A stretch of 64,000 nucleotides of DNA. Source: Zygnema circumcarinatum SAG 698-1b (Eukaryota > Plantae > Zygnematophyceae). The position numbers and the translations under genes were made by a program. Location of the stretch: contig CM074804.1 in assembly GCA_037447605.1 (NCBI GenBank), positions 806,001-870,000 of the forward strand, given 5' to 3'. The notes below the pieces were generated by a model. The model had not been told where the DNA came from, made no database searches, and saw nothing but the letters and a program-made list of their open reading frames with translations. Positions 1 to 64,000 of the stretch are shown here, piece after piece (the first letter of the stretch is position 1; the number at the start of each line of letters is the position of its first letter).

Positions 1-409
1 GAGTCAGCGCCGACTGACCAAGAAGTAAGCTGAAAGGCCCTCACAGAGGCGGACGCACGCGCACGCGCGCGTCGCCGGCCACGTGGCGAACCGCCACGGG
101 CTAGCAAGAGGGACGGGCCACGGGCTACAACCATGCCGTTTCGGGCATTGTCAACCGACAATCACAATCCCGCGATTACGAACATCGTACAAAAAAGGGC
201 CACATCCAGGGCTCCACAGCCTGTTGCCGGTTTCGTGCCGGTACGGTGACGTCGACGACGTTTCGATGACGAAGCGATTCAGAAACACGGTAATATCATC
301 TTCCCCTGTTCTTTACGTCCTCCCGACATCCATTTTCTTACACTCGCCAGTCTAACAGAAGAGTTGCTGCTGATCATTCCGAGGATCCTCCTGGTCTGCT
401 GAGGATGGA

Positions 410-770
410 ACATGGAGTGGAGTGAAGGGGAGAATGGTGGAAAAATGAAGGAAGAAAAGGATGAAGAAGAAACATCGAGAGTCGAAAGAGCAGAATGGTG
501 GAGGGGGGAAGGAAAAAAAGGAAGGGAAGTAACATGGAGTGTGATGAAGGGGAGAATGGTGGAGAAAGAAGGAAGAAGAGAAGGAGGAAGGAATTAGATT
601 GTAGTGAAAAGGAAAATGGTGGAAGGAAGAAGGAAGAAACAGAAGGAGACAGGAACATGGAGTGTGGTGAAGGAAAGATGGTGGAAAGGAGATGGAAGAA
701 GAAGAAAGAAGAAAAGGAGAAGTGTACTGAAGGAAGAATGGTGTATGGAAGGAAGAAGAAGGTGTTGATG
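410..770. repeat. Purine-rich degenerate tandem repeat (~60-bp unit, core ATGGAGTGTGGTGAAGGnAGAATGGTGGA)
   Basis: Core recurs near 412, 535, 595, 657 and 721, separated by GAA-rich spacers. The ORFs here are low-complexity by-products. Confidence 0.7.
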
Positions 771-793
771 GAGATGAAAGTTACTAACTAACA

Positions 794-1060
794 AGTCAGT
801 CCGTTAGCTTGTCAGGTTGTCGGGAAGTCTGTCAGTCTGTCCGTTAGTCAGTCGTCTGTCTGTCGGACAGTATGTGTGTCCGTCTGTCAGTCAGTCTGTC
901 GGTCGTCGGGCAGTCTGCGAGTTAGTCGGTTTGTCGGTCGGTTTGTCGGCCAGTTCGCGTGTCCGTCCGTCAGTCAGTCGGCTAGTCCGCCAGTCCTCTG
1001 GACTATAAAGACTTTGTCTGTCGGCTAGTCCGCCATTTTAAAAACCTCTTATGTGGAATT
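794..1060 (+). repeat. Direct repeat, copy 1 (267 bp, rich in GTCA/GTCG/GTCT tetramers)
   Basis: Near-identical to 2109-2375 at a constant offset of 1315 bp. The ORF track gives identical peptides at 817 and 2132. Confidence 0.95.
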
Positions 1061-1072
1061 TTCGACTAAGAT

Positions 1073-1368
1073 AAGGTTCGTATCTATTTTTATTTTCATA
1101 TGTAAAATGACAAATAACCATACTTTGATTTCTGAAGGACCCAGTCCTGGAGATAACGAAATTCCGAAACACCGATAAGGTTCGTATCTATGTTTATTTT
1201 CATATGTAAAAAGACAAATAACCCTAATTTGATTTCTGAAGGACCCAGTCCTGGAGATAACGAAAATCAGAAACACCGAAAAGGTTCGTATCTATGTTTA
1301 TTTTCATATGTAAAATGACAAATAACCGTACTTTGATTTCTGAAGGACCCAGTCCTGGAGATAACGAA
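1073..1368. repeat. Tandem repeat, 104-bp unit x ~3
   Basis: AAGGTTCGTATCTAT starts at 1073, 1177 and 1281. Each unit contains GATTTCTGAAGGACCCAGTCCTGGAGATAACGAA. Confidence 0.95.
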
Positions 1369-2108
1369 GATCGAAAAGAGCGGAAATCGTCAAACTTGGA
1401 AATCCGCATCAAAACAGGTTCGTACTTCAATTTCTCATTCCTCCCACTTTTATAGTTTTCAGAAAGACAGAAGAGTTGTAGAGGTAAACCGGTAGGAAGA
1501 ATGGTAGAAGACAGGAGGAAGAAAAGAAAGAGAGAGAGAGAGCTTTTACCATTTTTTTTTCCTTTTCTTTTTCTTCTTTAATAATGTTTTTGTTTTTTTC
1601 CATTATGTGAGTGTCGGCGTGTGTGTGGCTATGTCTGTATGTTTGTCTGACTGTGCGCATTCTTTTATCTGAAAATAGAAAAAAAAAAAACAAAATAATA
1701 TTACAACAGAAGGCCTAATGTTGTAATAATTACATTGTTTTTTTTTTTTTCTCTGCGAGTGTTTTTGTGTGCGGCAGAATTTGCGTGTGTGATTTTTCTA
1801 CAAATAAGAAAAAAAAAAAAAAAGGAAACAAACTACTACACATAGGGCCCTATGTTGTATAGTTTGTTTTTTTTTTTTTCGACTGTGATGATGTTTGTGC
1901 GTGTCTCAATTTGCGTGTTAGACTAAAAAACAAGGGTTTTTATGATTTCTTAGACATTTTCTATTTTCAAGATTTTTAGGAATTTTAAGATTTTTAAGGT
2001 TTTACATATTTAGGTTATTATTTAGGTTTTTTAGAAATTTTATAGATATTTTAAGCATTTTTAGCGCTTTTACAGTTTTTTTAATCTTTCAGAATTTTTA
2101 CAGTTTTT

Positions 2109-2375
2109 AGTCAGTCCGTTAGCTTGTCAGTTTGTCGGGAAGTCTGTCAGTCTGTCCGTTAGTCAGTCGTCTGTCTGTCGGACAGTATGTGTGTCCGTCT
2201 GTCAGTCAGTCTGTCGGTCGTCGGGCAGTCTGCGAGTTAGTCGGTTTGTCGGTCGGTTTGTCGGCCAGTTCGCGTGTCCGTCCGTCAGTCAGTCGGCTAG
2301 TCCGCCAGTCCTCTGGACTATAAAGACTTTGTCTGTCGGCCAGTCCGCCATTTTAAAAACATCTTACGTGGAATT
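2109..2375 (+). repeat. Direct repeat, copy 2
   Basis: Matches 794-1060 with only a few substitutions. Confidence 0.95.
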
Positions 2376-2579
2376 AACGATAATATAGAAATTGAAAACA
2401 TCGATAAACATCAAAAATTATTGGCAACGTGGCAACACTTGATTGAATAAAATAAGACCCATTTCCTACAAAAAATCAAGAAAACACACAACACCCACGT
2501 CGCAATCTCTGACTGGATAACACGTATACCACATTCGGTTCCACAATCCAAAAAAAAAAAAAAAAAAAAATTTTTTTTT

Positions 2580-2643
2580 AAACCACACACAAACTTGACG
2601 ACAGAATGATGTGTCATTCTGTCGTCAAGTTTGTGTGTGGTTT
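2580..2643. repeat. Perfect 30-bp inverted repeat with 4-nt loop
   Basis: AAACCACACACAAACTTGACGACAGAATGA-tgtg-TCATTCTGTCGTCAAGTTTGTGTGTGGTTT. Confidence 0.95.
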
Positions 2644-3513
2644 TTTTTTGATTTTTTTTCCCATTTTAGGGCTACGTGGCAACACCCGACTGGATAAAAA
2701 ACATACCCCATATCCTACAAACGATCCAAAAAAACACCACAATACCAACGTGGCAATTTCTAACTGGATAAAAGCATAACTGAATAACGTTTCATTTCAA
2801 CGCTGTCCGTTGAAACGAAACGTAATTATGAGTACATAAATACGCGATATACCCCATTTTAACCGCATTCGATCCAACGAAGAGTACACCAATCAGGACG
2901 CGCGACGTGGCAACGTCACACTCGCGGAAATTATACCCCATTTTCATCAAAATCATCTTTGACACCTTAATCGAATAATCGTACGGATGAAAACGATGAC
3001 AAAGCTTTTGCCTACGGCAACGCAAAAATATAATTACATAGTCAAGCCTCTCAGCGGCAAACTCTTAGCCGACCGGCAGAAGCTGCCGGCTGTTGCGATT
3101 CTGGTTTCCAATTTTGAGACTTTGTAGGCGCCAGTTTAGGGTTTTCAGTTTTCAGTTTTTTTACCGCCCTGCACCTCTGCGCGCCCGCCTGCAACACCCC
3201 CTTATCTAGTTCAATATTCACACATTTTTTTTTCTCTAACTTGAGAACAAGGAGCAAACCAGACAGACATAACCGTCTTCTTGATTGAATTTTAGATGTA
3301 TTTTTGTATTGTTTTTCTTCAAGGCATGCAGACAGACGCTAGGTCGTTAGAACAACGCTTGATATCTTTCCATACTTTTAAGGTTTCCCTCGCATTTTGT
3401 AGTTGTGTATTGCTTGCCGAGGTTCTGCCTTCACAGGACTCCTTATTTTGCAGTAGCATGAAAGCTGCTTATTACTGTTCACACATGCAGCGCTGTACAA
3501 TGCCGGCAAAGCT

Positions 3514-6500
3514 TCACCCATCCAAATCTTCATCCTGACTCCACCCTTCCGCCCTTTCTGACGAATTCTCCGCTTCACCAGTCAAACTCCCCTGACGATT
3601 GCGGAGAGCCGATTTTTCCCGATGGACCCGCACTCTATCCAGCTCTCGGCTCAGATTCTCCTGAATCCCAGCATTATGCCCACTGCCTATGAGAAGAAAT
3701 CGTGAGAGAGAGAGAGCGAGAGAGGGAGCGAGAGAGAGAGAAAGCGAGAGCGAGAGCGAGCGAGCGAGAGAGAGAGAGAGAGATAGAGAGGGGGGAGGAG
3801 GGAGCGGCAGTTTCATATGAAGGCACATTGGGGCAACTAACTCAGCATTTTCCATCATCATCCACACGGTGCACCAAAATCCAGGAATAAGTCCTCAACC
3901 CGGCATCCCCTTACATAGAACAAGTATCTCGCACCTGCATCTGCAGCAAGAGCTGCTCCCACCATAAGGACGTCTCCTCCGAAAAAGTAGAAGGCGGCGG
4001 CCAATAGGGGCCCCTTCCGAATGGACACTGGCTGCCCATCAGTTCGTGGCTGAGAGCTGAGCAGAGCTGCTCCGGAGGGCGGGGCCGCCCTCCACTGCTC
4101 CCCCTATGCAGGACGGAGAGAATTAGGACCTGCAGCGTCATCGAAAGGGTATCAGTATCCTACGGAGCTGTAACTACAGATAGACATAAAAAGTTTGTGC
4201 CTTAAAGGAGAACTGCCTTATCCATCAAAAGATCATTCAAGTCAGAGCCATTCAACCCATGGAACCGTGGGTTCGCATGCAACCCATGAGATAAACAATG
4301 ACCAAACGATCTCTGTCCAGGGAGCACTGAATTGTGATGAATAGCTTGACTGACCTGCAGAGACACCATAACAACGAGCAAGAGCCCCAAAAGACATCTC
4401 CAATGTAGGAGGCTCTTTGAGGCTTTGAATCCGCTCTCCAGGACAGGCCAAATCTCTATCCGATTGATAAGGCTGCTGATATTGCACCATCGGCCAAATG
4501 CTGCAACGTAGCCCACTATGCTGTCGGCGAAGGAGGTTCTATGTGCAATCTCTCCCCCGGGACCTGTACATTCTGAGTACAGAGATAGTGTTACTAGTAG
4601 TTTGCAGCACAGAAGGAACGGTAGACATGATGTCCCAGACCTACAAATAGGATGGTGACGATTGTTGCCTCTCCATTGAATGGCATCCAGATAGGGAGCG
4701 TGCTTCTCTGTGACTTACTTTCATTGAGAAGTTGTTCTGCTCCATCGCCTGTACATTCTTGTGAACGATCGAATGCACGACTAGAAGGAGACGATGGCAA
4801 GTTAGCATCTTCTGTATGAGCATGCAACTTCTCCTGAGCCTGCAAAGAGACCACAAAGCAATCCCAATCACTCTCGTTTTGTAAACCTTCATTGCAATTC
4901 ATACACCAATCTCTGAATCAAAATTGAAGTGAGATGAAACCCGTAAGCTGCTAAAGAACTGACTCTTCCATGGAACACATTTATTAAGGCCCTATGCCTG
5001 CCACAACTGTTCCATACGTGGCAGAACACTTCATTCACCTAGTAAGGAAGTTTCATGACAGCAGTCCCGCCTGTCAAGATGACCTTCAGAATTGAACACC
5101 TTTCTGCAGCCATCAATCCGTGACCCCCTCCCCTTTGTAGGGTTTGTAGGGTTGAAGCTTACTCGCAGAACCCACTTCCTGCTCCATTCCCGACTTGCTG
5201 TCATGCTCTTCCTCTCCACCAAAATCTGCCAAAAGAACTTCCGGCTGACTTGGACCTCAGCCGCAATGTGGAGGCGGCAGCTTTGGCCCTCTGAGCCCTC
5301 CGTTGGCTCCACATCCCACCTGGTCTGCACACACAACTCAGCATCACTATTTGCCATTACGCTGACATCCGCCAGCCAATACATGATCACCTCGACAACA
5401 TAAGGGCCCCACAACATAATTTGAAGACACTCACTGCATCCCTCGCAAGCCAAAATCATCCTCAGAGCAGGGTATAGGCATTCAGCAATGGATAGGTTTA
5501 TTCCCGCAATTCAATGTTGTTGATCACAAGACCCAATGGCATGCTTTGGTAAGTAGGCTGTCACTTGTACAGAGTCTAGCCAATAGCTAAAGTGATCAGT
5601 TAAGAGTGATAGGCAATACAAATCATGCAAAAAGATGGAGCGTTGCCTTACGTGAACGGAGAAGCAGTCCGCGTTTGGAATATCAGCCATAGTCTGCTTT
5701 GTTTCCAACATGAGATGGTCGTTTCTGAACACTCGGACCTGCTGCTGTTGCCGGCACCTGACAGCCCCCGGAGCAAGCGGGATGCTCATGGGATGCTTGA
5801 AACTCACATGCCGGATGAGAGACGATGCTCCGCCAGGCTCCCACGGAGTGCAGCAATATTCTGAACAAAGTAAATATAAAGGAAACAAAACATATATAAA
5901 GAGAGAGACAAAATAAATATAAAAGAGATAAAAAAAATATAAGGGAGACAAATAGCAAATATGAAGGCGACATAAGAGTGGGTTCAACAGGCACAATCTT
6001 TAAGGTTCTTAGTGTCACATGGTTCTGCAAGAGGCAGCTCAAGTATTCAACAAGCTCCTGAAAATATGCTTAGCCACACACAAGCAGCTGCTTCCATGAA
6101 ATTGGCTGAAAACTGCTAAAAAGGCATAGCATATTTTATGTCCACCTACCTAAATCTCCTTCATCCGTATGAAGCTTCTCTGAAAAATCCGACGCATTGG
6201 AAAAGAAATGCTCATAGAAGAGTTTTGTAGAAACCTGCTCAATCACACACAACTTGCCACATGAAAAATGAACAGTCCAAGGCACAAACAATATGGTTCA
6301 TCCCCTAAGAGTGGTCAAGCACATAGTCCAAAGACAATTATGACGCATTCTGAATTCACAAACCATTGCCTCTAAGAGTGGACTCACAGGTAATGTGCGC
6401 TCTGCAATAGTCTCCATGCTGTCCGTTATTGGCGGCGCAACCTCATCACAAGGAAACGCCCATGGTTCGTACTCAACATTGTTCACACACGTGTCTTCAG

Positions 6501-9500
6501 ATGTATCTTTGCATGTAACGTCATTTGCCCCTTCAGCAGTATCGTTTGCATTCGCATCCTTTACTTCTCGTGCTACGCTAGTGGAGTTTCTGAAACACCC
6601 AGGTATTCACATTTGAACCTCTTTTAGATTTCTGAAATGATCCAAGAGCACAATGAGCCTCAGCCCCTCAGTGAGTGCGCTAGTCCTAAAAAACTTCATT
6701 GCACAGTCCAGCAAAGTCAGCTGTTGGTATCTTCCTTTCCAGACTCTACTCAGACTCAAACTTTCTTCCAAATAGCCCCTTCGTAATGACGGGCTTGGCA
6801 GCCCTCACGAATGTGTATGCCCCGCTAAGTAATAATGGCACGCTACTATCCTTAAGAAACGCTTGCCACCTTCCACAAATGGCCTATAAGGGGAGGGTTC
6901 ACCGGATAACCACGTAAACAGAAAGAAAGTCCACTTACCTTCCAGATCCTTCCAAGCCACTTTCACGTTCAATACTCGCATCACTATTGGATATCAACTG
7001 GAGCTCCGAAAGCCCCTCACGGCGACGCTTGTCCCATTTCTCTGCCTGCGTAAACAACTGCTTCATTCGGCCTCAAATGCCTCATTCCATTCCTGTTACT
7101 CAAGAAACCTTGTAATCTCACACTCTTGGCAACTTGCATGATACAAAGTTTGGCAGTAGCTTGCCCTTATAGCCCCCGAAGCCTAAGCCTGTCCAGCTCC
7201 AACGTCATGCCATGACATACGATCGAGCATAGGATGTAATAATTTCTTGTCATAAAATCGCTTAAGGCTGCACATTATACATTATGAATAAATATCAGGC
7301 GCAGGTTGGAGGAGTGCCTTCATAGAGAGGTGTGACTTACAATGGCCGAATTTATTGGATCCACATCCGGAACTTGATCTTCTAAGCCGGCCCGTGCATG
7401 AGCACTCTTTTGTGTCCATCCGAAGACTATGAACTTGTACGCCTCCTCACGCATCAAGAAGGATGTAAAGAAGTACTGCAACCATGTCTTTCTATGGACT
7501 AGTTAGAACCTGACATATGCACTTACATCTACCATCTTTTCCAGGAGTCATTTCTCAAGCAATTAGACATTTTCAGGCACATTAATCTATGATTATTTTT
7601 CACGATCAAGACTTCTCTCCAACTGTAGTCGAAGGACGCTCATTACATTAGCACAAAAGCTGAAGGACGGAAACATATTTTGATTGAAGCCCACCTTCAC
7701 GCCAACAGCATGCACCTCGATTGCATTAGGGAACATGTTTGCTGTCTTCGCTCGGTTTACCGCAGTAATGTCAGTCAGTGGAATCACTACCTGTCCAATC
7801 AATCCACACAACCATCATCCATTGCATGTTTGCATGCTTAACACATCGCAGTCGCTTCCAGATATTCTGGCTACTGAACCGATCATTAAAAAATGCAGTT
7901 CCCGGCACAACATTGTAAACAATAGCAACTTCAGTCTAAACAGATGGATACACAGGAGCATCCTCAAAGAGGTATTGACTTCGCAGTTCTTGTGAAACTT
8001 ACTTGCTTCTTATTGCCGAAGATGTTGGCATAGAAGCCTAGGTGATTTTCAAAGACGTAAAGTTTTCCCTGCTCACACAAGGTATCCAAAGCTTCTAATG
8101 AATTGATTAAGCGCCAAATCAACAACATGTCAAATATTTTCCAAAACGGAGAGAAGACCTCTATCCCAATAAAACCTAACCTGAAAGTATTATGCAGAGG
8201 TAGTTCTCAGCAAGCTACTATTTGTGCTAATTGTGCGCTCATAAAATTCGGCATTCAGACCGTCAGTATTGAACAGTATGTGCTCCTTGAGTCTTCTGCC
8301 AGAGCAGTTCGCACATTTACGGTGTAAGAGAGCGACACCTGCAGGAGCAGAGCTTTAGCCAAAAGAGCACAGTTGAAATCCTCCATGAGCACCTGTCACC
8401 AATAATCAGCCCAGATGCCATCATATTCCATCTCAATAAAATCTACCCTTCAACTTTCTGATACTGCAAACAGGCGAAGATGACAACAAAAAATGGAAGT
8501 GCGTACTTTTTGAACAGCAAAACATTCTAGTTTGTGGCAGATGAAGAATTTGGTTCAGTTCCATAGCATTGAGCTGGGGAGTGTGGCCTTTCTCCAGTCA
8601 TGAAACTTACCTCTCCAACAGGAAGATTAAAAAGTTGTCGAACCTCCTCGCTCTTTGCTGCACGTCATTCCAAAGGCCATGGACTGATTACTCTCTGCAC
8701 AACTATTCATGCTCACACTACAAAACTACAGAAGACAACTCTATAAACCTCGGATAAGTTGACAGAGGACACAAACTAATTATGATCTGCCATGTTTTAA
8801 GGGTTTCACTTAAAACCAAATTTAGCTCCTTCGGCAAACAGGAATGGGTGCAGCGTTTCTAGAAATGATGCTGCGAAAAAAAAATAAAAAACCCCAGTGG
8901 ATCACGAAGATGTCATAAACAGCCGTGGAACTACTGCTCTGGTTCAGCAGTGGTTCCACTACTGTTTATTACTCTATTTTGCAAATGAATCAACCAACAA
9001 AGACACTAACTGGTGCCCTACTAAGTTTTTACCTGAGGTAATGCCCTTGAAACTTTTTACTGGTGCTAGAAGTGATTCCATGAAGTTTAAAACATTGGAG
9101 GATTTCTTCTGCTGATTCTGTTCATCTGCCAACGTTCTGTTGCTTAAAAATAACTCCTCCATCTCTGAAGCAGGCTGTTCAATATTTGCCTCATTCCACG
9201 TCCCTCCTTTTTCCCCTTGCTGCTGCTGCAAGTCTGCCGCTCCACTCTGACCAACAACAGTGTTTCCTTCCATGGAGGTGCCGGTTTTGCCATCTACCGA
9301 TGCGCTCAATGTCCATGAACTCTCTTCAGGAGCTCCTTGAACCACGGCAATGCCCTGTGCAGATTCACCCAAATCCTCTGAGTCTCTGGAAACTGGCTGA
9401 ACAGCCACACATGAATCGACGTTCTGTACTGTATTCTGCTGCGAGTACGGAATGCTAACCAGAATATCCTCGGATTCTATTGGTGCACCTTCTGCAGGAC

Positions 9501-10766
9501 CTCCCACTACAGCACTAGAGGAAAGTCTTCCTTCCATCTTATCCACCTCACGGACTGCCATGTTTCCTTCTTCTGGTTTAGGTTCTTCACTCCCACTGCC
9601 TGACGCCTCTGCCGCACATATCTCTTCTGTCAAAATCAGCTCCAGCTCACATGGAGGAGGTGAAAGTGCAGCCATAAGCAAGGATTCAGCATCCTTCGTT
9701 TCGAAAGAAGGGCTCAGTGATGAGAATTCGTGATGATCCCCGTCATCCGGCACCAATCTGTTAACTGCAAGCACTCCAAAATGAAACTCTAGTCATGATG
9801 AACGTTTGAATATCAAGAAAATCCTGGACACATGTTGAGCAGCAACACCAGTATGTAAAGATTAACGTAGATGGAAACGTAGATATTGCTACTTCCAAAA
9901 GATGTGCTAAACCACATCAAATTGTAAGCAAGGTGCAAATCAAGCTAGGAGTAGCCAAGGGCAACCTTTTTTAGTCCCGGTGTTTTTACTGCCAAGCAGA
10001 GAAAGATGCGTTTCAGGCTCTTGAATGACAAACATAGCATACATAAGTCAAAGTTTACGGATGAACACGTTGGCCACATGAATCATACTCTCACAAGTTG
10101 TAGAAAGTTCATTATCTTGGCTTTCACCATTGCTCGGACGTTTCGTGTCATATTTCCCTACGGAGCCTCCTCCTCCTTCAAAAACTATGTTCGTTTTTCA
10201 TCTACACTAGCTTGCAGCTCCACGGCAAACCAAAACGCCATACCGTTCTTCCAGGTCCAAAATCAAGGGTCAAAAAATGGCTTTCGTAATAACTGAGTTG
10301 AACTGGGAATTAATGCATGCATGTACTTTAAAACGAGCTTAATGAATTTACCTTCAGACAATTGTCGAGACAGTACTGTCTATGTCCTGCATAGAGTGCC
10401 GAATCACCTGTTCCTTACTCCTGCAGCTCTAAAAAATGGAGTTGTGGCCAGCGACCAGCTCTAAAGGTAACACCAGTTCCTCCTACGGATTAAATCCATC
10501 CTTAAGAGGTCATGCATAGTCTCCAGAAAATTAAAAATCACCATATGCTGCCAATGCTCTTAAGTATTTGAATGCATAAAGAGTTTTGTGAATAATCCAA
10601 GCTCCTGGGAGGAGTTCCAAACAAGCCTTAAAAAAATCAAGTCGTCGCGCGCTTGCTGCTCACACGACTTCAAACCACAACAATTGCTTCCTGTGTCACT
10701 CTCTTTCCGCTCACCCGAAAGTTCCGAAGCAGAGCTTTGAGCTGCCTCGACACCTTCATCTCCCAT
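3514..10766 (-). CDS. GRAM + VASt (StART-like) domain membrane protein, VAD1/GRAMD1/Lam-like; multi-exon, 5' end uncertain
   Basis: GRAM exons: VLMEDFNCALLAKALLLQ (~8340-8392), GKLYVFENHLGFYANIFGNKKQ (~8003-8068), VVIPLTDITAVNRAKTANMFPNAIEV (~7695-7790), YFFTSFLMREEAYKFI (~7430-7476). VASt exons: RHVSFKHP...LETKQTMADIPNADCFSVHVR (~5650-5865), WDVEP...CRLHIAAEV (~5170-5320). Then a TM segment (LLGLLLVVMVSLQ|VLILSVL) and a coiled-coil tail ending at 3514. Large acidic disordered exon at ~9030-9770. Confidence 0.8.
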
Positions 10767-12093
10767 CCTGTCCCGCCTCTCCTCGTCCTCCTCCTCCTCC
10801 TCCGCCTCCTCCTCCCTCTCCCTGCCTTCCTCCGCCCCCTCTCTCCCCTCTCTCGCAGGCCCCTCCCTCCCTTGCAGGAGGCGGCCTGAGGCCAACACAA
10901 AAAGCACCCTGAGGCCGTCTTTACAAGAAACCTCCTGTTGGTCCAAAAAGTTCGGATTTTGTATATCGTACGGACATGTACGACATAACCGTCCGTACGC
11001 GTCCTGCAAAGGCCATAGGCTTCGCAGGTTCGCTTTTCAACGGCTCTCGACAAATCCGAGACGGCCACGTAGCCGAACAGAAGCCACTTCTATGGCCAGA
11101 CCGCGTTAAGCGGGACACATCGCCATAGAAACAGCAGGATCCGCACCGTGCCACGCTGGACTCGTTGCCACTCTGCCACGTGGCGCCACCGGAATTGCCG
11201 GGACAGGACATGGCCTTGTAGGGCTGACGTGGACAGCGCCAGTCTTGGCCTAGAGCCTAGGGCCTAGGGCGGAGATGGGGATGTACAGTATGGGGGGGGG
11301 GGGGGGAAGGGGGCACGACCGCATGAGGGACTGCGCTTTCCGTACGGATACCGTACCATATGAGGCAGCCGCCGGTGGCAAATCGGACAGGAGTCACAGG
11401 ACAAGGACTTTTTTGGCTTGCGCGTCATGTGTGCTTGCTGCTAACAGGTCGAGCACTTGAACAATAATTTTTTTTGGCTGTGCAAAGATAGAAGAGACTT
11501 TCAAAACCAGATTCTCGATCACATACTGTATACAAATCAGTTTAATCGACGAGTTTGAGAATGAGAAATTACGTCCTAAAGTTCTTGTTTAATATGAATC
11601 CTATCCGAAATCAATTGAACATCGAACAATTAACTACCGGTCGTGTTCAATTTGAGTTTTCTATGCATCCACAGTTCAACAATTAGCTTTTGGCAAAATC
11701 GCAAAGCCGTGGACCCAGAGGTCCACATGCGTTCAAACTTTGTCCCCCGTGAGGCCGCCTCGTGACACCTACTGTACCCTACGACGATGGTTGCACGAAA
11801 AGTCGTACAGTGAAATTGGGCCGGAGTTAAACCAGATCCCTCAAATTGCCGAATTCTCTCACCTCTGCCCCCTTCCACTCTACCCCCCCTCACTGTCTCT
11901 CTCTCCCACCTCCCTCTTTCTCCCTCTCCCTCACTCTGGCTGCTTACATGGAAGCAACCCCAGCTTCGACTACTTATACACATAACTTCACTGTTCTCTC
12001 TTGACTACCTCCATACAAGCACCACTTTAGAACTCCTTCAAAAAGCACTACCTCTATTGTTCTAGCAAGAGCAAAAGGTAGAGATCATCTATA

Positions 12094-15000
12094 CTAAGTT
12101 GGTAAGCCGCCTTTCACCTGAGCAGCCGTACTCCTCTCTCTCTCCTCCTTCCTCATCCTGCTGCTACTGCTGGCTGCACTCCCCATCTCAAAGCGCAAAA
12201 GAAGAGAGTTTGCCATCACTCCCAAGGAGCTGAACCCCATGAGAGCTCCTGCAAGGGGAGGAGTAAGCATGGTGTTTGTGAGAGGGAGAAGCGCTCCAGC
12301 AGCTATAGGAAGGCCCACCTGCATCACCAAATCAGAGTGGGGGGAGAGTGGGGTGAGAAAGGAGGGATAGAGAAGAGAGGGGGAGAGAGAGGGAGGGAGA
12401 GCACCATGTCAGGCAGTGAAGTCCAGACAGCATCTGCTGTACAGGCTATCTTCAGTGAGGGTAAAGTTCAGGCGTTGAATATTAGATCAACCAATTTCTC
12501 TACTTGACTCATGAAGCGTAGCCTCGGTAAGAAAAAACAAGGGCCTACGAACAGAAGCTTTGATGATTTGATCTTACCAAGTTATACAGGAAGGCCCAGC
12601 CGAGATTTTGGCGAATTTTTCGGAGCGTTGCTTTGCTCAACTGCACTGCTTCGACTGCCTGCATAAAGCAAATGCTGCCCCTTAGTAGACAATCTCCTTT
12701 CTCGTTCTTGTTGTTGTTGTGCAAATGCAGTACTTTTAAGCAGGCTTGGAAGCACAACCTACAGGCAATGCGTCCTTTAGTTCCTAGCTTAGCTCCCTCT
12801 CTCTCGTCATATAGGTTGCAATCTATCTCACTCCGCTACGCAACGGAAAAACTTTAGGAACATAAAAGTCCAAGAAAAGCAAGGGAAAAGAGATACACTA
12901 AGTGAAAAAACATAGTGAGTGTTTGCCAACACATGCCGATGAACAAAGAAACTGACAAGAACTGCTCCTGCCTCCTCACCTGTGACAGCTTGTCGCGCAT
13001 GAGAACAATAGATGCAACCTCGCTCGCTGCTCCCACTCCCCCTGCCATGGCTATGCCAACGTCGGCCTGAGCTAAAGCAGCAGCATCATTCACTCCATCT
13101 CCCACCATAGCTACTTTCCGTCCACTTTCCTGCAGCTTAGAAACAAAAGCTGCCTTGCCATCTGGTTGGATTCCTGCATACACCTGCAAAAAAGGAAAAA
13201 TAAAAATCATACAACACAACAAGTATAGGTATGGTATGGCGCTTTTAGGGTCTAGGGTCTTTCAAGTAATTTGTCAGATATAGTGTGGAAGTTCCGAAAA
13301 ACTAATGTCGGTTTCAGTTGTAGGCCTTGAGCTGTTGTTCAAAGAACAATGTTCAACTAAAGAAGTTGATTTCACCACTAGAAGCAAATCGATCTTTGTT
13401 CTTACCATGTTTTCAAGAATGCCAACTTTTCGTGCCACAGCAAGAGCAGCAGAATGCCGGTCTCCTGACAACATGGCGACATCAAAGCCCATCTCACGCA
13501 GAGACCTCACTGTGTCTTGAGATTCCTCTCTAACCTGCCCCTCCCGTCACTTGCCCACAGAGTGAAGAGAGGGAAGAAAGGGAAAGGAAGGGAGAGGGAC
13601 TATAGAGAAAGAGAGAATCTACACTCTTAACAGGGTGAGAAGAAGATGGGAGAGAAAGGACAGAGGGAGAGAGAAGAAAGCGAAAGGAGGAGAGAAAAAA
13701 GGAGGAAGCGGGGAGGGTAGAACCTACTCACCTCGTCCACCAAAGCCATTGAACCGGCAATTTTTCCGTCAATTCCGACATAGATCATTGTTTTTGTATC
13801 GTCAACTAACGTTCCGACTTGTGGCAACTCTCCTTCTGCTCCAAGCCTCCTCACCCACTCTATTGTTCCCACACTCACACGCTTCCCCTCCACCATAGCT
13901 ACTGCTCCTGCTCCCGGCTCCTGCTCAAAGCTTCCCTCTTGAACCTGTCAGGCAGACCCAGAAAAATTCAAATTTTCAGTTCATTTATTAGATTTGGTGG
14001 CAAATCCTCGTTTTATTTTGCATTCTTTCAACTCTCTTTCGTTGTACAGAAGGTGGAAGAGAGGGAGAGAGAGAGAGAGAGAGAGTGAGAGCTCCTACCT
14101 CCACACTCCTGCAGCCTGCAGCTTTGGCTGCATTCACAACCGCCTGTGCGAGAGGATGTGTAGTGAGCCTCTCTACTCCAGCAGCCATGGCCAAAAGCTC
14201 CGACTTCTCTGAGACACTGCCCATGACAACCAAAACATCTTACTTGCTCAATATAAAAAATCATAAAAAGGCAAAGAAAACCATCCACACGTAGTGGCCT
14301 CTGCGAAAAAAGCAGACATGTCGCAGCATTTTGGACCCTAAAAGTTGCAAGGGAAAAAGGATAAACTCAGGGTATTTCAAGTCTGCTTTTCTACCTGTCA
14401 ATAGTGAAGATGTTGGTTATAACAGGTCGTCCTAAAGTGAGTGTTCCGGTTTTGTCAAACACGACAGTATCTATTGAAGAAACTTTCTCTAACACATCGC
14501 CTCCCCGGATGAGCAAGCCCCTTCTCGCCCCTAAGCCAGTGCCCACCTGCTCACAACCGCATAATCACAAACAGGAAAAATGTAGCCTGAAAACGGGGGC
14601 ATAAAACACGACAAAGAAAGAAACGAAGCGAAGATCAGAAGAAGGGCTGCAAAGCGTTCTTTAGTCAGATGCAGTGACGAAGAACTTACCAGCACTGCTG
14701 TTGGCGTGGCCAAACCAAGGGCACAGGGACACGCAATCACCTGCCAAATGTTCAAAATACAAAGGTTCAAAATGCGAAGGTTCAAAATGCGAAGGTTCAA
14801 AATGCGAAGGTTCAAAATGGCAAACTCCAAAGGGAAAGAACAACAAGGAACATGACGGAAATAGCCCCAAATCGGGGCTTTTTGTGCACTTACAAGCACA
14901 TTGCATGCAAGTTGGAGGGCGAGAAGGAGGGGTCCTCCCGCAGGCACTACTGCCGGAAAGAGAAATCGTCCCGCAGTGCTCCAAAAGGCAAAGGTGGCAG

Positions 15001-18000
15001 CAGACAAGCCCATCACTCCGTAACAGAATTTTCCGGAGACCTGGTAGCAAAGAAACAGGTTTTTGAATGGTCCCGGCATGAAAAGCCGAGAGGACAAAAG
15101 CAAGAAAGTAAGCAGGTCTGAGGTCTTCGAGTTCGAAAAATACACTACTAGTACCTATAAATACTACAAACAACCTTTTGAAAGCCTGGAAATGACAGAA
15201 AATGCAAGGTGAAATGGGACTGAAAACCACGAGTAATCCAATCGGAAGGAAGGGCCTGACCTCATCCGCGAGTCGCTGCACGGGAGGTTGGCGAGTCTGA
15301 GCCTCCTCCACCATCCTCACAATGTCGGCGAGGACCGTCTCTCCGCCCGCACGCTTCGCCTCTACCACTATCGCTCCATTAAAGTTCACAGAGCCGGCAG
15401 TCACCTCGTCCTGCACTCAGAGTATAAATATTTTTTATTTTTTTATATTTTTTATCATTTTGTACAAAAATATGGAGTTGTTCGAAGCACGTGGTTTGAT
15501 CTTGAAATTTTTGTATGAAAATGGAATGGCAGAAGATGGGGCCCACCCCCGCCTTTTTGAGAACAGGTAGAGGCTCTCCCGTGAGACTTGACTCGTCCAC
15601 TGTTGTGCGGCCACCTGTCACCACTCCATCAACCGGAATCCTGTCCTGCGACCGCAGTACTTTTTCGGTTTTTGAATGGATTGAATACTAAGTATGGGGC
15701 TCTGATATTCCATATTCCATAACAAAGGCAATGCTCTGATTTTTTTTTTTTTTTTTTTTTGGCTCACTCCAATAACCATAATATCAAAAGTTTATTCGTT
15801 GCTAATCTTGCCTTTCTTGCAACGCGACAAACGAGATAGGCTATTTAAAATTTAACTGTTAAGATCAATTGTCTTCAGTTTGAGGACTGTTTTTGCATTG
15901 GCACTCACCCCTGGGAGGACCAATACGATGTTGCCAGATGTCAATGTGTCTATGGGGACAGTCATTGAGTTGGGGAGTTCATTCCCTTGCAATGCTTTAG
16001 CCCCATCGGATGAATCTGACTCATCGACAACGAGCCGTGCTTGAGATGGGAGCAGATTGAGGAGGGCGGTCATGTCGCTGGTGGCCTGAGATAGGCAGAT
16101 GTGAAACACATTTACAAGATCAATTTAACAGTAGAAACTTCCCTACTTGCTGGAAGCTTAGGAAAGTACGAGACAATTCAGGGATAAGCCGGAGAAAAAG
16201 CAAAGTAGCATGCTAAGGGACCTTATGTTAAGAGCTTCCTTCAGCTGCGCGGGCCCACCTGCAGTTTCGCCCTCTCCTCCACTGCTCTTCCCAGCAATAC
16301 AAACGCGAGCAGCATTACAGGCTCCTCGAAAAAGGTGGGCCACCCCTGTGCGTTTCAACACAAGAAATGCGCCTCTTTAAATGATAATTTTCTTAGTGGT
16401 CAATGCAATACTTAACATTCTCTTAAAGTATCCGCAAGAAGTGACATATTGTACACGGATTCTGCAGTACCGACAGCAGCGTGCCAACAAGCAGACCCTA
16501 CAGACCATTGCTTCGAAAGGATTGATTGCAGGAATGCAAATGCTCACTTGCTGAGTAAAGTGCAGTCTGAACTAAGCTCTCTTGCACTCACAAGAGAAAA
16601 AAAAAGATGCTGGTTTTCCCAGCAGCGCCTAAGTGATGCATAGAGTGAGCACAAAGCAGCTATTATGGCTAGCTAAAACAAAGTGGTAGTGGGAGGAAGC
16701 TCACCAAGCTTGGCAGGAGGGAAGCCACTGAGCTGACTGCAAAAGATGACAATGCTCCAAGGCCGACCAGAGTGTTCATATTGGGACTGTTCCGTCGGAG
16801 ACTGTTCCAACCATCCTTGAGCAGTCTATCCCCATTCACACCATGAAGCAGCATTGAACAAAGTCAAACATTGTGAAGTGGAGGTACACGTAAAGGAAGC
16901 CTTGTAGCCAGTCCCAAGATGATCTAGCCTACTCACATTTGATGCTGCAATTGATTCTGTTTGGAGGTCAAAATAGGAGTGGCAAGATCTATTGAAGTTG
17001 AGAATCTTTAAGCCATATATCTAAGCTGCCTGCTGCACCTTTCCACTTAGCGGCACACCTTTAAGTGCCATGAATTTCAGTGCTGCAGAGAAAGGCAAAC
17101 TCACTCTCTTCCTGGGCCAACCAAAGCCGCTATGGAAAGCATCACATGGAAGTTTGTTGAGTGCAGGAATCTCAGCCAAACAGGAAGTGCTCCTTTAAGG
17201 AAATGGGCCGCATGGCCCACAAGGCAGGCAGCTGCAAGAGCCCACGCGACTGCCATCCTGCGCCCTGCACCAAAATTTCAAGAAGCAATTAGGGGCAAAA
17301 TAGCCAGACTACTCTCTAGAATATTAACCACGTGTGTGAGTAAGCCTGCTTTGTTCGAATGGTGAGTGAAAGAAATGTTTTTAAACAATTCACAAAATCA
17401 GGTCGCGTGTTCAAAGAAGGAGAAACAAAACTTCACCACTTTCTTTTAGTCGTTGAAGCCGCTCTTGACGCTTCCGTTCAGCTGCTGGTACGGTTCCTGC
17501 TGTCTTATTGGTCTCTGAGTGCCCACACAGTACACAAGAATTAACGATTGAGTTGGTGATTGAAATGAATACGAAATAGGGTCCTGAACTGCATTAACGT
17601 CCTCACAAAGCTCCTTGGCTAAGGATGCCGATAAGCCCAACATGCGAAGAGAAAAGCTCCCAGCTCAGCTTGTAGTATTTAAATAGGAGCCCTACCTCGC
17701 ACAGCAGTTGTAAAGCCGCACTCAGTAAGATGCTCCGCCAGGGCTTTTGCAAGACCCTGCTTTGCTTTCTCTCCACTTGGCAGGCTTGCAGGCTCAGACA
17801 GTTGAACGCGTACCAAGGCTGTTTCTGTGGCCAAATTCACCGACGCAGAAGATACTTGAGGCTGCCATGGATGAGAGGACAGCAATTTGCGTTCAGTGGC
17901 CACTTTCCTTACAAACAGAAAAGAGCCTCTTTGTGCATTTCCAGCACTGGGGACCATTATGCGACTGGACTGGACTACGTCACAAGTTGGAGGCTGCTTG

Positions 18001-19352
18001 ACAACTGAATACACCAACATCGATTCACGACGACATAGATTTGCATATAATATTGTGATGGTGAAAAGGAATGGGAACCGTAGACTTAGCTAGTGCTTCT
18101 CGAACGATCTTTCTAATTATAGGTAGTGTGTGTGTGCACCCCGTATAACTCATCACTAAGCGTGATTCAGTTAGGCACCGTTAGTAGTGCTCTCTCACCT
18201 GAGATTCCAGAATCTTCTTCACTGAAGCAGCACAGCCTCCACAAGACATACCCTGTTGCCAAAAATCAGATGCTCATTTGTGAAAAAAATGTCTTGGCAT
18301 TTTCAGTTGAAAATTTCACTTAGCCATTAAGGCAAGCTACTAACCTTTATCCCCTAAATTCTCATTGGATTTACAGTCCATTGTTTGAAATTAGCCTTTT
18401 CCCGATTCTATAATGCATGACATTCGAGAACCAACCTCTGATCAATAAAGGGCAAGATAGCCTAAATGTAGAAACATAATTGATGGATACCCGTAAAGAG
18501 CAGATTCTTCCAATGCACCTCATCGGCATTCTCAGAGACTACGCTTCAAAATACGTTTATTTTACTCACCCCAACTTCCAAAACAATGATAGCTGCTGGA
18601 CTCCCTTCGTCAACAGTGCTCCCTGCAACACTCTGAGCACTGCCAGCGCCTCCGAATCCGCGGCCACCCCTCCCACCAGAACCGCCAAAGCCGCCTCCTC
18701 CACTTCCTTTGCCAAAATTTCCACCTCCATATGCTTCTGTTGCAATGCCGCTAGACTCAGGGAAGGGAAAATGTGCCGCAGAAATGCTGGCTGTGTGGAG
18801 GCTGCCGCGAGGGCAGCAGAAGGGAAGCACTTTTGCAGCATGGAGGAGCAGCGAGAGGTGGTTTCTGCTGTTAGAATCGGGAGGTGCTAGCCACATGATA
18901 GCATGTAGGCGCTTGAGTTGTCTCATTCTTGCAGCTTTGGAGCATCTTTGTGTGAGGGAATGAGAAAAGGAAATTTGCCTGTTGGGGATGCTGCAATGTT
19001 GGGAGCATAATGCCACATTTTTTGCCTGGGAACGGTGAATTGGCTGTTGGGAAGTAGCTGCAAGTGCTGCCATGGGTGTGGCAGCTGCATGCAACAAAGG
19101 CAGGGTTCCGAAGGAGCTCCAGGAAGCACATGCCTGTGCCATGCGGGAGCTGCTGCATTGCAGCCTACTCCTAAACATAGGCCTTGTCAATGCCCTTCCC
19201 AAAAGCTCGGGTGAAGCCCTTGGTGGAAGACAGCTCAATATCTGGCTTGTTGCAGGCTGCTGAGAGCAGCGCAAACACGGCAAGCCTCGGCGCAGAGGCA
19301 CATGCCAATTTAGAGAGGTATGGATACGCAATGGCGTCTGCTGCAGCGCCAT
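12094..19352 (-). CDS. PAA1: Chloroplast copper-transporting P1B-ATPase (PAA1/HMA6-like), multi-exon
   Basis: Long transit-peptide-like exon with a Gly-rich stretch. HMA exon [18 protein letters not shown] (~18197-18252), [63 protein letters not shown], and C-terminal [18 protein letters not shown] typical of PAA1. Confidence 0.93.
14747..14820. repeat. Intronic 15-bp tandem repeat (AAGGTTCAAAATGCG) x ~5
   Basis: Directly visible next to the acceptor of the CPC exon of PAA1. Confidence 0.85.
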
Positions 19353-20373
19353 GGCTGCTGCTGCTCTGCTCTGAGCAGCCTGAAAAGAAGCGGGAAAGGG
19401 AGGAAAATAAAATCTAAAAACTTCTGTTTAATGGCTGCTCGCCATGGAGGCTGCTGCCCAGCCTCCCCGCCATGCACCCCTCCTCCTCGGCCATGGAATG
19501 AGCTCGCCTGTCCCTCCCAGGCGCCCTTTTCGAATCCAGCGTCCAATGGAAATTCGCCACTTGTACAGGATTGCACACGTGGCAGTTTTCCAGTGGGCAA
19601 TGCTCGACTCGAGCTTCACAGAGGATGAGCGGAGAAAGGGAAGCAGCGAAACAGGGCTAATCCTGAAAGCTGTGAAGTTCCTGGTATTATAGTGGCCATG
19701 GCGGCGGTAAGGCCTTGGTATGCGCATTCTTGAATGGCGGCGGGGGGTGGGCGATGATGGATCCTGCAGCCATGTCTGTGAGAAGGGGAGCCTTTTTTCT
19801 GAGGTGGCTGCGTGCATTTATGCAGGCAGGAGTTGCAGTGAATCTAAGACAGTGAGCTTCTCTGGAGCAAAGGACGAAGATTAGGAAGATGAGATATCAA
19901 AAGAATGAACACGACCGTTGAGTACTGCACGAAGGCGTTGCATGTGAACAAGGGGAAGGAGGAGATCATGTCGGCGATGGACAGTTGTTAAGACATTTTA
20001 CTACCAGAACTTGAAGATTGACCTTAAAACGCAAAAAAGAACGCGCTGCAGGAGAGTCGCGCTACGGGTATTGTACGATGGGCCTTCTGAGATGCCCCGC
20101 CCTTACTCCAACTTGAAGTGCCTATGCCTTGTGAGTGATTAAAATACATGTCGATACTTGCATGTAAATGCAGGATGGGACATAGCCAGATGGATGTAGA
20201 GAGGGAGAGAGGACGAGTGATATGGTTTGTTTCATGTATGTTTGTATAGAATGCGTCAAATGTGGGACAAGATGCTGCCCAATTTCTGCCGGGCGAGATT
20301 ATTTTTCAAGAGAACAGAACTCTGCTTTTCACCTCGTGCAGGTGTCTGAACTTGAGTAAGTACACTCGTTCCC

Positions 20374-22044
20374 ATGGCAGAAGAATCTGCCGAATTCAAA
20401 ATTCCATCCAACAGGGTGAGACGTTACACCAGCTGAAATCATTTCATGGAAATTCTGTTAACTCTTAAGTGTGCATGTTCAACCATATGGCTCGCTTTTG
20501 TGTTATATTAATTAACGTGGCGGGGGAAATTCCTTATTTGCCTTCTTTCGCCTTTTGTTCCCTCTGTTCACTATTCAAATTCATGTGCCAATCTCCCTTC
20601 ATTCAGCGTCCTGTGCATAGTTTATCAAGAATCAGCTCGCAGCATACCTGTTTTTCATGGCTTTTGGCATGGTACACCTCTTGTACATACTATCTGGTCA
20701 TGGGTAAACAGTGGCTTTTTGGTGTTTAGGCTGACTAAGTTGTAGCCGATGTGCAGGGATCTTCGCCAGAAGTGGATGAATGGGCCACCACAACTACTGC
20801 CGGCATGCTTGCAGGATTAGTCTATGGTGGCTTCCGTGAGGCTGCTGCAGATCATTCGGTATCCCCTCCCATCCGGTCTCTTCTCGTTGCCCGGAGATAG
20901 TGGTGTTGTGTATGGCTCTCACACGCAACATATGTAGTTCATGCACTTTATAACGGTTGAAGGATTCTAGAATAATCGTTTTGTAGGGTTACATTGCTCG
21001 TCACATAGGAAAAATGCTCCTTTGCGCTTTGGAGTAATCAAGCATGGCTGCTCCTAATACACGCAGCTGTACATTATGTTATGGTGCAGGGAAATAAAGA
21101 TGCAGTGTTACCGCCCGGCCTTTCGTCAGAGCATGCGAGTAAGGCAACCCAAACAGCTCCTCGGCCAACTCCTCGCAGTCTGATGGAAGAGAGGATGATA
21201 CGCATATCTAGGGCGAGCTTTATGGGAGCACTTCAGTTGGGCGCCTTAGCAAGCCTTTTCTCCGGTGTACAGCTCTCTCTTGCAGTTTACCGACAAAAGA
21301 GAGACACAATCAACACTACGGCTGCAGGAGCAGCAACTGCAGCAGCCCTTGGTCTAGCAAGTGGGTTATGCTGTGATTCACAATCCCCCGCCCCCTGCAT
21401 TTTGATAAGCATGTCCTTTCAGTGCTATGCATGATCTCACATGCTTAGAAAACTCGACTAAAAAAGTTGGCTGAATGGTTGGCGCAGTGCCTGGCTCAAT
21501 TACGGCGCGGTTACGTGGAGCGGCTGTGGGATTGGCTGTTGGTTCTGTGCTCGCTTTTCCGTTAGGTACATTCTTGGAACCCGATACCTTTAACAACGGT
21601 CGTCCCTTGACTGTAGAGACTCCATTAGATACATTCTCAGTGTCGTTAATTGTATGAATACTTCAAAGCCTTATTTTTAGATGCTTGCAAATGGATATTA
21701 GAAGGACCATGCAAAAAAATCGTTCTTTGCTTGGTCCCCTGCATAACATGTATTTTAACGTGAACTTACCATGGATTGGAGGTCTTTAGAATCTGAAGCA
21801 CAGGGTCGACGAGCTAATTGTATAAGCCATCTTGACACTATGGACAGGTATCATTCAGACCGCCCTTCAAAGCGTGCTGCCACAAGAGGAGAGAGCGTCT
21901 ATCTCTGCCCCCAAAGAAGGGCCGGATGGTGTGGAGCAGGCAATTCAGCGCTTAGAACAGCACTTTGAGCAGCGCTCTATGGAGAAGAATGATTCTCCGC
22001 ATCTGGCAGAGAGAGACGGAGAGGGGCTCAGTCAGAAAGACTAG
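20374..22044 (+). CDS. Tim17/Tim22/Tim23 (PRAT) family membrane protein, 5 coding exons
   Basis: Spliced: MAEESAEFKIPSNR|GSSPEVDEW...GLVYGGFREAA|...MEERMIRISRASFMGALQLGALASLFSGVQLSLAVYRQKRDTINTTAAGAATAAALGLA|..PGSITARLRGAAVGLAVGSVLAFPLG|...SQKD*. The RQKRD.IN..AAGAATAA motif is the Tim17-family signature. The ATG has an in-frame stop upstream. Resembles the At5g63000-type subfamily (from recall). Confidence 0.8.
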
Positions 22045-22610
22045 CAGCAGCCCCATATCTGAAAAACACCACTTATGGACGAGCTCAAGCACTCAGGCAT
22101 TCATTTCATCACTGCTGTTGGTTGCTGCAGTTTCTTGACTTGGGCATGGGATAAGAGAGGGATTGTTGTTTTCGCTTCCATGAAGACTTGCATGTGCAAG
22201 GTTCACGCAAAGTGACGACGAAAAGAAAATACCAGGACATCATCATTCGTGAAAGCACCAAGGCATCCAAGCACATGAGCGAATTTTGGGCAAAAACAGT
22301 TGCCTTCATTGACCTTATAAGTTAGTTCACAATACTGCTTTAACCCTAAAGTCTTCGACTAAAACTGCCAGAGTTGGTCAACGGGACAATACATAGCAAC
22401 TAGCACTAAAAATCTGTGGAGATCTAAACTTCATTCGAATAAGGAAACCTTGAATTCCTTCCAAGTACCCTAACTTTGCCAGAGCAGCAAAAGGCCCAAA
22501 AAAAAAAAGGGACCGTCTTATTCGGAACAGCCCGATGCAAGCCATCACCCAAAGGGCACGCTCCAAGGGATGTGACAGTTGTCACGTTATTTTCTCCATT
22601 TAGTTTTCTA

Positions 22611-23680
22611 TCAATTTGAAAGGGCGACATAAAAGACGAACAAAATGGGCAGCGATAACAACGTGCCGAGAGTTACCCTGTCATACAAACAAGATTCCAA
22701 ACTCAAGACATTAAAAAAAACAAACAACATCAATGAACATAATGAAGACCTTCCCTTTCCGCAGATCGGAGCTCCTAAACTCGGATACTTTTTTTTGATA
22801 AGATTCCCCTTGAGGTGAGAAGGCAATCAGCCAGAATGAACCCTCCCAGTGGAAGCCATGGATGAACTCATCAGCAAAGGAGAGTGCCCTCTGGAAAACT
22901 AGATCCCTCCCTATACCTCCTCTCTCCAACTCCTCCTCCTCGCTTCCTCAACTCTCCTTCTGTCTCCGGTCTTCACTAGTGTAAGGACCCACATGACTCG
23001 AGTTCCTTGACTACAACTAAGGGGTGAATGCAATGCTTCTCCCTCCCCCTCTCCCCCTCTCTCTCCCTCTCCCCCTCTCTCTCTCTCCCGCCCTCACCTA
23101 CCTCCCCCCACAAGCCCCCATATAGGAGGTAGTCTCCCACTCACCCCGTACTCGCCACCTCCGGAAGCACCTTGTACTCGCTCGCAAACACGAAGGGAAT
23201 GATGCCTTGAGGCAGGGCCGCCTGCAGCACAAGGACAGCCCTGCTGCCACGTGTCAGCTTCAGACAGGCCGAAATGCCTTCCATCTAATTTCACCCATTG
23301 TATAGAAGGGGAGGAAGAAGAGATGAAGCCCCAAAAAACCTTTGAAACCTACAATAGACCGCACTGAATGTAATTATTTTTAAGGGAAATTGGTCTCCAA
23401 AAGACGGACCTGCACAATGGCGATGCGCAGCAGGTCCCCTTTGAGCCCAAAAGCGGCGGAAATTCCGCCAATGATCGCTGGAGTGAGAGCAAAACGGAGC
23501 AGCCCTGTCCATGTGGCGGTCCAAAGACCACATGGAACCCAGCTGCGCTGATTAGCAGAGAACAGTCCTGCAAGACATGGAGACTCACACATAGAAACGA
23601 TCACTGAAATGACAGAACATTCACAAACAAGCCAACGTTTTCAAAAATGACTTTTCGTTTCCAGCAGAGCAGGAGGGTGG

Positions 23681-23736
<56 letters not shown>

Positions 23737-26596
23737 GCAGGTCTACCGAGGTTGAACATCGCCATTCCAAGCCCAGTTTTCGCTACAATGTCGACCGAAT
23801 ACTTCAGAATCTTGGGGTATCCAAAGTCAGCCCTGTTTCTATGCAACCCTCGGTAAGTCAGGCAACACAGACGATTCTGTAAAACATGCGACATGGAACT
23901 GTCAGGGCACCCTAATCTCTTCTTGGCATAGAACCCTAATTTCTCCTAAGTGAGGTTTCTTCTCTCACCCGAATGATAGCAGGGAGTAAGCCACTCCCGC
24001 AAAGCCCGACCACAACATCACATTTCTGAGAAGCTTCCTCCCCAAAAGCAGAAGAATCATCCTCCCCATTTTCCGCTCCTCCGCTTTGCTCATGTCTTTT
24101 CTCGGAACCATCTCAGAAACTTCCTGCCTTCTGACTTCATCCTTGACTGCTTCGCTCTCTTCTCCATTTACATGAGATGTATGAATACTGTCGTTACGAT
24201 CATTAATGATACCACTCTCATGGTTATTATTATAATTAATATCGATATTAAAAGTAACAGAATTCTCACTAGTAGTAGCTTTATTGATACTATCTATGGA
24301 TTTCTCCGGCTCTGCCTCCTCCATCACTACGAGGTTTGCTTCTGTTCCTTTACCCGCGCAGTCGGAAAAGTTTTCTCTGCCCCCATTTTGCTGCCCCAAC
24401 TCGGAACTTGGGTTTTTCCCCTCATCCAAAACGAGTTGCAAAGTGTTTCGCTCCATCGTCATGGCTCGAAAACTTTCTTCGCGAGCTGCCCGAAACTCAA
24501 GAAAAATTGAGATGGCTATGAACCAGACTGCAATCTAGATTCACGGAAAGAACAGCAAAAAACAATAGAGCATCTTGAAAAAAATTACGATCCAAACCAT
24601 CATAACAAGATGGTCCATCTGAAACAAAAGTTCTTCTCAAACTACGAGAATTCTTCAAAGAAAGTAAAAAAGAATGCGAGAGCTAAACATTACAGAACTG
24701 TGACGTTTAGTTTTAGTTTTAGTTTTTTTGGTTTATTATTGTTATACAGAATTTAGTTCTAAGCATAGGAGTTTCCATGCTTACCTGAACCACTACTAGC
24801 TGAGCCATAAGCTCTTCCGCATGTCGGCCATACATGGACCCCAGCACGGGAATACCTGCTTCCCCCCTAATGAAAAAACTTCAAGCACTTCAAAACCAGG
24901 CGATGCAAGTAGCATTCTAAGTCTCTTTAAAAAAACAATATGGTCAATAGAAACAGAAAATTCGGACTTTTTAACTCCACATTCAGAATCTACCTGCTCC
25001 TCAACAAGCCAATGATTGGTTTAGAAAATTTGTATTGTGGTGCTACTATTAGGCTGCCGCTGTCCTAGTCTTCCAATGAAGTGGTACGAAACTCGGAGAA
25101 GGATAAAGACAGGACATTTGAAGTTGGAAGAAGTTCAACGCCCAATAATGAGAGTAAGGGGAAAAGCAGGACAAGTCAGAAAGTCCTAAGGAAAGGTTTC
25201 AAATGGTGGTAACTGCAGACTGACCAATAATGAGAGTGTTGGGAAGAGCGGAAACCATGAAGCTTGTAAGCGCCCAATCAGATGCCCAACTGAGAGAGCG
25301 ATTTCGAGGTCTTAAAAATAGAGCCCATAAGCAGAGAGCCACAAGCACCACGATTTTGGTCGCAGAATCTGCCGCCAAAAGGTGGCCATTAATGTGGTAC
25401 AAATCAGTCGTTGCAATGATCTGATGGAAAAACCGTAGACGTGTGTGAGAGAACGGGAAGAGAGGGCGAGAGAGAAGAGGAGACGAGAGAGCGATAGACA
25501 GGGTGGGGAGAGCCAAAGAGAAAGAGAGAGAGAGAGCGCGAGAGAAAAGGGGAGGGGAAAGGGGAAAAACTGACGCGGGTGCATCCGGGTTTACAAGTGT
25601 CCGCCTACAGAATGCATTAAGGAAAGGGTAAAAGGTGCAAACTATAGCAGAAATGTCAGCCTCATGATATCTAGAATCGCTTCCATAAACGCAAGACTTA
25701 GTGTCTTATTTGTAGTTGAAAGACTGATGAAAAACAAACAAGTGGCGCTAGAGCTTCTTAGTCTGGAGTATTGAAGAGGACACCCACAGAAGTGGGGAAT
25801 TCTCCTAGTGGTCTTGTACAATAGGCTGTATCATCTCAACAGAAAATGGAACATTAAGTATCTCCAAGCGTTGCATATTTTCGCTTGGGCCTAACTTTCA
25901 TCCAAGTTAAGGGACTAATTTGTGAATTGCTGTGTAAATTTATAAGGCTTTAGTATCGACCCAATAAAACGTCTGCGGGTGTGTGAGAGTGAAATAGGGA
26001 AAGGAAAGGAAGACAGGGGAGCCCAGAAGGTGAGAGGGTTAGAGAAGGAAAGGGAGAGAAGAGAGGAATGGAAAAAGGGAAGGGAGGAGGCAGGAAAAGT
26101 ATGGAAGAAAGAGATGCTACTAACACAGAGTGTGGGGATGTCTTTAGAAGCTGCTAAGGATGCGTAGTGCATCCTAATGTGTTTAGCAAAAAGAAATTTT
26201 ACAAAAGTTTAATAAACTCTTTTTCAAGGACAATTGCTTTTGGGTTTTCTTCCGACATACTCATCCTCAGCTTCGACCAGCTCTTTCAATTTTTCCCGGC
26301 CCATGTCATTTACTTCCCCCACCCACATACTCACCATATCTGGGGCTTTCTCCTACCGTGATGAACCTCCCACTCCTTTGCCTTAATTTTATCCTTTGAG
26401 TTACTTCGAGAAAACCACATACCTGGAAGTTAAGAAAGGGCACGGCGAAGAGTGAGACATAGCGGCCCACAGCTGCGCACTGCTCTTCCGAGAAGACGCC
26501 CCAAAAGCGGACAGCGCAGAACCCGAGCGCCATGGCCAGGTACAGCGGAACCATGGCGCTCGCCACTCTGTAGATGTCGTCCCCTCCAATCGCCAT
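22611..26596 (-). CDS. PIN: PIN-family auxin efflux carrier homologue (non-canonical, 8 exons, 464 aa)
   Basis: Exons 26596-26423, 25420-25225, 24855-24785, 24534-23969, 23832-23747, 23567-23410, 23221-23145, 22677-22611 (1395 nt, phases consistent). Motifs: [75 protein letters not shown]. Confidence 0.95.
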
Positions 26597-27641
26597 GGCG
26601 GGTGTGGATGCTTCGCTTTCTTATTTGGGGATGTTCAGGAACGAAATTGGGGAGGAGAGTGCCGCAGGAGGGTGACGAAGGTCGTCATGGCAGAGAGGGA
26701 GAGGGCGGGAGCGGGTGAGGGAGAGAGAGGAGAGCGACATTCTTTGGTTCCTACCGTATGCTGTCATGCTGTACAGTACCTGGCTGTATCCCCTTTTCGG
26801 ACGGTGCACGTTTTTGAAGTCCCAACTTCCCTCCCTGGAAATTATGGTACAGTATTACGGATACATTCAGCAAAGATATGATTTTCAATGGTGCTGCATG
26901 CGCCGGCGTCTCGACTCTTAAGTCGGGCACCTTCTACGCGGAGCTTCAAATTGCTCAGTACATCACTTCCGTGGATTGAAAGGCTATCACTATATCAAAG
27001 GTGCTGCCCTTGTGTTAAGTTAATCATTTTCAGTATGCTCATGGACTCGTTGTTCATAGCAAGTACATGTTCCACGTCGCCCATGCATGTACTTGATGTT
27101 ATTCATGTTTCATGTCCTACTGCATGGGTAATCGCCAAGCCACCGCCCTTCAAGTTTTGAAAAAACCCATTGCAATGCTTTGTGCTAACAACATAACCAA
27201 CAAATTGACAACTTTCTATCACGTAAAGCAAGCGCTTATCATCCTTCTGTTCCACTTTGTATACAACACGGCAAAAACTTGTGAGCACCACATGGAGCAC
27301 CCTCAGCTGCTGGACCCATGTACAATTGACCTGATGGATGTACCTCCTCGTGGTTTCAGACCTGTCCTCTCCTCACCTCTCCCTTCCTACTCTCACCTAC
27401 ACAGATCTATGGCCTGAGGCTCCTTCAAAGCCCAAACGCAGAGGCTGAACTCTGAAGCCATGAGCTACACTTCATCTTCTCAAGAAATAACTTCACAAAG
27501 AAAGAATCTGTGGCCCTGACTACTGCATGTAGCGAGTGGAACTTTTCCACGAAAATTCGCAACCAAGTCCTCTTCGGCTCCTTGGGAATGTCGGAGATAA
27601 GAAAAGAAAGAAAAAGGAAACTTTATTCATTTCTGGGCTGT

Positions 27642-30600
27642 TCAGCCGGTAGAGAGGGTGTAGGACCAGAAGCTCTCTGAGCCGGGAGTTGTGAAAAGGC
27701 TCCCCCTTGAAATAGACCCTCTATTAGCTTCCATAGGGGGAGAAGAGGCACACATGGATCCTGGATTTGGGTTAGCTGTAACTTCCCAATCCGAATTCTG
27801 CCATTGTGAAGGCCTGCAACTCCCACATATATAGCCCAGGATTTAGTTCACGCTGAACTGGACTGAACGTATGGAACCACCTACATAGAAAACGATGTTC
27901 TTCTACCAGCAACTGTCCTACAGTGTTGCTCTCTCACATGGAGCTTTGTGTTATGCATATGAGACTCACCACCTTTGAACCTCGCGATGTTCGAGAATGT
28001 TCTGAGAGTGTGTTGGATAGTTTGGTCGCAGCGCCTCCTCCATCGCCCTCCCTCTTGCTCCAGGTGGTAGGTCCATGCTGTTCTGTGTGCTGCTCTCCCC
28101 AGTCGCATTACGAGAACAATAAGAAAATGAGCGGTCCTTCATGTTCTCAACTCTTAGAAAAACTCTCTTAACCCACATTAAGGACCTGAATCTGATTCTG
28201 TCAGCTACCTTCAAAAGAGGGAATACATGTGGGAAGAAGCAACTTGTTACATATGTATAATTTGTGCGTTTCATAAATTATAGCAAATGTGGTTTAAATA
28301 AGCACCCTATTAATCACATGCAAGGCTGAAACTATCTCCATTTCACGACAACGAAAAACTCATCAACACAACCGTTAGAAAGGAGATGTCCTGACCTCAA
28401 CCACTTGTTGACGGCAGAACTTTCGTAGGAATGTCCGTCCATAGTAACTCCAAAGTCATGCAAAACCTCAGGCTTTCTGTAAGCTGTGAACTCCGGATAT
28501 GGCGATTGCATGCTTTCGGAACCATCCCAAAACGCAGCACTTGTGTGAAGGGGCCCCTGACTCCACTCCCCCATGCTCCACTCATCTGCTAAATACCTTG
28601 TGTCCTGCTTAGGGCTCAAAAAGGTGGGATAAGTCGAGGTAGCTGAGGGAGCGAGAGGAAAGGAGGGGGGTACTGGTGGGAGGGTGGTCGCACGCCATTG
28701 GCTGTGCTGGTCAAACGGATCTGACGAGAGGCTGGGAGGGAAATATCCCACTTGTGGGAGAAAAGTTTCCATGTTCTGAATGGGGTCAATATCCTGCATA
28801 GCACTTGCGGAAGTTGCGTTGAGAGTGGTTGATTTGAGAGCTTCTAGGTTTAGTTCAGGAGCTTTCCACATCTCCCATTTGGAGGGGATTGTTGCCACCT
28901 CCCCTGTGGGTTCTGACAGAATGGAGGTTCCTTCCAGACAGACATCTGTTGAAGAAGATCCCAACGATGCTTTATCTGTCGCAGAAAGGATGATGTCTAC
29001 AGTGGAGCGAGGAGAGGCTGTCGAGGATTGGAATGCAGACTCAAGTGATTGCTCCTGTTCTGAATGGTAAGCGATTGGTTGAGGAGGGATGGAGGGATTG
29101 ATATACATGGCACTTGAAGTGCCCAGGGGAGTGGGTGCGGGAGACCTAGAGGTGGGCTGTAGGTTCTGAGAGTCTTCTTGTGTAGGGATGGAGTAAACTG
29201 CTTTGGGAAAGCGACCTTCACTTGGGCCAAACATGGAGGGAGAGGGGGAAGGGGAGGTCTCGCAGGGTAATTTGTCGGAGAGGGAGGAAGGTAGAGTGTG
29301 CTGATAAAGAGGAACCTGAAGAGAGAACAGAGAACAGAGAATGACAACACGTGGACAAGGAAGATCAAAAATTTGACCAGATAAGGTCATCAATGACACA
29401 GAAAACTATACAGTTTCTAGGTACTTTGATGCATTAGCACGTGCTGCTCTACAGTTTGGAGTCTTTCTGACATAGAGATCATGTTAGATTGCGTATGACC
29501 TCTCTGTCCTTGGGAGAAATGCCATGTCTCCCACAGCAAGTTTGACAATCTGCATCTCATAGCCCTTCTTGGGTTTTCAAGGATTCCGGGGGTTTTCTAT
29601 ACTTAGCTACTCATCCTGTCTAGATCAAGGTGAACATATAGAATGAGTCCCCTAAACCTAAGCCTATCCTTAAAAACTGACTAGTTCCTTAGCCTGCAAA
29701 AGCAGATTAGCAGGGAAGCAAAACACCGCATCTCTAGAATAACTTCACGTGCTAGCTTGATCAGAAAATCTGCTGAATACAGTCACAGGAGCTTTAACCA
29801 ATGACGAAGGCAATCCTTCTTTCCCTGGCCTTGTAAACTCTACAAATGGTTGAAAATGTTGCCATTCTCAAGTTATTTCCATGAATTGGACAATTATGAG
29901 GGCTTTCAATGCATGACTAGCCTGCACTGCCAAAAAGTGACTGCTCCACTTTCACCGTTTCTGTATGTCTTAAGTGATCCATGGAATCCCATGTCTTTCT
30001 AACCTGATATCAACAAACCCATATGAGGTTTAAGGAATGAAATATCACAAGAAACTATATCCTACTAGCATTAGCCCACTTACCGTCGTGCATGAATCCT
30101 CTTCCGTTGTCAAACTGTTGCTATGATCCAATCCATTCGCCATGCTCTGCAAGGTTTTGAGGCTCCCTTTCCGACCAGCCTCACTCTGCTCCTCAGGCAC
30201 CAGCGAATGTAATTCTTGAGCCGAAACACCGTTGGCAGTATGATTTTTCTCAGAACTTGATGTCAAAACTTCATTTCCTGGCACCACAGGCTTCCACACA
30301 TTAGTTATAGGATTTGTCGCCCAAGCAGACGCTGGTCGAACCCAAGCGGACGTGCCACTTATCGCGCTGCCAGTGGCTGTAGTTTTAACATTTGCATTAG
30401 CACTTGTGGCGGGAGGTCGGCTACTCTTTACGGTGGAAACAGCTGCTCTCCCACTCCCACAAGTGGGCACTCGAGCTTGTCCAATGGAGCCACCTTTCAA
30501 ATTGCAGCCAGTTGGAGTTCCTGGAAATTTTGTAGGTGGTAAGGAACTCCCTTTAGCCACTGTTGGCACTACCGGAGTTGCCGTTCTTCCATTCTGTTTA

Positions 30601-31622
30601 CTTCGTAAAGTCACTCCCTTTGCTGCTGCTTGGCCTGCTCCTACCTCTCCAAAATCTTGTCCAGGCTTAGGGCTAAGGGCCACTCCAGCACTAGGGGCAG
30701 GTCTCTTCAGCTCAGTTTTCTTCCCCTCCCCTTCCAAACTCCGCTTCTCCCCTCTCCTCTCCGTTTCGCTTCTATCTCTCTCCTTCAATGCCTGTCTTCT
30801 CTCCGGCTCCTTCACCTTCTTCGCCTCCCTCTTCTTCTCAACTACTCCCCCTCGCTGATTCTCCCTCCGCTCGTCCTCCGCATCTCTCGCACGCCGCCTC
30901 TCCTCAACCAACCTCGCTACCTCCTCCCGCTGCCTCCTCTCCTCCGCCTCCCTCTGCTCCCTTTCCAGCCTCGCCACCCTCCTTTCCTCCGCCTTCCTTC
31001 TCGCCCTTTCTACCCTCCCACCCCCTCCCTCCTCCTTTTGCTGCCCCTTCTGCCCCCTCCCATCCTCTCCCCCCTCTCTTCCCCCCTTCCTCCACCATCC
31101 CCACACTTGACAAACGTATCCACACACCACCTCCTTAGCCCTAAAAATCCGTGGCGCCTTCTGAGCCAGCTGCTGCCAGTCTATTGGCCACCCCTTTCCC
31201 CCCTGCACCACCTTCCCTGCAGTGTCCAAAACCGGCCTCCTCGAAGCATGTCCGCATGCATAGCACGTGTACTTCCCGTCGGGGGGAGCCTGTTCCCTGT
31301 ACGCCACGTGGCAGTTTCTGCACCTTCTAGTCGCTTCTTTGCGGAGCTTTGCAGCCTGATGTGCTTGTATCCTGCGTTGTTCCCGTAGCTCCGCTGCCCT
31401 GTGAGTGCGCCACGTGTGCAGACGCGGCATGGCGAGCTCGTACCAGGCGAGGGAGAGGAGGAGGACGGCTGCGCAGGCGACACGTGGCGAGGTGACTTCA
31501 AAGCGCCAGCCTGGGGGGAGGAGCTGGGAGAGAGCCCATAGGAGAAGGAGAGGGAGAACAAGAGCAGGCAGCATGAGGGAGACGCGGAGAGAGCCTCGGG
31601 AGGCCGCACAGAGGACGCACAT
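27642..31622 (-). CDS. Conserved plant TM/C4 zinc-finger/coiled-coil protein (At3g51640/At3g51650 'stress response NST1-like' family) with a degenerate U-box near the C-terminus; 4 exons
   Basis: N-terminus MCVLC...LWALSQLLPPGWRFEVTSPRVAC...WYELAMP...LRKEATRRCRNCH...CYACGHASRRPVLD. Exon 1 is 31622-30084, exon 2 ~29315-28396 ends with DGHSYESSAVNKWL, exon 3 ~28089-27974, and the last exon ends GSLFTTPGSESFWSYTLSTG*. Confidence 0.8.
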
Positions 31623-31751
31623 TGAGCTCTCTCCCTCCCCCGCGTCTCTTCTTGCCCCCTCCGCCTCCTTTCCTTGGCTCCCCCACTCTCTCTCACACAC
31701 ACACTCTTCCTCCCTATCTCTCTTCGCCTCTCTCTCCTCCCACTTCCTCAC

Positions 31752-32010
31752 TTCTCCCTCTCCCTCTCCCTCTCCTTCTACCTCTCCCTCTCCCTCCCCT
31801 TCTCCCTCTCCCTCTCCCTCTCCCTCTCCCTCTCCCTCTCCGTCTCCCTCTCCGTCTCCCTCTCCGTCTCCCTCTCCCTCTCCCTCTCCCTCTCCCTCTC
31901 CCTCTCCCTCTCCCTCTCNNNNNNNNNNCGTCTCCCTCTCCGTCTCCCTCTCCGTCTCCCTCTCCCTCTCCCTCTCCCTCTCCCTCTCCCTCTCCCTCTC
32001 CCTCTCTCTC
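31752..32010. repeat. (CTCCCT)n hexamer microsatellite upstream of the gene at 31622; contains a 10-N gap
   Basis: Directly visible. It generates the spurious EG/RG/SP repeat ORFs. Confidence 0.9.
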
Positions 32011-33176
32011 CCCGCCAGCTGGCACAACCCTAGCTGTCCGGCGACGGCAGTGAGTGAGAGCATTCAAATGGTCCCCCCCCTCATCCCCATTTGCGATTTT
32101 CCAAAAATTTAGGGCCCAACTATTTCCCGCTTTGGTCCCTGCCCGCCCCCCGCGGCGCGCCGGCCAATCAGCGCGCGGCGCGCCAGATCTCGCACAGGGC
32201 CGCCGCCCCTACGGCCGTAGGGGGGACGCCGTCACTTGTCCATGCAGTCACAGTTACAGTCTCACAGTTCACAGGGCGCTCTATGGTATCGTATGGGATA
32301 ATCCTTGGCTCGTGTCACTGACTGCGAACTGAACGGCGAGGCATGTGCACATGGGCGGGCCAGCACATGCGTCCATGCATGTGTCATATGGTGTGGATGT
32401 GCGGCTGCTGCTTTGATGTCATGAATGCCGCACAAGGGGAGATGAGGGTGAGGGGATCACACCCCATCACACCTCTGCATGAGGGTGTGATGTGTGGAGG
32501 GGATTGGTCGCAACATGGCGATGCCATCCGAGGTACAAAGACAAGGACAAGGACATGACGCAGAACCACGGCTACTGCTGCTGGGGTTGTTTTGGGTGTT
32601 GGTAGTACTGCAGGTACATGTAAATTCATGTGTCAATGTCCATGTATGCAACTTACGTGTCTAACATGTATGTGCTTGCTTTCAAATGACGCATACGAAG
32701 TATTGATGAAAATCAAGGCCATCTTAAGCATCCTCCATTTCAGAAATGGGGAAGGGAAAAACGGTGTATGAACACGTGAGGAAAGCACTGCTCGTTCTCC
32801 TTTTGAGAAACACCTTTATCTCCCTAAAGCTTTTTGGTACTATACAGACACAATGGAACTGCAGGTCGAGGACACTAGACCTAAAAGCCGTAATCAAACA
32901 GAACATGCTCAGAAGTAGTTCTCTAAACTTAGCACCTAATCGAATCTGACGGGCTGCCGCGTGGCGTGTTGATGGCAATTGCCTCTATTCCGACTCAAAG
33001 CACATAAGGACAAATCAGAAAATAATGTGAAACTATCGAAAGGAAACGTGACGCTCTCACTCACGTTTTCCTTTACTCGAACACCATTTGATAAGCTGCT
33101 CACTTACTGGTGGCTAGGATGCAAATCTCCATTACGTAGCAATACCTAATGGCTGAGTGCATTTACGCCTTCGCAT

Positions 33177-34384
33177 TCATGGCTTCGCCTCTTCTGAACC
33201 TCTCAAAACAGTGTTCTTCGCTGCATTTGGCCGAGGGGGTGCAGGCAAAATTCCAACAATGCCCAGCAACCGTTTAACGGTATCGGACGGTTGCGCTCCA
33301 ACAGATAGCCAATATCTGCATGCAGAACGAGAGAGGGAGAGTGAGTGTGAGAGTGAGAGATGATTACGAAGGTAAACTGCTTCCACGTGATTCGCTGGAC
33401 AATATAAGTACCGAAGCGCAGAAATACTTTCAAAATTTACAGTAGGTAATAGCAAACGCCTGGCCCTACAACTCTGACATTCAAAACCCTTAAAAACCCT
33501 GAAGAAGTTCCAGCCAGACCTAAGTCCAGGTTAACAGTTAGCACGTTGGGTTGTCTCAGTCGGTGGAAAAGGCAAAATTTCTCGCCCTTTTGTCGGTGAA
33601 TCAAGCAGAACATCTTCCCGTACAGTTCTAGTAAAAGTGAAATCAAATAACGAAGAGAGCCGTGCAGAATGCATCCTCTGTACAGTACTTGGTTGGAAAG
33701 CGACAGAAAGAACGCAAATTTAAGCCAAAATTGCCAAAAAATCATAATTTAAATCTACATAAATGTAACTTAAGATGTCGAACTCACTTCACTCGTTCTG
33801 AATTGATGCCAATTCGCTTTAATCCATCTTTTCCTGCAAAGATTTGCGAACTCCAATACTATGTAAGCTTCGGTTTTTGAGCAAAAGGTGCCTAATGTAC
33901 CTCTTTGATTAAGGGGAATTCAAAAGGGCAATGAGAGCAACGAGCGGAGAGAGAAAAGGGAGAAAGGGAGGAGAGGGCATGAGCGACAGATGGAGATCGA
34001 TACGCGAGGAAGAGAGAGAGAGAGAGAGAGAAAAAAAAGGGAGAGTAACGGACACTCTGCGAGTAAGACACTCCGCGGAGGGGAAAAACGAGTGAGAGAG
34101 AAACCGAGAGAGAGAGAGGGGGGCATGGGCAGGGGCGGACGGGAGGGGTCAACAGGTGCAGACGATACCGAGGCACTGCAAAATTTCAAAAAAGCAAAGA
34201 AACTGCGTAGGAAGCGGCAGGAGAGTTAGGGGGAAGAGGGGAAGGGAGTACCGGGCAGGGGCGAGTAGTGGCCGAGCTGCTCGAGGAACCGGCCGTCCCT
34301 CGGCGAGCGGCTGTCGGCGGCGGTGAGGCGGTATGCGGCCAGGCCCCGCCGCCCCACGCGCGCTAGCCGCAGCCGCACCGTCAT
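33177..34384 (-). CDS. RPS16: Nuclear-encoded organellar 30S ribosomal protein S16, 3 exons
   Basis: MTVRLRLARVGRRGLAAYRLTAADSRSPRDGRFLEQLGHYSPLP (34384-34252) | GKDGLKRIGINSERVK (~33833-33788) | YWLSVGAQPSDTVKRLL...EAKP* (~33315-33177). Confidence 0.93.
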
Positions 34385-34667
34385 GGCGGCTCCCGCGGGA
34401 GGGCGCGCAGAGAAGGGGAAGGGGAAAAGGGAAGGAGAATGGAGAGGGAAATGGAGAGGGAAGGGAGGGGAGGGAGGGAGGGGAGGGAGGGAGGGGGAGG
34501 GAGGGAGGGGGAGGGAGTGGAGGGAGGGGGAGGGAGGAGGGGGAGGGAGGGAGGGGAGGGAGGGAGGGAGGGGGAGGGAGGGAGGGAGGGAGGGAGGGAG
34601 GGAGGGAGGGAGGGGAGAAGTCTGAAAAAAGAATTTAAGTAAATATTTAACTTCAAGAATGGTTATC

Positions 34668-34739
34668 GTCGGTGTAGTTTAGTGGTTAGAATTCCACGTT
34701 GTGGCCGTGGAGACCTGGGCTCGAATCCCAGCACCGACA
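34668..34739 (+). tRNA. tRNA-His (GTG)
   Basis: GTCGGTGTAGTTTAGTGGTTAGAATTCCACGTTGTGGCCGTGGAGACCTGGGCTCGAATCCCAGCACCGACA. Paired acceptor stem, GTG anticodon, near-identical to plant cytosolic tRNA-His. Confidence 0.96.
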
Positions 34740-34758
34740 TCAACCCTAGATCAATTCG

Positions 34759-34764
34759 TTTTTT
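34759..34764 (+). terminator. Pol III oligo-T terminator of tRNA-His
   Basis: T6 tract ~20 nt downstream of the tRNA. Confidence 0.7.
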
Positions 34765-35435
34765 TAAATGTTCTTAATGAAGAGCTGCAGAAACAGTTTT
34801 TGGAGTGTTCGTTGGTCTGGCCATCGTGAGATCACTGCCACTTCAATTCCTCGTTTTTGAGCCATGCAAAGCGATGCTCTGGTTTTGGCCTCCGTCAAAG
34901 GCGCTCTCTTTGTCGGATTGAAGAGGTTTGTTCGTAGTCTTTCATGCATTCACAGACCATTGGTGACCGGTTCACATTGGCTCTACATATATGGTTCTGT
35001 GTTTCACCAAGTGCATTATTGCATGGCTCACGTTCAAGGTTAGAACAATGGTGAAGCTAGCTCGACAGGTAGCGTGACGACATCCTTCCAGTTTGTTCCA
35101 TTGCCAAATCTTGGGAAATTTTGGGAGTTTAAATAACCTAAGGGAGGCCTAGGCAAGTTTATGCTCTATGTTCTGATGTTCAACAGATTGATATTCTTGT
35201 TGAAGCATAAAGCAGCCCACCACAACAATTTCTGAGCATGCACAATCGAGTCAATCTGCTCCTAAGTCTCGTTCACTCCAAAGTGCATACGTGGCTTGCT
35301 TGCATGGCCCTGCATGCCGCCGGCGTGCAGAACGAGGCTGAGCGATGGGACAGGGGAAGACTCTCACGCCTTCCGAATTGCCGGACCAAAGGAAACTTGT
35401 ATGAGGTCGCGCTTCGCGCTTCGTTTCTTGCAGCC

Positions 35436-39189
<3,754 letters not shown>

Positions 39190-39954
39190 GCAGTCATGGT
39201 AGAGTATGTGCTAAATACTTTTAGGTCCTTTCATAGACGGACGAACCACAGAATCATCCGTCCAATGCGAAAAGAGAAAGCTTTTTTTAATGGAAGTAGT
39301 GAGTTGCAAGGTGTGGTTTGTCCACACCTTGCAAAAGGGAAAGTTTCTTAGCTGACTAAAGCAGATTGGGTTTAACAAACTTTGACCTCGCTTTGACCCT
39401 CGCCCCACAATCTCAAGTCTCGTGAGATTCTTGGAAATCTCATCGTATTTCAAATGGTTCAATTACAAAAAATGGGTTTGCTTCAATTGCAACATTTCTA
39501 AGATAAACAGGCTATTCGTCATATTATACATTGAAGACGTAATTTATGTTCTAAATGCAACATTCCAAAACGTTACCATTGAGTTGCACCATAACGAGTA
39601 CATGGCTTTACTCTATAAATTTCTACAATCACGCTTGCATCCGCCCACAAATCGATACCCTCCCATAAATCAGAAAGCAGCCTCTTCTCATGTTCGCAAG
39701 CTCTAGTCCCTGCAGCCAAACCACCTCGCCTTTCCAACAGCTGCTAGACCACATAGAACACCCACTCCGTTCTCCTGCCTTACGCAGTCCTGAAGCCATC
39801 ACAGCACCCTCCGACAGGACCAAGCACACATCCCGAATGTAACAGTCCAAGTTCGAACGTTGCACTGGTAAATAACCAGATCTTCATGTACAAAGTTGAG
39901 GTGGATTATGGCAGACAGACATACGCTCCATCGTGGCCATTGTCATTTTTGTGG

Positions 39955-40401
39955 TTACGCCTTCTTGGGGGGGTTGGGGAGCTGCTTTCCTGGAAGGGGA
40001 GGAAGGGGCCCCTTGCCGGGAGCGGGAGGCTGGGGAGGAAGCGGCATCTTTCCGGGGAAGGGAGGGAGGGCTTCCTTGCCGGGGAAGGGAGGGAGAGGTC
40101 CTTTGCCGGGGAAGGGAGGGAGAGGCCCCTTGCCGGCGAAGGGAGGGAGAGGCCCCTTGCCGGGGAAGGGAGGGAGAGGTCCCTTGCCGGCGAAGGGAGG
40201 AAGAGGCCCCTTGCCGGGGAAGGGAGGAAGGGGGCCCTTTCCGGGGGCGGGAGGCTGGGAAGGAAGCGGCATCTTTCCGGGGCGTGGGGGGGGCTTAGAG
40301 CTGAGGAGCTGTCGCTCGGCATCAACATATGGCATCGCCGCCATGGCGAGAAGCACGAGGAGGACGGCTGATAGCAGCCGTGAGAGGGCGGCCATGGCCA
40401 T
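39955..40401 (-). CDS. Secreted Pro-rich repeat protein (148 aa; signal peptide, RQLL motif, GPLPPF[P/A]GK repeats)
   Basis: Single-exon ORF MAMAALSRLLSAVLLVLLAMAAMPYVDAERQLLSSK... with 27-bp tandem repeats and a good Kozak context. Confidence 0.85.
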   Translation of the reverse strand: MAMAALSRLLSAVLLVLLAMAAMPYVDAERQLLSSKPPPRPGKMPLPSQPPAPGKGPLPPFPGKGPLPPFAGKGPLPPFPGKGPLPPFAGKGPLPPFPGKGPLPPFPGKEALPPFPGKMPLPPQPPAPGKGPLPPLPGKQLPNPPKKA

Positions 40402-40742
40402 GGATGGCGTCGACGTTCTGACGAGAAGCAGAGGGCGGGCGAGGAGGAGAGGAGGGGCGACGTCTGAAGTTGCCGTCAGAGAAAGCGGGTGCGTATTTAC
40501 ACTCAACGGCAGGGCCGTACGGTACGTGACCGTCGTGAGATGTCGAGTATCTTGAATTGCACTGCGCGTCATTTGGCTACAGGCGGAAGTTTGCGCGTCA
40601 TTTTAAGGCACAGCTGCATATATCCGGAATCCAATAGATTTGAGACTAGAGACAAAAATTTAGGTTAAATCGAAAATTCCTAATCCTATATTTAATCCAG
40701 GCATTCAAATTCATTGAATCCTTTATTCACTCTTATTATAGG

Positions 40743-43700
40743 TATAGCTCCGTATTATACACTTTGAGGGGACATGCGGCCCCCCCCTCCCCGCGAACGG
40801 CGCTTCCGACCGTTGCGCCTGCTGCCGTCGCCTCTGCTGCGGCCACGTGGCAGCCCCTCGTTGTCGTTTTGTTTTCCTGTCGCGTGTCCTGCTGCATTGC
40901 TTTGTCGTTGCTGTTCGTGTGTCTTTTTGTTTTTTGTTTTTTGTTATTTTGTTGTTTTGCTTCTGATTTGCTGCGGTTTTCCCTTTTTAACGTTTTTCCC
41001 TTTGTTTTCAGACATTTTCTGCCGTAGCTTGCATTGCTGAGTTGCGCTGATCCTTTTTGACCCCTCTTTTTGTCTTTTAGTCCTTGTGCTTCCGTTTTCT
41101 ACCCTTTCCACCCTTTGCGGCCTTCCAGCCACTGTCGTTGCCTGCCCCGCTGCCACGTGGCAGCCCCTCATTTATCCCCTTGTTCTTGATGCGGCGTGTC
41201 CCACTGCCTTGCGTTTGCTGCTCTTGCTTTTGTCTGTCTTTATTTTTATCTTTGGCGTTTGTTTTTCGTTTTAGGGCTTTTTCTCTCTTCTTTCTCTTTG
41301 CTCCTTTTGCTCTTTTCGTTTGTTTGTAGGTGCGCGCCTGCCCGGGGCTCCTGCCCTCTTTTGGGCTCCATCGGTCGCGGTCGTGGCCTCCCATTGTGGC
41401 GCTAGTCTTCATCGGCGCCTTCGGTGGCCTCGGCCTCTTTCACCATGATGAGACCCTCCGACCTCCTTCCTCTCTTTCCCTCTCTTTCTGCCCCCTTTGC
41501 CCTTCACCTCATTGTTGCCTCTCCTGTCCTTCCCCCTTGCTCTTCTCTCTCCTTCTCGCCGCCCCTTCGCTTCTCACCTCTGGTTTTTCGCCTGCTTGTC
41601 GCCGCTTCCTCCTACTGCTCCCCCGCCCTGCCTGTGATTGTTGTTCGCCCCTCGACGTGCCTCTCCCCGTGATTCCTTGTGTTTATTGGGACTTGTTTTT
41701 GCTCGTGTGCCGGATGGCATTGCATGAGCGCGTTGTCCGCTCGCTCCGCCTTTCTACATACCTCGCTTCTCCTCCTCTTCTTCGCTATCCTCAAGCCCCT
41801 ACCTCTCGTAGGCCTTCCCTTTACATGCGGACCTAGTCCACCGCTGGGCGTATGCTCAGCTTCTTTGATGTCCTTGATCTTTCTTTCTGGGTCTCTCGGG
41901 CGTCTCGCTTTATGCTCGTGATCCCACGAGCTTTATGCGCGGTTTTATGTCCGTGATGGCGCTTTTGCCCTTGTTTCGCTTTTGTGTGTGATCCGTCTGA
42001 TATTGCCGCTTGGCATCTCTCCTTCTTTCCCTTTGCTTGGTTTTGCCTCGTGGTGGGGCGTTATTCGTGGAGGATTCCGCTGACGGTGTTTTCGCTGCCA
42101 GGGATTGGGAGCTTTTTGGTGTGCGGAGTACGGATCGTATTCCGCTCGCCTACGTAATTACCAGCCGCTTGCCTTCCCTTTTTCGACGCTTCGCCGCAAG
42201 AAGGCCGCGGCAAATGGTGCCGCCGCGGGAGCTCTTCTCGCGCCGCCGTGTTTCATGGGCCTTTACACCGCCTTCTTCTGCAACTCTTGGATACCTTGAT
42301 TGCTTATGACTTCTTTCACCCACCGGGCCAGCGCCCTCCCGCTGCCATTGATACTCTTTGAGCCACCGACGCTTTGTGCTTGATCGCGGTTGCCTTTGCG
42401 CTGGCGGGTCACCCGTCCCCCATTTGTTCGCCGGGGCCATCGGGCATGGCTTATGAGTTATTTCAGATGTGTTTTCTCCCATCTGGGCGCAGGGTGGCTT
42501 TGATTTGTTTTTCAGCTTGCTTCCATCATTGCTCGTGGTCGTCCTCGTCGCTCCATAGTCATCTCTTACTTCGCCGCTAGTGGTTTCTGCCAGACACGCC
42601 GGGCGCCGCTTCCATCAGCCGCGGGGTAAGGTCTTGTATCGTGGTGGCCGTCTCGTGCTATGTGTTTGTGTAGAAGCTGCAGGGTTTTCTTTTGTGATTA
42701 TTTTTCCTTATCAAAGTGGTGTCGCTACCCCCTCGCTGTGGCGGCGTCGCCCATGGCTTCGCTTAGTCGCTTTTGACCTTCATCCGATTGCGGTTTTGCC
42801 GATGTGATCTAACGCCTTCAATAGTGTTGCACGCTGAGAGATATTGGGAGTTGCGCCGAGGCTCCCCTCGCCCCTATCGCTTCTTATTTTTCCCTTTGTT
42901 CGCGCTCTGCCCTTCGCTCAGCCCTCTCCTCTTTTCCCCTTTGGCTGCATTTCAAAGCAGCTCTCTTTGGCAATCTCGGAGTCTTCGCATGGGGATCTGC
43001 ATGCAATCTCTTTGGGGTCCTTTTTGTTTGCTTTGGCACAATCTCTTCGCCAGCCAGGCGCTTTCAGCATCTGCACAGGCCTTTCCCAGTGCCTTTCCTT
43101 TCCCTCCGTTTTACCTATGCCACCGCCACATTCCGGCCTCACCGACCAGGTTGCCGCCGCTTACTCGATTTCTCGACACCGGCTTTGCAAAAATTTATCA
43201 AGCACTTTGTCCAAAAATGTTTTGCTTGGTCTCCAGTTGGTCTCCTCTTCCCTTTTGCTACTGGCTGGTATATTAGATTGCTCGGGGACGCCGCTTTTGT
43301 ATCCAAAGGCCCTGCTGCCTCCTTTTGGAGCCGTGATCATATGTTGATCAAGCTTTGTGGAGGATGCTTTGGTTGAGGATGTGTCTCGGAAGTTGATGAG
43401 TTGCCTCATCTTTCCGGGATCCTCGTGTGGCTTTTTCCTTACTTACTCGTTGTTTTGCCTTACGTCCCTCTTACCTCTTACGGACCCTCCCTTCTACCGA
43501 TGCTTTTCTTGCTTCTTTGCGATCTTTTGATGAGCGTTTATTTTTTGTGTGTCATCGCCTCTTGGGTGCGGGTATTTTTGACCGGCCGGAAGGCCCGCTT
43601 GCTCGTTTGCAAGCCTCGCTTCCTATTCTTGGCGGTTAGGGGCTTGTCCCAACTACGCGGGTTGCATCCCCGGGCTTTTTGAGTAGTTGGGCTCTTGTTG

Positions 43701-44238
43701 CTACGGTGTTAGCTTCGCGTTTCCTTGTGGATGATCGTCCGTTGCTTCAGTCCGTTGTTGCTCATGTTGATGATGGTCATCTTCCCTTCCAGATTGCTTT
43801 GCGCGCTGCTCATGGTTTGCTCCCTTCTAGTGCCCAAGCCCGTGTTCCCCCTTTTGTTTCCCTGGCTGTTGAGTCTGTTTCGCGCGTCCAGACTATTGTG
43901 ACAGAGGAGGTTGTTGCTGCTGAGTTTTCTACCCTTATTGCGGCTCTCCCTTCCGATGTTGCGCGTGCTCGATTGCGATCTTGTGCTGGTCCTGGTGCAG
44001 GGGCGNNNNNNNNNNCCAACATGTACGGACCAAGTCACACGTGTTGAGTGTTTGGCAAGTGACGTGACTTGGCAAGTGCTGGAATTTCAATATTATAATC
44101 AATCTTTGTTCAACTAAGCACGAAAATAAAAAAAAATACGTTAAATATATTAAAAATACACTGTATTTTTAAATGTTGTATAATACGCATGTATTATACA
44201 GTGTATTAATACACGCGTTTGATACATACGGAGCTATA
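40743..44238. mobile_element. hAT-like non-autonomous DNA transposon (13-bp TIR, 8-bp TSD) with nested retroelement
   Basis: TIR TATAGCTCCGTAT at 40743-40755 and its reverse complement at 44226-44238. TSD ATTATAGG at 40735-40742 and 44239-44246. Subterminal GTATTATACA at both ends. Confidence 0.88.
40765..44005 (+). mobile_element. Decayed non-LTR retrotransposon (CRE/NeSL-like RT remnants) nested in the hAT element; 5' boundary uncertain
   Basis: Frameshifted RT-like motifs: D..NAFNSVAR (~42805-42835), LG[P/S]FLFALA (~43010-43037), LARLQASLPI..GG (~43598-43640), ARARLRSCAGPGAGA (~43960-44005), then a gap. Confidence 0.65.
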
Positions 44239-44246
44239 ATTATAGG

Positions 44247-44608
44247 CCATTCTTGCGGCTGCTTCGAGGGAGGGCTTGAAGCGTTGTTGAGCCTCGGCGT
44301 AGCTTTCCGCTCCTAGCTCTTTTCTTTTTGTCGTTAGGTCCTTTGCGATCAGGTCCTCGTGGTTCCCCATGCTGATGTACATTTGATGGCATCATCACCA
44401 TCGTGAGATCAATGCCATGTCCATTTTTCTCGTCCTCCCTCGTCTTGTTTGTGAATCCTCTCCTTCTGTGAAAACGGGTGGTGCGTATATACACTCAGCG
44501 GAGGGCCGTACGGTACGTGACCGTCGTGAGATGTCGACGAAGACGAATTCCACTGCGCGTCATTTCGCGACAGGCGGAAGATTGCGCGTGTATTTTAGGC
44601 ACAGCTGC
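44247..44608 (-). pseudogene. Degenerate paralogous remnant (promoter + start) of the 39955-40401 gene
   Basis: 44480-44608 duplicates the upstream region 40488-40617. It is followed on the minus strand by ATGGACATGGCATTGATCTCACGA (MDMALISRW*), versus ATGGCCATGGCCGCCCTCTCACGG (MAMAALSRL). Confidence 0.55.
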
Positions 44609-45325
44609 GCGGGTGCACCTGAGTACGATATCGAATGACGGTGCGTCAGCTGGGAGGTGTCCAGGGCAACACTTTGTCAGGACGCGGGAGCACCGACACA
44701 AGGCCTGCCAGTTTGGCGCGAGCCAGCTCCACAAAACGACAAAATTCGTACACGCTTGGAACGGTTTGGCGGCTAGCGCGATTGCGGATGCGCATCGGAC
44801 GGCGGAGAGTGCAGCGATGGTTTGAGCACATCGATCCGTCCACACGAATGTGCCGTTTTGCCGAGAGACGCGATGCCTCTTGTACGGACGGAGCGGCGAT
44901 CGCGGACATGGGGCGTCCCCGTTGTTCCGGATCTACTTCTGCACCCGCGGATCCACGGTTCAACAAACTTTACATCAGAGCCTCGTTGGTTCTTCATTGT
45001 GGCCCTATTTTCGCTTTTCCATTTTAGGTATAATATTGTGTTGCGTCACCCCTTCCTGCGCGTGTTGCGCCCCATATCGGCGACCTTCGCGGCTGCTACT
45101 AGTGCCGCGTTGTTGAGCCTAGGAGTAGATTTCCGTGTCGAGGCTTTCTCGTTGTCTTTAGGTCCTTCGTGACTGCTCCCTCTGGTTCCCTATGTCGATT
45201 TTATCCATGTACATTTGATGGCCTTGCCATCGTGAGTTCAAACAAACATCTTTTTCCTTAGGTCACTTCCCACATCACGATTACCGAATTAAAAAGATTT
45301 GAGACAAGAGACCAGAATTTAGATT

Positions 45326-45520
45326 AGGGGGTGTCCGACTTAGCCCGGAGCGTACTAAAATCCCGAATTTAGTATACTAAAAGTCACTTATTTCGTGTAC
45401 GAATTCCGGGTCGGGATCCGCGGCTCCGCCGAACCCAGCCATACCGAAATGCGTACCTAGCCAATGCTTAATTCACCCGACAGGCATTGATTTGGCGATG
45501 TGTTAAGTCTGACCCCCCCT
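45326..45520. mobile_element. MITE, 195 bp, 17-bp TIR (2 mismatches), 3-bp TSD ATT
   Basis: Left end AGGGGGTGTCCGACTTA; reverse complement of right end AGGGGGGGTCAGACTTA. The rejoined flanks match the uninterrupted paralogous sequence at 40636-40700. Confidence 0.85.
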
Positions 45521-47039
45521 ATTAGATCGAAAAGTCCTAATCCTAAATTAAATCCAGGTTATCCAGGTCGACCCCCCTGACTGTACCAAATTCCGAGCCT
45601 GAGCCCTCCCGTCCTGACCCGTGTGGTTAAACCTCGAAAGAACCTTGAACCTTGAACCTTTTAATATTAAAAGGTATTGCGTTTTGTTATACAATGGGTG
45701 GCCAATGGTTGTCCATCCAATGGTTCTGAAGCATTCGAATGCTTGTCAACTATTGGACGCCCAACCATTGCCATCCAATGGTTCTGAACCAGTCGAATGG
45801 TTGTTTAGGTCCGGCGCCAATGGTTGGCAACCAATCGAATGTTTGGTCTAGTGGTCCGACCTGTGCAGGCTTAGCCTGTGCAGCTCGTAAGCCTCCCAAG
45901 CAAGTGGAGGCTCGTAAGGGTCCCAAGCAAGAGTGGGCCATTCAACCTCCTTTTAAACTGCTTCATGAGATGGGCCTCTTGTGGGACGAGCTGTCCGATT
46001 CAGTCCATTGTTTTTCGATTGCAATGTTGTACATATCGCTGTGGGGCTGTTTGTCTTTCTGAACCAGTACACTGGTTCGTAGATGAACAATTACGCGAAT
46101 GAACTTTCATTTCTCCAATTTCGCTTGAAGATGTACGAGCTTAAAACGGGAAATGTTCCAAGCAACGGGTTGGATTCTAATAGAAGCTTGGAGGTCAAGA
46201 GAGTCCTTATAAGTTCACACAAAAGTTTTCACGACCACATCGCAAAGCCGCTCGAGAAATATTATCAGCAAACTGATACATAACAAAGGAAGGAAGGGAA
46301 AGAAAGAAAGCCCAGTTCCATGAAAATGAAACGAACAGTAGAATCAAAATTGAAACCAATGCCAAACATGGCAACAAAATCAGATTGAAGCGGATGGCCT
46401 GTGTGCAATATTATATCCCAAAACGTTGTATCACGCGCACACACGTTACTGATTAAATGATGGCAATAACATCAAGCATCTCCTTCCATGCTGGAAGGTA
46501 TAAATGTCCCAACTTGAACGCGAAACGCTGAGACCCACAGAATACTCGATCTAGTCATTACCAGGGCAAAGCCGCAATAATGCTTGTCCAATACAACCAC
46601 GGATTAAAGTATCCAAGAATAAAGAAAAGGTCCAACGCTGCCCCAAAAGCCTCCAGTTTTTGTACGGCTGCATATTCGTTCCTGTGCTTGTGCTTCCTTG
46701 GTCACCGATTGCTCTGCCGCGGAGGAACAGACAAGGACAGTTAGGTTGGCATTCAGCACGATCACACCACCCTGTAAGTTTAAGAAAACTGCAGTGTTTC
46801 AGACAGAAACAATAACAACTAAGCAGCAACACAGAAAGCCTCTCCTTCCACTTATCAACATAAAACACTATCTTCTGACCATTGTAATCTACACCATTGA
46901 GTAGCCGGCTTTCTTATACTTTCACGTTGCAGTCCCGAATATCGGAAAGCTGCAGACAGCAGCCTTGAAAGAGCAATAAAGCAAAAAATGTAAGGGATCG
47001 GCACCCCAGGTACCTACCTCCAAGGAAAAGGCGGGCCAC

Positions 47040-47645
47040 TCAGAAACGCAAAAACCTGGGAGGTCTGGGAGGAGGAGCCGCCCTGGGAGGCTTAGGAGCC
47101 TCTACTTCCCTCGGGGGCTTTGGAGCCTCGAATGGCTTGGGGGGTTTTGGAGCCTCTACTTCCCTCGGGGGCTTTGGAGCCTCGAACTGCTTGGGGGGTT
47201 TTGGAGCCTCTACTTCCCTCGGGGGCTTTGGAGCCTCGAACTGCTTGGGGGGTTTTGGAGCCTCTACTTCCCTCGGGGGCTTTGGAGCCTCGAACTGCTT
47301 GGGGGGTTTTGGGGCCTCTACTTCCCTCGGGGGCTTTGGAGCCTCGAACGGCTTGGGGGGTTTTGGAGCCTCTACTTCCCTCGGGGGCTTTGGAGACTCG
47401 ACAGGCTTGGGGGGCTTGGGAGCTTCGACTGGCTTGGGAGGTTTAGGAGCTTCCACCGGCTCGGAGGGCTTCGGAGCCCCTACAGGCTTGGGGGGCTTGG
47501 GAGCCTCGACAGGCTTGGGAGGACGCGGGGGGTCCGGCCTCTCGGGCGTCTCGGGCTTCTCGGCAGCCACTGAAGGCAGTCCCGCCGCGGCGAAGAGCAC
47601 CACCAGCAGGGCGAGGACTCCGGCGACAGGCAGCGGACGCGCCAT
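47040..47645 (-). CDS. Secreted Pro/Lys/Glu-rich repeat protein (201 aa; ~16 x EAPKPPxxx nonamer), likely cell-wall PRP/HRGP
   Basis: Signal peptide MARPLPVAGVLALLVVLFAAAGLPSVAA; 27-bp repeats with a 54-bp higher-order alternation (REV / K[P/Q]F). Confidence 0.88.
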   Translation of the reverse strand: MARPLPVAGVLALLVVLFAAAGLPSVAAEKPETPERPDPPRPPKPVEAPKPPKPVGAPKPSEPVEAPKPPKPVEAPKPPKPVESPKPPREVEAPKPPKPFEAPKPPREVEAPKPPKQFEAPKPPREVEAPKPPKQFEAPKPPREVEAPKPPKQFEAPKPPREVEAPKPPKPFEAPKPPREVEAPKPPRAAPPPRPPRFLRF

Positions 47646-49796
47646 GGCGGTTACTCCGACGATCAGCAGAAGCAGACCCTCCCTCCTCTCTTCCCCCTCT
47701 CCTCCTCTTTATACTCTCTCGCCGTCAGGCACACCCCACTACGCCCTGCCCTGCCCAGTAAACACCGGCGTCATTTATAAGGAGCAGAGCACCTCCCTCG
47801 GACACGACCAAAGGGTACGGACGGATGCTCGTGACATCTCTCACGCAGCCAGCGGGGCTGCGGGCGGTCGCGCGGATTCAAGACCTCGCATGTGCGGTCT
47901 ATGGCGACATTGTCGCCGTGTCGTTTCGGTGATAATATGGCCAATAAAGTGGCGCCACGTCATCAGGAATTTGCAGTCCTGGATTGCCGAGCGTTGGCGA
48001 CGACGTTCGGACCGTCCGATCGGGTCAATCGCTTCAGTGGGCGTACGGATGGAGCTTTTCCGGCCGTGGGATTTGTCCACGTTGAAAATCGATTCTTTAT
48101 AAACTAGAATATTATTTTCGCTCGTGCGGCCATCCCTATGTGGCGAGCGCCGCCATGGCCGGCCGCCCGCAGGGGGGGGGGGCGCGGGGGGACACCTGTT
48201 GACTCCCAAAAACGGAGTTCAAGGGCAGTCCGGTACGGCCGGCACGCGGCGGCGGTCCAGGTCCACTGAGCGGGCCAATGTCCTGTGGAATACGGTTTCA
48301 GATTTTGTTATTGTTCCGTAGATTGTTGTTCAAGTTCTCATTTCCCATCACTTTGTCGTCTGTACGCCGGCCGGGCGCGGCCGAGCACTTCGAAAGTCGG
48401 ACGGCGGTCGGCGCATTTTGGGCTGCGGTCGGAATCCGCATCTGCAGTGTTTCGCGGATTCGGGCCGGTGAGAATGACTGAATGATGATGACGAATATGC
48501 GGACTCGTTCACGCGGAGATGGAAGCATAATAACGATTCGGAGGATACGGAGGGGACGCTCGCTGATCGTCCTGCTGCGTCGGCCAATTAAGCACCGCGG
48601 ACGGCGGAGCATGGTTGGTATCTCTCGCGTTGCGACTCGGCGAGGGCAGACTTGCCGACTCGTTGGTGGACGACCAGAGAACGAAACAGTTAAAGCACAG
48701 ATTGAAGATCGAACATTGATTCATGTTGATGTTGGAGGAGCAGAAAGTACCCGGCGAATACAACGTACTCGTTTGAGCTCAATGTAACCCTAATTCCGTG
48801 CGATGCGCAAGACATAGAAGAGTTTGAATGATGAAAATGCTGTTGCACGTCAGCACAGAGCGTCAAGTCAATGCGCCATCCTTGGCCGCAAGCCACCTCG
48901 GAGAAACCCCTCCGGCGAGTGCGTGTGCCAAGGTAGATGATGGGGCTCGACATGCCCCAAATTCTGCAGCGCACGCCCAAACCCAATGCCCTAAAACGGT
49001 TGCTGGGAGCCCTCCCCGATTCAATGTCAAAGCCGCGCCACAACATCTCCCAACATCTCTCAAGTCCAGGGCCGTGGCACCGCAGTTTTACCGTACAGCG
49101 TTTGTTCCATGCTGCAGTGACTCAGTACGAGTCCCCAACCACGCTGCCCCTGCCAACTGCCACATAGAGACAGCCGCCCGCCGCAGGTGCCTCACCAGGA
49201 GCTAATCACACAACCAAAACGAGTACTTCGGAGATAAAGCGATTCAATAACACAAAAGTACTCCATCTAAACAGTAAAAAATTCCGTCCGTTTTTCGCAA
49301 AGTCTGACATGTGTCGTTGTACGGCTTCCTCCGTACCCGCGCTGAGCGATCCTTTGTGCCAGCACCCGGTCAGGGCAGCCACATGCGCGCTATGGAGCGT
49401 TGCGTGACAACCGTCATGGAAGCACGGAATCGCCTTCACACGGGCCGGGCTGCGGCGTGTCTGAAGGCGTGCCAGTCTGGCAGGTGAAAAGAGCCAAATG
49501 CCAGCGCCAGAAGTCAACGGACGAAAGGCGAATTTCGATGTGCGGCTGTACGGACGGGGCCGGGCGGCGGCGGCAGGAGCGCGCGCAGGTGGCGGCGGCG
49601 GCGCTTGAAAGGAAGGAGCGAGAGCAGAGCAGCCAGAGCCCTCCCGCAGCACCACCACCAGCACCAGTAGCCTCCCTCCTTGGCCCCCTTCCTCTCTCCC
49701 TCCCTCCCTTCCTCCCGCAGCAGCAGCAGCCTCCCTCCCTCCATCCCTCTCTCCCTCCCGCAAGCAAGGAAGCAAGTAAGCAAGCACCCGCAGGCC

Positions 49797-50642
49797 ATGG
49801 CGTCTCGCAGAGCCGCAGCCGTGTGCGCCGTGCTTCTCTCTCTCTTCGCTTGCGCAGCAGCGGGCGGGATGGACGCCATCGAGGCGAACAAGCTGCTGGG
49901 AGAAATGAACAAGAAGCTGAATCGAACGCTGTACCTCCCCTTCCTCAACGCGTACTTCGACTCCTGTGAGTGCAGCAGAGCGGCAATGAGCAACCCTTAC
50001 CTTGGCCGCCTTTGCAATCGTCCCTCAGCTGCTTGCACACGTTCAGTGTATGGCGGTGCGCTGACCCGCCATGGCTGCCGCCTTTCTCTCTCGGCGCAGC
50101 GGCGCCCCTCGCGCTCTTCGAGCAGCTGACGGCCGGCCACAAGGTGACGCTGTTCGTGCCGGTGCGGGGCGCGTTCGAGCGGCTCGACGCGGCGGTGACG
50201 GGGAAGGAGGCCTTCGGCGACCTCGTGCTGCACAACGGCATCCGCGGCGACTTCGTGTCCTGGTCGGCCTTCCAGAAGGCGGCGGTGGGCTCCTACTGGA
50301 CCTCGACCTTCAAGAACCGGAAGGTCTACAAGCGCGCCGCCGACGCGATCTCCGTCAGCGCCTCCGCCGCGCCCGCCAACCAGACGGCCACCGTCAAGCA
50401 CTGGAAGGTCTTCCGGAAGGAGGGCACGCTCGTCGTGCACGGTCAGCCCTCCCTCCCTCCCTCCCTCTCTCTCCCTCCCTCCCTCCCTCCCTCCCTCCCT
50501 CCCTCCCTCTCTCCCTCCTTTGTTTGTCGCTTCAGCAGCAGCAGATCCAGGGGAGGGAGCGGCGTCTGCCACGTGGCACTCACTCACGTTCGTTGGGGCG
50601 TTTGTGGGTGCAGGTGTGGACTACTACTTCGTTCCAGAGTAG
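49797..50642 (+). CDS. Secreted single-FAS1 (fasciclin) domain protein, 3 exons
   Basis: Signal peptide; H1 motif VTLFVPVRGAF; LVLHN; H2 motif LVVHG|VDYYFVP*. Canonical GT-AG introns at ~49966-50099 and 50442-50613. Confidence 0.8.
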
Positions 50643-52014
50643 TGCAGCCATTGCAAGAGTCCTGCACACGATGAACAATTTTGAAGCATCCTGTGATGCT
50701 TTAGTGCTTGTACAGAAACATAAGGTCTCCATAGTGAGTTAAAAGGGGAGAACGTACTCGTTCAGCCCCCTGTCAGCTTAAGAAATCACTCTATTCTAGA
50801 GTACTTTATTCTAGAGTGATTAGAATGCTCCTCCTTATGCTCCTGTGCATTAGCTTCAGGCCCCTTGATAACAAGGGCCTCTTCAATTCTTTGGGCTAAT
50901 TAGATATTGTACTGAACACATGTTAACTGCCTAAAATCTCAATAAACTCCTCAATTGTCTCGTGTCTCAATGGTCTCTTTATCCTTCGCCTGACTTTCCC
51001 TCCCCTCTCCCTCCCTCCTCCCCCCTCTCTCCTCTGCACCTCCTTCATCCGATCACTTTGCAAAGACTTGAAAAATCTTGGCATGTTTGCCATCTGTAAT
51101 GTTTTCCATTGCCTTGAACCAAAAAAAAACAATTCCGAGCCACCGAACAAGTCGACTCTCTATGTGACTCATGTCACATTTGGTACCAATTCAAGAAACG
51201 GTCTCGTGTTGACGTGGCAGTTGTCACCATGTTGGCGCCACAACCCAGCTCGTCTCATGATAGTTTGTGTGTTGAGACTTGGTGTCTCTTCATTGCCCCA
51301 TTCCAATGCAGCGAATGTGAGAACAACGCGTAATTCTGCCTCGATATTATAATTCTCAATGAATGGCATGTTTCCTATCGAACAAAGCATGAAATGAAGA
51401 ATGGAAGCACGGCCTCTTGCAAGTAATGAAGTCAGCACTGCACAGCCCACACTGCGTACATTGCAAACCATCGATTCCACGTCTCAAGTTTTTTTTTTGT
51501 CGCTAGATCACACATCTGCCACGACCAACAAGAAAGCATCAAACAATAGATTGCTCATGACCACTGTATATGACTACCAAAAAGTCGAAAGCCGCTGAAA
51601 AAACTAAGTCGTTGAGATCATGGTCCCTAAGGGACCATCTGCATCTTCACTTACCGCCAATTATCGAGCCCTTATTTTTAGTACCCAAGACTTGTACGAT
51701 AGAGGAGGGAGGAACCACCATCCCTTCCAACCCAGTTAAGACTCAGTTTTAGATTTGAGTCCAATTTCCACACGGGTTCTTCTCAATGAGTCTTTAACTA
51801 CGTGCGTTTGATGGACCCCAGTCACGCCCATATGAGATCAAAGCAAATTTCAGTGTTGTGTTCTTTATTCTCCTTCACTCCTGTCAAAAAATAAATAACC
51901 CTTAACCCTAAACGCCTACAGAAAGCCCAGCCCTCTCGATCTCAACCGAGCACTGCCTTTTTAGTGCCCAAGTCTCAATTAACCCTAACGCCACCCTCGC
52001 TCTGTATCGCGGCC

Positions 52015-52733
52015 ATGGCGGCCCTTCAGGTGGCGGTGGAGGCGGCGCTTCGCCTGCAGCTTTCCACGGAACATCTGGTGCTTCCCTCCTGCTGCGGCAC
52101 TCACCTCTCGGCAGCTGCCACCCTCCACCCTCCCTCCTCCGTCTCCCACTCCTACCCTCTTCCCACACTCGCCAACCTCTCCCACTCCCACCTCACCCCT
52201 TTCTCCCCTCCCTCCCCCCTTTCCCGCGCCTCTCCGATCTCTTTTCTTCTCGATCTCTACTTGCCTCTTCCACTCCTCCCTTCCATCCCCGCTCGATCCC
52301 GATTTCTGCTCGCCCTGCTCTCATCTCTCTCTCGTTCTTGCCCTATTCGCCCCCTATCCTTTTCCGAATCGCTATTCGTTTCTCTTCTTCCAATCTCTTC
52401 TCTCTCTCTTTCCTCCATCCTCCACTTTCCCCTCTACCCATCCGTCTCCTCCCTCTCCCCGCCATTTGCCTTCCTCGATCCTTCCCAAGCACTCTTTTCC
52501 ACTTAAATTTCATGTGCTGTCGTCTGTTGCAGGAGGTTATGGACACCTCAGGTGGCTGCGGGTCAAGTTTTGATGTAGTTGTTGTGTCGAAGCTTTTCGA
52601 GGGAAAACGTCTTCTTGAGCGCCACAGGATGATAAACAAAGTACTCGAAAAAGAGATGCAGGAGATTCACGCCTTGTCTATTAAGAAGGCTCTTACGCCG
52701 GAGCAATGGGAGGAGCAGAAGTCGACTCTCTGA
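52015..52733 (+). CDS. BOLA2: BolA2-like protein, 2 exons
   Basis: MAALQVAVEAALRLQLSTEHL|EVMDTSGGCGSSFDVVVVSKLFEGKRLLERHRMIN...EIHALSIKKALTPEQW. Confidence 0.92.
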
Positions 52734-53541
52734 AGCCCATCTTCGCAGATTAGGGTTTGATGTACAACGCATTTTTTTTGTCTGCGCTTTTATACGCGCA
52801 TTTGATGCATGTATTACCTACAAGTAGTTCCTTTACTGCTCACCAACAACAATAGGACTCGCTACCTCAGTTTCTGAACGTAAAAAGAAGCACTGCATCT
52901 TGATGCAACCTTAGGTCATACTTTCTGCCGCATGTTGAGCAAGGAAAGTTCTCCACTAATTAACACACCCGTCCCGCCCCGCTTTTTTCTCTTTTAGTTT
53001 CTGGATATGATCATTGAGCTGGTATTGTCAGGAGGCTTAGCTCCACATGGAAAGGGTCTTCATCGCTGTTGCCTTGAAGACCGCCCTGCTAAGAGCGTCC
53101 TGCAACTGAACAGATCCGGCAACGTGCCATGGTTCACTTCACTTCGTGCGGCTTAATTGGGACTGTTTTAGGGTTTGTGATGTTTTTGGAGCGCTTTCTT
53201 TGCTTGTCGTCGTCTGCAGAGTCATGAAGTAGGCAAAGGGCATAATTTCATATTGTCATTAAAAAGTTGTAACCGTTTGAAAGTTATTCACAAAACATTT
53301 CTGCACACGGGCATAGGCTCTGTCACATGATGTCACATCGTCTGAAGTTTCTCTGCTCTTTCATTAATAGCTACTCTCTGCCTCTAAAAAAAGACTAGCT
53401 TAAAAAGTAAACAACGCTTATTCCTTCTTGCAAGGTCAGCACGCATCACGTTTGCATCCGCACTGCTCACAATAACCTTGTAACATGGAAACCCTATTTC
53501 TGCTGTACTATTGAAAAACAAACGTCTGTCAACTGCAACGT

Positions 53542-55324
53542 CTAACAGTCAAGCGTGGTGTCAAGCTCCCATTGGCTGAGATGGGCCATAAACTCGTTCC
53601 ATTGCTGCTTCCGCAACTTTAAGTACGCTTCAACGAACTCCTCCCCCAAAGCCTGCACTCGCCCCCCCTTCACATCACAATATGAGGTTGACTGTTTCTT
53701 GCAGCTGTGATTTACATCATCCAAACGAAAGGCGCCTAAGGCTGCAAACTTCACCTCTCTGAAAAACTTGGAGGCTTCCAGCTGCGCCAATGCATCGAGA
53801 AGGTTTTCGGGCAGGCTGGGCAGCACCTGCACGTTTCAGCGGCGGCTCTTGGAAACATCTTCAAAGGAATATAGAGACAACTTCAGCAATGGAAAGCTGA
53901 CTATCGGAGGCTAGGGTTAGCCAGTATTGTAGGAGGAGGTCAGTGATACAGCAATATCTGTGTCAGATGACCAACCAGGATAGAAATAGGGATGTCAAGT
54001 CAGAGCAAGGGATAGAGATAGATAGAGTGAGAGCGACACATTTGACATTTTTTCATTTTTTTTCATTTTTTTTCATTTTTTTTTTTTCATTTTTTTTTGT
54101 TTGATGTGAGTCTACTACCTTGTCGGGGTGGGGGAGGTGCCCATTCCAATCCGCTCTCGGTCCGGGGTCCGTCTGCTCGGCAATTCCCTTCATTCCTGAA
54201 GCTGCGGAAAAAAACAAATTCTCCATCGACCACACCAGTTTTCTCAGAGCCGGATTCAAGAAGCAAAAGTTTTGACTGGCTGAGTCAACAAACATACAAG
54301 GAGGGAGGCTAACAGAAACGCTAAAAAACAGTAAAGTTAAGTTAAAAAAGCATAAAGTAAAAAAAAAAAAAAAAAAGCATAAAGCATAAAGTTTAAAGTC
54401 TCTGCCTTACCGAGGAGGACTGCTTGGAGCAGATAAGGGTTCACTGCCCCATCGGCGAGCCGAAACTCAAAGCGGTTTCCCTCAGGAATGCTGAAACCCG
54501 AAAACCCTAAAATTAAACCCTCAAAGATCACAAGCGACCTCCGCTTCATTCCAAGGCAACTCAAAAAGCATTTCCTCATCTCTCTCGCTCCCTTCTCTCC
54601 AACGATTCGTTTGATTTCCTACGTTCCTTCACTCACCCTTCCAAACGAACGAAGAAAACATGGCAAACTCTGAAAGCCCTAATGTTATTCCCTCAAATGA
54701 TGCGCACCGAAGCATGTGAGTTCTGTTGTTTCCAGTGTACGATATTGATGTTGGAGCCCACGAACTTCCTGAAACAGTACTGGTGTTGGTAATCCGCTTG
54801 TAGCTGTTCACTGTTGGGTTTGTGATAGCACACATGGCCTGCACCTCACAATCGGAAAGATGTTTTAAGGGCATAAATAGATTCTACAGTTTCAGAGAAC
54901 TGAGCAGAATTAGGTTTTGGAAGCTCTCTTAGGTGAGCTCTGACCTTCGCATTTTCGAGCACTCCTCCGATGAAGTTGTAAGCGAGAGAAGAGAGACCCT
55001 ACACTCTCCCTCCCAAGTAACAGAATCAGTCACTGGCAACTGAAACTGAGCAACTTGACATCCCCTCTTCGCGCAGGGATCATTTCATGTGATCTTCAGC
55101 CATGATTTGAAATGTCGGTGGATTTTTTAGGGTTCCTAGGACAGCTGATACTCACCAGTTCACCTTTAGGATCTACAAAGAGGTTCTGCCCTGACGAGTC
55201 CCACAACGACACGTGGCAATGAGCTCCATTGCCAGTTGTATTCACAAGTGGTTTTGGCATGAAGGTGGCCCTCAGTCCTGCAGCAACTCAGGAGACAGAA
55301 TACGCGGAATTACTACTCTCTCCT

Positions 55325-55367
<43 letters not shown>

Positions 55368-55971
55368 TTGTGCCTCTCCGTTACGCCTGCTACCTCACCA
55401 AACTGGCAGTTCAAAACTTGGTGAAATGCAGGTGAGCAAAGGCCCTAACTCACCTTCAAACTACGACACAATGAAATTAGAACGAGGGAAGAAAACACAT
55501 TCTTTCAAAGGAGCCTTCTAAGTGGAGTTTATTGAGAGGGTATACCCCCTCCTCACCATGCTGCTCCGCCACTGATTTGACCATAAATTTGAAGAAAGTA
55601 TGCCGGTCGGCTGTCACGAGGCAGTCGTCGTATTCCCAATTCATTTCAAACTGCCCATTGCCATCCTGCTCGCTCCCATTCCCTTCTATTTTAAGGGTCC
55701 GATTGACAGTGTCCGAAAAGTGCAAAGGTTTTCTTTGGTTCAATTTTAGGGCTATAAGGGTTCCTAAAAAGGTCCGGCAATTTTGTTACTAAAGATTTTC
55801 TTACAGTTTTCTTTAGGGCTATCAGGATTTGAAGGGCTTTTTTCGGAGGGTTGGCACCTCATGGTCATTTTGGTACGGCTTCCAGCCGAGCTCGAGCATG
55901 TAATCGCACAGCTTTGCGATCACATCGTACTTGCGCATGAGAGCACCCTGCGGTTGAGCATGACGAGGGAG

Positions 55972-56065
<94 letters not shown>

Positions 56066-58165
56066 TGGGGAGAGAGGAGGGGGGAGGTGGGGAGGAGAGG
56101 GAGAGGGAGTGAGGGGGGAGAGGTAGGGGGAGAGGGGGGGGGGCGTGCAGGGGGTGCAGGGGGAGGGGGGGGGGAAAGGAAGGGAGAGACGGGAGGGGGG
56201 TGTGGGATGGGTGGGGGATGGGGGGAGGGGAGAGGCGAGAGAGGAGAGGGAGAGAGACAGAGAATAGAATCTTCAGTCAATGCTTTTCATATGACGCTCC
56301 CTTTGAGAAGGCCTTTAGAGTATGCAAGAAGAAACAGCCCGAGTTCAGTCATCTCCTAATCAGAAAACTGAGGTTTTGGGCTGCTAAGGCTTCCTTCCGT
56401 GGAATTTTTTTCCTCTTTTTTCTTTTTTTTTTTTCCCTTCCCGCAGTCCCCAAAGCAGACCTGGTCATAGCACGGCTTGGCGGCCGTGTCTCTGTGGTCG
56501 GAGGGCGCATGCTCTGAAGGGGAGAGAAGGAAAAATTCGCATTCGACTCCGGACTTCATCTTGAACCCATTCGCCCTCGCGATCTGCACATGCGCCCTTC
56601 AACTCACTCTTCTCGGTCACATCACATCACATCACATCACATCACATCACATACACTACTAACCAGGGTTGACATTTTCCCAAATCGAAAAAAATTCGAC
56701 ATCAGTCGTCCTGCTCTTCCCACGAAAGAGGTTGCATCAGCAAGATGAGGAATGTTGCTTTTTGAAAATAATGCTGAAGCGAAGCGAAGAAGATGTCGAA
56801 GATGTCATAAGTTCTACTTAGAAGCAAACTTTTTAGCCCTCTCGGGAGAGATCTTTATGTCCTCTTTCCGCACAGTTTCCTTGAGACTGTCCTGCACGGC
56901 CCCTTCTCCTAAAAACTGAATCTAGTTCACAACACAGAACAGGTGCAGTTGTTTGGAACTCTCATTTATAGAATTGAAAGGAATTTCACCTGCACTTTGA
57001 GCACATTTCTTGGAGCTTGCCCTAAGAGGGTGCCATCCATCACAAGGTCGCATGCAACCCACGCAACTTCCGGCTTCCATGGAAGCACCATCATGCTCGA
57101 TTCGTCTGGAAAAGCAAACTGCATATATGACAAAAGAGAGAGGCCCTGTAAGGGCTTAAGGAAGGCATAGGAGGGCACCTCAATATTTGGCTCTTCAGTA
57201 ATATGTGAGAAAATTGAGATTTCTTGAGGGCTGTTTAGCTTTTAGGGCTTGGAGGATTCGGGTTTTTTCGCATTCCGAGAATTCAGGCTTTCTATCTCAA
57301 AATGCTCTATGGCCCTTCAGGGTCATTTGTCATTCAGATATTTGAGGGCCCTGTATTCGGTCCCTTTGAAGGCGAGCCAGCTTTGTAATCAGCAGAGCGA
57401 AAAAAATGCAGAGCAGGTCTGAGAGAGCAGATGAGAGAGGATGGTTCTGGCGCAAACAAAATGAAACTTTATTTGAGCTGTGATTTCCCGAAATAGAAAC
57501 AAATTTAGGAGAAAGGCAGAAGCAGACGATGTCCGGGTGCGCAGGCGTCATGTGAAGGTAAGTCGAAAATCCCGCGAATCCGGCTCCGGCTTTCTGCATC
57601 TCTCCAATGGCAGCTCGAGGGACGAGTTTGGAGCGGCTGAAGCCGAAAAGATCGACCCAGTTTAGCTGCAATCAATCAATCAACACAAACAAAGCGATGC
57701 AATGTTCCTTCATGCCCAATGCATGGTTTGACGAACATCCCTTATACAAGCATTACAATTATTTATTCAATATATAATTTACTTATTTACGCATTTATGT
57801 GTACATATATATGTTAATGCAAACACATCCATCCACGCTGTACGCCATGGAACCCACTCCAACAAAGCATCCTGAAGCACAGATCTCGGACCCGAAAATA
57901 TGAACCCAGGCACTACTATTAGCAGTACAAAAGCTTAGCTTTCGGCGCTGACTAAAGCAACCCATCCAGCACTTGCCATGCATGCGGCCGTGACGCCTCA
58001 ACACATTCCGCCCCCCAACACATGCATGGCACGCCATGGCCCCCCCCATCCCCATGGACTCTCAACGCCCATCCCCATGGCTCCTCCCCGGGCAGGCGGA
58101 TCCGCGCGCACCAAGAAGTACTTCACGCTGGCGGGCGCCTTCGCGGAGAGCCCTTCGGTCGCCAT
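53542..58165 (-). CDS. Bacterial-type GlnT / gamma-glutamylmethylamide synthetase (GmaS)-like glutamine synthetase family enzyme, 13 exons, 431 aa
   Basis: Exons 58165-58112, 57665-57528, 57118-56990, 56583-56461, 55947-55858, 55665-55557, 55277-55156, 54998-54945, 54838-54708, 54490-54411, 54201-54119, 53826-53755, 53652-53542 (1296 nt, all GT-AG, phases consistent). Motifs: [84 protein letters not shown]-terminal TTLDC. Confidence 0.93.
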
Positions 58166-58398
58166 GGCTCTCCCTCCGTCCCACTCCCTCCCCCTCCCTC
58201 CCTCTCTTTCTCTCTCTCGCACTCGCCCTCCCTCCCCCCCTCTTTCTCTCTCCCTCTCTCTCTCTCCCTCGCTCTCTCTCTCCCCGTCCCTCCCTCTTCC
58301 TCCCTCTCTTTCAATCCCTTCCTCGCGCGCGCCTCGCCACCGACACGGCCCGCCCGGTCGGAGTGTTCGGACAGTCAGCGGCCGCGCCATTCACGGGC

Positions 58399-58410
58399 CG
58401 CCACGTGGCG
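58399..58410. promoter_or_regulatory. Palindromic G-box (CGCCACGTGGCG) upstream of the GlnT/GmaS-like gene
   Basis: Perfect 12-bp palindrome ~235 bp upstream of the ATG. The GCCACGTGGC core also occurs near 78 and 11174. Function not shown. Confidence 0.45.
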
Positions 58411-59060
58411 CCCATTGGCGAGATCACCGAGCTCTCCGTACGGTCGTACGGTCGATGCACATCCGACCGGCGACATGGCGCGGCGACGCTCCGCCGAATC
58501 ATCCGCCCTGTTCCATGTCCGCGTTGAAACGTAGTTTTGTACGGCACGTCCCGTTCTGTGCACAGTTCACAATTGCACGTATCAAATCGTATCCTATCGC
58601 ATCGTATCATGTTGTATCGTGAATATCGTCGATTCGGCCGCTCTGGCTTATTGGGTTGGCATGCACTTACAGTGTGTTGCGAGTTTTTTCTTTTTTCTTT
58701 TAAAAAAAAATAACCCATAGACATGTCCAAGTGTTCACACTGGAGGACTAGTGTATGGAACAACCGGCATGGGTCATGAAATGACCCATGGCCTCCTCAT
58801 GATGCCCAACAAAGCCCCTAGAGAGTAGTCATGTACACCATTTTCGCAGCGGCAACAGCTGCCACCCACCACCCACCTCGCGACTGCCTCACTACTGCAC
58901 ATCACTTTACCTGAAATTTCTGCCCTAGCTCCCGCATTTAACATACTTTCCTTTCTATATCCTCCAACAACAGATTTATTGGATGCGCAACAGTTCTGTC
59001 GGCATCATCCATGACACAATTCTTTAACATGTTAGAGCTCTTCCTCTCTCGCCCTCCCTC

Positions 59061-60810
59061 TCATTCCTCCATTGTTTCGCCAAGTTGGCTTCCAGAGACG
59101 CTAGCTGGAGCAGGATTGCCTGCACACAACAAACTCGCCCCATCAACCAACAGTTCGGTGTGTGACTCCATTCGATTCTGCAAAGCACCTTTGCGCATCT
59201 CTTTATCTGACTTGCATTGAAACACCGAACAAAAGTTTCAGTTTGGGTCACACCCAGACTTAATTGTCAAGTCTATACTGAAACGGTCACTTTACAAGCG
59301 GCAAGCTTTGACCGCTGAACTACAGCTCATTGGTGCAGAGTGCTCACCACTCAAACGCTTCCTTCGGTTCGTCTTCACCTTTGTCTTCTTCCCCAGCTTG
59401 AAGCCAACGCCCTTCTTTTTTATCACAACATTCTTGTTCGGAGTCTCTGCTGCCGTGCTTGAGGAAGGCTCGCCTGCAGTAGCCATGGCACATCGTTCAT
59501 GTTTGGGTTGGATTTCAGATGTATCAAACACATGAACTCACAACACAGACAGCAGTTCCAGTTTCCAGTTTCCAATATGTGGATATGAAATGCCCTTCAG
59601 AGGCGCGGACTAAGTAAAAAAATGTTCAATTCAGGAATTGTTCTGTTTGAGTACGAAAATCTTTCTGTCAATTGCTAAAAAGTTCCAGGAGTTGAGCTGC
59701 TTTTTTCGTTCAATTCAAAAGGAGAGCACGCGCAGGTCTCACCTCCATTCTCAGCAGTCAACATCTCAATGTCCTCCATCGTCACAAGGCCAGTTTGAAT
59801 GGCCTCACTCTGTGCCTGCCAGCACATTCACATAACCATCCGACAAAACGCAAAAGTAGGGGAGGAAAAATAAACTTTCAGAGTGCATACATAGTCTGTG
59901 CCCTAACAAAAGCCTTGTATTTGAGCAGTGACAATTTTTTTAAATGTCTGAAACGAGCTTTAGGTCCAACCTAGTCCTCACTCTAATCCAAACTATAGAC
60001 CTGATTTCAGTTTAGCTCCGACCAAAGTCTGACCCTAACTCTAATCTTACTCCAGACTCTACTCATAAGCCTAATTTCAATTCAACGTGGAAGCATAAGC
60101 CAATTTGATACCTGACGGTGTAATTATCGTTACAAACTAAAATCTTCACTCATACCCTCGTATACACAACCCAAGAAATCGCAAGCCAAAAAAGAAAAGA
60201 CCTGCGAACTCCCAGGACTCCCACGTACACGTAAACATAAAGGAACCCAAAAAACATGCTGAGCTACAATAACTCTACATAATTCAAGCCATTCTGCTCT
60301 AACAATTTCCAGCTCTAACCTTCCGCTAACTCGAAACCCTAACTTTTAAGTGTTCCCTACCCCGAACTTTGCCACCCACCTCATCCTGATTATAGCTGCA
60401 AACGAAACCATAATCTTAACCCTAATCTTCACCCTAATCTTCACCCTAATTTTAACCCTAAATCTTAACCCAATCTTACCCTAATCTTAACCCTAATCTT
60501 AATCTCAATATTAACCTGTAAACTTAACCCTAATCGACACCCTGAAGCGCTGCAAACGCTACAAGTTCAACCAATTATGCTCATGCTAGCCTTGCTAGCC
60601 TCCAAAACCTAAAAACCAGCATGCAATACCCCCGTGCGTGCATACTTTGCGCCATCTCCGCGCCTCCTTGCGCTGCGACTTCCCCGTGCGCTTCCCCGAG
60701 ACGGCCACTGCATTCGTCTGGTGGGCCACCAACGCCTTCTTCTTGCGATCCTTGAGCTTCTCCTTGCGCACCTTGCTGAACTCCAGCGTTTTCTTGTTGA
60801 ACTTATTCAT
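59061..60810 (-). CDS. Small Lys/Arg-rich conserved protein (possibly nucleolar/ribosome-biogenesis related), 4 exons
   Basis: MNKFNKK...VSGKRTGKSQRKEARRWRK|AQSEAIQTGLVTMEDIEMLTAENG|EPSS...KKRLS-like tail|...ETMEE*. The SGKR...RRWR...GLVTMEDIEM pattern resembles an uncharacterised plant family (from recall). Confidence 0.65.
60410..60534. repeat. Degenerate telomere-like 12-mer array (AACCCTAATCTT) in an intron
   Basis: About 8 imperfect CCCTAA-containing units. Confidence 0.7.
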
Positions 60811-61532
60811 GGCTCCTCTCTCCTCCTTGCTCCTCCTTTCTCCTCTCCACTCCCCACTTCTCCCTCTCCCTCGACTGCGTCACGTCTCGCGGACCGCCTG
60901 AGGCGGCAGGGACCGTTCCATGCAGCAAAATTACGACGCTGTTGAAGTGCAGATTTCCGCGACTGCCGGCGACATGGAACGGTCAAAGTTTGACTCACGA
61001 GTCGCGAAGGACAAAAACTTTGCCTCAAGCCACCATTCAGGCGCTGCCAAGTGGTTAACGCTAACTGAACAGCGTGCACCCTGGCATGGAACGGCCCATC
61101 TGCCCTTCGGAGGGGTAACTCGTGCCAGAAATGGGCCGGTCGATTCATGAGAGCGGGAGGGGTGAAGGGGTGACGAGGAGAGAGGGAGAGTGGAGAGGAA
61201 GAGGGAAAGGGAGAGCGGGGAGCGAGAGAGGAGGGGTGAGAGCGAGGCGAGGGAGGGAGAGAGAGCAGAGGGGGAGGAAGGAGGAATGAGCGAGGGGAAT
61301 CGCTTATGACCTGCTGCAGAAAGTGCCGCGTCGTCATAGGCCATTTTTTAATGTGTACTGGGTTTTTCGGAAGGAAGAGGAGAATAAATAATCTATTGTA
61401 TGAAAAATGATGTCGTGGAGAGGATTGTGCAGTAACAAGAGTGGGTAGGGCAACGTTTAGAGGGGAAGCTTTATCTAGCAGCCTTCGCCTTTCCGTACGT
61501 GTCAATGGGGCAGGTCTCCCTAACAAAGCTCG

Positions 61533-64000
61533 TGTTGAGAATCCGACATTCTCAGTTTTGTCGTACTATTTTGTCGTTTTCCCAGCCACGTGTACTTACA
61601 CCTGGCTGTGCTTTTAGCTTGTACTTTTCTGTTAGTTTAGTTGTACCTTTGCGGCTGTGTGCTTCACACCCGGCCGCCCTTGCTCAGGCTAGTTCCNNNN
61701 NNNNNNACGTTAATCACACATCTGTCTTTTTGTGTCAACTCTCTCTGTCCTCACTTTGATCGTACAATGTCCACTCCGTCTTTTTCAATAGGTTATGGGC
61801 CCACTCATGCCTCAAATGCGCTTGAAAAATTTGATGGGACAAATTGGCACGACTGGACGTTTCAGTGCCAGCAGCTTTTTGAGGAAGAGAATCTGTGGTC
61901 TGTCGTTACTGGTCTAGAGACCTGTCCTTTGCCACTTCCCTCCACACGGCCAGGCGGCCGCCAGCAGCTGCGCGGCGAAGGAGGAGATGCGCCGATTGGA
62001 CAAAAGCCCAGCGACAAGAAGTTTCTCCATCACTTCGGCATTAAGTAGCGGTCTCGCCGGACCGTCCGTGGCGCCCGCAACTCCCACGGCAGCTTGGACT
62101 CTCGCCGACCAATCGCGTCTGAACACCGGAGTGGTCTCACAGAATTCCGTTTGCGGCGTGCCTTCACTAACTGCGTAAAGGAATCCTCTGAAACCATGCT
62201 GACATATACTGACCGCGTCAAATCCTTTGCTAGACGGCTTCGCAGCATTGATTGCGTAGTTCATGATGATGAGATCATCTGTAATCTTTTAGGCGGGCTG
62301 CCCGACTCTTTCCGGTCCTTCATCTCGTCCATTGATGCTGCCTCGATCTCACTAACCGTCGCTGATCTGACCGACCTTCTTTTGAACGAGGAGGAAAAAG
62401 ATTCCACCCCCTCCAGATCCTCCCACGCGTCCGCGCTTTTCGGATCTGGTCCTCCACCGCCCAAGTCTCCTGGCGCCCTCTTTTGTCGGTATTGCAAGGA
62501 ACAGACTCACGTAAAGGACAACTGTCCCGCTCTGGCCAAAAAGGAGGCGCGCCGACTTTTGCCGCGCCCGTCCGTACCTCCGCCCGCTGGCGCGGCAAAT
62601 ATCGCGGCGCCCTCTGATTTGGCCCCTGCGATTCGGTCCCCCGCTGAACCTGTCGTACAGCTTACGTGGCCACCCTCCCTCACGTTCCCTACCGCTCCCT
62701 TGGTCCCGCCGCCCGCCGCCCTTGAAGTACACCCTCTTCTCTTCACCCGGCCCCGGCGGCCGCCTTCCCACCGGGTGTCGATACATGGTGCTCGAGGATT
62801 CGGTCCACGCCTTCGACGCGGACCCTTTAGGTGAGCCTTCTCTCCACGACTCCGCGAAACCCCGTGACTCGGGTGCCTCCCATCATCTAACTTTTAAATT
62901 AGGTATTTGGTTCTCTCGGCTCTCTCCCTCCCTCTCCCCATGACCATTTTCTTGGGGATAACCCGGCTCGCCAGTACCTTACGCGTATGCGGCGAGGTTT
63001 CCACTCCTGGTGGCTGACGGTAGCTTCATCATCGATGGCGTCTACCTGGTGGATGGCCTCGCAAAGAATCTGTTTTCAGTAGCCTCCATCCTGATTTTAG
63101 GCATTTCAGCTCTTTTTAGGCCAGACGGGGTTACTTTCTTCACCCCAGACGCTGTAGTTGGGCACGGCCGCAAAACCGGCCGCTTGTTTTCCCTTACCTC
63201 TTTTGCAGCCTCCCTTGGGCACGCCCATGTTCACACCACTGACCCCCCCCTTACCTTTGCTCGGTGGCACCTCCGCTTTGGCCACCTTGCTGAAAGTAGC
63301 CTCAGAACTCTCGGACAGGGCTTAGTGTTAGGTTTAGACTCTTTCTCTACCGACAAGTTAGACTTTTGTTCAGGCTGTATTCAAGGGAAAATGACAAGAT
63401 TGCCTTTTCCCTCAAGCTCCACCCTTGTCTCTGAGCCTCTGGCACTCATTCATTCTGATGTCTGTGGCCCTATGCGTGATGTTAGCCTCGGCGGCGCATC
63501 ATACTTTGTCACTTTCATTGACCAAGCGACTCATTTTTCCATGTTTTCCCGCCAGCTCACAGAGTCGGCGTTTTTCTCACGTTTCGAGTTCAAAGCCGTC
63601 TGAGACCCTTCTCGGTCGCCGCGTAAGACCGCCGCTTGATAACGGAGTTTATGTCCACCGCCTTCTCCACATACCTTCGCTTTCACGCAGATCACCCATC
63701 GCACTACCGCCTCCCTACACCCCCCAAAGAAATGGAGTCGCCGAAGTGTTTAATCAAGCATCTATTCTATTGCCATGGCTCGCTTATGCTTCATTTTGCC
63801 GACCTCCCTAGCCACGGTAGGAAGCCATCTCCTGACCCTTGCAGCGGACAGCACCCCCCACCTGCGCCCTTCCTCCACGGCTCCCTCTGAGGGCTGGCGG
63901 CAAGCCCCTCCGTCTCCCACCTCCGTATTTTTGGGCTGCGAGGCTTGGTAGAAGATCCACTGAATCGGTCGTCGGCAAAATAGGGACGTAGCGGGCCGTG
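61533..64000 (+). mobile_element. Ty1/copia LTR retrotransposon, frameshifted, running out of the window
   Basis: 5' LTR 61533-61790 (TGTTGA...TCAATA); PBS GGTTATGGGCCCA 61791-61803; gag LEKFDGTNWHDW, zinc knuckle CRYCKEQTHVKDNC; protease DSGASHHLT; WHLRFGH...CSGCIQGK; integrase LIHSDVCGPM...YFVTFID, PYTPQRNGVAE. Confidence 0.93.

What the first reader, a model, noticed from the sequence alone, without database searches (positions are those of the whole stretch)
53542..58165. Intact, 12-intron bacterial GmaS/GlnT-type gene in a plant-lineage nuclear genome: candidate horizontally acquired methylamine/alkylamine assimilation enzyme
Seen: 13 GT-AG exons splice into an uninterrupted 431-aa ORF with no transit or signal peptide. 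The introns carry host-style GA/CT tracts, so this is not bacterial contamination. Established: the motifs ([52 protein letters not shown], terminal TTLDC) and length match the proteobacterial GlnT/gamma-glutamylmethylamide synthetase clade. That enzyme ligates methylamine to glutamate in the N-methylglutamate pathway and also makes theanine from ethylamine. It is distinct from plant GSII and from NodGS/FluG-type GSI. Inference: an old bacterial transfer gave this organism a cytosolic route to scavenge or detoxify methylated amines, or to make gamma-glutamyl amides. No N-methylglutamate synthase or dehydrogenase genes are in this window, so the downstream route is unknown.
Basis: partly seen in the sequence, partly recalled or inferred. 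Interest (0 to 1): 0.88.

Follow-up and report, generated by a model that had tools for sequence, protein, structure and literature searches.

The report
Algal methylamine-fixing enzyme gene, anciently inherited
This alga transcribes an intact gene for a bacterial-type enzyme that probably attaches methylamine to glutamate; the gene is old, shared intron for intron with other plant-lineage genomes and related to a nitrogen-starvation gene of a marine alga, which suggests that some algae may capture methylamine nitrogen themselves.

Summary
The gene is real: 13 exons, 12 GT-AG introns, 431 codons, minus strand. RNA-like contigs from four studies skip five introns exactly and support a sixth. 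The protein is 57-64% identical to alphaproteobacterial-type GmaS/GlnT. It keeps all 25 structurally defined GmaS positions checked, including Trp300 and Ala49, which replace the ammonia-handling residues of glutamine synthetase. It is not a private or recent transfer. An unnamed plant-lineage contig carries an orthologue (63%) with all 12 introns at the same position and phase, and three more loci share the introns they cover. More distant homologues with targeting-like N-termini occur in Aureococcus and other algae; the Aureococcus gene is published as 'GS type III' and rises about 16-fold under nitrogen limitation. The bacterial donor, and one versus several acquisitions, are unresolved. 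No N-methylglutamate synthase genes lie nearby, so the downstream route is unknown and activity is untested. I found no paper describing a eukaryotic GmaS. Earlier scan notes report a different, 10-intron GlnT-like gene elsewhere in this genome (unchecked). Verdict: new member of a known family in an unremarked host range.

The parts
58112..58165 (-). Exon 1 (aa 1-18), start codon at 58165
   Evidence: aligns to the bacterial N-terminus; following intron shared with L003, L108, L109
57528..57665 (-). Exon 2 (aa 19-64): K31, and A49 in place of the GS Asp50' ammonium ligand
56990..57118 (-). Exon 3 (aa 65-107)
56461..56583 (-). Exon 4 (aa 108-148): metal ligands E121, E123; pocket residue Y146
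55858..55947 (-). Exon 5 (aa 149-178): Y173, Q174, catalytic D176, E178
55557..55665 (-). Exon 6 (aa 179-215): catalytic E185, N187, W188, Y190
   Evidence: loose ends
55156..55277 (-). Exon 7 (aa 215-255): G230, H234, H236, S238
54945..54998 (-). Exon 8 (aa 256-273)
54708..54838 (-). Exon 9 (aa 274-317): gate loop 287-305 with R288 and W300 (GS Glu-flap position), R312, R317
54411..54490 (-). Exon 10 (aa 317-344): E325, R327
54119..54201 (-). Exon 11 (aa 344-371)
53755..53826 (-). Exon 12 (aa 372-395)
53542..53652 (-). Exon 13 (aa 396-431) and stop codon
58166..58390 (-). Open in-frame upstream stretch from an ATG at 58390 (75 codons, Arg-rich start, then GA repeat); use unknown

Best explanation
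The gene encodes a working GmaS-type glutamate:alkylamine ligase, an old streptophyte gene of bacterial ancestry kept without its bacterial operon. Chemistry (inferred from RhGmaS, PMC7948447): ATP binds and orders the 287-305 loop; glutamate is phosphorylated with R312 and Mg ions; D176 deprotonates methylamine; E185 resolves the tetrahedral intermediate, giving gamma-glutamylmethylamide. Most likely role (inferred): high-affinity capture of methylamine or ethylamine, from the medium or from internal amine turnover, as a nitrogen-scavenging step, probably in the cytosol. Shown: structure, splicing, transcription, residues, clade, shared introns. Not shown: activity, substrate, location, regulation in this alga, and the fate of the product.
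For: 25/25 RhGmaS positions conserved, including W300 and A49 (numbering). 57-64% identity to bacterial GmaS; 45 of 46 full-length bacterial loci fetched with exon 2 carry mgsABC (annotated examples). RhGmaS Km is 27 uM for methylamine and 8.7 mM for ammonium. Transcribed and spliced in 4 studies. All 12 introns and all 25 positions shared with L108 at 63% identity, which implies long purifying selection. The Aureococcus homologue Auran1|55217 rises log2 4.07 under N limitation and falls about log2 4.2 on resupply, the largest induction in that table (PMC4206512).
Against: No mgsABC or mgd homologue in the window or beside any eukaryotic homologue. The protein differs at 16 of 163 columns that are at least 95% conserved in bacteria, several in the gate loop (290, 291, 298, 299) or beside catalytic residues (180, 233). 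The same pocket residues are kept across all TIGR03105 members checked, so they do not by themselves fix the amine. Microalgae are said usually not to metabolise methylamines (PMC7574528). The regulation data come from a 49%-identical homologue in a distant lineage.
Confidence: 0.6

Rival explanations
1. Same chemistry, shifted substrate: the streptophyte enzyme glutamylates another amine (ethylamine to give theanine, ethanolamine, or another small amine) to make a metabolite or store nitrogen.
For: Substitutions shared with L108 at 180, 233, 298, 299, 364 and 365, around the active site and gate loop. RhGmaS already accepts ethylamine at Km 58 uM. The Nostoc GlnT of the same clade sits beside an SDR and an alpha/beta hydrolase, not mgsABC.
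Against: All seven residues lining the methylamine pocket are unchanged. The top-scoring bacterial relatives are mgsABC-linked.
Confidence: 0.2
2. Dead-end trap: the enzyme neutralises methylamine (an ammonium analogue) as gamma-glutamylmethylamide for storage or export, with no nitrogen gain.
For: No downstream N-methylglutamate genes found near any eukaryotic copy.
Against: It costs glutamate nitrogen and ATP, which fits poorly with induction of the Aureococcus homologue under N limitation. The rest of the genome could not be searched.
Confidence: 0.12
3. An auxiliary, low-affinity glutamine synthetase, as the database label 'type III glutamate-ammonia ligase' says.
For: RhGmaS turns over ammonium at the same kcat. 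The Aureococcus homologue is annotated as GS and follows N status.
Against: It lacks the GS Glu-flap glutamate and the Asp50' residue (W300, A49). RhGmaS has a Km for ammonium about 300 times that for methylamine.
Confidence: 0.07
4. Origin rival (independent of function): one very old eukaryotic acquisition, possibly organelle-derived, shared by streptophytes, pelagophytes and other algae and mostly lost, rather than a separate transfer into streptophytes.
For: Without the long outgroup all eukaryotic rows fall on one side of a branch (87/39). Eukaryote monophyly is not rejected (p-AU 0.19). Several algal homologues have Arg/Ser/Ala-rich N-terminal extensions.
Against: The streptophyte rows are closer to bacteria (up to 64%) than to the other algae (49-58%), are separated from them by a 100/99 branch, and share no intron with the two mapped.
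Confidence: 0.35

Closest known systems
Gamma-glutamylmethylamide synthetase GmaS / GlnT (TIGR03105, EC 6.3.4.12); RhGmaS, PDB 7CQL family, PMC7948447
   Same: Length, collinear domain order, all 25 positions checked (ATP, Mg, glutamate, methylamine pocket, catalytic, GS-distinguishing); 57-64% identity to alphaproteobacterial-type members.
   Different: Nuclear 12-intron eukaryotic gene; no mgsABC/mgd neighbours; substitutions in the gate loop and next to the active site; activity untested.
Aureococcus anophagefferens GS5 / Auran1|55217 (XP_009040958.1), 'glutamine synthetase, type III'
   Same: Same family (scores above the TIGR03105 cut-off) and same key residues except Y190F; eukaryotic nuclear gene.
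   Different: 49% identity; its 99%-identical copy L115 has one GC-AG intron at another site; about 34-residue N-terminal extension; head-to-head with a PhyH-family dioxygenase; not recognised as GmaS in the paper read.
Unnamed plant-lineage orthologues L108, L109, L110, L003 (ENA/Logan assemblies)
   Same: Identical intron positions and phases (12/12 in L108); 61-67% identity; one clade, 99/98.
   Different: Different gene neighbours; L003 has a short N-terminal extension; organisms not identified.
Type I glutamine synthetase GlnA, and PuuA gamma-glutamylputrescine synthetase
   Same: Same fold family and gamma-glutamyl-phosphate mechanism.
   Different: 29-35% identity to the examples fetched; GlnA has the Glu flap and Asp50'; exon scores far below TIGR03105.
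Physcomitrella GS acquired from CFB bacteria (PMC3493653), plant GSII, NodGS/FluG-type GSI
   Same: Glutamine-synthetase superfamily members in the plant lineage, some of bacterial origin.
   Different: Different families: the moss gene is assigned to a Bacteroidetes donor; GSII and NodGS differ in length and domain content (own knowledge); this protein has no amidohydrolase domain.

Membership tests
GmaS/GlnT (TIGR03105) | Collinear match along the family model | tested here: met
   9 of 10 exons scanned hit TIGR03105 best, in order from model position 16 to 435
GmaS/GlnT (TIGR03105) | Whole-protein score above the curated cut-off of 469.6 | not tested
   The joined model was not sent to search tools. 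A more distant homologue (Aureococcus) scores 540
GmaS/GlnT (TIGR03105) | Catalytic Asp177, Glu186, Arg312 and methylamine pocket (Tyr147, Gln175, Asp177, Glu179, Glu186, Asn188, Lys30') | tested here: met
   numbering through
GmaS/GlnT (TIGR03105) | Trp and Ala in place of the GS Glu-flap glutamate and Asp50' | tested here: met
   W300 and A49
GmaS/GlnT (TIGR03105) | Groups with the alphaproteobacterial-type GmaS subclade | tested here: met
   100 support against the Paraburkholderia/Acinetobacter type
GmaS/GlnT (TIGR03105) | Prefers methylamine over ammonium; dodecamer | not testable with these tools
   Needs enzyme assay and sizing
N-methylglutamate pathway (gmaS + mgsABC + mgd) | N-methylglutamate synthase and dehydrogenase genes near gmaS | tested here: not met
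   No tblastn hit in the window or in eukaryotic loci
N-methylglutamate pathway (gmaS + mgsABC + mgd) | mgsABC/mgd elsewhere in the genome | not testable with these tools
   Only this window is readable; scan notes hold no such finding, which proves nothing
GSI GlnA (TIGR00653) | Glu-flap glutamate and Asp50' ammonium ligand | tested here: not met
PuuA gamma-glutamylputrescine synthetase (NF045547) | Best family match | tested here: not met
   Lower score than TIGR03105 in every exon that hit both
NodGS/FluG-type GSI | N-terminal amidohydrolase domain | tested here: not met
   The 431-aa model begins at the GmaS N-terminus; the defining feature is from own knowledge
Lineage-specific horizontal transfer | Absent from other eukaryotes and nested in a bacterial donor clade | tested here: not met
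   Orthologues with shared introns; not nested in any bacterial subclade
Ancient bacteria-to-streptophyte transfer | Identifiable donor; eukaryote monophyly rejected | tested here: inconclusive
   AU tests reject none of three placements

The most novel reading that the evidence does not exclude
Streptophyte algae, probably some land plants, and bloom-forming marine algae have their own methylamine assimilation route: GmaS makes gamma-glutamylmethylamide, and a non-bacterial second step (for example oxidative N-demethylation to glutamine by an Fe/2-oxoglutarate dioxygenase, like the PhyH gene head-to-head with the Aureococcus homologue) replaces mgsABC. This would overturn the view that algae need bacteria to use methylamine nitrogen, and would mean that gmaS reads in metagenomes are not purely bacterial.
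Probability: 0.15. Interest if true: 0.85.

Novelty: new member of a known kind. Interest (0 to 1): 0.55.

Why it matters
Methylamine use through GmaS is treated as a bacterial trait; gmaS serves as a marker for methylamine-using bacteria (PMC7948447), and microalgae are said usually not to metabolise methylamines (PMC7574528). An expressed, long-conserved GmaS in streptophytes, with a nitrogen-starvation-induced homologue in a brown-tide alga, makes a direct test possible with one recombinant enzyme and one labelling experiment. It also suggests that some eukaryotic 'GS type III' annotations are mislabelled GmaS, and it offers a candidate source of theanine-type amides in non-flowering plants. 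The family and its chemistry are known, so this is a new host range and not a new kind of system.

Tried and rejected
Contamination: rejected (12 spliceosomal introns, spliced transcripts, host neighbours). Pseudogene: rejected (intact frame, conserved residues, transcription). In-frame retention of the 102-nt intron 12: rejected as the main form (spliced in all four runs). Recent private transfer: rejected. Searches that led nowhere: the search for homologous proteins with the last exons and with P0007 found no further relatives, and with a bacterial query returned only Rhizobiales; viral contigs held none; two Atlas look-ups gave only generic GS clusters; a single-sequence fold of the Aureococcus protein was unusable (pLDDT 40), so no fold search was run. 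Nine topical literature searches found no description of a eukaryotic GmaS; a search for the L003 run accession was blank. L003, L108-L111, L119 and L122 could not be named to species. The joined protein was never sent to a shared search tool; it was used only inside closed scripts.
Full report
OBSERVATION. The finding is a minus-strand gene of 13 exons: 58165-58112, 57665-57528, 57118-56990, 56583-56461, 55947-55858, 55665-55557, 55277-55156, 54998-54945, 54838-54708, 54490-54411, 54201-54119, 53826-53755 and 53652-53542. All 12 introns are GT..AG, and the joined frame is 431 aa with one terminal stop; exon GC is 0.54 and intron GC 0.46. Searched exon by exon, nine of ten exons hit TIGR03105 as best family at successive model positions. 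Exon 2 hits the solved Rhodovulum GmaS 7CQL. I did not search with the joined model in any shared tool; it was used only in closed scripts.

EXPRESSION. Seven runs from four studies hold 42-53% of the words of 53480-55300, about the exon share. Contigs from four studies skip introns 7, 8, 9, 10 and 12 at the predicted ends, show no differing letters, and continue at 55278 into exon 6. Intron 11 has no listed joint, because it lies at a skipped repeat; a retaining contig has about a tenth of the exon depth or less in three runs and up to a fifth in one. The upstream parts of the contigs measure 451, 352 and 697 nt, which equal exons 3-6, exons 4-6 plus a 30-nt overlap, and exons 1-6 plus 54 nt. 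The runs are not on record as RNA, and contigs give neither level nor strand. The gene lies tail to tail with a BolA gene and has a copia remnant about 4 kb upstream.

FAMILY. The model is 59.6% identical to Rhizobium etli GlnT and 57.3% to Ruegeria GlnT; both sit in mgsABC and dimethylamine monooxygenase clusters. Best identities are about 64%, to Xanthobacteraceae. Of 46 full-length bacterial loci, 45 carry mgsABC. A Nostoc plasmid GlnT of the same subclade (57.8%) does not. All 25 positions taken from the RhGmaS structure paper (PMC7948447) are identical in the model. They include catalytic D176, E185 and R312, the seven methylamine-pocket residues, and W300 and A49, which that paper names as the differences from glutamine synthetase. 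The model departs from 16 of 163 near-invariant bacterial columns, some in the gate loop and next to the active site.

EUKARYOTIC RELATIVES. Among the best 150 hits of exon 2, several read through introns. L108, a 306-kb contig with a MON1-like neighbour (weak Pfam hit) and a neighbour that resembles a plastid BASS transporter (own knowledge), holds a complete 441-aa orthologue, 63% identical, with all 12 introns at the same position and phase and all 25 key residues. L109, L110 and L003 share every intron they cover. These five rows form one clade (99/98), with the window gene sister to L003 (95/81). I could not name these organisms; a bryophyte for L108-L110 is a guess. Four other eukaryotic loci (L111, L115, L119, L122; 49-58%) are more distant; the two whose introns I mapped (L111, L115) have them at other sites, and L111, L115 and the L122 cluster carry Arg/Ser/Ala-rich N-terminal extensions. 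L115 is 99% identical to Aureococcus anophagefferens AURANDRAFT_55217. That gene is listed as 'glutamine synthetase, type III' in PMC4206512, with log2 +4.07 under N limitation and -4.20 and -4.16 after urea or nitrate resupply. It lies head to head, 49 nt apart, with a PhyH-family dioxygenase. A 34% relative of that dioxygenase lies next to gmaS on one bacterial contig out of about 95 loci; the window has none.

ORIGIN. The streptophyte clade is not nested in any bacterial subclade; it branches beside the whole alphaproteobacterial-type group. The tool warns that the outgroup attracts the long algal branches. AU tests reject neither all eukaryotes as one clade (p 0.19), nor streptophytes with Nostoc (0.41), nor streptophytes with Xanthobacteraceae (0.36). 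Bacterial ancestry is inferred from the family's distribution; donor and number of events are open. My bacterial sample is biased to genomes that matched an exon-2 pattern and holds one cyanobacterium. Rows left out of the trees: near-duplicates, three GlnA/PuuA-like outgroups, and the partial rows and the outgroup.

MECHANISM. Shown: an intact, transcribed GmaS-family gene conserved through long plant-lineage evolution. Inferred from family knowledge: ATP-dependent formation of gamma-glutamyl phosphate and attack by methylamine, with micromolar affinity for methylamine and ethylamine and millimolar for ammonium (RhGmaS). Inferred more weakly: nitrogen scavenging, from the regulation of the Aureococcus homologue. 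Unknown: the next step, since no mgs or mgd homologue is in the window or beside any eukaryotic copy. An unchecked scan note reports a DUF3445 protein elsewhere in this genome; DUF3445 genes lie in the dimethylamine monooxygenase clusters beside bacterial gmaS, so it could supply methylamine, but I did not test it. Location is probably cytosolic because the model starts where bacterial proteins start, as do L108 and L109. An in-frame ATG 225 nt upstream is not excluded.

NOVELTY. The family, fold and chemistry are known. My literature searches found no paper that recognises a eukaryotic GmaS, and one paper states that microalgae usually cannot metabolise methylamines. The library lacks most subscription journals, and automatic annotations already label the Aureococcus protein, so database-level novelty is low. 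The moss glutamine synthetase transfer of PMC3493653 is assigned to a CFB donor and appears to be another gene. Two scan notes describe a separate 10-intron GlnT-like gene in this genome, read as cyanobacterial and guanidine-linked; I could not compare it with this one. Verdict: new member of a known family in an unremarked host range, with a directly testable physiological claim. Interest 0.55.

Noticed in passing
window 52521-52733 (+): Last exon of a BolA gene, convergent with the GmaS gene; one RNA-like contig runs from the GmaS last exons to about 52504, so the two 3' UTRs probably overlap.
   Followed up: partly
window 53653-53754: Intron 12 is 102 nt, in frame and free of stops, but is spliced out in all four runs.
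   Followed up: yes
window 53827-54118: Intron 11 is retained in a minor contig (depth 9-33) in all four runs.
   Followed up: partly
window 61770-63800 (+): Ty1/copia remnant (gag and pre-integrase domains by Pfam), broken into pieces.
   Followed up: partly
window 47040-47645 (-): ORF with a signal-peptide-like start and a Pro/Lys/Glu-rich 9-residue repeat (27-nt tandem, about 16 copies); no Pfam hit; looks like a secreted wall or matrix protein.
   Followed up: no
window 60406-60535: About 11 copies of a 12-nt unit that resembles plant telomere repeats, inside a gene region.
   Followed up: no
L123 9061-11498; L115 745-3183: In Aureococcus the GmaS homologue is head to head (49 nt) with a PhyH-family Fe/2OG dioxygenase whose closest solved relative is MysH; both N-termini look like targeting peptides.
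   Followed up: partly
L100 5783-9311: Nostoc plasmid glnT of the alphaproteobacterial-type subclade sits behind an SDR and an alpha/beta hydrolase, without mgsABC; a 40% relative of the hydrolase lies near gmaS in marine alphaproteobacterial locus L061.
   Followed up: partly
L108 12424-12550; L115 2072-2141: GC-AG introns: intron 10 of the L108 orthologue, and the single intron of the Aureococcus-type gene, which has short direct repeats at its ends.
   Followed up: no
L003 1-3571: The GmaS orthologue is divergent from a phosphofructokinase-like gene and has a 14-residue longer, Ser/Ala-rich N-terminus and Gly at the Ala49 position.
   Followed up: partly
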